Below, piece by piece: positions 1-64,000 of a stretch of 64,000 bases of DNA. The notes under the pieces are model-generated. The model was given only the letters and a program-made list of their open reading frames with translations. It had not been told where the DNA came from and ran no database searches. The position numbers and the translations under genes were made by a program. Each line of letters starts with the position of its first letter. Within the stretch, counting starts at the first letter, position 1. This stretch comes from Octopus vulgaris. Its lineage: Eukaryota. Where the stretch lies: assembly GCA_951406725.2 (NCBI GenBank), contig OX597815.1, forward strand, positions 123,814,001-123,878,000, given 5' to 3'.

Positions 1-502
1 GCTGAAGACCATTTTGGCGAGTAACATCAAACCTTCAAAAGTGGAAGGCATTGATACTAACTGCTCTCGTTGGGTTTCTGACTGTTGGAAGCGGATAGAA
101 GTTATGGGGGAGAAACACACTCAAGCACTACCAAGGAAATGCAGTAACGGGCGATATACGCAGATTTTCACCTAATCTCCCCATTTAGATGTTTTAGTTG
201 AACGAAGATGCATACTGAGTGTTCAGATGTACACTCACCAAAGACCAACAACGGTCATCCAACAGTTGGGAAAGTGAGAGCTTGTTTTTGTTTAGCCATC
301 TTTTTAGGAGAAAGAAAACTTTGATGTAACACCTGCGATCAAGTTTGCATGCAATGATGATTACTTCTTCCTTTAACGCAAATGTATGCATTGTTTAGAG
401 AATGGCATTGACTCTGTGCAAAGCGTTTCCCCCAGGTACTTATTTAATATCTCTTTTATGTGTTGCATGCTATGGCTGGTGAAACTTTCAGTGAAAAATT
501 CC

Positions 503-644
503 ACGATGTAAATTTGTGACCTGGATATAGAAACTGGAGGTTTCGAAGTAGTTGTCGATAGTTACCCTTTTTGTTTTTGATTTTTATAGAGCTATTCAGA
601 TCTGCTAGACAGCTGACCTCTTTGACGGTATATACTTTTTCTTG
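503..644 (-). mobile_element. Diverged fragment of R4-like RLE non-LTR retrotransposon (TACA-associated family)
   Basis: Minus strand reads QEKVYTVKEVSCLADLNSSIKIKNKKGNYRQLLRNLQFLYPGHKF, which aligns by eye with [45 protein letters not shown] at 1198-1373. Its 5' end abuts the (TATG)n tract. Confidence 0.7.
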
Positions 645-761
645 TATGTATGTATGTATGTATGTATGTATGTATGTATGTATGTATGTATGTATGTATG
701 TATGTATGTATGTATGTATGTATGTATGTATGTATGTCCGTATGTATGTTTGTATGTATGT

Positions 762-1376
762 ATTTCAATATTCAGTTTATTTCAAGATTTCTTGCCAATA
801 GAGAAAGAATCGGTTTCTAACCTAGATCTAAGCTCCTTCATTGGAATGTCAATATCAACAACAGGATATTTTTGTATGTATGTATGTATGTATGTATGTA
901 TGTATGTATGTATGTATGTATGTATGTATGTATGTATGCATGCATGCATGCATGCATGCATGTATGTATGTATGTATGTATGTATGTATGTATGTATGTA
1001 TGTATGTATGTATGTTTGTATGTATGTATGTGCAGATTTGCATGCATTATGTATGTATTCTCATGCATATAGTTGCATATCTAGACATGCTCATATATAT
1101 TTAAATGATAAACTTCTGGAAAGTTTTACAGATTTTACAGTTCCAGTGATGGATTGGATCTGTAGTCTTGTGAAGCCTAATTTCTCGAGATTGATATTTA
1201 GGTATTAATTACAGGTATAAACCTGAACTTGTAATCTGGATAGAGTAACTGCAGATTTCTCAATAGTTCAGCATAGGTGTTCTTTTTTTCACTGATCTTT
1301 AGCTTTATGTTAACGTCCACTGGGCTGCTAATTTCCACAACTGTGCACAATTTCTCTTCTCTATCCCAAATAATTA
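762..1376 (-). mobile_element. 5'-truncated R4-like RLE LINE 3' end with 3' UTR (TACA-associated family)
   Basis: Minus strand encodes [55 protein letters not shown]...LQIQSITGTVKICKTFQKFII*, an RLE endonuclease C-terminus. The 3' UTR contains an internal (CATA)n and ends CTTGAAATAAACTGAATATTG before (ACAT)n. A homologous copy lies at 57358-57862. Confidence 0.8.
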
Positions 1377-1689
1377 TGTATGTATGTATGTATGTATGTA
1401 TGTATGTATGTATGTATGTATGTATGTATGTATGTATGTATGTATGTATGTATGTATGTATGTATGTATGTATGTATGCATGCATGCATGTATGTATGTA
1501 TGCATGTATGTATGTATGCATGTATGTATGTATGAATATATGTATGTATGTATGTATGTATGTATATATGTATGTATGTATGTATGCATGTATGTGTGTA
1601 TGTATTTATGTGAGTACATGTGTATGTATGTATGTATGTATGTATGTATGTATGTATGTATGTATGTATGTATGTATGTATGTATGTAT

Positions 1690-2029
1690 GTGCAGATTTG
1701 TATGTTATATATATGTATTCTCATGCATATATTTACATATCTAGACATGCTTATATATATTTAAATGATAAACTTCTGAAAAGTTTTACAGATTTTTATA
1801 GTTCTAATGATGGATTTGACGTGTAGTCTTCGAATTAGCTTTCTCCTTTCTGGTTTTGAGACGCCTAATTTCTCATGATTGGTATTTAGGCCTCCAATAA
1901 CATGCAATCTGGATAGAGTAGTAACTGCAGATTTCTCAATAGTTCAGTATAGGTGTTCTCTTTTTCACTGATCTTCAGCTTCATGTTAACATCCGATGGG
2001 CAGTTAATTTCCACAACTGTGCACAGTTT
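1690..2029 (-). mobile_element. 5'-truncated TACA-associated RLE LINE fragment
   Basis: [37 protein letters not shown] plus the same stop and UTR as 762-1376; flanked on both sides by (TATG)n. Confidence 0.8.
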
Positions 2030-2104
2030 ATGTATGTATGTATGTATGTATGTATGTATGTATGTATGTATGTATGTATGTATGTATGTATGTATGTATG
2101 TATG

Positions 2105-2133
<29 letters not shown>

Positions 2134-2135
<2 letters not shown>

Positions 2136-2880
2136 TAGTTCAGCATAGGTGTTCTCTTTTTCACTGATCTTTAGCTTTATGTTAACGTCCACTGGGCTGC
2201 TAATTTCCACAACTGTGCACAATTTCTCTTCTCTATCCCAAATAATTATGTATGTATGTATGTATGTATGTATGTATGTATGTATGTATGTATGTATGTA
2301 TGTATGTATGTATGTATGTATGTATGTATGCATGCATGTATGCATGTATGCATGTATGCATGCATGCATGCATGTATGTATGTATGTATGTATGTATGTA
2401 TGTATGTATGTATGTATGTATGTATGTATGTATGTATGTATGTATGTATGTATGTGCAGATTTGTATGTTATATATATGTATTCTCATGCATATATTTGC
2501 ATATCTAGACATGCTTATATATATTTAAATTATAAACTTCTGAAAAGTTTTACAGATTTTTATAGTTCTAATGATGGATTTGACGTGTAGTCTTCGAATT
2601 AGCTTTCTCCTTTTTGGTTTTGAGACGCCTAATTTCTCATGATTGCTATTTAGGCCTCCAATAACATGCAATCTGGATAGAGTAGTAACTGCAGATTTCT
2701 CAATAGTTCAGTATAGGTGTTCTCTTTTTCACTGATCTTCAGCCTCATGTTAACATCCGATGGGCAGTTAATTTCCACAACTGTGCACAGTTTATGTATG
2801 TATGTCTGTATGCATGCATGTATGTATGTATGTATGTATGTATGTATGTATGTATGTATGTATGTATGTATGTATGTATG
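2134..2880. repeat. Tandem duplicate of 1262-2133 (LINE fragment + microsatellite + LINE fragment + microsatellite)
   Basis: 2134-2248 nearly equals 1262-1376, and 2455-2793 nearly equals 1691-2029, including the same internal deletions. Microsatellite lengths and internal variants differ. Confidence 0.9.
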
Positions 2881-3090
2881 TACGTCTCTTCGATTTTTTA
2901 ATTGCTACAAATCTTCCACTGACGAGGGAGCCAATTTCAACGATACAAGGCTCCATGGGATGCAGTTAACAAATTCACTATTGGAACTTGAGAAAAGTCT
3001 TGCATATTTTAACCGTTCCACTCACAGATTGGACTTGTAATGTACGAATCAGGGGGCCAATTTCTCTTTTTGAGAAAACGACCAGTTTAT
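2881..3090 (-). mobile_element. 3' end of a related RLE LINE subfamily with a different 3' UTR
   Basis: NKLVVFSKREIGPLIRTLQVQSVSGTVKICKTFLKFQ* matches the family C-terminus LQIQSITGTVKICKTFQKFII. The UTR is unrelated, but the fragment is again bounded by (TATG)n on both sides. Confidence 0.75.
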
Positions 3091-3802
3091 TTATGTATGT
3101 ATGTATGTATGTATGTATGTATGTATGTATGTATGTATGTATGTATGTGCAATACAAACACAATGGTCAAGGTTTGAATGCGTTTGTATGTATCTGTAAT
3201 GACAAGAAGTCTTCCCCTTTTTAAGATGTTACAATATGGCTTGACATAAATTTCGATGCTAGTCAATCGAGTGGCTATGAAGGAATTCCTCTTTTAGCTC
3301 ACACATATTTATAAATTTCTATTAACCAAAAATATATGGTTTGAAAAATAGCAAAGATTTATTAATATAATATCCTTTCTTGATTAATTCTATGCGATCA
3401 GTTTGAGAAAGTGCACACTAAGAATATCATTACATAAAACGACTAACATATATAATTCTTTCTAATTTTGGTGCAAGGGGAAGGGGCACGCCGATTACAT
3501 CGATCTCGGTTCTTAACTGGTATTTTCCTTTATCGAACTAGAAAGAAAGAAAGACTAAGTTGAACTCAACATTTTATCCGACGCGTCAACAATACTATTA
3601 ATTAAATTTATACTTAATGAGTCTACTTTGAAAGGGAAATAATTCTGTAACCATGTTAAGAGTTACTTACCCTGTATTGCCTTCATTAAAACACTGCAGC
3701 TAAATTTTGCTATTAAATAAAGATAAACACGGTCAGCTGGTATTATTTATTTATTTATTTATTTATTTATCTATTCATTTATTTAATTATTTATTTAATT
3801 AT

Positions 3803-4101
3803 TTACTCTTTCCTCTTACTCCTTTACTTGTTTCAGTCATTTGACTGTGGCCATGCAGGAGTACCGCCTTTAGTCGAGTAAATCGACCCCAGGACTTATT
3901 CTTTGTAAGCCTAGTACTTATTCTATCGGATCCCTTTTGCTGAACCGTTAAGTTACGGTGACTTAAACACACCAGCATCGGTTGTCAAGCGATGCTGGGA
4001 GGATAAACACAGACACACAATCATATACACACACAGACACACACAGACACACACAGACACACAGACACACACACACACATGTATGTATGTATGTATGTAT
4101 G

Positions 4102-4157
<56 letters not shown>

Positions 4158-4315
4158 ACGAGCTTCTTTCAGTTTCCGTCTACCATCCTCTCACAAGGCT
4201 TTGGTCGGCCCGAAGCTATAGTAGAAGACACTTACCCAAGGTGCCATGCAGTGGGACTGAACCCGCAACCATGTGGTTGGTAAGCAAGCTACTTATCACA
4301 CAACCACTCCTACGC
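3803..4315 (-). mobile_element. tRNA-derived SINE, family A (CORE-like CCTTGGGCAAGT segment, internal TA/CA microsatellite)
   Basis: Reverse complement matches the full + copy at 28996-29394 (head GGAGTGG(C/T)TGTG...GGGTTCAGTCCC; tail CAGTCAAATGACTGAAACAAGT). Confidence 0.85.
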
Positions 4316-5095
4316 TTATTTGTTTATTTATTTGTTCGTTTATTTATTTATTTATTCGAGTTCTTAGAGTTCGAGTAGTCAGAGTGAAGCTGGTAAACCA
4401 CAACAGAATGAGAATGGCATATAACACCCCTTACATATGTATAAGAAACACACACAAAAAAGAAAGAAAATGTAATAAAAAAATGCGGATGTAAAAATGA
4501 GTACAGATGAAGGACTGTTAAATATCTTTATTGTTAAACTGTTTTTGTAACTTCCACAGGGTGGAAGATCTTAGCTATGTTTAAGAAAGGAAATAATCAC
4601 AATCATATCTTTTATGATTTCTTTCAAGCAAATAATATATCCTTAGTAAAATAGGTCAACTTAATACCTTACAATCTTCCCATATATTCAATAGAGACTA
4701 CTATCATTAAACTAAGGCCATACATTTTGGAGAAGAAGATCGAGTAAATTAGACCTAATATTCGAATTGGTATTTATTTTATTGACTTCGGGTGGAGCTT
4801 TACATCAGGAGAATTCAAACACACAAAATTTTGTGCTTGAAACCTTGATTGAACTGTATTTGATCATTTTAGGCAGGCCGTTTGAATTATTTCGTACATA
4901 TTAGAAGTGTAGTTTATGAAACATGTTAAAATAATAACGTTTTATAGTCAACTTCACAAACCGAGTTATATGTCTGTGTGTGTATGTAAATATAATATCA
5001 GTGTGTATACGTGTATAATGTATTTAGAAACGTGGACCGGCAAAAACTGTAATAGTTTGAAATATCTCAATGAGACTTGTGTGTTAAAAACACAT

Positions 5096-5191
5096 GGCTT
5101 CGTTCAAAATGCCAGTGAATAACCAGACATGGTGTTTCGACCTGATCTTGTCTCCTCAGTGACGAATAGACCAGGCGTTCTGAACTAAGCC
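5096..5191 (-). ncRNA. Type I hammerhead ribozyme with extended stem I
   Basis: Minus-strand RNA: GGCUUAGUUCAGAACGCC-UGGUCUAUUC-GUCA-CUGAGGA-GAC(AAGAUCAG)GUC-GAA-ACA(CCA)UGU-C^UGGU-UAUUCACU-GGCAUUUUGAACGAAGCC. It has an intact CUGANGA/GAAA core, 3-bp stems II and III, a GUC triplet, a 4-bp proximal stem I (two G-U pairs) and a 16/18-paired distal stem I. Confidence 0.75.
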
Positions 5192-5951
5192 GAAGATACC
5201 TGTGATATAAAAATCGATGAGCACGTTATATTATCAATGACAAATTATCGTTTGTAATTGTGCTTTCTATAATCATAAGTCGGCAAATAAATAGTCTTCT
5301 TGTACCTGTATGTTAGTGGATTCTGTCCGTGTGTGAGGTTTTCTCGATCATTGCTGATATGGGACCAAAGGACAACATCAACTGCGACGACAATTAATTC
5401 AGCTTGTTTAGTTATAAACTGTGACATATTCTTTATTACTTTGTTATACTGCTCTAGAAAACTTTCTATTCGCTGAAGTGAGTAAATATGCAAATCTGTG
5501 ATGAAATTGTTGCTGGCGATGTGTTTGTATGGGAAATGTATGTGTGCATGTATGTATGTATGTATGTATGTATGTATGTATGTATGTATGTATGCATGCA
5601 TGCATGCATGCACGCATGCACGTGCGTGTGTGTGTGTTTCTGTGTATATGTGAGTGTGTGTGACTGTATATGTTTTGAAGTGAATTAGAGCGAGTGATTT
5701 CATTAGTTAAAAGACACACACAGACATTCTTATGTTTATTTTTATTTATGTCGAGATAGAAAGACATATAAGTGCTCAGTTCAATATTGTGTTCGATCTG
5801 TGTAGAGTCTGAAGTGTGTATATTTATTCATATGTTATTATATTCTACGGATTTGTACAGTTTACCAAGAAGCTGAGTGGACGAAATCGTGGTTCGGAAA
5901 TGTAAAGTTCGGTTTACCTTACGCATGAATAAACGCAAGGCTCTCTCTGTC

Positions 5952-6016
<65 letters not shown>

Positions 6017-6032
6017 TTCTCACTCTCTCACG

Positions 6033-6110
<78 letters not shown>

Positions 6111-6719
6111 TGCATACATACTTTCATACATGAAGCATGCATACGTACACACACATATATATATATATATATACATCAGAATGTGTGAATGTGTATATAA
6201 ATGCGTTGTGTGTTATTGCTAGAAACTCTTAAAAGTCGAATTTCAACATTTGATATGATTAAACACCGAAATTATATATTTATTTACTTGTAAAGTCGGC
6301 TTAGTTTCATAGTATAGACTTCTTCATATTTCTGTTTTGATCAAATCATTGTTTACTTGCATGGATTGTGTGTCATTCAGGCAACGAAACTCTGCACCTT
6401 GTGCGACCCCCGACTCTTGTCGGGCTTGTTTTCTGCACTGCTCAGCTCGTGCCACCTTTTTGACCTCCGACAGTTATGACGTAAAGCAAATTTCTCAATG
6501 ATCCAGCAGTTTCTTTATATATATACGTACTTCAATGAAGTCGTGGGACCCCGCTAAGCACAGAACATAATATCTAAAGCCCATGCAGTAGAATAGTGTC
6601 TTCAAGTAAGTCAGTATGAGAAGTACATGAAAATCTATGCTATCGTAATACAATAGTATTACAAAAGCCTTAGAGAACCTTTAGTAAATGAAAAGTCGTA
6701 CATCAAGGTAAGATGAAAG

Positions 6720-7382
6720 AGGCTAAACTGGCTTAGCTGGAGCGATATATATGCATACATCAGGCAAAATGCTGAGCAGCATTCCATTCGTCTTCACGTT
6801 CTGAGTTCAAATTGCTTTGCATCCTTTCGGGGTCGATAAAGTAGATACCAGTTGTGTACTAGTGTCGATTTCATCGACTAGTTCCCTCCCCCAAATAGTA
6901 GAAACGATAATTACATTGCTTGTAAGACGGTGAACTAGCAGAATCGTTAGAGCGTTGGCCAAAATATTGAGAAGGTATTTCTTTCGGGTCTTTAAATCAA
7001 ATCCCGCCGGGGTCTACTTTCACTTTCGACCTTTCGGGGTTGATAAAATAACGTACCAGTCAAGTACTGGGCTCGATGTAATTAACTTGTCCCCTCTACA
7101 CAAAAATGTTGGCATCGTGCCAAAGTCTGAAATAGCTATCATTATATTCCCTAGTAAAGTGACGAGCAGGTGGAATCGTTAACGTGCCAGACTAAATGCT
7201 TAGCGGCATTTCTTTCGGCTCTTACGTTCTGTATTCAAAGGCTGCCGAGGTAAACTTTGCATTTCTTCTTTTCGGAATTGATAAAATAAAGTACTAGACA
7301 AGTATTGGAGTCGAGGTAGTCAACTAATCCCCTTCCCTTAAAATTGCTGGCCTTGTGGCAAAATTTCAAACTATTATTACAT
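6720..7382 (+). mobile_element. Three head-to-tail copies of SINE family B (central CTTTCATCCTTTCGGGGTCGATAAAATAAGTACCAG domain, ATT tails)
   Basis: Repeated head GGCGAGCTGGCAGAATCGTTAG-like, B-box-like GAGTTCAAAT and a conserved central domain recalled as similar to the Meta-SINE domain (unverified). Confidence 0.75.
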
Positions 7383-7439
7383 TGCTTGTTAGTGTTCACT
7401 GACGAGAAGGTAAATCATGCTTTTCTCAACATGTATTAA

Positions 7440-7570
7440 TGGTGCGCGCATCCAAGAGGTGAGGGTGTAGGGTATTGGGCTCAGGATCGCAAAGGCGTGC
7501 GTTCGATTTCGGGACCAGTTGGTGTGTTTTGTTCTAGTGAACTTCATTTGACGCTGTTCCAACCTATTCA
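7440..7570 (+). mobile_element. Degenerate tRNA-derived SINE head, family C
   Basis: GGTGCGCG...TAGGGTATTGGGCTCAGGATCGCAAAGGCGTGCGTTCGATTTC; related heads at about 14060-14175(-), 21460-21535(-), 23120-23240(-) and 59445-59575(+). Confidence 0.55.
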
Positions 7571-8149
7571 GTTGATATTTGTACCAGAAGTTGCTGAGAT
7601 CTAACCTTGCTGAGTACCGGTATCCCATTCAGGAAAGACTTATGTATTCTGAAACTTTTATATGCCTCAGAAACCGGGTGAAGTCCCAGACTACCGAGCT
7701 AGGATCTAGACAGAAAGAAAAATATTGATGCTAGTGAAATGAAAGAGTTTTTATTGAATTGAAATAGAATCTTTAATTTGGTTAAATTAGAGGTTACGGT
7801 TTGGTCAGTGATTCTATACGCTTTCATATTCACCGTCTTCAGGCATAAAAACCACAAATTAACTGGTTGTTGCATTCGCTGTAGCAGCTGTGTCTGTTGT
7901 TTAGCCAGATCATCTCTGGCGGAGCAAACCTATGATCAAAGAAGTGAAGCTAGAGTTAGATTTACACATTCGAATTGACTTAATCTAAATTACAGTCGTG
8001 GTTAGTATTTGCAACTATATGTTTCTCAGTAAAGGCATATTGATTTAAGGTTGAACCTGCATATAACCATATCGTCTTCACCTAAAGTTCTTACCTAGTA
8101 AACGATATTGTACCACACCCAATACTTGTTTGTAGTCGATGACACTTGA

Positions 8150-8437
8150 AGAAAGAATTAGTTTATACGCAGAAGTTTTACTGTTGTTGAATAGTTGTTC
8201 TATATGTTTTTATTTGAACCTCAGGCTATCTGATAGTCTTGTATTCGGCAAGTAACACTCATGAAATGTACTCAGTAGACTTATAAACGCGTAGACATGC
8301 ACGTTTAGACGAAATGAAACAAATGAAACCTAAAAAAGATTGACTAAACGTGCCAGAAAGAATTAGTTTATACGCAGAAGTTTTACTGTTGTTGAATAGT
8401 TGTTTTATATGTTTTTATTTGAACCTCAGGCTATCTG
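8150..8437 (+). repeat. 83-bp direct repeat (8150-8232 / 8355-8437)
   Basis: AGAAAGAATTAGTTTATACGC...CAGGCTATCTG occurs twice with one mismatch. Confidence 0.9.
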
Positions 8438-10271
8438 TGGTAATCAACCTAATCTAACTCGGAGATTTCGAGGCAAATGCTTGAAATCGTAATTTAAAGA
8501 GTATCTCACCCAGTGATTCATTGAATTCAATAAATCATAATTAATGAAATAATTATAAAACATAATTTTAAAAATTTCTAAGATCTATCTATACCGTGTA
8601 ACGCTACAAAACATAATTCGAAATGATTTGTTTTGTATTGCACAATTCCAAAATTTGATATGATAAATCACTGAGATTATTCATTTATATATTTACATAA
8701 TCAATTACCACTGAATATTTGTACAAATAATTAAACGCTTCTTTTGCAACACCACTCTTACTCAAAACTCGCTATGTATAAAGGTAAAAAAGTTTTGGTA
8801 CAAAATCTATTCTATCAATTTCTTTTGTGTTCTCCAATTTCCAAACATGGAATTTTCATTAACTTTTCCCGTCTAGATTGTATATCGACTGTCACCGATT
8901 TTTATACCTTCTAAGTTCCATAAGTTAAAATCGAATTCAATAAGTCTGTACCTCTATCAAAATAGGAATAGTTTTACTTCTCCAGTTATCGATTTGTATT
9001 GGTTAATGACCTTTAGTGTTATCACCGATTTCTTTTCAGCCAGATTGCCATTTATCTTTAAGTTTCTTTGTCGCACGAAGTTGGGCTGGAAGTATCTCCC
9101 GGACCTTCTTACTGATTCTCAGAGGTCGGAGACCTTTCTAAATATCAGTTCCACACCTCAGTGATGCTCTGGTAGCAACACAAGCGTTTTATGCTTTCAT
9201 GTCATCTGTACCTTAGAGAGCTGCTGTTGTTGCTTCTATTACTGTTTTTGACCTAATAAACTTACAACCAAACGCGTTCCAACCGTAACCATCCTGCAAT
9301 TTGGTATATCAGGGACTAAATTTTCGTTTGTGCAATTCCATTTTTGAAGGCGTTGTTATTTGAGGCACATTTAGGTGCTATTTCTAGCTGGCTGAGCGTT
9401 TGCATGGCAACTCACATGTCGGCTTGCCTAACATTAAGTTATCTTTGTGAAGTAATATTTCCGTAGCGGCTAGACGCAAGTTTCGTATCATTCATTACCT
9501 TGTCATTCTGGCATAATGTACGGATTGTTATTATCAATTTTAAATCAATAAGTTTGTAAATTTTCTGTTTTCGCATGTCACCCTTAATGAGTATAGAAAC
9601 ACACATCGTTTATGCAACTGTTTACTAATTATTCATCAGATACTGATGCTTGATGTATTTTTGTATCTGATGCATAATTATTTAAATCTACTCTATGTGT
9701 AGTCTCTTTGTTTATGTAAATATTGTAATCTGTAATGATATAAATGAAATGGTTCAAATAAACATTTTAAGGACTACAAAGAAAGCGAAGAAAATTTACT
9801 GATGTACTCGAGATAAAATAAACATTCAAATTTAGATTTTTGGAAAAAAAATCTTTTTACAAATACATATCAAAAAGGCAAAGAAGTAATTTGATGTTCC
9901 GTTTGTTGACGATTCATACAATTAACAAAAGTAAAGATATCAGAAAGGAGGCTACATTGATTTTAATTCGAGATAAATTATGAATGATTAATTGTCTACA
10001 CTGTGGTAATCAACCTAATCTAAATATTTGGTTCGTGCTTTCGTTTCTCTTGCTATTATCATTGTTTAAAATTGTGGTTCCTGATGTTGTTTGGTTCTTC
10101 GTCAGCACTGACTCAGTAGTTCTATAATCAAAAAGGGTTCAGTCATGAATATCCTATCTTTTATTTAGAGTATGTGCAACGGATGTAGCATTGAACACTA
10201 AGTAGCATTACGTGATTGTTTTCTGTTTTTCCTTTTAGCTATTTTCTAACTTACACAAAATCAATCATACG

Positions 10272-10317
<46 letters not shown>

Positions 10318-10464
10318 AACACTGCTGTATACATATCCGTTTGTTCAATATTCAAAAATAAAAATGGTGAAGAAGAACAAGGAAAGAAAAAGAAAGAAAA
10401 CAGAATGGAAAACGAAAGAAAGAAACCCCAAAAAGATAAAGGAAAGAGGAAATGAAAACATCAA

Positions 10465-11700
10465 TGCAACACTAAGTGCCCTAATTATTGGTCGCTCATC
10501 ACAAGGTTCAACAGAACCTACTGAAACAAGCCAACACGCTCGCGGCATTACCACGGCCGATGACTTAGCTAAGGCGAGCGGCCAACGATGACAAGAACTT
10601 CACCGTTAGCGGCCCATCCACATGAAGCGTCTCAAACGTCACAGGCTGGAAGAAAATGATCACTGATAGGTTCTGATACTTCAGGATTTTGTTCCGTTCG
10701 GCTATGGAAATAGTGACCCCCTCACTTGCCGCAGCATCCAGGATATTGGAGGGAGCATAGGAGTCACAGACTGGGGTGTCCCAGATGAGGCACCTACATC
10801 CTACACAGAGACAGAGGGTAAGACCATCTGGTCTCTTCCCATCACTTCTGGATAATCCCACTGTCTCCAGAACTGAGGGGATATTAACTCGTGCCAGGGC
10901 CTGTCTAATAGTTAAACTTAGCTCGGTGTGACAAGCAAAACGACCAGTATTCAGGCAGCAAGACAGACCTTGAAGACTTGTAGAGTCGAGTGGCCTACCA
11001 CAGCAAAATCTGTCTCATACGAACATCGGTTCCCATTCTGAGTGCAATGGTAATACGGAACTCATCTAGACAGAGTAGACCGTCAATGTTGGCCACAGGC
11101 AGGTCATCAATCTAGTCCCCCGGGATTTTTGCACTCGCAGAAAGTGGGCAATGCCTTGAAAATTGATCAGATTGATCAAGGAGAGAATTGAAAGTGGCAC
11201 CTGAACGCAGATTGTCCCATACTCTCTCTATCGCCTATCCTCAACTATAACAGGAACTGTTATTTTTAGCCAATCAGATTGCTTCCTTTTGGTGCGAGTC
11301 GCTTATTGGTCAGAAATATTTACTGAAGCAACTTTTGATTAATCAAGGTTTTCTTTTGGTGCCTAAAATACATAGAGAAGAAACCAGCAACTTCTGCTTA
11401 CCAAAAATGATGTTCGTCGCTTCTGCGATTTGGCCACCTTCAGTCAGGAGAAGAGTAGGCTGTTTCACCCGTTCCAGGTACAAACATTTCTCTTAAAAGA
11501 TGTAACGTGCTTCGTCGTTGTGAAACCCTTTGATGGCCTGAAAGGCATTATCTCACAACATTCTATGAGGACAGTGGCAATTTAATCGTATCAGTGTTGC
11601 TACTAGATACCAGAGCGGTCGTCTTCAGAATTACACCATTTCAAAGTGATCCTTCAAAGTGATTCTTGCACCATGCTGGAGAGAAAGATGTCTAATTGCT
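10465..11700 (-). mobile_element. Degenerate CRE-clade non-LTR retrotransposon 3' region (zinc knuckle + RLE)
   Basis: Minus-strand peptides FRITIALRMG, CCGRPLDSTSLQGLSCCLNTGRFACHTELSLTIRQALARVNIPSVLETVGLSRSDGKRPDGLT...LIWD...AERNKILKY...FQPVTFET and RGNAASV are typical of CRE elements. Stops and frameshifts are present; the upstream boundary is approximate. Confidence 0.8.
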
Positions 11701-12349
11701 ATAGGCATCTATGTCAGTGATATTGATCATTGTCAAAATTTTAAGAATCAGGGATCCTAAGTTCACATTTTCTGGACTTCGAAAAAATTGGTTTAAAATT
11801 TCAATTTTATTACTTAAAAACTTTTATCAAACTTGGAAATAATCAGCATTTGGAGAAGGTAAATTAATTACTGGTTGTACCTATGTTATTTACAATTGCT
11901 CTTTCAGTCTTCTTACAAACGTTATGAGTATCACAACTCATTTTATGTTTTTTTTTCTGAGGTTTTATGCCTTTGAAAGCAATCCATATTTCCAAGATAT
12001 CCCCCCCCCAAAAAAAAAGACTGATGGAAGTATATTTAATTTATATGTTGAAAAATATCCCTTAAAAACCTTAATTCTCTTGGAAACAACGTAGCCCATC
12101 CAATAGATTCAAGTTTTCTTTTCTTTATAATTCTCTGATTTAATAGTTAATAAATTAGTATAAAGTTGTATTGCGACTAGAACGGCGCGACACAAAGTAG
12201 GATCAGACAAAAGGAAACAATAAAGCCGAATCATGATTCCGGTCCAGATACGCATTATTAACAATAGCTGATACAATCACACCATTTGGCGTTTTCATTG
12301 CATCGCAAAACAGATAGACAAATGCATTATGAAAGAAAATAATGCTTTC

Positions 12350-12546
12350 AAATTTTGGCACACAAACAGCAGCTTTTTAGGGGCGGAAGAAGTAAATTCC
12401 ATCGATTACAGTACTTGACTGGTATTTATATTATCGACCTCGAAAGGATGAAAGGCAAAGTGGAATTTGAACTAAGAAGACAGACATACGAAATACTACA
12501 AAGCAATTTGTTCGGCGTGCTAACGGTTCTGCTAGCTGACCACCTT
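12350..12546 (-). mobile_element. SINE family B copy
   Basis: GTACTTGACTGGTATTTATATTATCGACCTCGAAAGGATGAAAGGCAAAG is the reverse complement of the family B central domain. Confidence 0.7.
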
Positions 12547-12730
12547 TTTACGAGTGAAAATAATGGCTTAAATATTAAAAAAGGATTTGCGGTTCATATA
12601 ATTCTTATTATTGAATAATATGAATATTAATGATGTAACATAAGCAAGCTTCACCACAACAGGGTTGGAACACTTTTGATAATGTGTTTGCTCGTGAATT
12701 GACCTGGGGATTAAACAACAACAACAACAA

Positions 12731-12766
<36 letters not shown>

Positions 12767-13869
12767 GAGCAATATCAACAATCACATTAGTTATCACTTA
12801 TCACATGAAGGAGATAACATCAGACTTCCCTTGAATACAAAAAGAAAAGAAGGTGTTTATCGTTCATATTGTCACTAAACATTGAAGTTAATGGTGTTTA
12901 TGAACCTTTGACAGTAATTTAGTTTATATTTTCCTTTATGCTGTCTATCCCACTGAAATAGGCACCAAAATATTGCGTAAATATTTACGCCAAACTTAGG
13001 GTCTATATTTTTTCCATTTCAATTTTATACTGTGCTGAAATCTCTCCCCAAATCCTCCTATGTTGTCATGTTACTTGTAAAAGTAGCATCTATCAACAAC
13101 TGAACAAACTACACCATCTTCAGGTTCCTATAGAAATGTCAATGAGAAAAAAAAAAGGTCAAACCAACACTGTGTATGTATAAAGCTATTGTGATTAGTA
13201 AGAATCTCAATAGCTATAGTATGCAGGAACTTTAAGAAAACAATTTTACAACTGAAAATTTCGACAGCTGTCCAATCACAATATTAGGAAAAAACCAGTT
13301 ACAGTGACAATCAAGCGGGTATAATAAATTTGGCCCAAAACACGGTTTCTACAGAGAAAACATTATTCTAGCATCAATATTAAGAAGCACTAATAAGAAA
13401 AAATATATTTATAAATGTATTTAATTAACCTGACCACTGTTTAAACAAAACCAGCGTCTGATCACTAAGGTAACATAACGTCACAAAGAAAGGAAAGTAA
13501 TAGTCAAAACTTTTGAATGGACAAAACATTCACATGGCTTCGTTATTTTAAGATGAAGAAAAACTTGATGAAATAGAACCATGAAAATGTAAAAAGTATT
13601 TTTACTAATATACTATTAACAAAACAAAGAAGTATGAAACATTTCATTACAACAATCAACTGAATAAAACTATTGTTTTTTACCCTTAATATTTAGGTAA
13701 CCTGAATATCATATAGATCTTCTACGGTTAGAAAAGGAAACTTTGGCTTGGGAAAATAAAGTAATTATTTTAACAGCTAAGTAGTGTTTTATTTTATTGT
13801 GTATTATAATTTAGGATGCTTTACAGGGAATAAATTAGATTTTAGTTTATATCTCACAAATAGTTGTAT

Positions 13870-14175
13870 GGGGGGATGCACTGCATCTACCATTTGTTGG
13901 TGATTCTCTACACCTGGTCGATGACACCGTTGCAACATTCAGGCGACAACCCTGCAACCCATGGACCTGTTTGGGTAGTCGTTGCTGGTGAGGGTTTTAC
14001 GAGGTCGGAGTGCAACTCTTTAACTTCTTTTAGCTGGCTTTTACGATACACAGAGTAAACACAGCACTAGAGGATCATGAAATGAAGTGTTTTGTACAAG
14101 AACTCAAGACGCTGCCCGTTCCGGAATATGGCGATCGTGAGTGCAACATCCCCTAACAAATAGGTCACGCGCGTT
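13870..14175 (-). mobile_element. Degenerate SINE family C copy
   Basis: Reverse-complemented tRNA-like head at about 14060-14175 (GCGCGTGACCTATTTGTTAGGG...CACTTCATTTCA). The left boundary is approximate. Confidence 0.5.
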
Positions 14176-15228
14176 CTGCCCTATGCTCAGCTTTAATTTT
14201 GAAGTAACTAACATAGCGGGAGGAATTTAGTTGTAAGCTTAGAAAAAAGGCATTACATGTTACCATTGATTTCTCATCACTAGTTTAAGTTATCTTTCTT
14301 AAGTGTTTCTATTTTTAATGTTCCCCTTCTTTCTAGCAAAAGAGACGAATGCAATAAATATATATTTCCAATGAGGTCAGCAAATATTTCTCGTTTATAT
14401 TATTTATATAGGGGTGTGCGTATGCAAAATTAGTAAGCGGGGTAAAATGAGTAATTTCTGATTTCTCGTTATTTTCTCGGTGCATGTTTGAAATTATTGC
14501 ATTGTAAGTATTGCATCATCATTTTGTAAGGCAACATTATAGTTAGGAGTAAAGATTGGTCGACATAGTTGTTGTTAAAGTTGAGAGAGTCCGAAACATA
14601 GTCAGTTGGCAAGGACTTCTTTTTCAAGAAAATTTTCCTCAACTTCGACCCGATTTGAATTGAGGCTGCTAAAGAAATAGCGATAACTTTTGGTGTTTAA
14701 CAATCAATATTCTTTCCTCTTTGGATTCCAAGTCAATTTATTCCCACACTAATGTCTAACTTCGTAATTTTCAAGGTTAAAAAAATGGTGTCTAAAATGG
14801 GGTAACAAGAATAATGACTGATTTCGATAATTTCTTCTCTTTAACTCATGGTGTTTAAATATATAAGATAGTGAAGAAGCTTGAGAATATTTTATGATGA
14901 TTTTTTAATATTTAGTCGAGTGTCGATGATTTCATATCATGTGCCATTTTTCCCTGATACTCTTTCATTTAACCTAGATATTGAAAATTTTTAAGCATTT
15001 CTAACATTTCCGACGGTATGTATGAGTTTGTTTTCAAAGGTAATTTTGGCGAATTGAAGCGGCAAACTTACCTTATCTCGGCTAACTCATTTTGCCCCAG
15101 ATAAATTTGTCTTTTATATGCTCAAAGAGAACAACGATAATTTTCTGTAAGAGCGTCCAGATTATGTTATAATGTTTTTAATGCATTTAGGGAAGACCAT
15201 TTGCTACGCTGATCTAGTTTTTGTAAGG

Positions 15229-15634
15229 TACTCTCTTTTACTCTCTTTTACTTGTTTCAGTCATTTGACTGTGGTCATGCTGGAGCACCGCCTTTAGTCG
15301 AGCAAAATCAACCCTAGGACTTAATCTTTGTAATCCTAGTACTTATTCAATTGGTCTCTTTTGCCGAACCGCTAAGTTACGGGAACATAAATACACCAGC
15401 ATCGGTTGTCAAGCGATGTTGGGGGACAAACACAGACACACAAACATATACACACGCATACATATATATACGACGGGCTTCTTTCAGTTTCCGTCTACCA
15501 AATCCACTCACAAGGCTTTGGCCGACCCGAGGCTATAGTAGAAGACACTTGCCCAAGATGCCATGCAGTGGGACTGAACCCAGAACCATGTGGTTGGTAA
15601 GCAAGCTACTTACCACTCAACCCACAATTACGCC
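15229..15634 (-). mobile_element. SINE family A, full length
   Basis: Highly similar to 3803-4315 and 28996-29394; followed at about 15655-15765 by a family B head fragment. Confidence 0.85.
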
Positions 15635-16200
15635 TATAAAATTAATTAAATAACCTGTACGTCAAAGTAGACCTCGGCGAAATTTGAACTCAAGACGTAA
15701 AGACAGACGAAATACTGCCAAGCATTTCGCCCAGCGCGCTAACGTTTCTGTCAGCTCGCCGCCTAGTAGACATTTCTGTCAGCTGCCGGTAGTAGACATT
15801 TGTAAAAAATACATTTTGTCTCAAAGTCAAAAAATGCAGTAAAAACTCCTTATTGTACCTCATCCCTATATCTTTTCTCTCAGTCTTTTTAAATAATAAT
15901 CCTGATGAACTTGTACAGTAGATTATATTTTTATTAAATGTCACAACTTATTATACAGCACCAATATACTATTTCTTTATGATATCAATGATAACTCATT
16001 TATCTAACTTTTAATTTCATTATTGCTAATATTTAGACTAATTTCTTCTATACAAAGTAGATGTGTTAGTATGTTGTGATACCATGTATTTTCTGTATTG
16101 CAACTGACTATGGCAATCAATTACCGAGGTTAACATCTTTCCTTTTTTCATCTCTACTTACTGAACAAAATTAATTATAAGTATCAAGAATTACAATTCA

Positions 16201-16929
16201 AGGAACTTTTCTGTTTGGCTGCCAATTTTCAATCTTTTCAATTCCTGCTCGAATTGATTTCATATTCGGTGTAATGATATGGTTCTATATGCTAATCACT
16301 GCTTTGAAATTCATTTTTGCAATAAATCAATAAATAATGAGTTATTGGCTTTTAAAGTTTGAAAATTTTGGGTAATTTTAGCCAATCGTAAGTCACAGAC
16401 ACATTCATGCCTGCTTCCATAATAACAAGCCAAGCATGACAACTCTTTTGTCTGCGAGAAAGCACGTGTTGACAAATATTTCCACTCAAGAAGGTGGTCG
16501 TCAGATGTGCCAAAAATAACAGCTAAATAGGCCTTAAACCATGAACCAAAAGAACTTTTTGTTTTCTTTTTGGATAATCGCATGAATTCCCGTGTGCAGA
16601 ATACAATTTCGAAAAGCTTTTCTGAAAATTCCCAAAACTAAAAAAGAAGTTATGAGGTGTTATATGGAATGCGTAAAGCAGAATTTCATTTGTTAACAGG
16701 TGACAACTCGTACTGTCAAGCACAAAATGACAGCTTCCAAATCCTGTTTTCTGATTGGGTGAAAATGATCAAACTTTAAACTTCTATAACTTAAAAAAAA
16801 AAAAATTCTGGAAAAGGTGAAATATCTCATGAGATTCAGCTTGGAAAACTACATTAATGTACCAAATTTTAAAATTTTCAATATTTTCAATAAATTTACG
16901 AAAATTGGCAGCCAAACTGAAAAGATCCC
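16201..16929. mobile_element. Non-autonomous DNA transposon (MITE-like) with ~29-bp TIRs
   Basis: Left AGGAACTTTTCTGTTTGGCTGCCAATTTT versus the reverse complement of the right end GGGATCTTTTCAGTTTGGCTGCCAATTTT. No transposase ORF; TSD not evident. Confidence 0.7.
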
Positions 16930-17078
16930 ACTTCGATCTACTCCATCATTATTAAAAAAACCAACAAAATATCCCCAAAACTATGAATTACTTGAAAAAA
17001 TAAAATCAATGCTTCTCTACCATCGAAACAGGTCGTAAGAAACAAACGAAAACATTAGTCACAAGCTTTAATTATTCT

Positions 17079-17468
17079 GTTACTTGTTTCAGTCATCTGG
17101 CTGTGGCCATGCTGGAGTACCACATTTAGTCGAACAAATGGACCCCAGGACTTATTATTTGTAAGCCTAGTACTTATTCTGTTGGTTTCTTACCGAACCG
17201 CTAAGTTACGAGAACGTAAACACACTAATATCGGTTGTCAAGCAATGGTGGGGGTGACAAGCACAGACACACAAATACACACGTACATATACATATATAT
17301 ATATATACGACTGGCTTCTTTCAGTTTCCGTCTTCCAAATCTACTCACAAGGCTTTGATCGGCCCTAGGCTATAGTAGAAGGCACTTGCCCAAGAGCCAC
17401 GCAGTGGACTGGACCAGGAACCATGTGGTTGTGAAGCAAGCTTCTTACCACACAGCCATTCCTGCGCC
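17079..17468 (-). mobile_element. SINE family A, full length
   Basis: Same head and tail as the other family A copies. Confidence 0.85.
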
Positions 17469-19719
17469 TAATTGATAAAATCAATTTGCATTTAGCGTCG
17501 TTTGAATTAACTTTTTAACAGACCGACAAAATTTAACATAACTACCTAAAGTTCGAAGAATTTCTTGATTCAATGACGCAAGCCTATTATCTATTACAAG
17601 GAAAGCAGAATCTTTCTGAGAGGGGTAAAAATCATGAAATAAGCTTCAGACTGAAATAAGAACGTGGGGTCGAATGAACGACTAGATTCTTGAAGGTGTT
17701 GTTCTTGTAAGAATGCTGAAACCAGTATAAAAACATACTTTTGTTTCATTTTATTGATTCAAATTCTTCGCCGAGTTTCTCACAAATAGTTACTATCTTA
17801 AATGTTGTATTTCTAAACTTATACATTATTTATAGCATAAATAGACTGATAAAATAGTCGAGATCCGACAGCATTAAATTTCTAAATGTCTAGCTTTATT
17901 TAATTTTATATATTTATATTTTTACTCTAATGCTGCAAACAATGTGATTGCACAATAGATAAAACTCTGCATTTTCGTAAACACCCAGACTCGTTATATA
18001 TAAGTTTATCTTTTTTATTCACTTCGTGGTACCAATATAATTTGAATCCAAGCTAACTGGTAACATCATTGATAATATCTAGACTTAAACTTCTATACGA
18101 AGGTGATGTAATCGTCTATGGCAGTATTAACGTAAACCGTTTGAAATTTTATAGTGATTTACTGGTTGATAAAGTTTCTCAGGAGGAATTGAGAACCCAG
18201 ATTTATTGCCCAATAAATTCATCTAATGTATAGTAACAGTATTGTTAATAACAGTGACGAGTTAGTCCTACTGCATAGTACCTATACACACTGAGTACGG
18301 AAAAAGGGATATTTTTGCAAATTTGAACTTTTTTGTGCCAAACAATATAAATTCGGCTGTGTAGCTGTCTAAAGCTTAGTAATCTAAAATATTTAGACAC
18401 CACATAAAATTTGCGAAAAAGGGCACTCTTTTCTTTTAAAGAATAACAGCAATCACTGTAAAGGAAAAGTTGTAAGATTCAAGGCTAATTGATACCTAGT
18501 TCTAAGTGTCATATATACGATTTATGTCTTTGGTAATTTTGAGCTTCTATGGAGGATGGCTCTGACATAAATTATTGGTTGCAGTAGTAATTCTCTTCAA
18601 AAAGGAAAGAATCATATATCCTCTCGAATTTCGCTTTTAGTAGATTCAAACCTCGTTAAAAATCTGATATAATCAAATGAAAAAATAACATTTAAAAATT
18701 CCAATGAATTTACTTTGTTTCTCAGATTTGTGCTAAAATTTATTTCGACTGTTTTAATTGCATATCATTGTAAATTACCAAGGAACAACTAGCAACCATC
18801 AATACTGAACATCGAAACATCATGAAAATTACCTGTGATTGTTTTGGATTAAGAACATTAACAGTAAAAAAGTTATAAGATTTTGAAAATCGAGGAAAAT
18901 AATCGATATTATTCAATTGTTATCTAAAAATTAGCGTCCGATTGCTATAGAAACAGAACACCATAAAGAAATATAGACAATCAAATAAAAAACATCAGGA
19001 ATAAAAAAACGTTATGAGATTGTGTGGTGTTGTTTAGCTACGAGTCAATCTGAATAGACATTCAATCAATTGTAGTCATTTCGTTTTTTTTTTATGAATG
19101 CATTATCCAATGTGTTATTACTTTCTTAAAACAGTTGGAGGAGATTTAACCTATTAGGAGATTTAACCTAGCAGGTTGAAAGAGGATCCCGTTGGTTCAT
19201 TGTATGTTATTTCTCTGACGTATCCATAATCTAAGATGGAAGTTAGAATTTTATGATGTTGAAAAGTAAGAGTCAGTTAAATCGATGCCTTGTAGATAAC
19301 ATTACGATAGAGTAATTTCAGTTTTATGGCTATTTTATTTTATACCACTGGATCAATAATATCGCACCAGTTAATTGCTTTATGTGCCCAAACATACCCA
19401 CACAAAAGTAACACCCATCCCGCAGCATCTGAAATGATGTTTTGACAAATTATTATAAGCTCAATGATAACCTCAAATTGCGATAGAAAAAATATCAAAC
19501 AAGAAAAAAAAAAGAAGCAAGTTTTGAATTTTGCAATAAAATTATTTTTTCTATTCTAAATTTATAGTGTATTAAAGTGAAAGTTTGTCGAGTTTTTGGA
19601 ATATCACCGTGATTGTATCAAATAACAACTGACGACAATTGATAAATATCTGTACAAATTTTGAAAAATGTGTTAGTTATAGAAGCTGGAAGAGTTTTGG
19701 GGAGAAAGTTTGTAAATCA

Positions 19720-19995
19720 CAGAACAGATACTTGCGAAACATCTTTGCAACCGAGAGAGGCTTGAAGATACACCAGGGAAAGATGTGTAAGAAGAGGACA
19801 GAGCAGTGTGGATCATCTGATCATAAAACACGTAGAAAATCATCCCCGGACTCAAACTACAGCAGATCGATAAATGCTACAGCAAAGACCTCTTCCTAAC
19901 AGGAAACTGTAGGTTATGAAACTGGTGCATCAGATAGTACTTGGAGGAAACCGAGGCTTCTGTGGCCTGCTGCTAATGAGAAAGGCAAATATAAA
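19720..19995 (+). mobile_element. N-terminal remnant of a HERO/NeSL-like RLE non-LTR retrotransposon
   Basis: NIFATERGLKIHQGKMC (zinc-finger-like) followed by WRKPRLLWPAANEK, motifs I recall from HERO-type ORF N-termini. Confidence 0.55.
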
Positions 19996-20485
19996 TATAT
20001 AATCTCGCTTTCTTTTATTTTTAACATTCCTTTCTCTCATTACATCCCATATTTGATCATTATTATTTCTTCTTATATATCTTCCCTACACTAGAATAAT
20101 TTCGTTTCCTCTTTACCCTCTCTAATTTATTACCTTATCGCTTCTATATTTCTCTTCTTACTACATCTCCTAAATTGTTCTCTTATCTCTATTCTTAACA
20201 ATAGACTTCGTAAGTATAATGCAACTTTAATCGTCCTATTTGCATTTCAGGCACCACTTTCCCTCATTTCTTCTTTATTATACTTCCATGTTACCTGAAT
20301 ACGGATCTTGAGTAAACAAGAGTCCTTAATACACATCCCCTTCATTCTTTTAAATTCCTCCTTTCCACCTCACCCCCCATATTTTCATAAATGACTACAT
20401 TAGCTTTCTAGTATAAGCTTTACAAACGTAATTTTAGAACCAACTTCTCTGGTCTTTTTTTTTTAAGTTCCTATTATTTTTTCTC

Positions 20486-20558
20486 TGCACTGATGAGTAA
20501 TTTCTTATTTGCAAATTCTAAAATGAATTTATATCTATGCACGAAACGATTGTATGTA
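20486..20558 (+). ncRNA. Degenerate hammerhead-like motif (Penelope-like pLTR remnant)
   Basis: TGCA-CTGATGA-G...(long AT-rich, poorly paired)...C-GAAAC-GATT-GTA-TGTA. It follows a pyrimidine-rich stretch and lies about 100 nt before (TA)n. Confidence 0.45.
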
Positions 20559-20733
20559 TGAATGAACTTCTTACAACTTTTTAACATCTTATCTCCTTCA
20601 TTTTTGACAAATATGATTGGATTTGTAGAACTTCATTCCATAGATTAATCATACACTTATTACATATATATATATATATACACACACATACATATATATA
20701 CATATATATGCACACACACACACACACATACAT

Positions 20734-20786
<53 letters not shown>

Positions 20787-20892
20787 TTGACCCTCTTCGG
20801 TCATGAATGACCATAGGATTGCACCTAGGAAGTTACACTCCGAGGTACAAGTCTAGGCAAGGTTGTTTATGGAAGACCAGCAGTCGCCCTTT

Positions 20893-20935
<43 letters not shown>

Positions 20936-20980
20936 TATTTATTTATATGTGTGTATACGCACATATATATATGTATATAA

Positions 20981-21188
20981 AGTTAATCCAAACATGAAAG
21001 CACCAAAAAACACAACAACGCGAAGACGTGGAACAAATATAGTATTATTGGACGCTCAGGAAAGAAGGAAAGAAGGAGGGTTTAACGTTTCGAGCGGAGC
21101 TCTTCGTCGGAAACATAGGAGAAGGAAAGATCCAGAGAAGGGAAGACAGAGGGAAAAAAAATCGCCAATGGTACACACGCGGTCACAT
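20981..21188 (-). mobile_element. ~210-bp Penelope-like pLTR / retrozyme-like element with mutated minimal hammerhead (21080-21114)
   Basis: Homologous to 34334-34539. The minus strand reads GTTT-CCGACGA-AGAG-CTCCG-CTC-GAAACGTT-AAAC (U4 to C change). Embedded in (TA)n-rich sequence. Confidence 0.65.
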
Positions 21189-21223
21189 ATATATACATAT
21201 ATATGTATATATATGTATATGTA

Positions 21224-21342
<119 letters not shown>

Positions 21343-22594
21343 CTCACGTGATCACGTGACCGATCAGACTATCATATGTTGTTACTCATCGCTGGTCACA
21401 ATGCGCTTTACATTGTTTTAGCCATCGAATAATGCCACTCCGCGCTGATAGAAACGGGGACTAGAGCAATGTCGAATGAAATATTTTGCAACCGTGAGTG
21501 CAACACCCTAACCACTAGATCATGTGCCTTCACACACGTGCACACACACACGCACACGCACGTATACATGTATATACATATATATGCATATCAACGTAGG
21601 AAAAGTCATTGCGTTTGCCATTATGAATGTACTCAATCGAGTGACATACTACAACAGTTTTATTCGAGACTGACCAACCCCACCTTATTTTAAAATAATC
21701 TTTCCCAGCGTCTTAATATCTTTCTTGCAACCCTAGATGATTCAAATCGTTTTAGAGATGGTGTCACGATAAACACACGGAAAGCACTCAGATGACTTGT
21801 ATTTTTTTATCACATTGTAGTAAAAGACATTTAACACGTAGAAAACGTATGAGAATAGGTTGTTTTTTTCCCTCCCGAAAATGTCACGCCAGAGAAACTG
21901 AAGTAATTTTATGCAATATGTCACTTCGTGCAAATCGCATATTGCCATATGACTAACCTCTTTGCTTAAACTTGAAATATTTTCAGAGGCTTTAGTACCG
22001 AGATCAGATTGGAGACGTTATTTTAATTGAACACTTAATTGGTGATTGTAAATAACATAATGCGTATGAGGTGTTCTTTATCATCTAAGACTATAAGAAA
22101 TTAAAGCTAAATATTTTGATCAAGTTTACATTGTATGTTTAGGGTCTGAGGTGAAATATATTTCTCTCGGGGAAGTTAAACTTAGCAGTGCTAGTTAATG
22201 AAACAATGTTCTGGCTGTTTACATTTGTGTGCTATTCAAACACAACATGATATCTATTTACAGCAAGGTGAATTGTATCCTGAGAAATAGGTCTATTAGC
22301 AATACACATAGCGCAGAAATAAAGATTAGATATAAATTACCGACCTTTCATTAGGCAGTACCGGAATCGAATATAACCTGGTAGCATGTATGGAGTTTTT
22401 ACTCATTGTTTTAGGTGCCAATGTTGTTGTAAGCTGACACAGCACAGATATTTGATATCCTCTTACACTGACCCAGTGGAACATGCGGGACAGCTGAAGG
22501 GAAATAGGGCCTCACTAGTATTGTATTGTATTGGCATCCTTTCTGTCTCGGGAGACAATGGAGTTGCGCATGAAGTAGTCTAGTCCGGCTTTTA

Positions 22595-22785
22595 TATTTC
22601 ATATCCTGATACATTTCCTGCTGTGGCTGTGTAGTCCTATCCTGGACAAACACTCCCTCTGGCAGGTACCGCAAATGTAGCGAAGACTGTTCCTGGCTGG
22701 TTGTAGTGCCATAGTCTCTTGTTTACGTCGCTTCCTTTCTTTCCATTTCTCCCCTCTCTCTCTGTCACTCCTTTGTATTCCCTCT
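22595..22785 (-). mobile_element. RTE-clade LINE 3' end
   Basis: EKWKERKRRKQ...YICGTCQRECLSRIGLHSHSRKCIRI* is the characteristic RTE C-terminal zinc finger (SRIGLxSH). Confidence 0.8.
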
Positions 22786-22789
22786 GCGC

Positions 22790-23085
22790 AAAACTGGAGA
22801 GGACACTTCAGTGCTGCTGTAAAAAGCTGCAGAAACAACACGGGAGGTAACAGTCACGAGTGATAAGTCCATTCAGATTGGCGTAAAATATGGACGCTAC
22901 GGGTTACCTCTGACGGTGGGAGAGACCTCCGTGTCCTATTGGTTAGCTACTGCCCACCTCAAGCTGGGCAGTCCCCAGTTAATAAGGTGCTGACCCGCCA
23001 CAAGCCGCCTGCTCCATTGGGTGCTTGGAGCTAAGAGTATGACTCGAAAAGCGGCCTGCAACCTCTGCACCAGGCAAGCAACTAA
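22790..23085 (+). mobile_element. Probable RTE-clade LINE 5' UTR / ORF start fragment
   Basis: CTCAAGCTGGGCAGTCCCCAG...TAAGGTGCTGACCCGCCAC...TGGGTGCTTGGAG...TGCACCAGGCAAG resembles RTE 5' regions as recalled; not database-verified. Confidence 0.5.
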
Positions 23086-23286
23086 AAGTCAAGGGCCTCA
23101 CTAGTACTCAGTTGGTATTTATTCCGGTTGAGTAGAAAGGAGCAACGTGAAATGAAATGTTTCGCTCTCTGGCTAGGAATCAAATCAACGACCTTACGAC
23201 CACGAGCTTAACAGCCTAACCACAAGACCACGCATCTTCAAATATTTATGAAATTTTAATATAGTGTCCCTGATAGAATATATATA

Positions 23287-23508
23287 CATTAATCCCTCGA
23301 CTATCGTGGGTGTTACGTTTCAGAAAACCCGCGATAGGTGAAAATCCGTTAAGTCGAAACAGTACTGTACTGTATATTTTTAAAAATTATTTTTATAATT
23401 TGTATATGTTTATTTTATTATAAATGCAAAACAACACCACAGAGGAATCGACATAAGCTTAAATAATAAACCGCGATAGGTGAACCACAATAAAGCGAGG
23501 GATTACTG
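23287..23508. mobile_element. Tc1/mariner (pogo/Tigger-like) MITE, 222 bp
   Basis: TA|CATTAATCCCTCG ... CGAGGGATTACTG|TA TIRs (one mismatch) with a TA TSD; internal CCGCGATAGGTGAA occurs twice. Confidence 0.8.
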
Positions 23509-24703
23509 TATCTTTATAGTTGTTATGTATTCTATCAGAGAACACCGTCGGGTACTGGCTTAAAACTTTGAAATGTTTGGATAAATTCCGAAACATCATA
23601 ATAACTTTAGGCATAATTACTCGCTTATGAAAATATCTTGTGAGTGAAATAAAAATCCCATGTATGAAGACTAGAACTTTCATAGACGAAATACTGTTTC
23701 TATACTTATTCAGCTTTATTGGTTTCCCACAACGTTACACTCTATAGATGCAGCGTGGTCAAATGGTTAGAATTTGTCCTTGCAAATACACTCGGCATCT
23801 TAGGCAAGTATTTTTCATCATAGCCTCGGGTTGACTCAAGTTTTGCGAAGGAAAGTGGATAAACGGCCGCAAGCTGAATATGTTAATAACTGAAGCTCAA
23901 AAACGTTAGGAAATGTTCTCTATGCTCATTGTTATCGTCGTTGTTGTTGCTGCTGTTGTTGTTAGTTGCTAGTCAGCCATGATTCAAAGAGGTGGAACCA
24001 GTGACGTTCAAGTTGTGACCATCCTTATTTTTCAGGTTGTGTTTATCTATAGCTATCTAATACACCCTTTCCTTTTTAGGGTAGTAGAGTGTGATTTGAG
24101 AGAGATTTGATTAATATTTCTTGGAGACGAAATGACTTAGCAAAGGCTTACATACTGGCTAGTAGTTCAATGTATACGCTGTTAATAAAATATCTATTCT
24201 TATCCTGTGAATGTTACTAATTTTGTTCATTGTTATTTAAAACTCTCTATGAACTTCAGATTACATCGAACAAATTTGCATGGTTAAGTTCTAGAAACCA
24301 TATTTATGACAATAATAGGAGGTTATTAAAAACTGTATAAAGCGTCATAACCAAGTACGAAATGAAAATGAAAATATGAAAGGAATACCAAGAAAACAAA
24401 ATTCATTTGAATTCCAAGGCTTCTTTCCAAATAATACCATTATTATGAACTGCTGTTTATTGTTGGGAATACTATTCATAAACGATAATCTATATAATCT
24501 AAATGCAGTTAAATCTTTGCAGTAATATATATTTTAATTACTTATTTTAAGCTGGTGAATTTACCACGGTGTAAATTCTTAGTGTTTAAACCCCTTTAAA
24601 AGCATGAATTGTGTTGAAGAGCTAGGCAATATATTTTTATCCCAGGTCTCCATTTTTAATAGCATTTATTTTACATATGCACGCTCACACACACACTCGC
24701 GCG

Positions 24704-24778
<75 letters not shown>

Positions 24779-25254
24779 ACAACTAACTACCCTCCGCAGG
24801 TACACATGCACAGATATACATAGACATATAAAGTATTATTACAATATTAAGCTATAGGAAGAAGGAGAAAAAAAAGCATTATGTTATAGAGAATTGACGT
24901 TGAATCATGGAAATTAACGTAGATACTTAAGAAATTGAGTTGACTAGAGGCCACATCCGTGATTAGCCGGACGCTTTTCAAGGGTCAGATATAACCTAGT
25001 GTAAAGGTCGCAAGCTGGTGCGTTTTTTTTTTTCTGGTTTCAATTGACTCAGAATAATGACAAATTGCCTCGTTTATTAAAAATGAGACTGTTCTTAGCA
25101 CCCTTTAAGCAGTTGGTGAATAACTTTAAAATAATTTCGGTGTGGGTGATAAAATATCGTCAGTTGTCATAGTTATTTCAATCGCTTGTTTAAGTACTGT
25201 TTCGCATTATTACTGCCAGAGACTTATGTACGTAGAAGATATTTATTTTAAATT

Positions 25255-26105
25255 TTGAAAATTGGCCAGCAATTTTAGGGAGAAGGGCAAATCGATTACA
25301 TCGATCTCAATACTTGATTGGTATTTTATTTTATCGACTCCGAAAGGATGAAAGACAAAGTTGGCAATGGCAAAATTTTAACTCGGAACGAAAAGAGCTG
25401 GAGTGAATGTCGCATTTTATACTTAGAAAATACTGAACATTCTGTACAGTTTCTTTTATAGAAATGATGCAAAAATTGTTTATTTGCGTCATCAAACCTT
25501 TTTTCAGTGTCACTATACATATCTTTTAAAATATTCTTATCCTGTGTTTTAATTTACTTCTATGTAAACGGCTGCAATGTTTCCGTTTATCTAATAAAAC
25601 CATACCCGATTAGACGTCAAGATGTCGATCAACATAAGTGCCGGTAATAGAGGCCTCTACAATAGGTAAAAACACAGCAGTACTGAGGAGAAGGAGTTAC
25701 ACGACACCAGCGGCCTCAATATATGACTGGTACTTTATGTCATCGACCCTGAAAGGATAAAAGGCAAAGTTGATCCTGCCAGAATTTGAACAGAACCGCA
25801 ACAAACACTGCAAGATATTTTGTTTTGACTCTCTAATGATTATGTCAGCTCACTGCCTTATAGGATGCTTGCAATAACAATGTATGATAAGGCAGCGAGA
25901 TAGCAGGATTGTTAGCACGCCAGACGAAATTCTTAGCGGCATTTCGTCCATCCGTACGTTCTGAGTTCGAATTCTGCTGAGGTCGATTCTGCCTTTCATC
26001 CATTCGGGATTAATAAAATAAATACCAGTCGAGCACTAGGGTAGATGCAATCGACTAGCTCCCTCCCTCTAAATTTCAGGCCTTGTGCCTATAGTAGGAA
26101 GGCAT
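25255..26105. mobile_element. Cluster of three SINE family B copies (25255-25410 -, 25680-25860 -, 25889-26105 +)
   Basis: The central GAAAGGATGAAAGGCAAAG-like domain is present in each. The last two copies are head-to-head. Confidence 0.7.
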
Positions 26106-27354
26106 GATAGACAGTTGGGTGCTCAACAAGTATATCTGCCCGGGACACGAAGATCTTCGAAAGGGTCCCGTGCATTTCTAGTGAGGAGAAAAGGCCATAC
26201 CTCTTACCAAGGAGCCTAAAAGCAGCCTCGTTCTTCCGCTCTTCCTTGCAAAATTTCTCTCGGAGGCCATGTTGATAAAGATAATTGACTATGTATTATT
26301 ATAATAAATAATTATCACGCTGTATTCTAAGGTTATTACCTTAGAATAAAGTGTAATAACCCTCTATTATATTTTCTATGAATGTTTATTATGCATATTA
26401 TTTCTTTTTATGTTTATTATCATGTTTATTTGACTATATACTTGCACGAGATCATCTATTTATGAGCCGCACGTTTGTATTTAAAAATACGCATTTGAAT
26501 TCAGATAGTGATAGAAAATTCGCACTTAGTTCACAGCTCCTTTGTTTTGCATTTTATTTTTGTCCTGGGAGAAAACATGTAAAGCTGGATTAATGATGTC
26601 AACAAAAAGAAGTAAACTCGATTGCTAACACAAACACTCTACTCAAAATAAGCTAACAGTATGAAAAGTCACGGTAGACTATGACTGGTTAGACAAAACG
26701 AAGTGATAAGATGTTGATGGAGACAGCTGGACCACATCAGTTCAGAAAAGAAAGCTGAAGAGAAAGAGCGATTCACTTCTGATATAACAACTCGTGAGTA
26801 TACGTATGGATAATCATAACTGATATTGACGGGCATACTATTATGCTCTCAGGCTTTATTTTCCTTGAGGTGCCAGTCAAATCTAGGAATAGTGGGAAAT
26901 ATAAACAGACAGTCAGCCTCTTGCTGCAACGATCGTAGTAGCAGGAATGTGCACGACAGGGAAGTACTACTACTTTTATAAGGGTATAAGGGGTGAGTTG
27001 CGATGCTGCGTCTGTCATCGAAGTGCCGTCGGTGTCTGGGAAAGAAAGTTTTAGCCTAGCCGTACTATTGTATGTCTTCTTTGTCGTCATCGGGGCTCAT
27101 CTTTGGGAGGAACACAATCATGCACACACGCGCGCGCGCACGCACGCACGCATTCCGATGTATCCAATACCTTGTGAGTGGAAAATTGGTTGACGGAAGC
27201 TTTTCGGAAACTTCTATCTATATGTCTGTATGTCTGATTGTGCGCGCGCGTGTATGTATGAGTGTGAGTATCTGTTTATGTTTACACCGATCTATAACCG
27301 GTGTCGTAACCTATGACTCATTATGTGGCAGTTTGATAAACAAGTTTCGACAAA

Positions 27355-27800
27355 AGAAGTACGCAAATGGATGACGAATTTTTAAAAAAAGGAGCAACTA
27401 GCATTGTACACAAACCAGGCATTGTACACAAACCAGGCATTGTACACAAACCAGGCATTATACACAAACTAGGCATTGTACACAAACCAACTGTAACCAC
27501 TGACACAGATCGTTAACTTGTGGATAAACTGATTCGCGTGAACAGGATGCGTTACAATCCGTGATCTTGGCGCACAACTTGACTGTGATCACAATGCATT
27601 GCAGAAGATTGTGGAAACTTTCATCAGAAAGGGTGTGCGAAATAGGTACCTCGGCAGTTGTCACCTGATTTGGAAGAGAGAAGGATGGAAGTCTGTTATG
27701 CTCTACTAGAAGCATTTGACGGCCTTGAAGACCATTTTTGTGACCGATCTAGAGATGAAACATGGATGCATCTTTTCGATCCGGCAACAAAGGCTCATTG
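27355..27800 (+). pseudogene. Mariner transposase remnant (HTH region to first catalytic D)
   Basis: Peptides VRKW..F/KKGATSIVHKP, VTIRDLGAQL and [24 protein letters not shown]...[11 protein letters not shown] (WVPHEL-like and DETW motifs), with a stop and frameshifts. Confidence 0.75.
27398..27489 (+). repeat. 18-bp minisatellite (CAGGCATTGTACACAAAC), about 5 units
   Basis: Directly visible contiguous units with single substitutions. Confidence 0.9.
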
Positions 27801-27938
27801 AAAAGATCAGTATAACACAAATTATATTCATCTTCGCCTTCTATACATACATACATAAATGCATGGATGTAAACAGACATACATATAGATATATATATGC
27901 ATATATGCACACTCACACACACATATACACTTATATGA

Positions 27939-27980
<42 letters not shown>

Positions 27981-28391
27981 GTGTGTGTGTGTGTATGTAT
28001 GTATAAATTTTAAATAAAGATGTATTATTACATCTTTATTTAAAATTTATTCTTCATCACAATAGTTTTCTTTTAAACGGAGCGGGACGTTTAAAGTAAG
28101 GAACATACACGAGGTAATGTAGCGAATATTTTAGAAATAGATGTTGAAATGTTATTTTCAACTGAAAATCCCAGGGTATGTTGGTCATACAGAGGGTGAA
28201 ATCAATCGGTATTGAATATACATTACTTACTGATGTATTCAACACAAAGGTAAGCCTATTCCTCATTTGTTCATTGCATTGCTCGTGTGTATCATTATTG
28301 TGAGTTTCTGGTGGTTCTCAAGCCTTGGCTCTGATTTTAGCAAGTGGTATTATATACCCTACTGTATCTAAATTTCTCTCTCTCTCTCTGA

Positions 28392-28450
<59 letters not shown>

Positions 28451-28459
<9 letters not shown>

Positions 28460-28532
28460 GAAATTAATTAATTTGGAATAATCATTAATTTGGAATAATG
28501 ATTATTCCAAATTAATTAATTTCACCCTATAT
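28451..28532. repeat. Perfect 37-bp inverted repeat with 8-nt spacer inside a (TA)n tract
   Basis: ATATAGGGTGAAATTAATTAATTTGGAATAATCATTA-ATTTGGAA-TAATGATTATTCCAAATTAATTAATTTCACCCTATAT. Confidence 0.9.
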
Positions 28533-28544
28533 TATTACTGATAA

Positions 28545-28615
<71 letters not shown>

Positions 28616-28634
28616 TGCATATAAATATATATGC

Positions 28635-28707
<73 letters not shown>

Positions 28708-28710
<3 letters not shown>

Positions 28711-28993
28711 CACCTGATTTGGAAGAGAGAAGAATGGAAGTCTGTTATGCTCTACTAGAAGCATTTGACGGCCTTGAAGACCATTTTTGTGACCGATCTA
28801 GAGATGAAACATGGATGCATCTTTTCGATCCGGCAACAAAGGCTTATTGAAAAGATCAGTATAACACAAATTATATTCATCTTCGCCTTCTATACATACA
28901 TACATAAATGCATGGATGTAAACAGACATACATATAGATATATATATGCATATATGCACACTCACACACACATATACACTTATATGAGCATAT
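28708..28993 (+). repeat. 286-bp direct duplicate of 27659-27944
   Basis: Identical except for two substitutions seen (AAGGATGG/AAGAATGG, CTCATTG/CTTATTG); offset 1049 bp. Confidence 0.9.
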
Positions 28994-28995
28994 CA

Positions 28996-29394
28996 GGCGC
29001 AGGAGTGGCTGTGTGGTAAGTAGTTTGCTAACCAACCACATGGTTCCGGGTTCAGTCCAACTGCGTGGCATCTTGGGCAAGTGTCTTCTGCTATAGCCCC
29101 GGGTTGACCAATGCCTTGTGAGTGGATTTGGTAGACGGAAACTGAAAGAAACCTGTCGTATATATGTATATATATATGTATGCGTGTGTGTTTGTGTTTG
29201 TCCCCCTAGCATTGCTTGACAACAGATGCTGATGTGTTTACGTCCCCGTCACTTAGCGGTTCGGCAAAAAGAGACCGATAGAAAAAGTACTGGGCTTACA
29301 AAGAATAAGTCCTGGGGTCGATTTGCTCGACTAAAGGTGGTGCTCCAGCATGGCCGCAGTCAAATGACTGAAACAAGTGAAATGAAAGAAATGA
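28996..29394 (+). mobile_element. SINE family A, full length (possibly one of the octopus OR-type SINEs)
   Basis: GGCGCAGGAGTGGCTGTGTGG (A box)...GGGTTCAGTCC (B box), CTTGGGCAAGT CORE-like segment, and 3' CATGGCCGCAGTCAAATGACTGAAAC. The family name is not verified. Confidence 0.85.
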
Positions 29395-32300
29395 ATATAT
29401 ATATATATATATATATATGCTCTGAGCTGAAACTATATATATACCTGTACACACACACGCGCCTAATGGAAGACCGTGAGTGCTTTATGTGTCCATTTCT
29501 GGACGAAAAGAAAAAAAATTGCAACATTGATGAATAGAATGACCGAAATAAAACCTAGTTCTACCAGTCATAGACCCATTCATTAAATACGAATAAAAAA
29601 AAAAAAAAACAAGAAACAAAAAGGAAAATCTTAAAACGCAATATTTAAAGAAACAATTTAATATTTTATAAAATGTCTAGTCAAAAGTGAATAAGACGTC
29701 TTTTTTATATTCTATGAACATTTCAGTCAGTCTTTATGTCAGAGAAATACGAGTCAATGGACTACAGATTAAATCTTGCCTCCAAGTATTTATATTCGTA
29801 AATAGGAAGAACGCTGTCAAGAAAATCATATATGAATTCTACAAATTTTATCCAGAATACTACCAACAATCAACTCCTTGCTCAAGCTACGCACACCGTA
29901 AAATTCTTTCATCACATCCCGTCGTGTTCTCAATTGAATTGCCGCTGTGATTAAAAATATACTTTTCTTCTATATTAGCTGTTACACGTTCTTATCTTGA
30001 GAATTTTCAACAAGTTCTAGTTTTTTTCTTATGTGAGACGCATTCATACTTCCGATTTAATAACTCCTTTAGCATTAGTTGGCGGTTTTACGGTAGTAGA
30101 TCTAACAGTAAAATTTTCATCATAGAAAATTTTCAACACGTTCCCATTTTCTATGTGACATACATTTACACTTTCAATTAAACATTTTCTGATGCGTTGG
30201 TTAATTATATTACAGTAGCAGTTATAAAGTGAAATTTTACTCATTAACTGCTTTTGGACATATAAAATTCAGGAACAAGGAATTGTAAACAAGTTTCTAC
30301 TCTGTCTAAACTAATTTTCAAGGACGTTCAGTTATTTAGACTATGCCATAATTTAGCTTTCATTAATGCAGTATTTTTTTTTTATATTTCATAGTATCTT
30401 ATACTTTTCATATTATAGTAGATCAAGCTGGTATAGCAAAATAATTAACAGTACCCAATTTCTCAATATTAAGAGTTTCAAGACTTTAATCTCTTCGGAA
30501 ATCAGTTGTCAGTAGCAAATTAAATCGTTATAATTTCTCAACATAACCACTCTTCCTTGGACTTCTCCTTCTCCAACAGACCAGGATCTTGATCAAAGAT
30601 ATCATTCAGACGGATGTTAATACGGTTGGTGCGTTATCTTGAAAGCTTATCTTTCTTTGGGCATTAGAGAATGGAATTTGGTAATACTTCTATTCTGTGA
30701 TTAAATTTTTTGCAATCATTTGGAGCTATCATTCTGTAAATCGGAATTATGAGTGATACTTCAAATGACACTACAATTAACACTTACGAAGTTTACTTGT
30801 CAAAATTTACAGTTGAGTTCTTTGAGAATGCTTCAAGAAGAAAGATAAACTTTTTTTAGCCAAATTCAAGATGGCCTTAAAACGGTTAGAAAGTACATCA
30901 TGACGATTTCGGAGACAAAAGCTACACTTATATGTATTGTAAATGGATTTATAAGAGGTACAACTGAATTATTGTCAGGAGCATATTGTTCCCATAAAGG
31001 TGAATTGATGAACATCAATAATAACTTCTGATATAGGTCACAAGGCCAGAAATTGGGGCAAGGTGGTAAAGTAGAGTTAATATCGATCGCAATACTTTAG
31101 AACATAAAGACCCGGTTTCAGATATCGCAAGGCATTTTATTCGACCATTTGACGATTGTGCCAATTCTTTCAACTTTCAGACATCTGTAGGAATAACAGT
31201 CACAAATAAAACTAATAGATAATATATAAAAGATTATATTGGATGCAAGGAGCAAAAGGGCAACGAAATATTCTGTATTTAGAGTGACATTATGACGTTA
31301 TATGAATAACGTAAGCAACAGCTAGTAGAATTAGCTAAAAGAAAACTTAAGTGGAAGAGGGAAAAGTCGTGAATGGAGTTACACTGAGAGAAGTGGTTAT
31401 AATTGGATGTGTCAACATGGATAGGAGTGGTGAACTCGCAGTTCTTTTGCAGGCTTTATGATTCAGAGTGCTTCACTGATGGTGCACGGGTGAGCTGCGG
31501 CTAGTCTAGCAAGCAAGTACAAATGCAAGAATAACATAAGCAATAGCAACATTTTTAGTTACAATAACAGCTAAAACAACTGCGAGGCAAACAAAGAAGT
31601 CTGTATGCGGTCGTTTGACCTACAACAAATCACATATTATATTGGACAATATAATCTTTGGTGTGCAAAAAGGTAAAATGGTTAGGAATGGAAGGCTTTT
31701 GATCATAAGCTTATTCAATCAAGGCCGACATGAAATCAAACAACAGCAACAACAAAAACATTTAAAGCAGGAATGTCATATAAGTAAGGCCATCTATTTC
31801 TACACAAAGTTTTCATCTATTCTTAAACAACATTTCCTTAGAAAGGCATCAATATATAACTACATCAGTTTTTTGTTTTGTTATTCAGAGCTGAATGGTT
31901 TCTTTGTTAATGTTCTTGAAGTGATGATGTGTCAGTTGGATGAAAAATATTCTGTCACTCCAACTTAAGAGATGACGGATAAGCGATTCTTTAGTTCCTG
32001 TTTCTGCCAAATACTTCACGAGAAATCCACTAAAAGCTTACAATGAACTGAGACGACTGTTGTTCGCATGTGGCAGACTTTAGTCATTAATTAATTTGTC
32101 ACTTGTGGACCGAGGTTCTATAACTTCTACCTATATATTAAATCGTTTTTGTCCTTGTTTTAAGTTGAAATGTAAAGTTAAAGACGATGTTTGGTTGCAA
32201 GTAGGAAATTAGTTACATTTTATATAATTGTCATCTCTAAATAAACGCAAGTCTATTTATATATGACATGGTTAAGAAGTCCGTTTCTTGGTTCGATCCC

Positions 32301-32411
32301 ACTGTATAACACATTGGGTTACTATATTCTAATATAGTCCCGGGTCGACTAATGCAATGTGAGTGTATGTATATATATATGTATATATGTATATATATAT
32401 GTATATATGTA

Positions 32412-32503
<92 letters not shown>

Positions 32504-33054
32504 TATATATATACATCTACATATACATATATATTTATATATACATATATACATATACATGCACATAGACACACGCACTCACACCCACCCACATATACCT
32601 ACTTATATAATGGATTTCGGTCGGAATTTCTAGCCATGAATGTTCACTTGTTCGAACCAGAGTAGTGTACCCCAGACTACACTGTTCAATGTGGAGTACC
32701 CTTTTTTAAGGCTCTGGAGTGAGATTTGAAAGTTTTTGGCTGCTGCTTCTAAACAAAGCGAGCAGCCTCGTGGGATTCCCACGTTGGGTAGATTATTATT
32801 ATCTAGTTTGTAACAATGTTGCGAGTACCATAGAGCAAGAAGTAAGTTGCAGGCAATTCCTTAGTTTATGTTTGCTAAATTAGAAATATTCTAGGAGACA
32901 AGAACATCACTATATTTGATCTCTAGACTTAAATAACGAACCATCATCATGTTTACTTGCAAACACAAGTAAAATTGTAACTGCAAACTGATCTCACTTT
33001 CCAGCCATAGCTATTTCACTTCACTAACAATGAAAAAAGCATGAACATCACAGC

Positions 33055-33270
33055 ACGACCATAGGAGTCTCTGAGCGGTGCCTCGATCTTCTCGAGCTAG
33101 CAGCCAAATCTCATTCATATCACATCTTACTACCTTCTTAAAAGAACACATTGAATAACAGTCTTAAATACAATATGTTTGAGAAATAAAAAGACGGGAT
33201 GGCCACAGCTAGTATATATTTGTTCATTGTTCTACTTCATCTGAGTTTAATGGAACTGAACAACAACTAC
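33055..33270 (+). mobile_element. Old interspersed repeat containing GCTAGCAGCCAAATCTC
   Basis: Degenerate reverse-orientation relatives at about 9270-9425, 19025-19200, 23955-24160 and 32630-32790 (TTTGGCTGCT/GCTATTTCTAG segments). Confidence 0.45.
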
Positions 33271-34333
33271 ACGATCATTAGATACTTTCGTTTAAAACAT
33301 CTAAGGTTCGTGTTTAGTAATGGTTATTCTGGTTGTAGGACCCAAGGGTCGCAGAGAATCAGACTCTCATCGAGCCGAATCCGTGACTTCTGCTTTGATT
33401 CCAGGTTATTTCACTTCTTATACTTCACTAGCGCCCATGGGACAGTCAAGAACACCATAATACCTCATTTTATTTTAATATAAAACTTGAATCTTCATGA
33501 CTATCTTTTTACAAATAGTAACACATTTTATGTGAACAGACAATGCTGGTCTGTATATACTATCTAATGGAATTCAAGATCAGGTGCTCAATCTATTAAA
33601 TGAAAGTTAAATGTTTAGCTCCTCGTTCATATCTTAGTAGGTAGGCTACCACACAAGTAAACAGACAATAATTTATGTATGTATGTATGTATGTATGTAT
33701 GTATGTATGTATGTATGTATGTATGTATGTATGTATGTATGTATGTATGTATGTATGTATGTATGTATGTATGCATGCATGTATGTATGTATATATATAT
33801 ATGTATGTATGCATGCAATATATTCATATATGTATATGTATATTTATCATTAATAGACAGAGAGGTTAGTAAGTATTTGGAACAGACTTTTGAACGTTAT
33901 CGCCTTCGTTCTTAATGTCGGAAGCATCGCTTATCTATGTTGCAAGGAAATTAAATTTTATTTGAAGAAGGTGCGATGGGCCAATACGGTATTTCACCGC
34001 AGTTTCTGATACTAACTTTATAGGTAATAAAGTCCTTTTATTTTTTTTACACAGAAATCTTGAAACAGTATACGCAACAAAACGTTTAGAGAAAGTATTT
34101 CCACCTAGATGCCTTTGTAGCGAACAGAGTTCTCATTGAAACAGTAGATATGTATGCGCGCGTGCTCGCGCGTCTGTGTATCAATTATCTTTATTACTAC
34201 TATCGCAGACAATCGTTTCGAGATTGCACTCACGCAAGACATTACTAATGTATTTGTATCCTTTAATCAGTCAAGCTTACATTTTCGTACATCATGTGTA
34301 TATATATATATATATATATATAGATATATACAT

Positions 34334-34539
34334 AGTTTATCCAAACATGAAAACACAACGAGAAAACACAACAACGCGAGGACGTGGAACAAGTATAGTA
34401 TTATTGGATGTTCAGGAAAGAAGGAGGGTTTAACGTTTCGAGCGGAGCTCTTCGTCAGAAACATAGGAAAGGGAAATATCCAAAGAAGGGAAGACGGAGG
34501 GAAAAAAATCGCCATCGGTACACGCGCGCGCACGCACAT
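34334..34539 (-). mobile_element. ~205-bp Penelope-like pLTR / retrozyme-like element
   Basis: Second copy of 20981-21188 with the same boundaries; adjacent to (TA)n. Confidence 0.7.
34428..34462 (-). ncRNA. Minimal type I hammerhead ribozyme (palindromic ACGU stem III)
   Basis: GUUU-CUGACGA-A-GAG(CUCCG)CUC-GAA-ACGU-U^AAAC: intact core with an extra A after A9, 4-bp stem I and 3-bp stem II. This is the architecture described for minimal Penelope-associated hammerheads. Confidence 0.7.
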
Positions 34540-34898
34540 ATATATTTTGGTCATATAATGTGTCGTTAACATCTTGATAGAGTCGTAGAAGCGCCGTCTT
34601 GACATATGTCCTGGCCTGGGAATTTTCAGGCCTAGTGAACACTATCCCTCTCCAGAGCTGACCACAATCGATTTCTTCCGGAAGAAGAGAAAGACACAGA
34701 CAATATACGAGAAGAAAAAGCGAAGGAAAGAAAAATAATCCCTTTACTAAGTTGGCGATTTTTAAATTTATCCCCGAAAGGATAAAAGGCAAAGTTGATC
34801 CCAGTCCAATTTGAATTCAAAGTGCCGGAATCATTGCCGCAAATAAATCTATCCGACTACCTAACGGGTTTGCCAAATGGCCATAGTGCACATATATA

Positions 34899-34994
<96 letters not shown>

Positions 34995-35022
34995 TATATA
35001 TATATATATTTATGTGTATATG

Positions 35023-35056
<34 letters not shown>

Positions 35057-36069
35057 CACGGGCGTGTATATTGGTGGTATGCGTACATAAACATAAGACC
35101 AAACGAAAGGAAAATACGCAATGACCTTTCTTAAATGGAAGTTCAAAGACAATACTAATTTTACTTTAGTACATAAGACATTCGTCTCGTCGATTAAGTT
35201 TCATGATTTATCAACAAAGCTGTTCTTTGTTTAACTACAATCAAATCTTATCTAACCATCAATGTCTTGATTTATATTATATCTTAACAAGAAAACGATA
35301 CGGCAATTGTTGATTCTCTGTTTAAGCAACGGTAATACTTTTTCTTCCGAATTTTATTCTTAACGTAGGAAAACCGATTAATATTATTTACATTGAGTTT
35401 CATTTATTATTCACTATAGATGCAGGTGTTTCTCGTTGATAATATATCGTTCATTGTTAACCCCGGTAAGAAAATATTTCTCCCGATTTAAAGGTTAACG
35501 TTTTCGACCTAGATATACCCCCAAAATATTTATTCTTTAAAACACACACCCACCCATTATCCCCCCCTACAACTGCGTTTCCTATCTTTCGTGGCGTTCT
35601 TAACAAAACATTGTTCCGAGATCACATAACTCTGACGTTTATGCTTATTTTTTCTATAGACGTTCTTGTCTTCGTTTCACCAAATGCAATAAACCCTTTG
35701 GCTAGAACAGGTGTGGTTGCATCCCAAACCATCTCGACGCCATTAGAATATTTAAGACAGTCTGACAATCAATTTACAAACACATTTGGGTTAGTAATGA
35801 AGTAGGGCGGAGTGAGTTGCCAAGAGCCAGTCAACAAGGCGGCAACAGGATGTAGCACAACATTAAAAGAAGCCATGTAAGCACTTTGTTTATTTATTTG
35901 AGGGCAATATAAATCTTTCAGTGGGTGTCCATCATCTTTCCTCATTCTTTCATCTTCAGCAAAAATGTCGTTGTTGAAATATCGCAAATGAAACCACGAC
36001 AGCAGACTGCAAGTGCTAGTAGCAAACATCGGGTTATGTGCGCGCGCGTGTATAAGTGTGAGTGCGTGG

Positions 36070-36377
36070 AACTTTGAGCAAGTGTCTTCTATTATAGCCT
36101 CAGATCAACCAATGCTTTGTGAGTGGCTTTAGACGGAAACTGAAAGAAGCCCGTCGTACACACACATACACACACATACATATAATATATATATATGTAT
36201 GTATTTGTGTGTCTCTGTTTGTCCCCACCACCATCGCCTGACAACCGATGTTGGTGTATTTACTCTCTCGTAAATTCGGCAAAAGAGACCGATGAAATAA
36301 GTCCTGAGGTCGATTTATTCGACTAAAGTCGGTGCTCCAGCATGGTCGCAGTCAAATGACTGAAAGAAGTAAAAGAG

Positions 36378-36378
<1 letters not shown>
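36070..36378 (+). mobile_element. SINE family A, 5'-truncated
   Basis: GAGCAAGTGTCTTCTATTATAGCC...CATGGTCGCAGTCAAATGACTGAAAG. Confidence 0.75.
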
Positions 36379-36444
<66 letters not shown>

Positions 36445-36451
<7 letters not shown>

Positions 36452-36890
36452 ATCTTTCCATTTTACCAATGTGCTTTCGGATCATCAACACAAATTAGAC
36501 TAAACAAGGAAACATTCTTCATTGAAAAGTACAAGCCCAGACTCAACCATCCGAACATACTGATACAGAGAAATTCACATTAAGGGAAAGGAAAAAAGTT
36601 TTAAGCGATTATCTCCCTTACACCGGAAGAAATCACCCACTACCTCCCCTTATTTAGAACTCTCCGGAACATAAACACAACGATAACTCTATCCAACATA
36701 AACATAACGTCACAAGAAATTTGATAAGCTACACGCGAAACCGGTCTTTCTTTTAATTATGTCATTATAATGAAAAAAAAAAAAAAAAATTTCTAATATT
36801 CTTCAGACATATTGACGCAAAAATATATATTTTTTTTAACATTTAAGCCTTCTGTCGTTTTTTCACTCTTTACTATTTTCTATATATATG
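36445..36890 (+). mobile_element. 5'-truncated Penelope-like element 3' end (GIY-YIG C-terminus + decayed hammerhead)
   Basis: Starts directly after (TA)n: LIFPFYQC...QIRLNKETFFIEKYKPRLN, a typical PLE endonuclease end. Downstream at 36714-36752 is AAGAAAT-TTGATAA-GC(TACAC)GC-GAAACCGGTC-TTTCTT. The right boundary is approximate. Confidence 0.7.
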
Positions 36891-37766
36891 CGAATGGAAT
36901 AATTTGTAGACTTAGGAGCATGGAGTTTTGGTTAACTTCTGCCAAGTTATCATGTTGGATATCAATGTTTTGTTATGCACATTTAATAAATACGCCTTCT
37001 CTCTCTTTCATTATATCTGTTTCTCTCTTTCATTATATCTGTTTCTCTCTTTCTCGGTTGTGAAAGTTATCATTCATACAAACTTGTAACATTTGTCATT
37101 CAGATATTTGGAGTCAGTCTTTACTTCATAAGATTTTGGCGCGTCTTTATCCAGTTCATAAATGACTTTCGGAAAATACACAAGTGATTGAAAATATTTT
37201 TTGGTATAGTTTTACTCGATCAGACTGGCTTTGGAATGAATAAAACAACAGATATTTAGTTCCCTTCACCTTGAATTTCATTTCCATTATGTTTCCATGA
37301 AGATATATGTAATGTTTGAAAGTATATTTCGGATTAACCCACTCGTGGAATCAAAATTCTGTGACAAAAATGTTAAAACAAATAAAATGTACTTATTCCA
37401 AGAATTTTGCTCTCTTTTAATTAAGTGAATGACATATCTAAGCAAGTATAAAACGGAAACAACAGCATAGTATTAAAATATACCAAGAAAATTGTACACC
37501 CTTTAATGTACTAATTATAGATGATATAAGGAAATAGTCTCAGCTACAAATTCAGCTGGTATCTCCATTCAATTATAATTCTTTCCAATTGCGTATCGAA
37601 GTTCCAGGTTGAAACTTAGAACCAGTATAGAACAGACAATTACCGTTTGGCGTTTGAAAAAAATTTAATGTTTAATGAAACGATTTATTTAAATATTTTA
37701 TAATGCCCGATGCCAAGTTGAACACATAGGTAAAGATCCAAGTGCACAATTGCCCCATTTCACACG

Positions 37767-37842
<76 letters not shown>

Positions 37843-37864
37843 TTGGAAGCGAAAGGATAATAAC

Positions 37865-37908
<44 letters not shown>

Positions 37909-37919
37909 TAATAATAATG

Positions 37920-37966
<47 letters not shown>

Positions 37967-37968
<2 letters not shown>

Positions 37969-38485
37969 TAAATGCCCTGATGCAGTACCAGAAAGTGGAT
38001 CTCATGGCTTCTGATCTTAACTGATTGGAAGTGTTATCATGTACATTGTTTTGTCTTGGTATAAAAGATGGGCTACAGCAAATATTCTGCTCAATACCAC
38101 AGATTTCCTTGTCAGGTGTTTGACCGTAACCAGTTGAGTATGTCCCTTATTGGCTGACGATATGTGCATCTCTGATCACGAGCAGAAGCAGTGGGGGAGC
38201 ATCATAGCCGTGTGTTGAAAGGAATTCTTAGAGGTTTAAATAATTCACCTTTGGAAACATGGGTGGTTCGTTCAACATCCTTAAACAATCCTTATTCAGG
38301 GACCTTTTGAGCGGGATGGGCTACTCGTCATGCGCTGTTTATCTTGATATGAGATCCCCATGTCGTGCACATATGGTTGTGATGCATGTGCCTGGTGTAC
38401 CCTTATCAGACAGGTAGTCATGATGGGTATGCTGGGCTCCGTATATTTTACTCCAGTGTCACTTTGATGGCATGCACGGCTACTC

Positions 38486-38486
<1 letters not shown>
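37967..38486 (+). mobile_element. Non-coding ~520-nt interspersed element bounded by (TAA)n on both sides (element E)
   Basis: Begins (TAA)n-TGATAAATGCCCTGATGCAGTACCAG. A second copy at 51815-52192 (-) has the identical start next to (TAA)n. No convincing ORF and no obvious Pol III A/B boxes. Confidence 0.7.
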
Positions 38487-38566
<80 letters not shown>

Positions 38567-38567
<1 letters not shown>

Positions 38568-39325
38568 GGGATTTTTAATTGCAGCACAAGACCAAAGCCT
38601 CCCCACCAGAAATTACCAAAAACATGTAATGAAAAGAAATATTACAAGTAACTGCAGAATATGTGGAGATGGACAAGAAACAATAAATCATATTATCTCT
38701 AGCTGCCCAGTCCTGGCTAAGAAGGAATATATTCACAGACATGACAGAGTTGGAACTTACATACATTGGAAGCTATGCCAACATTATGGAATAACAACAG
38801 AAAAAAGATGGTATAGGCACACACCAGAAAAGGTCACAGAAAACGAGAAAGCAACCATACTCTGGGATATGCCGATACACACAGATAGAGAAATTAAGGC
38901 CAACAGACCAGATATAGTTGTTAGAGACCATGAAGAAAAAAAATGCTTTCTAATTGATGTATCAGTACCGGCAGATGACAACGTGTCTCTAAAAGAAATG
39001 GAGAAACTCTCAAAATACAAAGACCTGGAAATAGAGGTAACTAGAATGTGGAATCTGAAAACAGAAACAATTCCTATCATAGTAGGTGCATTAGGCATGA
39101 TAAAAAAATATTCAGACAAATACATAACAAAAACACCAGGACTTACAAACACATATAACATACAGAAAATTGCACTACTAGGCACTGCACACATCCTACG
39201 CAGAACACTTTCCATACAATAACCATCAGAGCATCACAACAAATCACAGCACATACCCAAGGCACACAGAGCTGCGCTCGGTAGTGAAGTGAAAGCACGC
39301 TATAAAAATAAAAATAAAACTACTG

Positions 39326-39328
<3 letters not shown>
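38567..39328 (+). mobile_element. 5'-truncated R4/Dong-clade LINE (CCHC + RLE + 3' UTR)
   Basis: The ORF at 38629-39222 is identical at protein level to the last 197 aa of the 40623-42554 ORF. Flanked by (TAA)n on both sides. Confidence 0.92.
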
Positions 39329-39365
<37 letters not shown>

Positions 39366-40029
39366 ATAATAATAATAATAATAAACGTCTTGTGACATGC
39401 AATACCAGTTCCTAAAATTCTGATGGCATATTGAATTGTATATATACATACGTACTTCAGTAGCTTTAATATAAAAAAAATGTTGGGTTTTCAATGAGTG
39501 AAAAAGTACTTTCTTGAGTTTTGACAGTAATTTAAATAGAAAATTATATTATAGAGGTTGGATAGTTTAATCATACTACAAATTAATTTTGGGAATGTTT
39601 GATATTTAGCTGAAATTAATATTGTGTAAAGGTCACGCTTAAGGTTCAATTTCTCAGATTTATACGGAGGAGTGCGCGCATAAACGCACACACACACACG
39701 TGTGCGCATATAGACGCATGCACACACACTCACAAGCATATATACGTTTGTGTTAATGAATGTACAAGACACAATTGATCACTTACATCTCAAGTAACAT
39801 TATTAGCGATAGCAAAGCTGCTTTCAATCTAGGCTATTGGCTCAAGTGTTGGAGTGTATTTGCACGTTAGAAGTATATAGTTCATCGTTAAGTAAATGCT
39901 TACATTCTGATTCATATGACCGGAACAGACAAGGACAAAATGTTAGAAGTAAATCTAGGTTAAATAAAAGAGGTTACGGAATGACCTTTGACGATGATGC
40001 TATGTTGTTGCTATTGTTGTTGTTGTTGC

Positions 40030-40113
<84 letters not shown>

Positions 40114-40119
40114 CATTCA

Positions 40120-40331
40120 GGCGGCGAGCTGGACGAAATGCTTAGCGGTATTTCGCCTGTCGCTATCTTCTGAGTTTAAAATCCGGCAATATCGACTTTG
40201 CCTTTCATCCTTTAGGAGTCAATGAACTAAGTACCAGTGAAACACGGTCGATGTAATCGACTCATCCTCTCCCCCAAAATGGCTGCCCTTGTGGAAAAAT
40301 TTGAAACCATTATTATTATTATTATTATTAC

Positions 40332-40419
<88 letters not shown>
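40120..40419 (+). mobile_element. SINE family B with expanded (ATT)n tail
   Basis: GGCGGCGAGCTGGACGAAATGCTTAGCGG...GCCTTTCATCCTTTAGGAGTCAATG...TTTGAAACC, then (ATT)n at 40309-40419. Confidence 0.8.
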
Positions 40420-40422
<3 letters not shown>

Positions 40423-40506
40423 TAGTTTTATTTTTATAGCGTGCTTTCACTTCACTACCGAGCGCAGCTCTGTGTACCTTGGGTATGTGCTGTGATTTGT
40501 TGTGAT
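40418..40506 (-). mobile_element. Ultra-short Dong 3'-UTR-only copy
   Basis: The last ~87 nt of the Dong 3' UTR, repeated and separated from the long copy by a short (TAA)n; carries one substitution and a 6-nt length difference. Confidence 0.85.
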
Positions 40507-40517
40507 TATTATTATTA

Positions 40518-42650
40518 TTCAGTAGTTTTATTTTTACTTTTATAGCGTGCTTTCACTTCACTACCGAGCGCAGCTCTGTGTGCCTTGGGTATGTGCTGTG
40601 ATTTGTTGTGATGCTCTGATGGTTATTGTATGGAAAGTGTTCTGCGTAGGATGTGTGCAGTGCCCAGTAGTGCAATTTTCTGTATGTTATATGTGTTTGT
40701 AAGTCCTGGTGTTTTTGTTATGTATTTGTCTGAATATTTTTTTATCATGCCTAATGCACCTACTATGATAGGAATTGTTTCTGTTTTCAGATTCCACATT
40801 CTAGTTACCTCTATTTCCAGGTCTTTGTATTTTGAGAGTTTCTCCATTTCTTTTAGAGACACGTTGTCATCTGCCGGTACTGATACATCAATTAGAAAGC
40901 ATTTTTTTTCTTCATGGTCTCTGACAACTATATCTGGTCTGTTGGCCTTAATTTCTCTATCTGTGTGTATCGGCATATCCCAGAGTATGGTTGCTTTCTC
41001 GTTTTCTGTGACCTTTTCTGGTGTGTGCCTATACCATCTTTTTTCTGTTGTTATTCCATAATGTTGGCATAGCTTCCAATGTATGTAAGTTCCAACTCTG
41101 TCATGTCTGTGAATATATTCCTTCTTAGCCAGGACTGGGCAGCTAGAGATAATATGATTTATTGTTTCTTGTCCATCTCCACATATTCTGCAGTTACTTG
41201 TAATATTTCTTTTCATTACATGTTTTTGGTAATTTCTGGTGGGGAGGCTTTGGTCTTGTGCTGCAATTAAAAATCCCTCTGTTTCTGCTTTGAGTCCTGA
41301 GCTTCTCAACCATTGCTGGGATTTTTCTTTGTCTATTTCTTTTGCGTTTAGTTTAGTCCAGTATTTACCATGAAGGGGCTTTTCTTGCCATCGTTTTATC
41401 ATGGTTCTTTGCTGTTCTATTTTTAGTTTGGATTTCATTTTTTTTATAGCTTTTGTTGTTTCTTCATCTTCTTCTTCTTCTTCATGTTTATTAGGTGGTA
41501 TGATTTCTTGTTTGTATTTGTCAGCTTCCTTAAATACTGAGAACAGTTTTTTGTTTTGCTCGTGTTTTGCCGCTATCTGGATCAGTTTTCCTTCCTTCTG
41601 AAGTAGATATTTTTGCAGTCCTATGGTGGTTATTTTATAGTAGTTTTCCAGCTGTATAAGGCCTCTACCACCTTCTATACGTTGTATATATAGTCTTTCT
41701 ATGTCAGATTTTGGGTGATGCATCCTAGATCCTGTCATTATTTTTCTTGTTTTCCTGTCTATTTTGGTCAGTTCATTTCGTGTCCAGTTAAGGATATTGT
41801 AGCTGTAACTTATAACTGGGACAGCTAAAGTGTTGATACCTATTATCTTGTTTTTAGCATTGAGCTCTGTGTTTAGTATTGATCTAACTCGTCTATAATA
41901 TTCTTTTTTTATTTTCTCTTTCATTTGTGTGTGTTGTGTCTTATCTAGTTCATGGATTCCTAAGTATTTGTAAGTTTGGCTTTGGTCTAATTCTTTTATT
42001 TCATTGGTTTTATCTAGTGTGATGTTGTTACTCTTAACTAGTTTTCCTCTTTTCATGGTTACTTTGGCGCATTTTTCTAATCCAAATTTCATATCTATTT
42101 CTTTGGTAAATCCATGAACTGTCTTTAATAGTGTTTCCAGCTGTTTGTCATTTGCAGCGTATAGTTTTAGGTCATCCATATATAAAAGGTGGCTGATCGT
42201 TTTGCCGTAACATTTATATCCGCATCCAGTTCTATTTAGCATATCAGATAGAGGTGACAGTGCTAAGCAGAAAAGGAGTGGAGAGAGCGTATCTCCCTGG
42301 AATATTCCTCTTCTAATGGGGATGTCTTTTGTTTTCATGAGTCCCTCTTTTGTTTGGAGGTGTAGGACTGTTTGCCATTTATTCATAGAGTGCTCTATGA
42401 ATTTTATGATTGTTGGTGCTACTTTGTTAATGGCTAGTGTTTCGAGGATCCATGTGTGGGGGATGCTATCAAACGCCTTTTTGTAGTCAATCCAGGCCAT
42501 ACTGAGGCCTTTCTTCTTTCTGTGGCTGTCTTCAGTTATGGCTTTATTAATCATTAGTTGATCTTTACAGCCATATGAGCCTTTGCGGCATCCTTTCTGC
42601 TCTTCTGGGAACAGTTTGTTTCCGTCCAGGTGCTTGTTCAGCCTTTGTGA

Positions 42651-42653
<3 letters not shown>
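40518..42653 (-). mobile_element. Young 5'-truncated R4/Dong-clade non-LTR retrotransposon inserted in (TAA)n
   Basis: (TAA)n at both ends, 3' UTR ending AAAATAAAACTACTG-(AAT)n, and an uninterrupted ORF. Confidence 0.93.
40623..42653 (-). CDS. Reverse transcriptase-CCHC-restriction-like endonuclease ORF (N-terminally truncated)
   Basis: RT motifs WIDYKKAFDSI, GIFQGDTLSPLLF and HLLYMDDLKLY; CRICGDGQETINHIISSC knuckle; RLE motifs RHD, RPDIVV, IDVSVP and KLSKY. The frame stays open 33 codons upstream of Met 42554 (ISQRLNKHLDGNKLFPEEQKGCRKGSYGCKDQL) to the truncation point. Confidence 0.9.
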
Positions 42654-42718
<65 letters not shown>

Positions 42719-43470
42719 GGGCGGCGAGCGGGTAGAATCGTTAGTGGCGGATGAAAAGCTTAGCGACATTTCTTCCGGTTTAACGTCCTGAGTTGAAATG
42801 TTGCCGAAGTCCACTTTGCCTTTCATCCTTTCGGGGTCAATAAATTGAGTACCAATCAAGCAGTGGGGGGCGATGTAATCAACTAACCACCTACCCCAAA
42901 ACTTAAGGCCTTGTGCCCAGATTACGTTAAACAAAACGCTTAGAAGCATTTCTTCCATCTTTAAGCTCTAAATTGAAATTTGCCTTTCATCCGTTCACGG
43001 TCTATAAAATAAGTACCAGCTAAGCACTGCAGTCGTTGTAACCGACTAATCTTCTTCCCTCCCACAAATTTCAGACCTTGTGTCTATAGTAGAAAAAATT
43101 ATTATTATCAGCGAGCAGGTAAAATCATAAGCATGCCGGACAAAATTCTCAGTGGTATTTCTTCCGGTTTTTCCGTTCTGAGTTCAAATCCCGCCAAGGT
43201 CGACTTTACCTTTTATCCTTTCGGAGTCGATACCAGTCGAACACTGGGACCGATATAATCGACCGCGCCTCCTGCCAAAATTTCAGGCCGCTAAGAATAA
43301 TTAAGGTGGCGAGCTGGCAGAATCGCTTGTTCAAGTGTCACCGACGTCAACTCCGCTTTTCATTCTTTCGGGGGCGATAAAATAAAGTACCAGTCAAGTG
43401 GTGGGGTCGGTACAATTAACTTTCACCCTCCCCTTAAATCTGTTGGCCTTGTATCAAAATAGAAACAATT
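42719..43470 (+). mobile_element. Four head-to-tail SINE family B copies
   Basis: The central CCTTTCATCCTTTCGGGGTC-like domain recurs four times (about 42815, 42980, 43205 and 43355). The array starts right after (TTA)n. Confidence 0.8.
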
Positions 43471-43877
43471 GTTGGTCTTCTTCTTCCTCTTAGTTTATAA
43501 ATCATGTTCGCCTACTACAACTGGGATATAGATGCTGTGGCGGTATGAATCTGAAGGTAGCACTGGTAATTTCGCCCAGATACCAAGCTTGGGTCACTCT
43601 TAGTTTACCTTTCTTTTCCTTTTATCGATTCACTGTTTGAATACCAGTTGGCTTCGCTCCTTAGTCATTGAGATAGATTAGCCACCACACGACAACCACG
43701 AGATGATTCGGTGCCAATTCCTCCACAAGGCACAAACTATCACGTATTGCACTGGTTGGCAGCCTGCCACTTCGAACAGGGGGAATACGAAGCAATCATT
43801 CAAGCTGGCTAAGCATACATCAATGAAATTTCGAATGTAAAAGAGACACCACACGAAACAGCATCAGCAACAGCAGT

Positions 43878-44200
43878 GGAGGCGCAATGACCCAATGGTT
43901 AGGGCAGCGGACTCGCGGTCGGAGGATCGCGGATTCGATTCCCAGACCGGGCGTTGTGTATGTTTATTGAGCGAAAACACCTAAAGCTCCACGAGGCTCC
44001 GGCAGGGAGTGGTGGCGCTACAACTTTCTCTCACTCTTTCTTCCTGTTTCTTGTCCCCGACTTCCTACGCAACCGCTGAGCCTGGATGCGCATTCATCCA
44101 TCCGTTGATGCTCTCGGTGTCGGGGGTTGACCTGCTTTTTCTTCTGCGGGTCTTACGAATAGCAAAGGACCACGTTTCGGACTTCTCCCACTACAGACGG
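43878..44200 (+). mobile_element. tRNA-derived SINE, family D, followed by a (CAA/CAG)n tail
   Basis: GGAGGCGCAATGACCCAATGGTTAGGG (A box) ... GGATTCGATTCCC (B box), a unique body, then compound trinucleotide repeats to about 44380. Confidence 0.7.
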
Positions 44201-44332
44201 GACAACGACGACGACGACAACAGCAACAACAACAGCAACAACAACAACAACAGCAGTAATAGCAGCAGTAGCGGCGAGGGTAGCAGCTGCGGTGGTGACG
44301 ACCGTGGCGGCAGCAGCAGTAGTAGCAGTAGT

Positions 44333-44363
<31 letters not shown>

Positions 44364-44933
44364 ACAACAACAACAGTAACATACATACAAAGAACTTATA
44401 CTGCTTTGGTATGCCTAATTAGACATCAAGGAAAAGAATCTCGGTGATTAAACTCACTGATAACAGAAAGAAATTGCTTATTTACCGCCCCGAAATCAAA
44501 TTAGAGCATTTCATCGGTTTTACTAAAACATAGTCGCAGCCATATTAGATAAAAACTAAAATATAAAGTAATATAACGTCATCTAAAATAAATAAACAAA
44601 AGTGAAAGTGTCTTACTGAATATTGAGCCTCATGGACCTATGTATTGACATGTGTATATGTATGTGTGTGTGTATGAATGTGTGTAATACACATACACAC
44701 ACATATTATATATCTGCGTGTGTCTGTGTATGTCCCCCACCACTGCTTGGCAACCAGTATTAGCATGTTTACACCCCTGTAGCTTAGTGGTTCTGAAAAA
44801 GAGACTGCAAAAAAAATCCTGAAGTCGATTTGTTCGACTAAAAATCCTTCAAGCAGACCCAGCATGGCAGCAGCCAAATGATTGAAACAAATAAAAAAAA
44901 AGATATATATAGTGAAAGAAAGAAGGAGAGAGC

Positions 44934-45005
<72 letters not shown>

Positions 45006-45885
45006 TATATAGATAAAGAAAACGAGTTGAGAATTACAGAGGATGAGAGAACACTAAAATATTTTACACAAATAGTCATAACAAATATATGAAACAATAA
45101 CAAAACACTGAATGGAACACATTGTCAATATTTCTTAGCATTTATTCAAACCGATCTGACAAACTTCGAATTAATTTTGAATCTATCGCTGACTAATCCA
45201 GTCAACAATATCTTAAATGTCGAGACGCTAACAAAGTTTGTTATCTCAACGGGAGGTTCTGATTTAACTAATCAGCAAGCAGTAATATTTTCGAAATCTA
45301 TTTTATAACTCGAAAGATTTCTTACTTTCTCCAAATCTTGTTTCGGTTCCTGTTTACAAAACGTATATTTATAAATATCTAGTTGTAATCTTTGGAGCAA
45401 AACTACTTTAGTTTGATCCAACGATATGTTTTTTTTTTACTATAGAAGTGGATCAAAGGATTCCTACAGGAATATTTGTAAACTGAAAGAGACGACATCT
45501 GATTTAATACGCTTCAGCCATTGTTGTAAATGGCTGTTGATGCTCTATCTTGCAATCAGCGTCATGCAGCACCAGTCTTCAACTCTTTTACAATTGGTAC
45601 AAGCATGAGAATATTAGCTTCAAATGATAATGCATCGAAGAGTGTAATAAACAGGAGAGTTACATTCCAAGCAAGTAGTAGTTAAACAGATAGAAACGAA
45701 ACTTTTGATCATTCCTGCTATAGGACAAATGAAGTGTCTACACTGCTCAGTTGACCAACAGAAGTTTTTCAGACTTTTAAGTTGCTTACGTCTTAGAATA
45801 ATCTATGAACTAGTTAGAATTAAGGGGGATAAAATATGAATTATTCAAGAGTCGGGTTTAAGAATATATATATACACATACATAA

Positions 45886-45925
<40 letters not shown>

Positions 45926-46613
45926 ACGCACACACATACACACACACGGGCGCGCGCGCACACACACACACACACACACATACACAAATTCATCCAGTGA
46001 TCCAATCAAGTAACTTGTACGAAAATCTATCGCCCGAAAGCTAGTGTCTTGAATGAATTAATTTGGACGAAACTAAGAGAATTGTTACAAACAGGTTTAA
46101 AATAATTGATGACAATTAAAAAGGTGTATTTTCCTTGGCTTTTAAAAAAAATTATTTATCCATGGCACAACCAAGACACGCTGTTCTGAAGATTTGTATT
46201 TTTCTTTTTGTTTCCGATGAAATCAAATGAAAAACTTTCGTATATTATGATACTTCTGACAAAAGGCTTCCCCTTTTTCCTTGGTAGCATTTTCTTTCAC
46301 TTTGATTTGTGTAGTGATTAATAAGTAACGAAAATTTCATTTTAATCAGCGTTACATCTCTTCAGGGTGAAGAGTGAATTATATGTCAATAAAAATACAT
46401 CTAATCATTTGTATTTTTTATTTTGAAGAATATGATTGCGCGATAAAAGAATCATAGCAACTCCTTAATTCAAGGAGATGACGTCATCAGGGAGATCAGA
46501 AGAGAGAATGTCAGAAAGACAGGTTATGAAAATATTACTGTGTTTTACATTTAATTGTAGTAAATCCAGAGTAGTTCCGTTTTAAATCCTTTTTTACGAA
46601 GGTTGTATTTGAT

Positions 46614-46885
<272 letters not shown>

Positions 46886-47301
46886 TTCGTATGTTCTCTT
46901 ATGTTTTACTTTCAAAAGTAAAGCACTGTTCTGTTTGCTTATAAAGCAGAAACATAATTATTTCACGTCGTATCTTTTATAAAAATAGAGAGAAATAGCC
47001 AAAACTTTTCGTTCAAGCCATCTATATATAATATGTTGTGCAGGGGTTTTATTTTGTACATCAAATACATGTACATAGTCATCATGGCAAACTTTTGGTG
47101 TTGATAAATGTATCAATGTTGATAGTTTTCTATCAGGAACAGCCGAGTGCCAAGCCTTGATATAATTGTACAAGTTGCGAAGTGGATTTGACATCATTCA
47201 ACTTCTGTATTGCTTAATTTCGTCATGGGACGGCTGGTTGAAATGGGTTGATATAAGATGAGCACACGTCACTATCTTCAGAGTCTACTCTTATATCACA
47301 G

Positions 47302-47321
47302 TCAATTGTATTGACAAGAAC
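47302..47321 (-). CDS. EGFL7/8: EGFL7/8-like gene, terminal coding exon: (C)SCQYN*
   Basis: Acceptor TTTCTCCTATATTTTTCTAG|GT TCT TGT CAA TAC AAT TGA. The phase 1 join gives ...EEKLSTTCSCQYN*, matching the EGFL7/8 C-terminal CSC motif. Confidence 0.8.
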
Positions 47322-47753
47322 CTAGAAAAATATAGGAGAAATATTGAAATGGTTTGGTAAATCAGAAGTGTTCCACACATTAACCGTGTGGAAATGAAAT
47401 TATGAAACTTCTATTGGGTTTGTTAAACATAAGACTATATCATTCACAGGAAAATAACTTAAAAGTTGAGCATTCTAGCCATATTCATTTTTAAAAATCA
47501 CATTCATTCATCCATTTTTTTTTCTGTGTATGTCAGAAGTGACTTCTAGAAGCCGGTTAGCAATCAGTAATAAAACGGGTCTCAAGCAACTACTTAGTAT
47601 TGAGAGTCACAAAAAGAGAGATTAAATCTGAGAAGCTGTCCTAAGAATCATAAAAGACAAGTGTTTCTGTATTGTTACACACTCATTGGAAAAGTCCACC
47701 CTAAAGTTAAAACCCAACAGATAAAAAGAAATCAAAAACAAAGAAAACCTTAC

Positions 47754-47967
47754 ATGTTGTTGATAGTTTTTCCTCTAGGATACCAATCTGTTCACTGAGA
47801 GATTCTACTCTTTCCCGTAGATCATAAGCAGAATAATAACCATTGGAAGACAAGGTCGTTTTTACCGTTGTGGGGCTTGGTGTCGGTCGTTTTTTAATAT
47901 CATTTATAAGTGCAATTGTTTTCTTGTAGTCTCTTTGTATGACATTTATACTTTCATACATTTCTTC
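47754..47967 (-). CDS. EGFL7/8: EGFL7/8-like exon: coiled coil, Pro/Thr linker, RVESLSEQIGILEEKL
   Basis: Acceptor TTTTTTTCCATATTGGCAG|, donor |GTAAGG; 214 nt, phase 0 to 1. SLSEQIxxLEE is the conserved EGFL7/8 C-terminal motif. Confidence 0.88.
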
Positions 47968-48512
47968 CTGCCAATATGGAAAAAAATACCAAACTCTTCA
48001 GAAATGAATTATAATGAGTTATGTAAAGAAGAGCAAATAGGAAAGAAAACATGTGTTACACTCTATCTGAAACTGTAGATCAGAAATATATCGGACAAGG
48101 TATCTTTGAGCAAAAGAAAGATAAAGTAACAAAATTAAAGTAATGAAAAAGATATAAAATATGTTATAGAGGAAAAGGAAGAGGTGTATATATATATATG
48201 GAAAAAAAAGTCAAAATAGAAAATGCTAAAATAATTTTATAAAAAACATTTTAGTACCAGTTTCAGTCATTGAGACTTTTTCAACAGTTTAAATTTAGAA
48301 AAATTAAAAGAAAAGTTTTTTTGAAAGAATATTTGTATAGTGTTCAAATACAAGTGGCATTTCCTTGTTTTTGTCTGTCTCTGTCTCTCTTGTTTACCCT
48401 TGTGGGTTCGAGGTCCTTGTGAATTCTTGGTAGGGAAGAAGAAGAAAAAAAGGAAGGAGGAGAATAAGGGGAAGAAGAATAATAATTTGGGAGTGCCATG
48501 GTAGTAGTATTT

Positions 48513-48589
<77 letters not shown>

Positions 48590-48685
48590 TAGGGGAGAAT
48601 TCACAAAAAACCCCCCAAAAGACCAAGACACAGGTGGTGTACACAACAAACAGACGTATTAGTTTAACGCTCGGGAAGTGTAAAA

Positions 48686-48687
<2 letters not shown>
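48590..48687 (-). mobile_element. Terminal fragment of a sister family of the 20981/34334 pLTR-like element
   Basis: AACAAACAGACGTATTAGTTTAACGCTCGGGAAG parallels AACAAATATAGTATTATTGGACGCTCAGGAAAG; (TA)n on both sides. Confidence 0.5.
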
Positions 48688-48720
<33 letters not shown>

Positions 48721-48748
48721 TGTATATATACATACATACATACATACA

Positions 48749-48830
<82 letters not shown>

Positions 48831-48884
48831 TGTGTGTGTAAATAGTCGGAAAAGCCGCATTATCTTTTCTACTACAGGCTAAAG

Positions 48885-49302
48885 ATCTGAGATCGTTTAG
48901 AGACGGGGGCTTGTCGATTACATCACCCTCAGAGCTCAATTGGTGCTTATTTCATCGACCTCGAAAGTATGAAAGGCAAAGTCAACATCGGCGGAATTCG
49001 AACTCAGAGCGTTGTGACAGACGAAATGACGTTAAGTATTTTCTTCGTCGATTATGTCGGCTTCCCGTCTTGGAAAAAGTTGTAATATCGATTTCAAATT
49101 TTGACACAAGGCTAGCAATTTCAGGGTAGAGGGTCAGTCGATTACAACGACCTCAGTGCTCAACTACAACTTATTTTATCGGTCCTAAAAGAATGAAAGG
49201 CAAAGTTGACCTCGGCACATGTCTACTCAGAACGTAAAGATGGCCGAAATGCCGCTAAACATTTTGTACAGCGCGCTAAAATTCTACCATCTCGCCGCCT
49301 TA
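48885..49302 (-). mobile_element. Two tandem SINE family B copies (intronic)
   Basis: ATGAAAGGCAAAG...CGGC...ACTCAGA occurs twice, ending CTCGCCGCCTT. Confidence 0.75.
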
Positions 49303-49744
49303 GGAAAAGTTGTAATATCGCTTGCAGGATCTGCATGCGACATCTTTTGTAAACCGCATAGCAAAAGTGATGCCAAAACTCTTGATCACTTAAATTAGTC
49401 AGTTTAAATTGAGTAGCTACTTAATTTACTCGTATTTATTCAAGGTTTAGTATCATATCATTTAATATATACAGTATTTAAATATGAGCTACTAATAGTT
49501 TCATGCAGTGGAAGCAATGATTCGTTAGATTTATATTGTATCTCCAAGCAATCTTTCAAGCTCAGTACACATGGTTGCTGTTAGTTGGAAAGCAAAATGC
49601 TGGTGTATGAGAAAAAACCGAAAAGAGGGTTTTGCAAACGGTGGAACGAAAAACAAAAGGTGAATAAAAGTGGAAAAAGAAAAGAAAAGACAGAAAACCA
49701 AGAGTTATCGAAAACAATTAATCTATCTAGAATAATTAAATGGC

Positions 49745-50090
49745 GAGGATGCTAAAGTCTGCGAAACAGCTGCTCAATCCGGAGAAGCTGGTGTCCTCCA
49801 GTTTTGCATAAGACATTTCTCCGTGTACTTGCATTTGCTCAAAATTTCGGATCTGGAATTAAGTTGTGTGATGGATTTCTTGAATCTAAGAAAGATATGC
49901 GATTTTTCAGCAACATGTAACTTGCATCTCTCTTATCCATTTATAAATGGCGTAGAATTCTCCACGATTCTCCACTTGATTGTCTGTGGTGTGCAGTTTG
50001 TTTTCAGATCCCACGCATGGCTAGCCAACTCAGAGGCTTTATTTTTATCGATGAGTTTGCATATCGTCTTTTAAAGTTGCGACTCCATAA
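49745..50090 (-). mobile_element. Penelope-like (Neptune-type) GIY-YIG C-terminal remnant
   Basis: Minus strand reads NKASELASHAWDLKTNCTPQTIKWRIVENSTPFING*ERCKLHVAEKSHI...LNSRSEILSKCKY, typical of PLE endonuclease ends. A decayed hammerhead-like GAGGATGC...GCGAAACAGCTG lies on the + strand at about 49745-49775. Confidence 0.7.
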
Positions 50091-50701
50091 ACCGGCACAA
50101 ATTTTCTTTTCAATTACATTATTTTGAATCACTACTGTTTATCACTACCGAGTTTATCAAACACGCTTGATCAAGATAGCAATGCTTATCTATTAATGCC
50201 AGACAAGTTTTTGCCTATGTTAGTTTTTAAAAAGTGGATGGGGGACATAATTTTACTGGGTCGATTTTTAGGTTTCCTATTTTTAATTGAAAGGTTCTAA
50301 GATGTCTTATTGAAGACGCTGTTAGCTAGGGCATTGTTACAGTAGGGGGACTGCCTTTCAAATATTTCCTTTGAACAGGGGAGATTAGATATCCCGTTAC
50401 TAATGTTGGTTTGGTATTCTATATCTCTAGTACAGAAGTTATAAAAGTCGTATTATTGCCTTGTGTGTGTGTAAATGTGTTTGCGTGTGTGGCTATATAC
50501 GATTAACGTTTTTAATGTGTCCATTCGCAATTCATGACAATGTATGATTTGTGATAAATATGGCTACTATAACAGTTTGAGCAATCGTGAAAAGGCCTTC
50601 CATAGTTGGCTCGAAAGAAATTTTGTTGTACATTCTCAGATCAAGCGTAATAGAATAAAATCGATTTTTCGAGAATATTTAAAGCATCAAATTAAACATA
50701 C

Positions 50702-50790
50702 CTTTTCTTTTTCCAGTATTATAACCTTTTCTGTTAAATTCTTGACATCAGCTTGTAAGTCTCTGTATTCTTCATTGCATGTTAGACATA
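50702..50790 (-). CDS. EGFL7/8: EGFL7/8-like exon: (I)CLTCNEEYRDLQADVKNLTEKVIILEKEK
   Basis: Acceptor CTCTTTCCAACCAG|, donor AAG|GTATGT; 89 nt, phase 1 to 0; heptad pattern. Confidence 0.85.
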
Positions 50791-50936
50791 CTGGTTGGAA
50801 AGAGACGACAGGAACTAATTTAGCATGCATCAATATCATATAATTTGAATATAATTTGAATATTCACAACGATAATACGTGTATAATAACATGGAACAAA
50901 AATGCCACTCATATACGCAATAATTGTATCCCATGT

Positions 50937-50985
<49 letters not shown>

Positions 50986-51014
50986 ATATCTATCTATCTA
51001 TCTATCTATCTGTA

Positions 51015-51050
<36 letters not shown>

Positions 51051-51103
51051 CCTCTCCCCTTCTCTCTGTATATATTTAATATATTTACGTGTGTGTATGT
51101 TTG

Positions 51104-51164
<61 letters not shown>

Positions 51165-51169
51165 TTGTG

Positions 51170-51360
51170 TGTGTGTGTTTGTCCCCCTAGCATTGCTTGA
51201 CAACCGATGCTACTGTGTTTACGTCCCTGTCACTTAGCGGTTCGGCAAAAGAGACCAATAGAATAAGTACTGGGCTTACAAAGAATAAGTCCCGGGGTTG
51301 ATTTGCTCGACTAAAGGCGGTGCTCCAGCATGGCCGCAGTCAAATGACTGAAACACGTAA
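51170..51360 (+). mobile_element. SINE family A 3' half
   Basis: GTCCCCCTAGCATTGCTTGACAACCG...CAGTCAAATGACTGAAAC. Confidence 0.8.
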
Positions 51361-51814
51361 TATATATATATATATTTACACACACACACACAGGCGATTG
51401 AGCAAATGAATGAAAGTAACACTCGACACATTTGGTAGGAGCTATGAGAGTTTATCTCAACTTCAGATGACTTAAAGTTTCATGCTAATGGCACCATTTT
51501 CGCGAGTTTTACTCGATTACATCGATCTTGATATTTAAGTCTGGTGCTTATTTTGTCAAAAGCTGTTTCTTGTAGTGTTAAAATAATATAATATACAGCA
51601 TTTAGACAGGTGAAACCAAAAACCCAAAGGCAGTCACATAGAGGCATGTACAGGACAGAATTCTGCGTAAATTACGTCATACAGTTTCAATTCACAATGT
51701 GTTGGACAATCCGAGACTATTGTTGAAAACACTTACCCAATGTGCTGCGCAGTGGGGTAGAATTCAGAACCATGTGACTCGAGTAAACATCTTAATCCAC
51801 AGCTACTTATATAT

Positions 51815-52189
51815 ACCTTGCAGGTCGGGACCAGGTAGAGTAGCCTATTCCGCTCAAAAGGTCCCTGAATGTTTAAGGGTGTTGAGCGAAACACCCATGT
51901 TTCCAAAGGTGAATTATCTAAACTCCAAAGTATTTTTATCAGCACATGGCTATGATGCTCCCTTACTACTTCTGCTCGTGATCAGAGATGCACATATCGT
52001 CAACCAATAAGGGACATGCTCAATTGGTTATGGTCAAACAACTGACAAGGAAATCTGTGGTATTGAGCAGAATATTTGTTGTAGCCCATGTTTTTATATC
52101 AAGACAAAACAATGTCCATGATAATATTCCCAATCAGTTAAGATGAGAAGCCATGAAAGCCACTGCCTGGTACTGCATCAGGGCATTTA

Positions 52190-52192
<3 letters not shown>
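51815..52192 (-). mobile_element. Second, partial copy of element E
   Basis: Reverse complement of about 37967-38330; starts at the same base next to (TAA)n. Confidence 0.75.
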
Positions 52193-52245
<53 letters not shown>

Positions 52246-52344
52246 GTTGTTGTTGTTGTTGTTATTGTTGTTGTTGTTGTTGTTGGTGGTGTTGCTGTTG
52301 TTGTTGTTGTTGTTATTGATATTACTGTTGTTGGTGGTGTTATT

Positions 52345-52480
52345 ACGCTAGTACATGCTATATTTTATCTTGAAGTTTGGTGACAAGTCTCCTCAAACTC
52401 CAAGAATCTTTCTTAGGATTCTTACAGAATACAGGATGGTATTTTTCTGCAGGTCGACAATGTGAGTTTCAATGCCCCTG
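52345..52480 (-). mobile_element. Old Dong-like LINE 3' end
   Basis: GIETHIVDLQKNTILYSVRILRKILGV* (compare Dong IQKIALLGTAHILRRTL), followed by a (CAA/TAA)n tract. The same 3' end is at about 53455-53560. Confidence 0.6.
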
Positions 52481-52494
52481 AAAGAACTACTTAC

Positions 52495-52617
52495 TTTCAC
52501 AAGAGGTCTTGTCTTTGGCCACCTGGAACCCTTCGTAACACCCACATTCATAACTTCCTAGTGTGTTCAGACACGTTTGCTGACACATGTGCATTTCTTG
52601 ACTGCATTCATCCAAAT
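52495..52617 (-). CDS. EGFL7/8: EGFL7/8-like exon: calcium-binding EGF domain
   Basis: Acceptor TTTTTTAACTGAACAG|, donor |GTAAGT; 123 nt, phase 1 to 1. (D)LDECSQEMHMCQQTCLNTLGSYECGCYEGFQVAKDKTSCE matches the cbEGF consensus. Confidence 0.93.
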
Positions 52618-52801
52618 CTGTTCAGTTAAAAAAAACAAAACAAGAAACAACTTGAAATAAAAGAATATTATGTTATCAGGTAAATTAAACAAGATCACTT
52701 TAATGACCGTTCGACATGTTTCTATTAATGGCAAGGACATTTATGAATTATTAATTAGGCATTATATTTTTATATTGGTTTGGAGTTTTAAGTTCACATA
52801 C

Positions 52802-52897
52802 CTGTTTCACATGTTGGTCCAGCCCATCCAGTGTTGCATCTACAAGTGTCTGGACCCGTACAAGTTCCGCGATTATTACAATCCGTACGACACACAG
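52802..52897 (-). CDS. EGFL7/8: EGFL7/8-like exon: EGF domain
   Basis: Acceptor CTTTAATTGGTAG|, donor CAG|GTATGT; 96 nt, phase 1 to 1. (P)VCRTDCNNRGTCTGPDTCRCNTGWAGPTCET has six Cys. Confidence 0.93.
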
Positions 52898-53124
52898 CTA
52901 CCAATTAAAGATATATTTTATTTAAAATATAGCCAAAGCAAGAAAAAAGGAAAATATGGCGAAGTATTCTCAAACTTTAATCACAAGTTGCTTATAAAAA
53001 TTATTTGAAACATAGTCACAAGTTCAGAAATTTGGCGGAGGGGACAAGTCAAATATATCGATTCTGGTATCTAAGTTTCAAACTAGTTAGGGGCCTTATG
53101 CCTATATTAGAAACGAGTTTTATT

Positions 53125-53300
53125 AAGGCTTGGCAGAATTATCACCGCACTGGACAAACTGCTCAGCGGAATTTCTTCCTGTTCCTTACGTTTTGAGCTC
53201 AAATTCCGTCGAAGGCGATATTTGCCTTTCATCTTTTTTGGGGTCGGTAAAATAAGTACCAAAATTTCAAACCCTTTGCCTATAGTAGAAAATATTATCA
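53125..53300 (+). mobile_element. SINE family B copy
   Basis: TGGCAGAATT...GCCTTTCATCTTTTTTGGGGTCGGTAAAATAAGTACC. Confidence 0.65.
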
Positions 53301-53454
53301 TTATTTTTATTTTCTCTTTATTACAGATTTTGTTGGAACTCCTGGAGTCTTGCATATGTAGCACGCTTACGACCTGCAGCCTACGGTACCATGCTATTCG
53401 TTCTTTTCAGCTAATACTTCCCTTATTATTATTATTCCAAACTAATCTAATTAG

Positions 53455-54372
<918 letters not shown>

Positions 54373-55100
54373 TAGATTAAGTTTAAGACGTTAAAAATAC
54401 TTTAATATTTAAAACACATCTTTCATTTATCTCTTGTCTAGACGTGCAGACAAAGATGTATTTAGAATGGAGTATTTATAGTAATGCAAGCTTGTCAATG
54501 ACTTTGGGGGTTTACGTGAAGTGCAACACTATATGTTGTCACTTTAGTAAATTCAGTGTCTATTAATATTTGTCTGCTGAAATTATCAGTAACTTGGTGC
54601 AGGAAGAAGAGAAAACAACATCAGCAACAATAACAACAACAATCAGAAGCTTTCAGTAGTTTGATAGACGATTTATTATTAAAAACACATCGCCTCGACT
54701 TAGTTTATAAATGAATGTATAAAATATTGTTAAATTATGAATGCAACGGCAGGATATTTACAGTAATAAGCGTAAAAATGTAATAAAAATTAAAATTCAA
54801 GTCTTACAAACGCAGGCTCTCTTCCTTTTTCTCCGTATCACATGTAAACATAAGCACATATGCAAAAACTTATGTATATACATAAGCTCACACAATTATA
54901 CATTTTTACTTGAAGCAAAAAACGAATACGCTAATATAAAAATTTAATTTGAAGTTAAAAAATAGGACACTAAAATTCGAGGAAATCAGCGAGTGCTTTT
55001 TGCTTTAGAAAATATTTCAAATAATGGAATAGGGTTTAAGACAAGAAATAAGATAAACGTTTCGGATGTTTGTCGAGCTATATGGAGAGAGAAAGGGAGT

Positions 55101-55137
<37 letters not shown>

Positions 55138-55839
55138 AGAGAGAGAGTGAGAGAGAAAGAGAAAGGAAGAGAGAAACAGAGAGAAAGACAGAGAGAGAAA
55201 AATAGAGAGAAAAGATGAAGGGAGAAGTAACGGTTTCATCACTAGATTCTAAACTGAGAAAATGAAAAGAATAATTGATTTTGAGACGGTAAATGTGGGG
55301 AGAAAGAGAGTGAGAAAAAGAGTCACGAGAGAGAGAGAGAGAGAGAGGGGGGAACAGAAAGGAGAGGTGAAAGTGAGTGGGCTATGGTTTGTGTGAGTGA
55401 TCATGATATGAGAAGAGACGAAACATAGGAGAGGGTAGTTCGAAAAATAGGGCAATTAAAATGGTAAGGCAGGTGAGATATGAAATAAGAGAGAAAGCTG
55501 CACATGATGGTGATCAGGCTAAGAATAAGAAGCATATGAACAATAACAATGTCGCATTCACTAAAACACAATGTCAGAGGAAGAGAGAACGGCAATAAGT
55601 TGACGGAACAAGGGACGAATAACAGCTTGTTGAAGAATTTAATTTAAAGAATTTTTAAGATCCGAAAACTGAAGTATCATGATTGGTGCGACTCCAAGTG
55701 GAAATGCACAGAGGTTTATGCTGAAAGGTATAGAAGGGATGAAGATGGTTGAAAAAGAAAAGTAGAATGGTGACCATATGCAAAAATGTACAAGAGTTCA
55801 AATTATATCTGCAAATATGCAATGTACACACACACATAT

Positions 55840-55948
<109 letters not shown>

Positions 55949-56834
55949 CAGGGTGTTTGAAAAGTAACTCCCTATTTTAAAATACTTATAATTTATTCAA
56001 CGATAATTTTTTTCTCAAATTTGTTGTATCTGTTCTTTGATGTATGGGGATTGATTCTATGTTGTTAGATTTTCTTTCAAATTGATTATTTTGTTTGAAA
56101 TTTAGAAGCCTTACAAACATCGCCTGATCTCTTTAAAAATATCCTCTGGAGTGATGAAGCGGTATACGACTTGATGGGTTTGCGAACCGTCGTAGCTGCA
56201 CTACTGGGCTGGAGAAGATCCTCGTGTTACCTCTGAAAAAATGCAGAATCGGTGCAAGGCAACGGTATTTTGTGGAATGACTTCGGACAGGATCGTAGGT
56301 CCTTTCATCCTTTGCAATACCATGAATGCGGAAAGGTACCGCACCATGCTGCAAGATGAAATCAGGCCAGTTATCAGTACTTGGGAGAATATTGAAGATT
56401 TGATTTTTATACAAGATGGTGCTCCTCCACATGTTGCTATTGTTGTTCGTAAATGGGTGAATACCCACTTCCCTGGGAGATGGATGGGTCGTCGAAGTCC
56501 GCATGATTGGCTGGCCAGAAGCTCTGATTTAACACTCTGTGACATTTGTCTTTGGGGTTGGTTAAAGGAGCAAGTCTACTCTACCAAACCAACGACTTTG
56601 GAAGAACGTGAAGGGCGAATACGAGAAGTTATGTCTTCCACCTCACAAGAGTTCCAGTTGATGCGATTCCCGGGCCTCTTCAGAAGCTGGTGGCGAATGC
56701 TGGTGTCTATATCGAATTTTAAATAAAACTTCATGCTTTGTGCTTTCTACACATATTAAGTTTTTCTAAAAATCATTGTTAATAAAATAAATTATAAGTA
56801 TTTTGAAATATGTAGTTACTTTTCAATCATCCTC
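55949..56834 (+). mobile_element. Internally deleted DD41D (rosa/Visitor) Tc1/mariner transposon
   Basis: TA|CAGGGTGTTTGAAAAGTAACT...AGTTACTTTTCAATCATCCTC|TA imperfect TIRs of about 50-70 bp. LWSDEA lies at about 56143, and the ORF at 56241-56726 has QDGAPPH followed by 41 residues to the D of SDLTLCD. The DNA-binding domain is missing. Confidence 0.85.
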
Positions 56835-56849
56835 TATATGCATATACAT

Positions 56850-56914
<65 letters not shown>

Positions 56915-57272
56915 AACACAAATATACAAATAAAAATATACATATATGCATACAAACACACACATGCTTCTACACTCACCCTCCCACATACACACACACA
57001 AAAATTAAAGAGATATACTACAAACGGAAGAAATGGAAAAACTTCCTTTCATCAGCTATCTAGAAATCTTTGTAGTCTCGACGTTTTGGTAGATACCGAT
57101 AAAACCAGTTGAATTATTAACCGGAGAATATGGCTGTCAGGGATTAATCTAGTCCTTAGCAACTTTTGCTTTCAACAACACTTCTTGCCGACAAAACCAA
57201 TGCTAGCATTTCTTTACTGTTAGCAGTAGAACTAAGGCATTTGCATATAATTTTGACAATAATATGCGGAAT

Positions 57273-57328
<56 letters not shown>

Positions 57329-57357
57329 ATATGTGTGTGTATAAGTATAAGTATGTA

Positions 57358-57861
57358 TGTCATTATTCAGTTTTATTTCAAGATCTCTTGAAAATAGAGG
57401 AAGAGCCGGTTTCTGACCTAGATCCAAGGCTCCTTTATTGGAATTACAATAACATCAACAGGGTATTTGTGCAGATTTGTATATTTTGTTTTATGTATCA
57501 CTTCTCATGCAAATACTTGCATATCTAGACATGCTCATATATACTTAAATGATAAACTTTCTCCTTTTCTCCTTTCTGGTTTTGAGAAGCCTAATTTCTA
57601 AAGAGTGGTGTTTAGGCAGTGTGTTACATATCCCAGTGCCCCAATAATTACAGATATAAACTTGAACTTGTAATCTGGATAGAGTAACTACAGTTCTCTT
57701 AATAGTTCAGCGTAGGTATTCTCTTTTTCGTTGATTTTTAGCTTTGTGTTATCATCCGCTGGGCAGCTGATTTTCACAACTTCTCTATCCTAAATCATTA
57801 TATCAGGTCTATTATGTTTACATTTCATTGAAGTTTTCACTGGGACATTCCACTAGTACTC

Positions 57862-57862
<1 letters not shown>
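57358..57862 (-). mobile_element. TACA-associated R4-like LINE 3' end (intronic, degenerate)
   Basis: WNVPVKTSMKCKHNRPDIMI...ISCPADDNTKLKINEKENTYAELL...IIGALG. The UTR ends CTTGAAATAAAACTGAATAATG-ACATACATAC. Confidence 0.8.
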
Positions 57863-57947
<85 letters not shown>

Positions 57948-58667
57948 GCATGCATGCATGAAGTTTTGAAAAAACAAGAACTTTAGTTATTTGATTCATT
58001 CGAATTTATATACCGACTACCAGCAGTCACATGCTGAAATGCAGATACAACTGTACGTATATATTTTAATTTTCACTTCACTCTTTATATAACTTACGTA
58101 GAGTGCTGTGTAAAATAAGGGAGACATACTAAGCAAGTTTGACATATGTCATCTATACAGGGAGGCCCAGTAATACGTGACTAAAATAATTTTTTATGCT
58201 TTCATTGAAACTGCTCAGATTGAACTGATTGGAATCAAGAATGTGTCAATAGAAATTTCAAACGTGTTCCACGAAAGATACTTGTGTATAAATAAATACT
58301 CTAGATTATTTCATGGGCATGTTTGTGTATATATAAAGCTGCACGAAAATAAAATGTAGGCGACTACACACATTGATAATACAGAAAGGCAGGTTTGATT
58401 TTCTATTTATAGTAGAGGAAATCGGTGTTGACGTTAGTTAGAAATGAATCCACTATGTAATAAGTATGAACACCGATACAGACGTCTACCAGGCGTTCAA
58501 AGCTCTTTTTCACATGAAGATATGGTAAAAGATATTCAAAGTTGGTGATACAGGAATTTGAAGCAATTCAAATTTTCAATGAAATAATTGATCTTCCTGA
58601 AATACAAACGAGCAAGAACACTACACAAATATGTATGTAGCAAAAAACAAAAACAAAAGCAAAACAA

Positions 58668-59036
58668 AACAAGCAAGAGCCCTCAGAGAGCGCAAACCTC
58701 CGCCAAAGCAACACCAATGTGTTCTCAACAATTAGCCAGTGATGATTTTTAAAATGAGAATATCTGAAATAAACTCGTCTGATCTCACAAAAGAGAATAC
58801 TAAAAATGAACCCGACCACTCTCAAAAATTAAGTAAAAAACCACAGGAAAAATAATCCAGAATCCTTGTCCGGTACCGGGTCGATTCCCAAATCTAATCA
58901 GTTCGTGCCAGTCACGAGGCCAAACATCCCTGAAATTTCATCTGAATCCATCCAGCGGTTCTTAAGATATCTTGTCCACGGAAAAATAAACACGACTGTA
59001 AACAGTACCTCCGCCTTAGCGAAGGCGGAGGTAATA
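58668..59036 (+). mobile_element. Helentron-associated-like non-autonomous element
   Basis: 5' subterminal ACCTCCGCC (58696-58704) is complementary to 3' GGCGGAGGT. A terminal 12-bp hairpin TACCTCCGCCTT-AGCG-AAGGCGGAGGTA lies at 59006-59033. The class is inferred. Confidence 0.55.
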
Positions 59037-59224
59037 AAATAAATAAATAAATAAAATAAAACGAATTCAGTAATTTATGATTTCTTTGTTGCATTTGAAA
59101 TTTAAATCGTCATCACAACGAATTTTACCTCAAATTCGCAAACCATATATTAGTTTGTCTTAAGTTCGTTTAACTGGCAAATAAAATAACTTCAGATGGC
59201 TTCATATTTTATGATATCCTTTCT

Positions 59225-59410
59225 GCTACAGACGCAAGTGCTTGGAATTTTGGGAGAGGAGCTAGTCTCTTACATCGATTTCAGTGCGTAACTGCTTCTT
59301 ATTTCATCGACCCCGAAAGGATGAAAGGCAAAGTAAACCTCGGCGGAATTTGAACTCAGAACATAAAGCATTTTGTCCGGCAAGCTAACAACTCTGTTAG
59401 CTCGTTACCT
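59225..59410 (-). mobile_element. SINE family B copy
   Basis: ATCGACCCCGAAAGGATGAAAGGCAAAGTAAACCTCGGCGGAATTTGAACTCAGAAC. Confidence 0.75.
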
Positions 59411-59849
59411 AATGATATCTTATGATATCGACACTAATAACGAAAGCATTAGGCCTTGTGATTTGTGCTATTAGGATAACGATCATAATGTCGTACGTTC
59501 GATTCCTGGCCCGGGTGGCGTTTTGTGTTCTAGAGCAAGGTGCTTTATTCCATGTTGCTTCAGTATATTCATCTGCAAGTGCTGCATCCTCGAGGTTTTG
59601 CTGGGTTAAGGGTCGAGAGGGTATCTATGTCAGCTCACAACTACATAGATGCCTTTTTAGGTGCCTGTGTAGTCTCGAGCAGACATAGAAAGGATGATGC
59701 ATGCTACTAAGTCATACACACTTGCGAGTGACTGCTGTAGTTTGATTATTAATATATGTTTAAAAGGAAGAAATTTAATAGTGATAAAAAATGGTTGATA
59801 ACCTGGGGAAAAAAGATAGCGGATGATACAAATAAAATATTTTACTCAC

Positions 59850-59968
59850 GTTTGAGACAATCCCGGGAATTTTTATCAAATTGCAGCCAACCAGGACAAC
59901 AGCTGTTGATCAGTTTAGTTTGTACTTCTGTCCGGTACACCTTCCGCATGGCGAGTTTGTAAACAACC
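59850..59968 (-). CDS. EGFL7/8: EGFL7/8-like exon: C-terminal half of EMI domain
   Basis: Acceptor GATTTCTATTATAG|, donor |GTGAGT; 119 nt, phase 2 to 1. VVYKLAMRKVYRTEVQTKLINSCCPGWLQFDKNSRDCLK contains the EMI CCPGW motif. Confidence 0.9.
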
Positions 59969-60533
59969 CTATAATAGAAATCATTTTAATGAAAACTCAA
60001 AAGAATGGTATATTATGGAAAATATGTTATTATATAGAGACGTCGAAAAGTAGATCAATAAACAATTGAAATTGAAATCATTTAATTTGTGTGGGTGAAC
60101 CTTGAATTTTATGAAAACGGTTGTAGCTTAGTACAAGTTGATTTCCCTAATGTACTCTTAAACGTAAGCCTTTCTGTCTAAAATAACTTTCAGTATATTT
60201 CTTTTTCCTGGAAGATTGAAAACTGAAGAATGTTATTACTTATTTTATCAACACGGTAAAGTAATTTCCCGTCATTCATGATAGGCAGATAATTTACGAA
60301 GAAAGTGGAAATAAGAGAATGAGGGATCAAAAGATAGTAAGAAATATATGGAAGGTAGTACACTAGACAAAATAGCTTTGTCAAGTTTATTCGCTTCAGT
60401 ATATTTCTTATAATAATTTTCACTCCCTTCTCGATAAAGAGAGAAGACAGTAAAATAAAAGGCGTTGAAAAAATACAAAACAACACACAAAAAAAACAAA
60501 TAAAAAAATTTTAAATGAAAAGAGAGTGTAAGG

Positions 60534-60576
<43 letters not shown>

Positions 60577-60636
60577 TATATATATTGGTACTATATATAT
60601 GTATACATACATATATACATATGCATATACATATAC

Positions 60637-60667
<31 letters not shown>

Positions 60668-60670
60668 TAT

Positions 60671-60718
<48 letters not shown>

Positions 60719-60904
60719 ATAATAAATATTAGGGAATAAATCCAAATTTACAGGGAAAAATCAGATTTAGGACTGAATCCAATTTTATAGTAAAATATTA
60801 TATAATATTAATTAGAGACAAAACCACTATTATGCAAATCAAACAAAGAAAGACTTAATCCAATACATAAAAAAATTTATATAAATTAAATAAAATTAAA
60901 TTCG

Positions 60905-60950
60905 CCACTACAATTGTTTCGTGTCTCTTCTAATGACATTCATCAGGTGG
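60905..60950 (-). ncRNA. Type I hammerhead ribozyme motif (palindromic ACAAUUGU stem III)
   Basis: CCAC-CUGAUGA-A-UGUC(AUUAGAAGA)GACA-C-GAA-ACAAUUGU-A^GUGG. The core is intact, but the first stem II pair is A-C instead of G-C. Confidence 0.62.
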
Positions 60951-62538
60951 TATTCAGATCTAAAAATAATCAATATTTTAAGATATAAATTTAAAATGAC
61001 TAAAAAATATAAATAATATAAATTTATCAATGAAAACATATATATATAATCTATATATAATCAAGAACTAAAATAACCTCTATAAACAATTGAATATAAT
61101 GAAACCTAGTATTTAAGTTCTCATATTTAAAGATGAAGAATCTAATTTCAAAAAACAAAAAGCAAAAATTAAAATATATATACACACATGCTCATACCCA
61201 AATATCTAAGTATATATATAAACATATCTAAGTACATACACTAACTCACACACCCATATATATATATATATCTATACATACACATAAACTTCTAGGCAAC
61301 GATAAATTAATAAAGTAGCCGTATACTTCTACACATTACTTATTCATACTCCCACACATACACATACAACCCTCATTCATAAACCACATCCAGCAGCCGC
61401 AGATACTCAACAACAACCCACAGAAACATTTCATTCTTAGCAATAAACTACCAAATACCATATACCACATATATACAACAGCCATACATAAATACTTAAA
61501 ACAAACACACACACACATATTCCAAATACCACATGCATGCAACAAACATACACAAATACGCAAACAAACACACACACACGCACACATTCACACATACATA
61601 AACACCCAAAGGAAAACATCATTTCTACACATAAACAATGCACACCCACACACTCACACACACAATCACTCGCACACAACCGCACTCCCACCGCAACACT
61701 CCAACACAGAGGAGTAACAAATTCAGCAGATACATACACTCAGCCACACACATACAGGAACATTCCCTACTCAGCAATATACTATTAAAAACACCAACAC
61801 CATTCTAAAACAAATTTATGAATAAGAATAATAACTTATATAAAATTATTCTATTATTAAACATAACCTAAGCCATTTAAAACGAACCTATCTATTTATT
61901 AAAGTATGTCTAAATTATTTAATAACTAATAACAAAGAAAAATACGATAAATAGATCACTACATAAACAACAAGATTAACATAATGAGAATATATTATTC
62001 AAAAGCTTATACATATTAAAATTACAATTAGGAGATCTTAAAAAATACGTACCTTCTATTCAATTTTAAGTTATGAAGTAAATTTAAAAGCCTAACTGTT
62101 ACAGCGTTAACAAAATTACATTATCAAGGAAATAGAATATATTTTTAATAAATTCTTTGCGCGTGATGAACGAACGTTATTTTAAAGATTATGAATGGAA
62201 TAGAATAGAATATGTTAATCAACGTAAATAGACTGAATTTACTAAAAAATTCTTTAATAAAGCAATCATGATAAACGAAACCCATACATACAAATATAAT
62301 GATAAAACATCCCTTTACCAAATACACAATAACAAACCTATATAGCAATCCTCCCATCAATACATTCACACACAAATACACACACATATTTACACACACC
62401 CACAAACATATACATATACACACTCACATATACATATACATACGTACAATACTCGATATATCCACCAATATATTCACACCCACACCCATACAGAAAATAA
62501 ATAAATACATATACATTCATAATAGTGGTTTTGTCTCT

Positions 62539-62597
<59 letters not shown>

Positions 62598-62780
62598 CAT
62601 ACATACATATATACATATATATATACATATATATATACATATATATATATATACGCATACACATACATACATACATACATCATCATCATCATCATTGTTC
62701 GACCGTGGTCGAGACAATACATACTTACATACTTACATACTTACATACTTACATACTTACATACATACATACATACATAC

Positions 62781-62811
<31 letters not shown>

Positions 62812-62844
62812 ATCAAAATAAGCAACAAGGATATCCAGAGGTAG

Positions 62845-62931
62845 TGCAGTAGGATCGTTTCATGCGACTCCATTTAATTGAACAATGCAAACATTACAGC
62901 AATTTAAAATGTAGAGAAATATTCAGCTGCA
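62845..62931 (-). ncRNA. Decayed hammerhead-like motif in a probable Penelope-like remnant
   Basis: TGCAG-CTGAATA-(long AT-rich insert)-GAAAC-GATC-CTA-CTGCA: a 5-bp stem I brackets a core with two substitutions. The layout is the same as 20486-20558. Confidence 0.45.
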
Positions 62932-64000
62932 TAAAAATTAAGAATTTAGTTAAATTCGAAGGACTCATTTGTATAATTTTATCCAGACAAAGAACATGTT
63001 TTACCAACATCATAGTTGTAACTGAGATTTTTTTCAAAAAAGACACTGCTTATCACTGATTATTTTTGTTATTTAGATTTAATTATTGGGGGCGGGGTTC
63101 AACTTTAATTTATAGGCTAGTTTACCAAATCTGAGAGAAGACAGTGTGTAGTATCATTTTAGGGTAGGTCAAAATAGATAGACAATTTAAGTGGCAAAGT
63201 CATAAATCACGATTTCTTTGAAGCAAAGCCATTTGGTTCAGTAAGAATATACTTCAGACAAGATGTTAGCTGCTATTAAGTAGACCAATGCTTAAGGGAC
63301 AGGGAAAATCTTATCATATAGTAGTAGTACATTTACCTACTATAAAACAATAATTTTTAATCTACCATTTTGAATTATTAATTTTTTTCTAATAAATTAT
63401 CTTACCTATTGATATAAATAAGCTAAATATACCTTACCATAGTTTTGGTAGATAAACCATTTTACCCCTTTTCTATAATGTTCTCCAAATGATTATTTTT
63501 TATTTATTTTTATTTTATTTATTTATTTTTACTTTTTAAATTTTTTCTTTCTCCCTCTCTCTCGTTTTTATTAATGTATATCAACATTTAGATACACATA
63601 TGCATATTATGTATATGTATCTGAGTATGAATATGTATGCATGTATGTAAAATACATCATGGTAATATAATCTATTATAATACAATATTTGTGAATAGCT
63701 ATAAAATCCATTTAATGTACAATCCTTAGTTTAATATACAGAGGTATTCAGCAGAATCGGTCAGCCAAGCGGTTATCTACTTCTGTATGGATCTGTTACA
63801 TAAGTAGAAAAAATATCAAACATTTTGAACTGAATTTTTCAGCTTTCGCTCACATTGAATGATTAGATCTACAATCGAAAACATTCGTGCGTTGATCAGC
63901 CAATCTCTTTTGTGGATTGTAAAAAAGAGCTGTATTTTCTAATGTATGTTTTTATGATAGTGGGTATGATATGAGGAAGATTGGTCGGTAATAAGTTAGA

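Follow-up and report, generated by a model that had tools for sequence, protein, structure and literature searches.

Near one end of a 64,000-nucleotide stretch of the Octopus vulgaris genome (contig OX597815.1, referred to here as the window), fragments of LINE retrotransposons lie one behind the other in a field of (TATG)n that spans positions 643-3148, and the embedded LINE pieces are all on the minus strand. The arrangement raises the question of whether these elements insert into a microsatellite that is already present, (ACAT)n when read in the direction of the elements, or whether the repeat is made or spread by the elements themselves. An earlier note on this DNA had proposed that an R4-like family with a restriction-like endonuclease (RLE) targets the repeat. 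From the evidence below, we consider it probable, with good confidence, that two families of a Dong/R4-like lineage, A and B, gave rise to these now decayed fragments, and that the copies arrived by target-primed insertion into existing (ACAT)n.

Four independent insertions can be recognized in the field: a family B copy at 2883-3090, family A copies at 1691-2028 and 763-1375, and a B-like fragment at 506-642. These are the four same-strand fragments of the earlier note, and their places and strand hold; its statement that each is bounded by the repeat does not hold for the outermost one (503-644 in that account), which touches the repeat on its 5' side only. This piece (506-642, minus strand) comes from the endonuclease region, is 5'-truncated at the tract and is cut off on its 3' side, with no ORF end, UTR or tail. 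The neighbouring (ACAT)n tract (643-762, minus strand) is both the 5' boundary of the B-like piece and the tail of the following A copy. That copy shows the true 3' end of family A, a terminal piece of about 107 bp (766-871, within a feature at 763-875) that is 92% identical to the terminal piece of locus L030, followed by the internal (CATA)n tract of the family A 3' UTR (876-1031; median 54 bp in other copies) and the last 400 nt of the family A body (1032-1375), which is 5'-truncated in (ACAT)n. Beyond a compound (ACAT)n tract (1376-1690) lies the second A copy (1691-2028), also 5'-truncated, which stops at the internal tract and shares about 80% identity with 1032-1375. Another (ACAT)n tract (2029-2133) leads to a block with a tract in its middle (2134-2793), which by sequence identity is a local duplicate: 2134-2247 agrees with 1262-1375 at 113 of 114 positions, and 2455-2793 with 1691-2029 at 334 of 339. 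Being duplicates of their neighbours, these fragments are not added insertions. The (ACAT)n tract at 2794-2882 is the tail of the B copy, whose 3' end (2883-3090; ORF end and short 3' UTR) is 5'-truncated in (ACAT)n, with the tract of that junction at 3091-3148. All of these features are on the minus strand, where the LINE pieces resemble the C-terminal part of an RLE LINE, and the stacked copies diverge by about 20%. A count of seven independent insertions was rejected, since 2134-2793 is a local duplicate and four is the maximum; an assembly artefact was also rejected, as only this duplicate could be one and the remaining pieces are at most 80% alike.

A separate family A copy, consisting of the last 500 nt, is found at 57351-57865 on the minus strand. 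It ends in the 10-bp tail ACATACATAC, as had been reported for it, but on the 5' side it borders on (AAAG)n rather than (TACA)n. It carries both halves of the A 3' UTR without a tract in the middle, and because the same halves are joined here tract-free, the tract at 876-1031 is counted as internal to the 3' UTR. None of the six other long ACAT-type tracts in the window adjoins an A or B piece. Two further repeats were noticed in the window, a common SINE-like repeat whose two pieces are separated by runs of (AC)n, (TATG)n and (AT)n (3820-4310), and a decayed Tc1/mariner-like transposase element with inverted ends and flanking TA repeats (55950-56830, read by eye).

Families A and B are related, old and broken LINE families that encode a reverse transcriptase (RT) and an RLE; the pieces at 2886-3090 and about 506-642 belong to B and its older relatives. 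Searches of the 2.8-Gb genome with the 3', middle and 5' parts of A returned 3,097, 2,173 and 417 candidates (best 40 scored in each case), and two B queries returned 1,828 and 1,328, totals that are not copy numbers; a search for the full-length 5' junction as an exact pattern of 31 nt hit three places and is too strict for a copy count. In full-length natural A copies, which share 81-87% identity, a body of 3.8 kb is followed by an internal (CATA)n tract and the 107-bp terminal piece. No intact copy was present among 138 family A matches, the longest open frame being 654 aa, and searches of Pfam and PDB sequences with short family A pieces gave no informative match. The 3' UTR of B is short, and identity among the top B copies is about 88-91%. 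The ORF region of A contains an in-frame (GTA)n run, about 730-760 nt from the 5' end, that varies from 3 to more than 40 units (L066, L069, L071 and L087). The A terminal piece, which resembles the B 3' UTR, is often solitary behind the tails of other copies, with up to three in a row (L273, L207, L208 and L274), and in L274 (about 5600-6610) a 1-kb (ACAT)n tract separates two B-like 3' pieces.

To count junctions across the genome, family A loci were picked by the score of the body, not by flank, and comprised 30 of the 40 loci from each of the three part searches, 30 of the 138 further matches and 19 extensions; they were mapped to three natural copies, and duplicates were dropped. A junction was scored as positive if a perfect sense (ACAT) run of at least 8 bp lay between 30 bp upstream and 12 bp inside the element. 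By automated calls, 79 of 125 family A 5' boundaries outside the window had a sense run and none had an antisense run. The background was 1.8% at 5,400 window positions, and 3.0% sense and 3.5% antisense in the flanks (6,034 positions); inside the A element, such runs occupy 0.3% of positions. Hand curation removed 19 boundaries, all from the negatives (internal deletions, interruptions, a split at an internal TAG repeat and distant relatives), giving 79 positives in 106, while the raw 79 in 125 is the unbiased figure. By either count, the 5' truncation junctions are mostly in sense (ACAT)n, contrary to the alternative named in the earlier note, in which the repeat is only a 3' tail. The truncation points cover the entire 3.8-kb body. 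Ten full-length A 5' ends begin behind ACAT or ATTC repeats; L068 and L071 are full-length copies preceded by (ATTC)n, not (ACAT)n.

The 3' ends of A tell a similar story, with a sense run at 47 of 66 and an antisense run at none, and the first ten bases there are ACATACATAC, at 79-91% per position. For family B, in counts that are uncurated and include four B reference copies, 5' boundaries were sense at 27 of 48 and antisense at 2, and 33 of 45 3' ends were positive. Orientation is likewise fixed rather than random among neighbours: of 44 pairs of adjacent copies at most 400 bp apart, 43 run head-to-tail and one is opposed, and 15 of the 43 join A to B. The feature of a sequence-specific LINE, namely independent copies with both ends in the same repeat and in the same orientation, is seen here, at about three quarters of curated 5' junctions. 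No ACAT run was found at 27 of the 106 curated A junctions and 21 of the 48 uncurated B boundaries, so either the preference is a loose one or later events altered many ends. Tract lengths are also lopsided, with a median of 64 bp at positive A 5' junctions versus 12 bp at 3' ends, and in 55 paired copies the tract was longer at the 5' end in 30 and at the 3' end in 20 (p=0.016). Random nicking along a long tract would not predict this asymmetry; on one reading, the protein may need several units upstream and few downstream, and only tracts above a few units would later expand.

Other repeats share these flanks. A repeat with a GGTGGCTGCCCCCTCG-like start occurs directly after (ACAT)n in the flanks of L010, L024, L050, L116 and L121, where it shares the tracts, and is possibly a non-autonomous partner. 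The independent A insertions L018 and L053 have 5' flanks that share a repeat end, ..GAGTGACCTG, followed by (ACAT)n, which represents another ACAT-tailed family. L076 and L173 have a common flank ending in ..TATAATAAGAGAT, in one case beside an A copy and in the other beside a B copy; this flank is probably the end of a different mobile repeat that inserted later.

Intact relatives were found outside the octopus families. An A copy contains the open piece P0002, which matches intact proteins of 1,130-1,160 aa at 42-52% identity. Pfam detected RVT_1 in P0003, P0006, P0008, P0011 and L225, and no APE family in the five intact relatives searched. The CCHC, RHD, PD, E and K motifs could be aligned across P0002, L225 and a further octopus family, D (see below), and the intact relatives have a single ORF with RT, a CCHC knuckle and a C-terminal RLE. 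A metagenome scan gave 44 loci, of which nine are close relatives; the other 35 (L230-L264) match in the RT only distantly and were set aside. The full element L225 lies between (CATA)26 upstream and (ACAT)28 downstream and has an open ORF of 1,132 aa. The repeat (CTTA)n flanks L223 at both ends, L221 and L222 at the 5' end only, and L224, L228 and L229 at the 3' end only, L228 and L229 being nearly one element. L226 has no repeat at its element ends, and L227 has no ends. The L225 element is present in runs of nine studies. In the run of one organism, 292 of 426 aligned contigs were at least 99% identical to L225 and depth climbed towards the 3' end, a pattern as for a young multicopy LINE. 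Among the upstream loose ends listed for L225 (199, 391, 1903, 3160, 3435, 3875 and 3921), ACAT was found at two of seven; one adapter-like end was excluded, and the listing is a subset of ends that gives no count.

Family D was found by searching the octopus genome with P0003. Its loci (L210-L220, e.g., L212:949-4653) are flanked by (TAA)n, have open frames of 1,235 aa and are 98-99% identical, and the family is likely still active. It shares 34% identity with P0003 over about 1,000 aa, with the N-terminal domain in common. All 11 of its 3' ends carry (TAA)n, as do 6 of 11 5' boundaries judged against one reference copy, beyond which the other five reach; an ACAT run occurs at neither end. 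In this respect family D matches the descriptions of Dong. A quick IQ-TREE tree of 47 rows, midpoint-rooted and built with one distant APE outgroup and no named R4-clade, HERO or NeSL sequences, groups A with B (SH-aLRT 100) and places the pair in a larger clade of 28 rows (100) that also holds L221-L225, L228 and an Argonauta protein; D falls outside that clade. Since ACAT-flanked members are scattered in the tree, the repeat likely changed more than once. An identity of A/B with the young, Dong-like family D was rejected, as both branch and repeat are separate. The R4-like placement advanced in the earlier note is backed by domain order and by likeness to the (TAA)n-flanked family D, not by a tree with named R4 elements; as a proxy, the relatives match D at E 1e-150 and R2 at E 3e-28.

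A structure model of the L225 protein (pLDDT 91) had R2 target-primed reverse transcription structures as its best match (Foldseek E 2e-35, TM about 0.6). The intact relatives have an N-terminal three-helix domain that aligns with that of family D, and no zinc finger was seen in the N-terminal columns of their alignment; the R4/Dong clade is not known to have N-terminal C2H2 zinc fingers. Foldseek with the N-terminal domain of L225 gave nothing at E 0.001, and its similarity to Myb is weak (best Z 6.1, rmsd 3.0 over 65 residues), with telomere-repeat binders at the top. Rfam searches of seven loci, including family D, found no ribozyme, only repeat-driven matches below gathering scores. In three full-length relatives, L222 (position 81), L223 (119) and L225 (136), a GGAYGTG motif follows an A of the upstream repeat at a distance of exactly 27 nt, a spacing noticed after the fact, with a poor match in family A and none in L221. 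It resembles the downstream promoter element of Drosophila LINEs, given as RGWCGTKY at about +29 to +36 (PMC1636488), and the repeat may supply the transcription initiator. If so, a copy would be expressed only in the right microsatellite and in the right orientation. The wider picture, in which a Dong/R4-like branch in several animal hosts went from TAA to TACA/TACT and used the repeat as both landing site and transcription initiator, is speculative, and we regard it as unlikely in this full form.

Whether the target precedes the insertion is addressed most directly by L284, where a truncated B copy interrupts the 3' UTR of an A copy at an ACAT-rich site. The terminal piece of the host A copy resumes beyond it, with about 25 bp of host lost. 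It was the one clean nest in 20 fetched regions, several predicted double terminal pieces being absent. No empty site was recovered for 61 paired copies, whose flanks were paired to one repeat in the local pool; only the copies themselves and microsatellite noise were returned. At 18 of the 49 positive truncated junctions clean enough for such a count, at least 2 nt of microhomology with the tract was present, versus 8% expected. The 5' boundary counts, the head-to-tail neighbours and the B-in-A nest together mean that the repeat is not merely a tail.

The main rival is that the 5' tract is made during insertion by template jumping: the RT would leave a truncated template, move to the (ACAU)n tail or the internal tract of an element RNA and slip while copying it. 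In that case a few matching bases would suffice in the target, and stacks in head-to-tail order would record one jump after another. The junction microhomology fits a jump equally, and the greater length of 5' over 3' tracts speaks for it, as do some 3' flanks that look like coding sequence of other transposons right after the 10-bp tail (L030 and L137, read by eye). A joint in run X18, where 21 nt of (TACA)n bridge the overlapping element positions 701 and 650 of L225-type pieces, is a hint of template switching. However, jumping does not sit well with the nest in L284, where host sequence resumes downstream, nor with stacks that unite different families (15 of 43) or, in the window, copies some 20% apart. 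Element tails are short, long ACAT tracts exist without these LINEs, as the six elsewhere in the window show, and the same anatomy is found in family D, which is of a kind described as TAA-specific. Taken together, we judge jumping as the source of the 5' tract to be quite improbable.

A different division of labour, in which nicking is loose and only nicks that pair with the ACAUAC tail of the RNA are extended, is a variant of targeting and not an alternative to it. The fixed 10-nt ACATACATAC at the 3' end would fit, as would A copies that stop at the internal tract with the terminal piece absent (1691-2028 in the window; L121, L281 and L282), and template homology is described as able to redirect R2 targets (PMC13586686). 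Pairing at the 3' end alone would leave the long (ACAT)n upstream of the 5' junctions unexplained, and we hold this variant to be possible, though on the doubtful side. Far less credible is a passive origin, in which elements land at random and tracts grow later from element-borne seeds or mark tolerated sites; passive accumulation has been suggested for Drosophila Waldo-A/B (PMC3812793). Although the genome is rich in such repeats and copies differ in the length of the internal tract, from 0 to over 300 bp, the strand bias strongly disfavours it, with 79 sense and 0 antisense runs where the background is symmetric (3.0% and 3.5%). Because in-body ACAT runs occupy 0.3% of positions, the truncation points hold no seed, and relatives have a different but again fixed repeat.

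The best reading remains that the A/B lineage consists of Dong/R4-like LINEs that insert into (TACW)n. By analogy with R2 and Dong, the element protein would bind the repeat, with the N-terminal three-helix, Myb-like domain as the candidate reader, and would nick the (ATGT)n strand. The ACAUAC end of the RNA could then pair with the nicked strand and prime cDNA synthesis, and the end of the cDNA would be joined to upstream (ACAT)n via short microhomology. Since each insertion would leave ACAT on either side, the next insertion would be offered a target, and repeated rounds would build fields such as 503-3148. The flanking repeat of relatives is (ACAT)n or (ACTT)n, which makes TAC-A/T the likely unit read by the lineage, whereas its sister branch uses TAA.

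Waldo belongs to the R1 clade. Among LINEs described as microsatellite-specific, Waldo targets ACAY, Mino AC, Kibi TC, Koshi TTC and Dong TAA, and how their specificity is set and changed is given as not known (PMC3812793). Dong and Rex6 insert in TAA repeats (PMC1635306, PMC3812793), and Dong is placed in the R4 lineage, with an HDV-like ribozyme at the 5' end of both R4 and Dong (PMC3774820). Dong of Bombyx mori, DongAg, DongBg and Rex6 resemble the A/B lineage in having a single ORF with RT and C-terminal RLE and a microsatellite at both ends, but the repeat of A/B is (ACAT)n, and that of relatives also (ACTT)n, not (TAA)n. Unlike the Dong-like family D, A and B are old and broken and sit on a separate, well-supported branch. 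WaldoAg1, WaldoAg2 and WaldoFs1 share the ACAY-type target with A/B but are of the APE type (PMC3812793); because the proteins of A/B relatives have no APE domain, the common target would be convergent. Togen, which targets TG, and some microsatellite-specific HERO families are RLE LINEs like A/B but are placed near NeSL/HERO (PMC4640811), a comparison made by description, with the repeat of the leech HERO family not given in the available part of that source. R2 provides the best structural match of the L225 model and the template for the priming mechanism, but differs in its 28S rDNA target, its N-terminal zinc fingers and a sequence match of only E 3e-28. Dong-R4 LINEs have been reported from octopuses and other cephalopods (PMC9115989, PMC13282606, PMC10294476), including five recently active families (PMC13282606), and the available parts of these accounts do not mention a target. 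Further literature used in comparison was PMC5035012, PMC7650587 and PMC13580325. In the literature covered, with Repbase and Dfam entries lying outside that scope and a database description being possible, no RLE LINE was described as targeting (TACA)n or (TACT)n, in agreement with the earlier note, whose author knew of no such case.

Families A and B likely select ACAT repeats as insertion sites, and this would extend a known kind of site-specific retrotransposon by one more target. The intact relative L225, from another organism, makes the targeting testable, and the clade offers a natural series of TAA, TACA and TACT, with intact members in family D, L225 and L221-L223, that is suited to finding out what determines the target, be it the endonuclease, the Myb-like domain or the tail of the RNA. 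For uses of microsatellite markers, a caution follows, in that markers of the ACAT type may share LINE flanks. For the genome itself, the finding explains a common feature, the LINE fragments stacked in (TATG)n fields, and places two targets, TAA and ACAT, within one genome.

What the first reader, a model, noticed from the sequence alone, without database searches (positions are those of the whole stretch)
5096..5191. Apparently intact full-size hammerhead ribozyme in unannotated DNA
Seen: the minus strand has all conserved core nucleotides (CUGAGGA, GAAA, GUC triplet), paired stems II and III, and a stem I that continues past an internal loop into a 16/18-paired helix. Known: loop II to stem I internal-loop contacts activate natural type I hammerheads, which occur in Penelope pLTRs and retrozymes. 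No clear parent ORF is adjacent. Inference: either a solo retrozyme-like element or a retained self-cleaving site.
Basis: partly seen in the sequence, partly recalled or inferred. Interest (0 to 1): 0.75.

Follow-up and report, generated by a model that had tools for sequence, protein, structure and literature searches.

The report
Decayed hammerhead retrozyme copy in octopus
This is a real hammerhead-ribozyme motif, but it is one old, truncated copy of a dispersed 320-base non-coding repeat of an already known kind; its catalytic letters survive, likely by chance, and it is predicted to misfold, so it is ordinary.

Summary
The motif is real: a type I hammerhead on the minus strand with every core nucleotide, predicted cut 5126/5125, and the 16/18 helix. 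It is not a stand-alone element. It sits in a 5'-truncated single copy (about 5218-4991) of a 320-nt, 39% GC, ORF-less repeat, seen at 58 loci of this octopus genome as monomers, tandem dimers/trimers and inverted pairs: a non-LTR retrozyme with Penelope-type insertion ends. The family is old: copies differ 18% from the majority, no two are closer than 75%, the tree is star-like, pairs do not covary. This copy is as decayed as the rest (18.8% in the ribozyme, 17.8% in its flanks), and 6 of 34 copies found without ribozyme bias also keep the whole core. 'Intact' holds only for the core: stem I lost two G-C pairs, stem II its fourth pair, and a new 8-bp helix competes (hammerhead fold costs 11-17 kcal/mol, against about 5 for the majority). 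Rfam scores it below threshold. Cleavage and expression untested. The scan noted this kind of element before on other DNA, in this and other genomes. Verdict: new family of a known kind, likely a dead copy; low interest.

The parts
4991..5218 (-). 5'-truncated solo copy (about 230 nt) of a 320-nt hammerhead-bearing repeat unit; weak similarity may reach 5232-5298 upstream and 4958 downstream
   Evidence: blastn of the family majority: L001 1656-1432 = window 5215-4991, 77.6% identity, phases 228 to 144; pairwise alignment; nhmmer 5232-4958
   Evidence: own model R1, 100.6 bits, matches by construction
5153..5159 (-). core CUGAGGA (C3-A9), complete
5139..5152 (-). stem II, 3 pairs here (4 in the majority; A5149 x G5142), loop AGAUCA (majority AAAUCA)
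5126..5138 (-). GAAA, 3-bp stem III with 3-nt loop, GUC triplet; predicted cut between 5126 and 5125
5120..5165 (-). proximal stem I, 5165-5160 with 5125-5120: two of the majority's G-C pairs lost (G.U and CxU)
5096..5191 (-). distal helix 5191-5174 / 5113-5096, 16 of 18 paired
5141..5175 (-). competing 8-bp helix peculiar to this copy: 5175-5168 with 5148-5141; it would sequester loop II and the 3' strand of stem II
   Evidence: read from the sequence; 6-7 of these pairs appear in the MFE folds
4991..5000 (-). 3' end of the copy at phase 144, inside one of the family's two preferred end zones (phases 131-145)

Best explanation
The motif is the hammerhead of one old, 5'-truncated copy of a 320-nt non-coding repeat family that was likely a non-LTR retrozyme, and this copy is predicted to be inactive. 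Inferred mechanism for the family when it was active: tandem units were transcribed, cut once per unit by the type I hammerhead, probably closed into a self-paired circle, and written back into the genome by a Penelope-type RT/GIY-YIG enzyme in trans, which left variable 5' ends, two fixed 3' end zones about 40 nt apart, tandem runs and head-to-head inverted arms. The family then stopped amplifying and its copies drifted about 18% from the ancestral sequence. This copy holds a single ribozyme and less than one unit, so it cannot release a monomer; its core survived by chance while its stems decayed. Shown: sequence, family, architecture, divergence. Computed: folding. Inferred: cleavage, circles, the Penelope partner, neutrality.
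For: 40 matches scored of 98 candidates at 71-81% identity with the window query and 51 matches with a whole-unit query, best non-self 70-84%; 58 distinct loci; unit 320 nt, GC 0.388, longest stop-free frame 49 codons; 28 of 58 loci have an arm longer than one unit, 11 of 58 an arm over 500 nt (up to 959 nt), 5 of 58 two opposite arms; 40 of 68 arms end in phases 131-145 or 169-185 while the densest 16-nt window of 5' ends holds 9; majority unit folds as a circle at -85.6 kcal/mol, z -4.2 against 60 shuffles; mean divergence 18.2%, this copy 18.2%; closest pair among 46 near-full units 75%, terminal branches 92% of tree length; no covariation (81, 309, 47, 400 and 131 of 500 shuffles reach the five measures); core complete in 6 of 34 copies from the whole-unit query; hammerhead fold costs 11.1-16.9 kcal/mol here against 5.1-5.6 for the majority over 8 construct lengths. 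The genome holds many GIY-YIG elements (148 matches scored of 6136 candidates, several in 781-aa frames). Matches the definition in PMC7229834 and bioRxiv 10.64898/2026.07.22.740005.
Against: No autonomous partner was identified: the unit has no similarity to the 20 GIY-YIG loci fetched of 148. No A-to-G strand asymmetry as a scar of an RNA stage (369/6322 vs 386/7151, p 0.28). Core positions are slightly more conserved than base-matched columns even in the unbiased set (0.139 vs 0.175, p 0.051; strongly so in the full, ribozyme-biased set). This copy ranks 15th of 53 for ribozyme preservation and has the most distal pairs (18) among 35 aligned copies, though the first 30 loci were found with it as query. 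Nearest-neighbour energies ignore tertiary contacts and Mg2+. The genome search skips very common words, so a young relative could have been missed.
Confidence: 0.86

Rival explanations
1. The repeat is the pseudo-LTR/3' end of an extinct autonomous Penelope-like element, and the copies are 5'-truncated insertions of that element rather than of a separate retrozyme.
For: 5' truncation, inverted arms and a roughly 40-nt offset between two 3' ends are the insertion features described for PLEs (PMC8557442 passages); retrozymes and pLTRs are related.
Against: Upstream of the ribozyme the copies continue into the previous unit, not into an ORF (28 of 58 loci wrap the 320-nt circle); no shared flank beyond the unit among 30 loci; the ribozyme is canonical (6-bp I, 4-bp II), whereas metazoan PLE ribozymes are minimal (PMC4209133); no similarity to 20 GIY-YIG loci.
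Confidence: 0.08
2. This particular copy has been kept by selection as a working self-cleaving site, for example in a long 5' leader or intron of the neighbouring Ly6/three-finger-like gene (same strand, start codon about 9.1 kb downstream) or as a terminator downstream of the EGFL7/8-like gene.
For: Complete core and 16/18 distal helix, including one C-G to U-A double change; same strand as both neighbouring genes; no listed difference inside 5096-5191 in two DNA runs under other organism labels; domesticated type I hammerheads exist in amniote introns (PMC6155905 passages).
Against: Ribozyme divergence equals flank divergence (p 0.86); intact cores are common among drifting copies (6 of 34); proximal stems decayed and a competing helix arose; the related runs differ by only 2 in 1010 and 4 in 500 bases, so fewer than one change was expected in 96 nt; no coding exon of either gene flanks it on both sides.
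Confidence: 0.04
3. A chance match to the hammerhead pattern in a hairpin-forming repeat.
For: Rfam below threshold, no covariation, MFE is another fold.
Against: The family majority restores all three stems and all core positions at once and folds within 2.65 kcal/mol of its ensemble as a hammerhead; one motif per 320-nt tandem unit.
Confidence: 0.02

Closest known systems
Metazoan non-LTR retrozymes (Cervera and de la Pena 2020, PMC7229834; coral 220-245 nt, mussel 350-390 nt, axolotl 330/350 nt; read: passages and parts 2-3 of 6)
   Same: One canonical type I hammerhead per short low-GC non-coding unit; monomers, dimers and trimers; predicted self-paired circle.
   Different: This family shows no young copy among those seen (closest pair 75%); cleavage and circRNA are not shown; the paper has 0 occurrences of 'cephalopod'. 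This copy is a sub-monomer fragment.
   Same: Dispersed solo copies, mostly intergenic; only 1 of 9 predicted elements cleaved in their assay, in line with many copies being dead.
   Different: They require two consecutive complete ribozymes to call an element active, which this copy fails; no pLTR homology was found here.
Penelope-like elements (PMC4209133, part 1 of 4 read; PMC8557442, passages read)
   Same: 5' truncation, partial tandems, inverted arms, a 30-40-bp end extension; type I hammerhead.
   Different: No ORF; canonical rather than minimal ribozyme.
Schistosoma Sm-alpha type I hammerhead / Rfam RF00163 Hammerhead_1
   Same: Type I topology, short stem III, internal loop in stem I facing loop II (PMC6155905 passages; the residue-level likeness of the loops is recalled, not from a call).
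   Different: Scores 16.7 bits against a gathering score of 34.

Membership tests
Type I hammerhead ribozyme | Core CUGANGA, GAAA, NUH | tested here: met
Type I hammerhead ribozyme | Helix I (6 bp, open ends), helix II (4 bp), short helix III | tested here: inconclusive
   Met by the family majority (6/4/3); this copy has 5 of 6, 3 of 4, 3 of 3 and a competing helix
Type I hammerhead ribozyme | Loop I-loop II tertiary contacts | not testable with these tools
   Geometry present in the majority; both loops substituted in this copy; the structure papers were not held
Type I hammerhead ribozyme | Rfam RF00163 at gathering score | tested here: not met
   16.7 bits vs 34, E 0.97; none at gathering
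Type I hammerhead ribozyme | Covariation among homologues | tested here: not met
   35 copies, no measure above shuffles; expected if copies drifted from one source
Type I hammerhead ribozyme | Self-cleavage | not testable with these tools
   bench assay needed
Metazoan non-LTR retrozyme | Unit of 150-450 bp with one type I hammerhead | tested here: met
   320 nt
Metazoan non-LTR retrozyme | Tandem dimers to multimers | tested here: met
   Family: 11 of 58 loci with arms over 500 nt. This copy itself is solo
Metazoan non-LTR retrozyme | Low GC, no coding capacity | tested here: met
   GC 0.388; longest frame 49 codons
Metazoan non-LTR retrozyme | Highly self-paired circular fold | tested here: met
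   Majority unit -85.6 kcal/mol, z -4.2, 59% paired; prediction only
Metazoan non-LTR retrozyme | Expressed as linear and circular monomer RNA | not testable with these tools
   only contigs were available
Metazoan non-LTR retrozyme | No LTR/PBS/PPT; long target-site duplications when present | not tested
   18% divergence makes TSDs hard to see; not searched
Active retrozyme (Li et al. 2026 criterion) | Two consecutive units with complete hammerheads | tested here: not met
   One ribozyme, about 230 of 320 nt
Penelope-like element pLTR | Adjacent RT + GIY-YIG ORF | tested here: not met
   No such ORF near 5100; no similarity to 20 of 148 GIY-YIG loci
Penelope-like element pLTR | 5' truncation, inverted arms, offset 3' ends | tested here: met
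   (family level; 5 of 58 loci with opposite arms)

The most novel reading that the evidence does not exclude
An old retrozyme copy has been domesticated as a conditional self-cleaving switch upstream of an octopus Ly6/three-finger-like gene: the 8-bp helix that arose in this copy holds the ribozyme off until something (A-to-I editing of the A-U pairs, a protein, or temperature) opens it, making it an invertebrate counterpart of the domesticated amniote hammerheads.
Probability: 0.03. Interest if true: 0.7.

Novelty: new member of a known kind. Interest (0 to 1): 0.2.

Why it matters
Little on its own: type I hammerheads in short non-coding repeats are a described class in animals, and this is a probably dead copy. 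Its use is as a fossil and a caution. The family shows that retrozyme amplification with Penelope-type ends in this lineage is old as well as recent (a 94-100% identical family has a copy in the same window), and that about one drifting copy in six keeps a perfect core, so an 'intact core' in unannotated octopus DNA is not evidence of function. I found no paper describing octopus retrozymes in three searches, but the library lacks most subscription papers and supplements of PMC7229834 were not opened.

Tried and rejected
Rfam at gathering score over the whole window: nothing. Expression: no RNA holder listed; contigs of four runs guessed to be RNA were laid and gave no piece across the ribozyme and no splice joint near it; this is no evidence either way. 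Orthologous site in DNA runs X2 and X3: too few differences to test selection. Covariation: none. Search for an autonomous partner: no similarity to 20 GIY-YIG loci. Further copies in the window or the 60 kb beside it: none. Relation to the young family at 60.9 kb: no blast match. Intronic position: coding exons of the EGFL7/8-like gene end at 47752 (its last few residues were not located) and the Ly6-like gene starts about 4.0 kb beyond window base 1, so the copy lies between coding regions; untranslated exons could not be mapped. The ORF 5245-5706 overlapping the upstream flank is microsatellite-rich with only a sub-threshold Pfam hit: rejected as a parent ORF. Copy number could not be counted directly; two pattern counts (5 and 2 hits) extrapolate to roughly 1,300-2,200 copies with 95% limits of about 160-5,100, a rough figure.

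Full report
Observation. The distal helix 5191-5174/5113-5096 pairs 16 of 18. Against 'intact': the MFE fold is not the hammerhead (z -2.07, 6 of 200 shuffles as good), Rfam has no match at gathering score, and in E-value mode Hammerhead_1 scores 16.7 bits against a cut-off of 34.

It is a repeat copy. A search of the own genome (2.8 Gb; an octopus, since a neighbouring exon is 100% identical to a protein labelled Octopus vulgaris) with 5060-5260 scored 40 of 98 candidates; the non-self matches are 71-81% identical. A second query, a whole unit from locus L018, gave 51 matches from 40 of 277 candidates. After removing 9 overlapping loci, 58 distinct loci remained. Forty-six near-full units give a majority sequence whose ends overlap at a period of 320 nt, GC 0.388, longest stop-free frame 49 codons. 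Of 58 loci, 28 have an arm longer than one unit, 11 an arm over 500 nt (up to 959 nt), and 5 have two opposite arms. Of 68 arms of 120 nt or more, 20 end at phases 131-145 and 20 at 169-185 after the cut site, while 5' ends are scattered (at most 9 in any 16-nt window); the second query itself ended near phase 179, which may favour that cluster. The majority unit folds as a circle at -85.6 kcal/mol, z -4.2 against 60 shuffles. The window copy runs from about 5218 to 4991, ends at phase 144, and has no second unit or inverted arm in the window or the 60 kb beside it. Copy number is roughly 1,300-2,200 by extrapolation from two pattern counts, limits about 160-5,100.

The family is old and drifting. 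Copies differ from the majority by 18.2% on average (range 12-25% over 62 arms), and this copy by 18.2%. The closest pair among 46 units is 75% identical, tandem neighbours are no closer than that, and terminal branches make up 92% of the tree. On an alignment of 35 copies (7 of the 42 located were left out as poorly aligned at an end) the hammerhead structure shows no covariation above shuffles. There is no strand asymmetry of A-to-G changes (p 0.28). Core positions are only marginally more conserved than base-matched columns in the copies found by the whole-unit query (0.139 vs 0.175, p 0.051); in the full set, biased by the first query, the difference is strong. The search tool skips very common words, so a young relative is not fully excluded, although the 32-nt majority motif had no exact match.

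This copy is not special. Its ribozyme differs from the majority at 18 of 96 positions and its flanks at 23 of 129 (p 0.86). All 11 invariant core positions plus H17 are kept by 30 of 78 ribozymes overall and by 6 of 34 in the unbiased set, so a complete core is expected in about one copy in six. The stems have decayed: proximal stem I has G.U and CxU where the majority has G-C and C-G, stem II has lost its fourth pair, and both loops are substituted. Substitutions have also created an 8-bp helix (5175-5168 with 5148-5141) that takes loop II and the 3' strand of stem II and would form during transcription before stem I is complete (inference). Forcing the hammerhead costs 11.1-16.9 kcal/mol here against 5.1-5.6 for the majority over eight construct lengths; among 35 copies 18 can form the junction pairs at all and this one ranks 14th of them. 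These energies ignore tertiary contacts and Mg2+. In its favour, it has the most distal pairs of the 35 and ranks 15th of 53 in ribozyme preservation. DNA contigs under two other organism labels hold the same site with 2 differences in 1010 and 4 in 500 bases, none of those listed inside 5096-5191, too few to test selection.

Context. The copy lies about 42.5 kb downstream of the last located coding exon of an EGFL7/8-like gene (59970-47752, minus) and about 9.1 kb upstream of the annotated start of a Ly6/three-finger-like gene (minus; the family label is my reading of the cysteine pattern, from no call). Untranslated exons are unknown. No RT or GIY-YIG frame is near it. The genome has many GIY-YIG elements, but the unit has no similarity to the 20 fetched.

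Mechanism. Most likely (0.86): a non-LTR retrozyme whose tandem transcripts were cut once per unit, probably circularised, and were reinserted by a Penelope-type enzyme in trans; it stopped amplifying long ago, and this sub-monomer copy is a neutral remnant. Shown: motif, family, architecture, divergence. Computed: folds. Inferred: cleavage, circles, the partner, neutrality. Rivals: pLTR debris of an extinct PLE (0.08), a retained functional site (0.04), chance (0.02).

Comparison. The unit size, low GC, tandem arrangement and canonical ribozyme fit the non-LTR retrozymes of PMC7229834 (passages and parts 2-3 of 6 read). Solo copies and a PLE origin are described in bioRxiv 10.64898/2026.07.22.740005 (parts 1-3 of 5; supplements closed), where 1 of 9 tested elements cleaved. 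Truncation, inverted arms and a 30-40-bp end extension are PLE features (PMC8557442, passages). Canonical metazoan ribozymes have 6-bp helix I and 4-bp helix II, PLE ones are minimal (PMC4209133, part 1 of 4). Domesticated intronic hammerheads are known in amniotes (PMC6155905, passages). Searches (listings seen) showed no paper on octopus retrozymes; supplements of PMC7229834, not opened, may list cephalopods. Earlier notes of this scan describe several such families in this and other genomes; none matched this sequence.

Verdict. Observation partly confirmed; a new family of a known kind, represented by a probably dead copy. Interest 0.2.

Noticed in passing
window 60946-60909 (-), element about 60685-61763: A second type I hammerhead (CUGAUGA, AAUU loop III, GUA triplet) in a young, AT-rich repeat family: 40 matches scored of 793 candidates at 94-100% identity, often as inverted pairs 0.6-1.9 kb apart. 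No blast match to the old 320-nt family. A better bench candidate than the finding.
   Followed up: partly
window 34458-34432 (-) and about 21108-21082 (-): Minimal Penelope-type hammerhead (CUGACGA, 4-bp stem II with an extra base, GAAAC GUUA) in a short repeat; the 21-kb copy has U4 changed to C. The 34-kb copy is 84% identical over 183 nt to a stretch of GIY-YIG locus L090, on the opposite strand.
   Followed up: partly
window 59970-47752 (-): Five coding exons of an EGFL7/8-like gene (75-100% identical to an Argonauta protein).
   Followed up: yes
L068:5984-116, L069:2915-2778, L070:7646-7218 (-); related exon L071:6213-6347 (+): Four-exon Ly6/three-finger-like gene with a hydrophobic C-terminus beside the window, and an exon of a paralogue on the other strand.
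   Followed up: partly
window 40626-42740 (-), second 3' fragment 38563-39222 (-): Non-LTR retrotransposon ORF of 705 aa with RVT_1 and zf-RVT and a probable restriction-like endonuclease end; decayed related fragments interrupted by TATG repeats at 450-3050.
   Followed up: no
window 56196-56723 (+): Tc1/mariner-type DDE_3 transposase fragment.
   Followed up: no
window 35625-36104 (-), 26776-27096 (-), 12206-12376 (-), 13911-14066 (-): Exon-like open frames with no Pfam match and no match to the two neighbouring genes; unexplained.
   Followed up: no
family majority, phases 126-132 and 162-168: The two 3' end zones lie just after a pair of complementary 7-mers (TATACAC / GTGTATA), which may mark a hairpin read by the inserting enzyme.
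   Followed up: no
L016 and L018: Tandem dimers in which both ribozymes keep the complete core.
   Followed up: no
window 28454-28529: A 76-nt near-perfect AT-rich palindrome beside a TA microsatellite.
   Followed up: no
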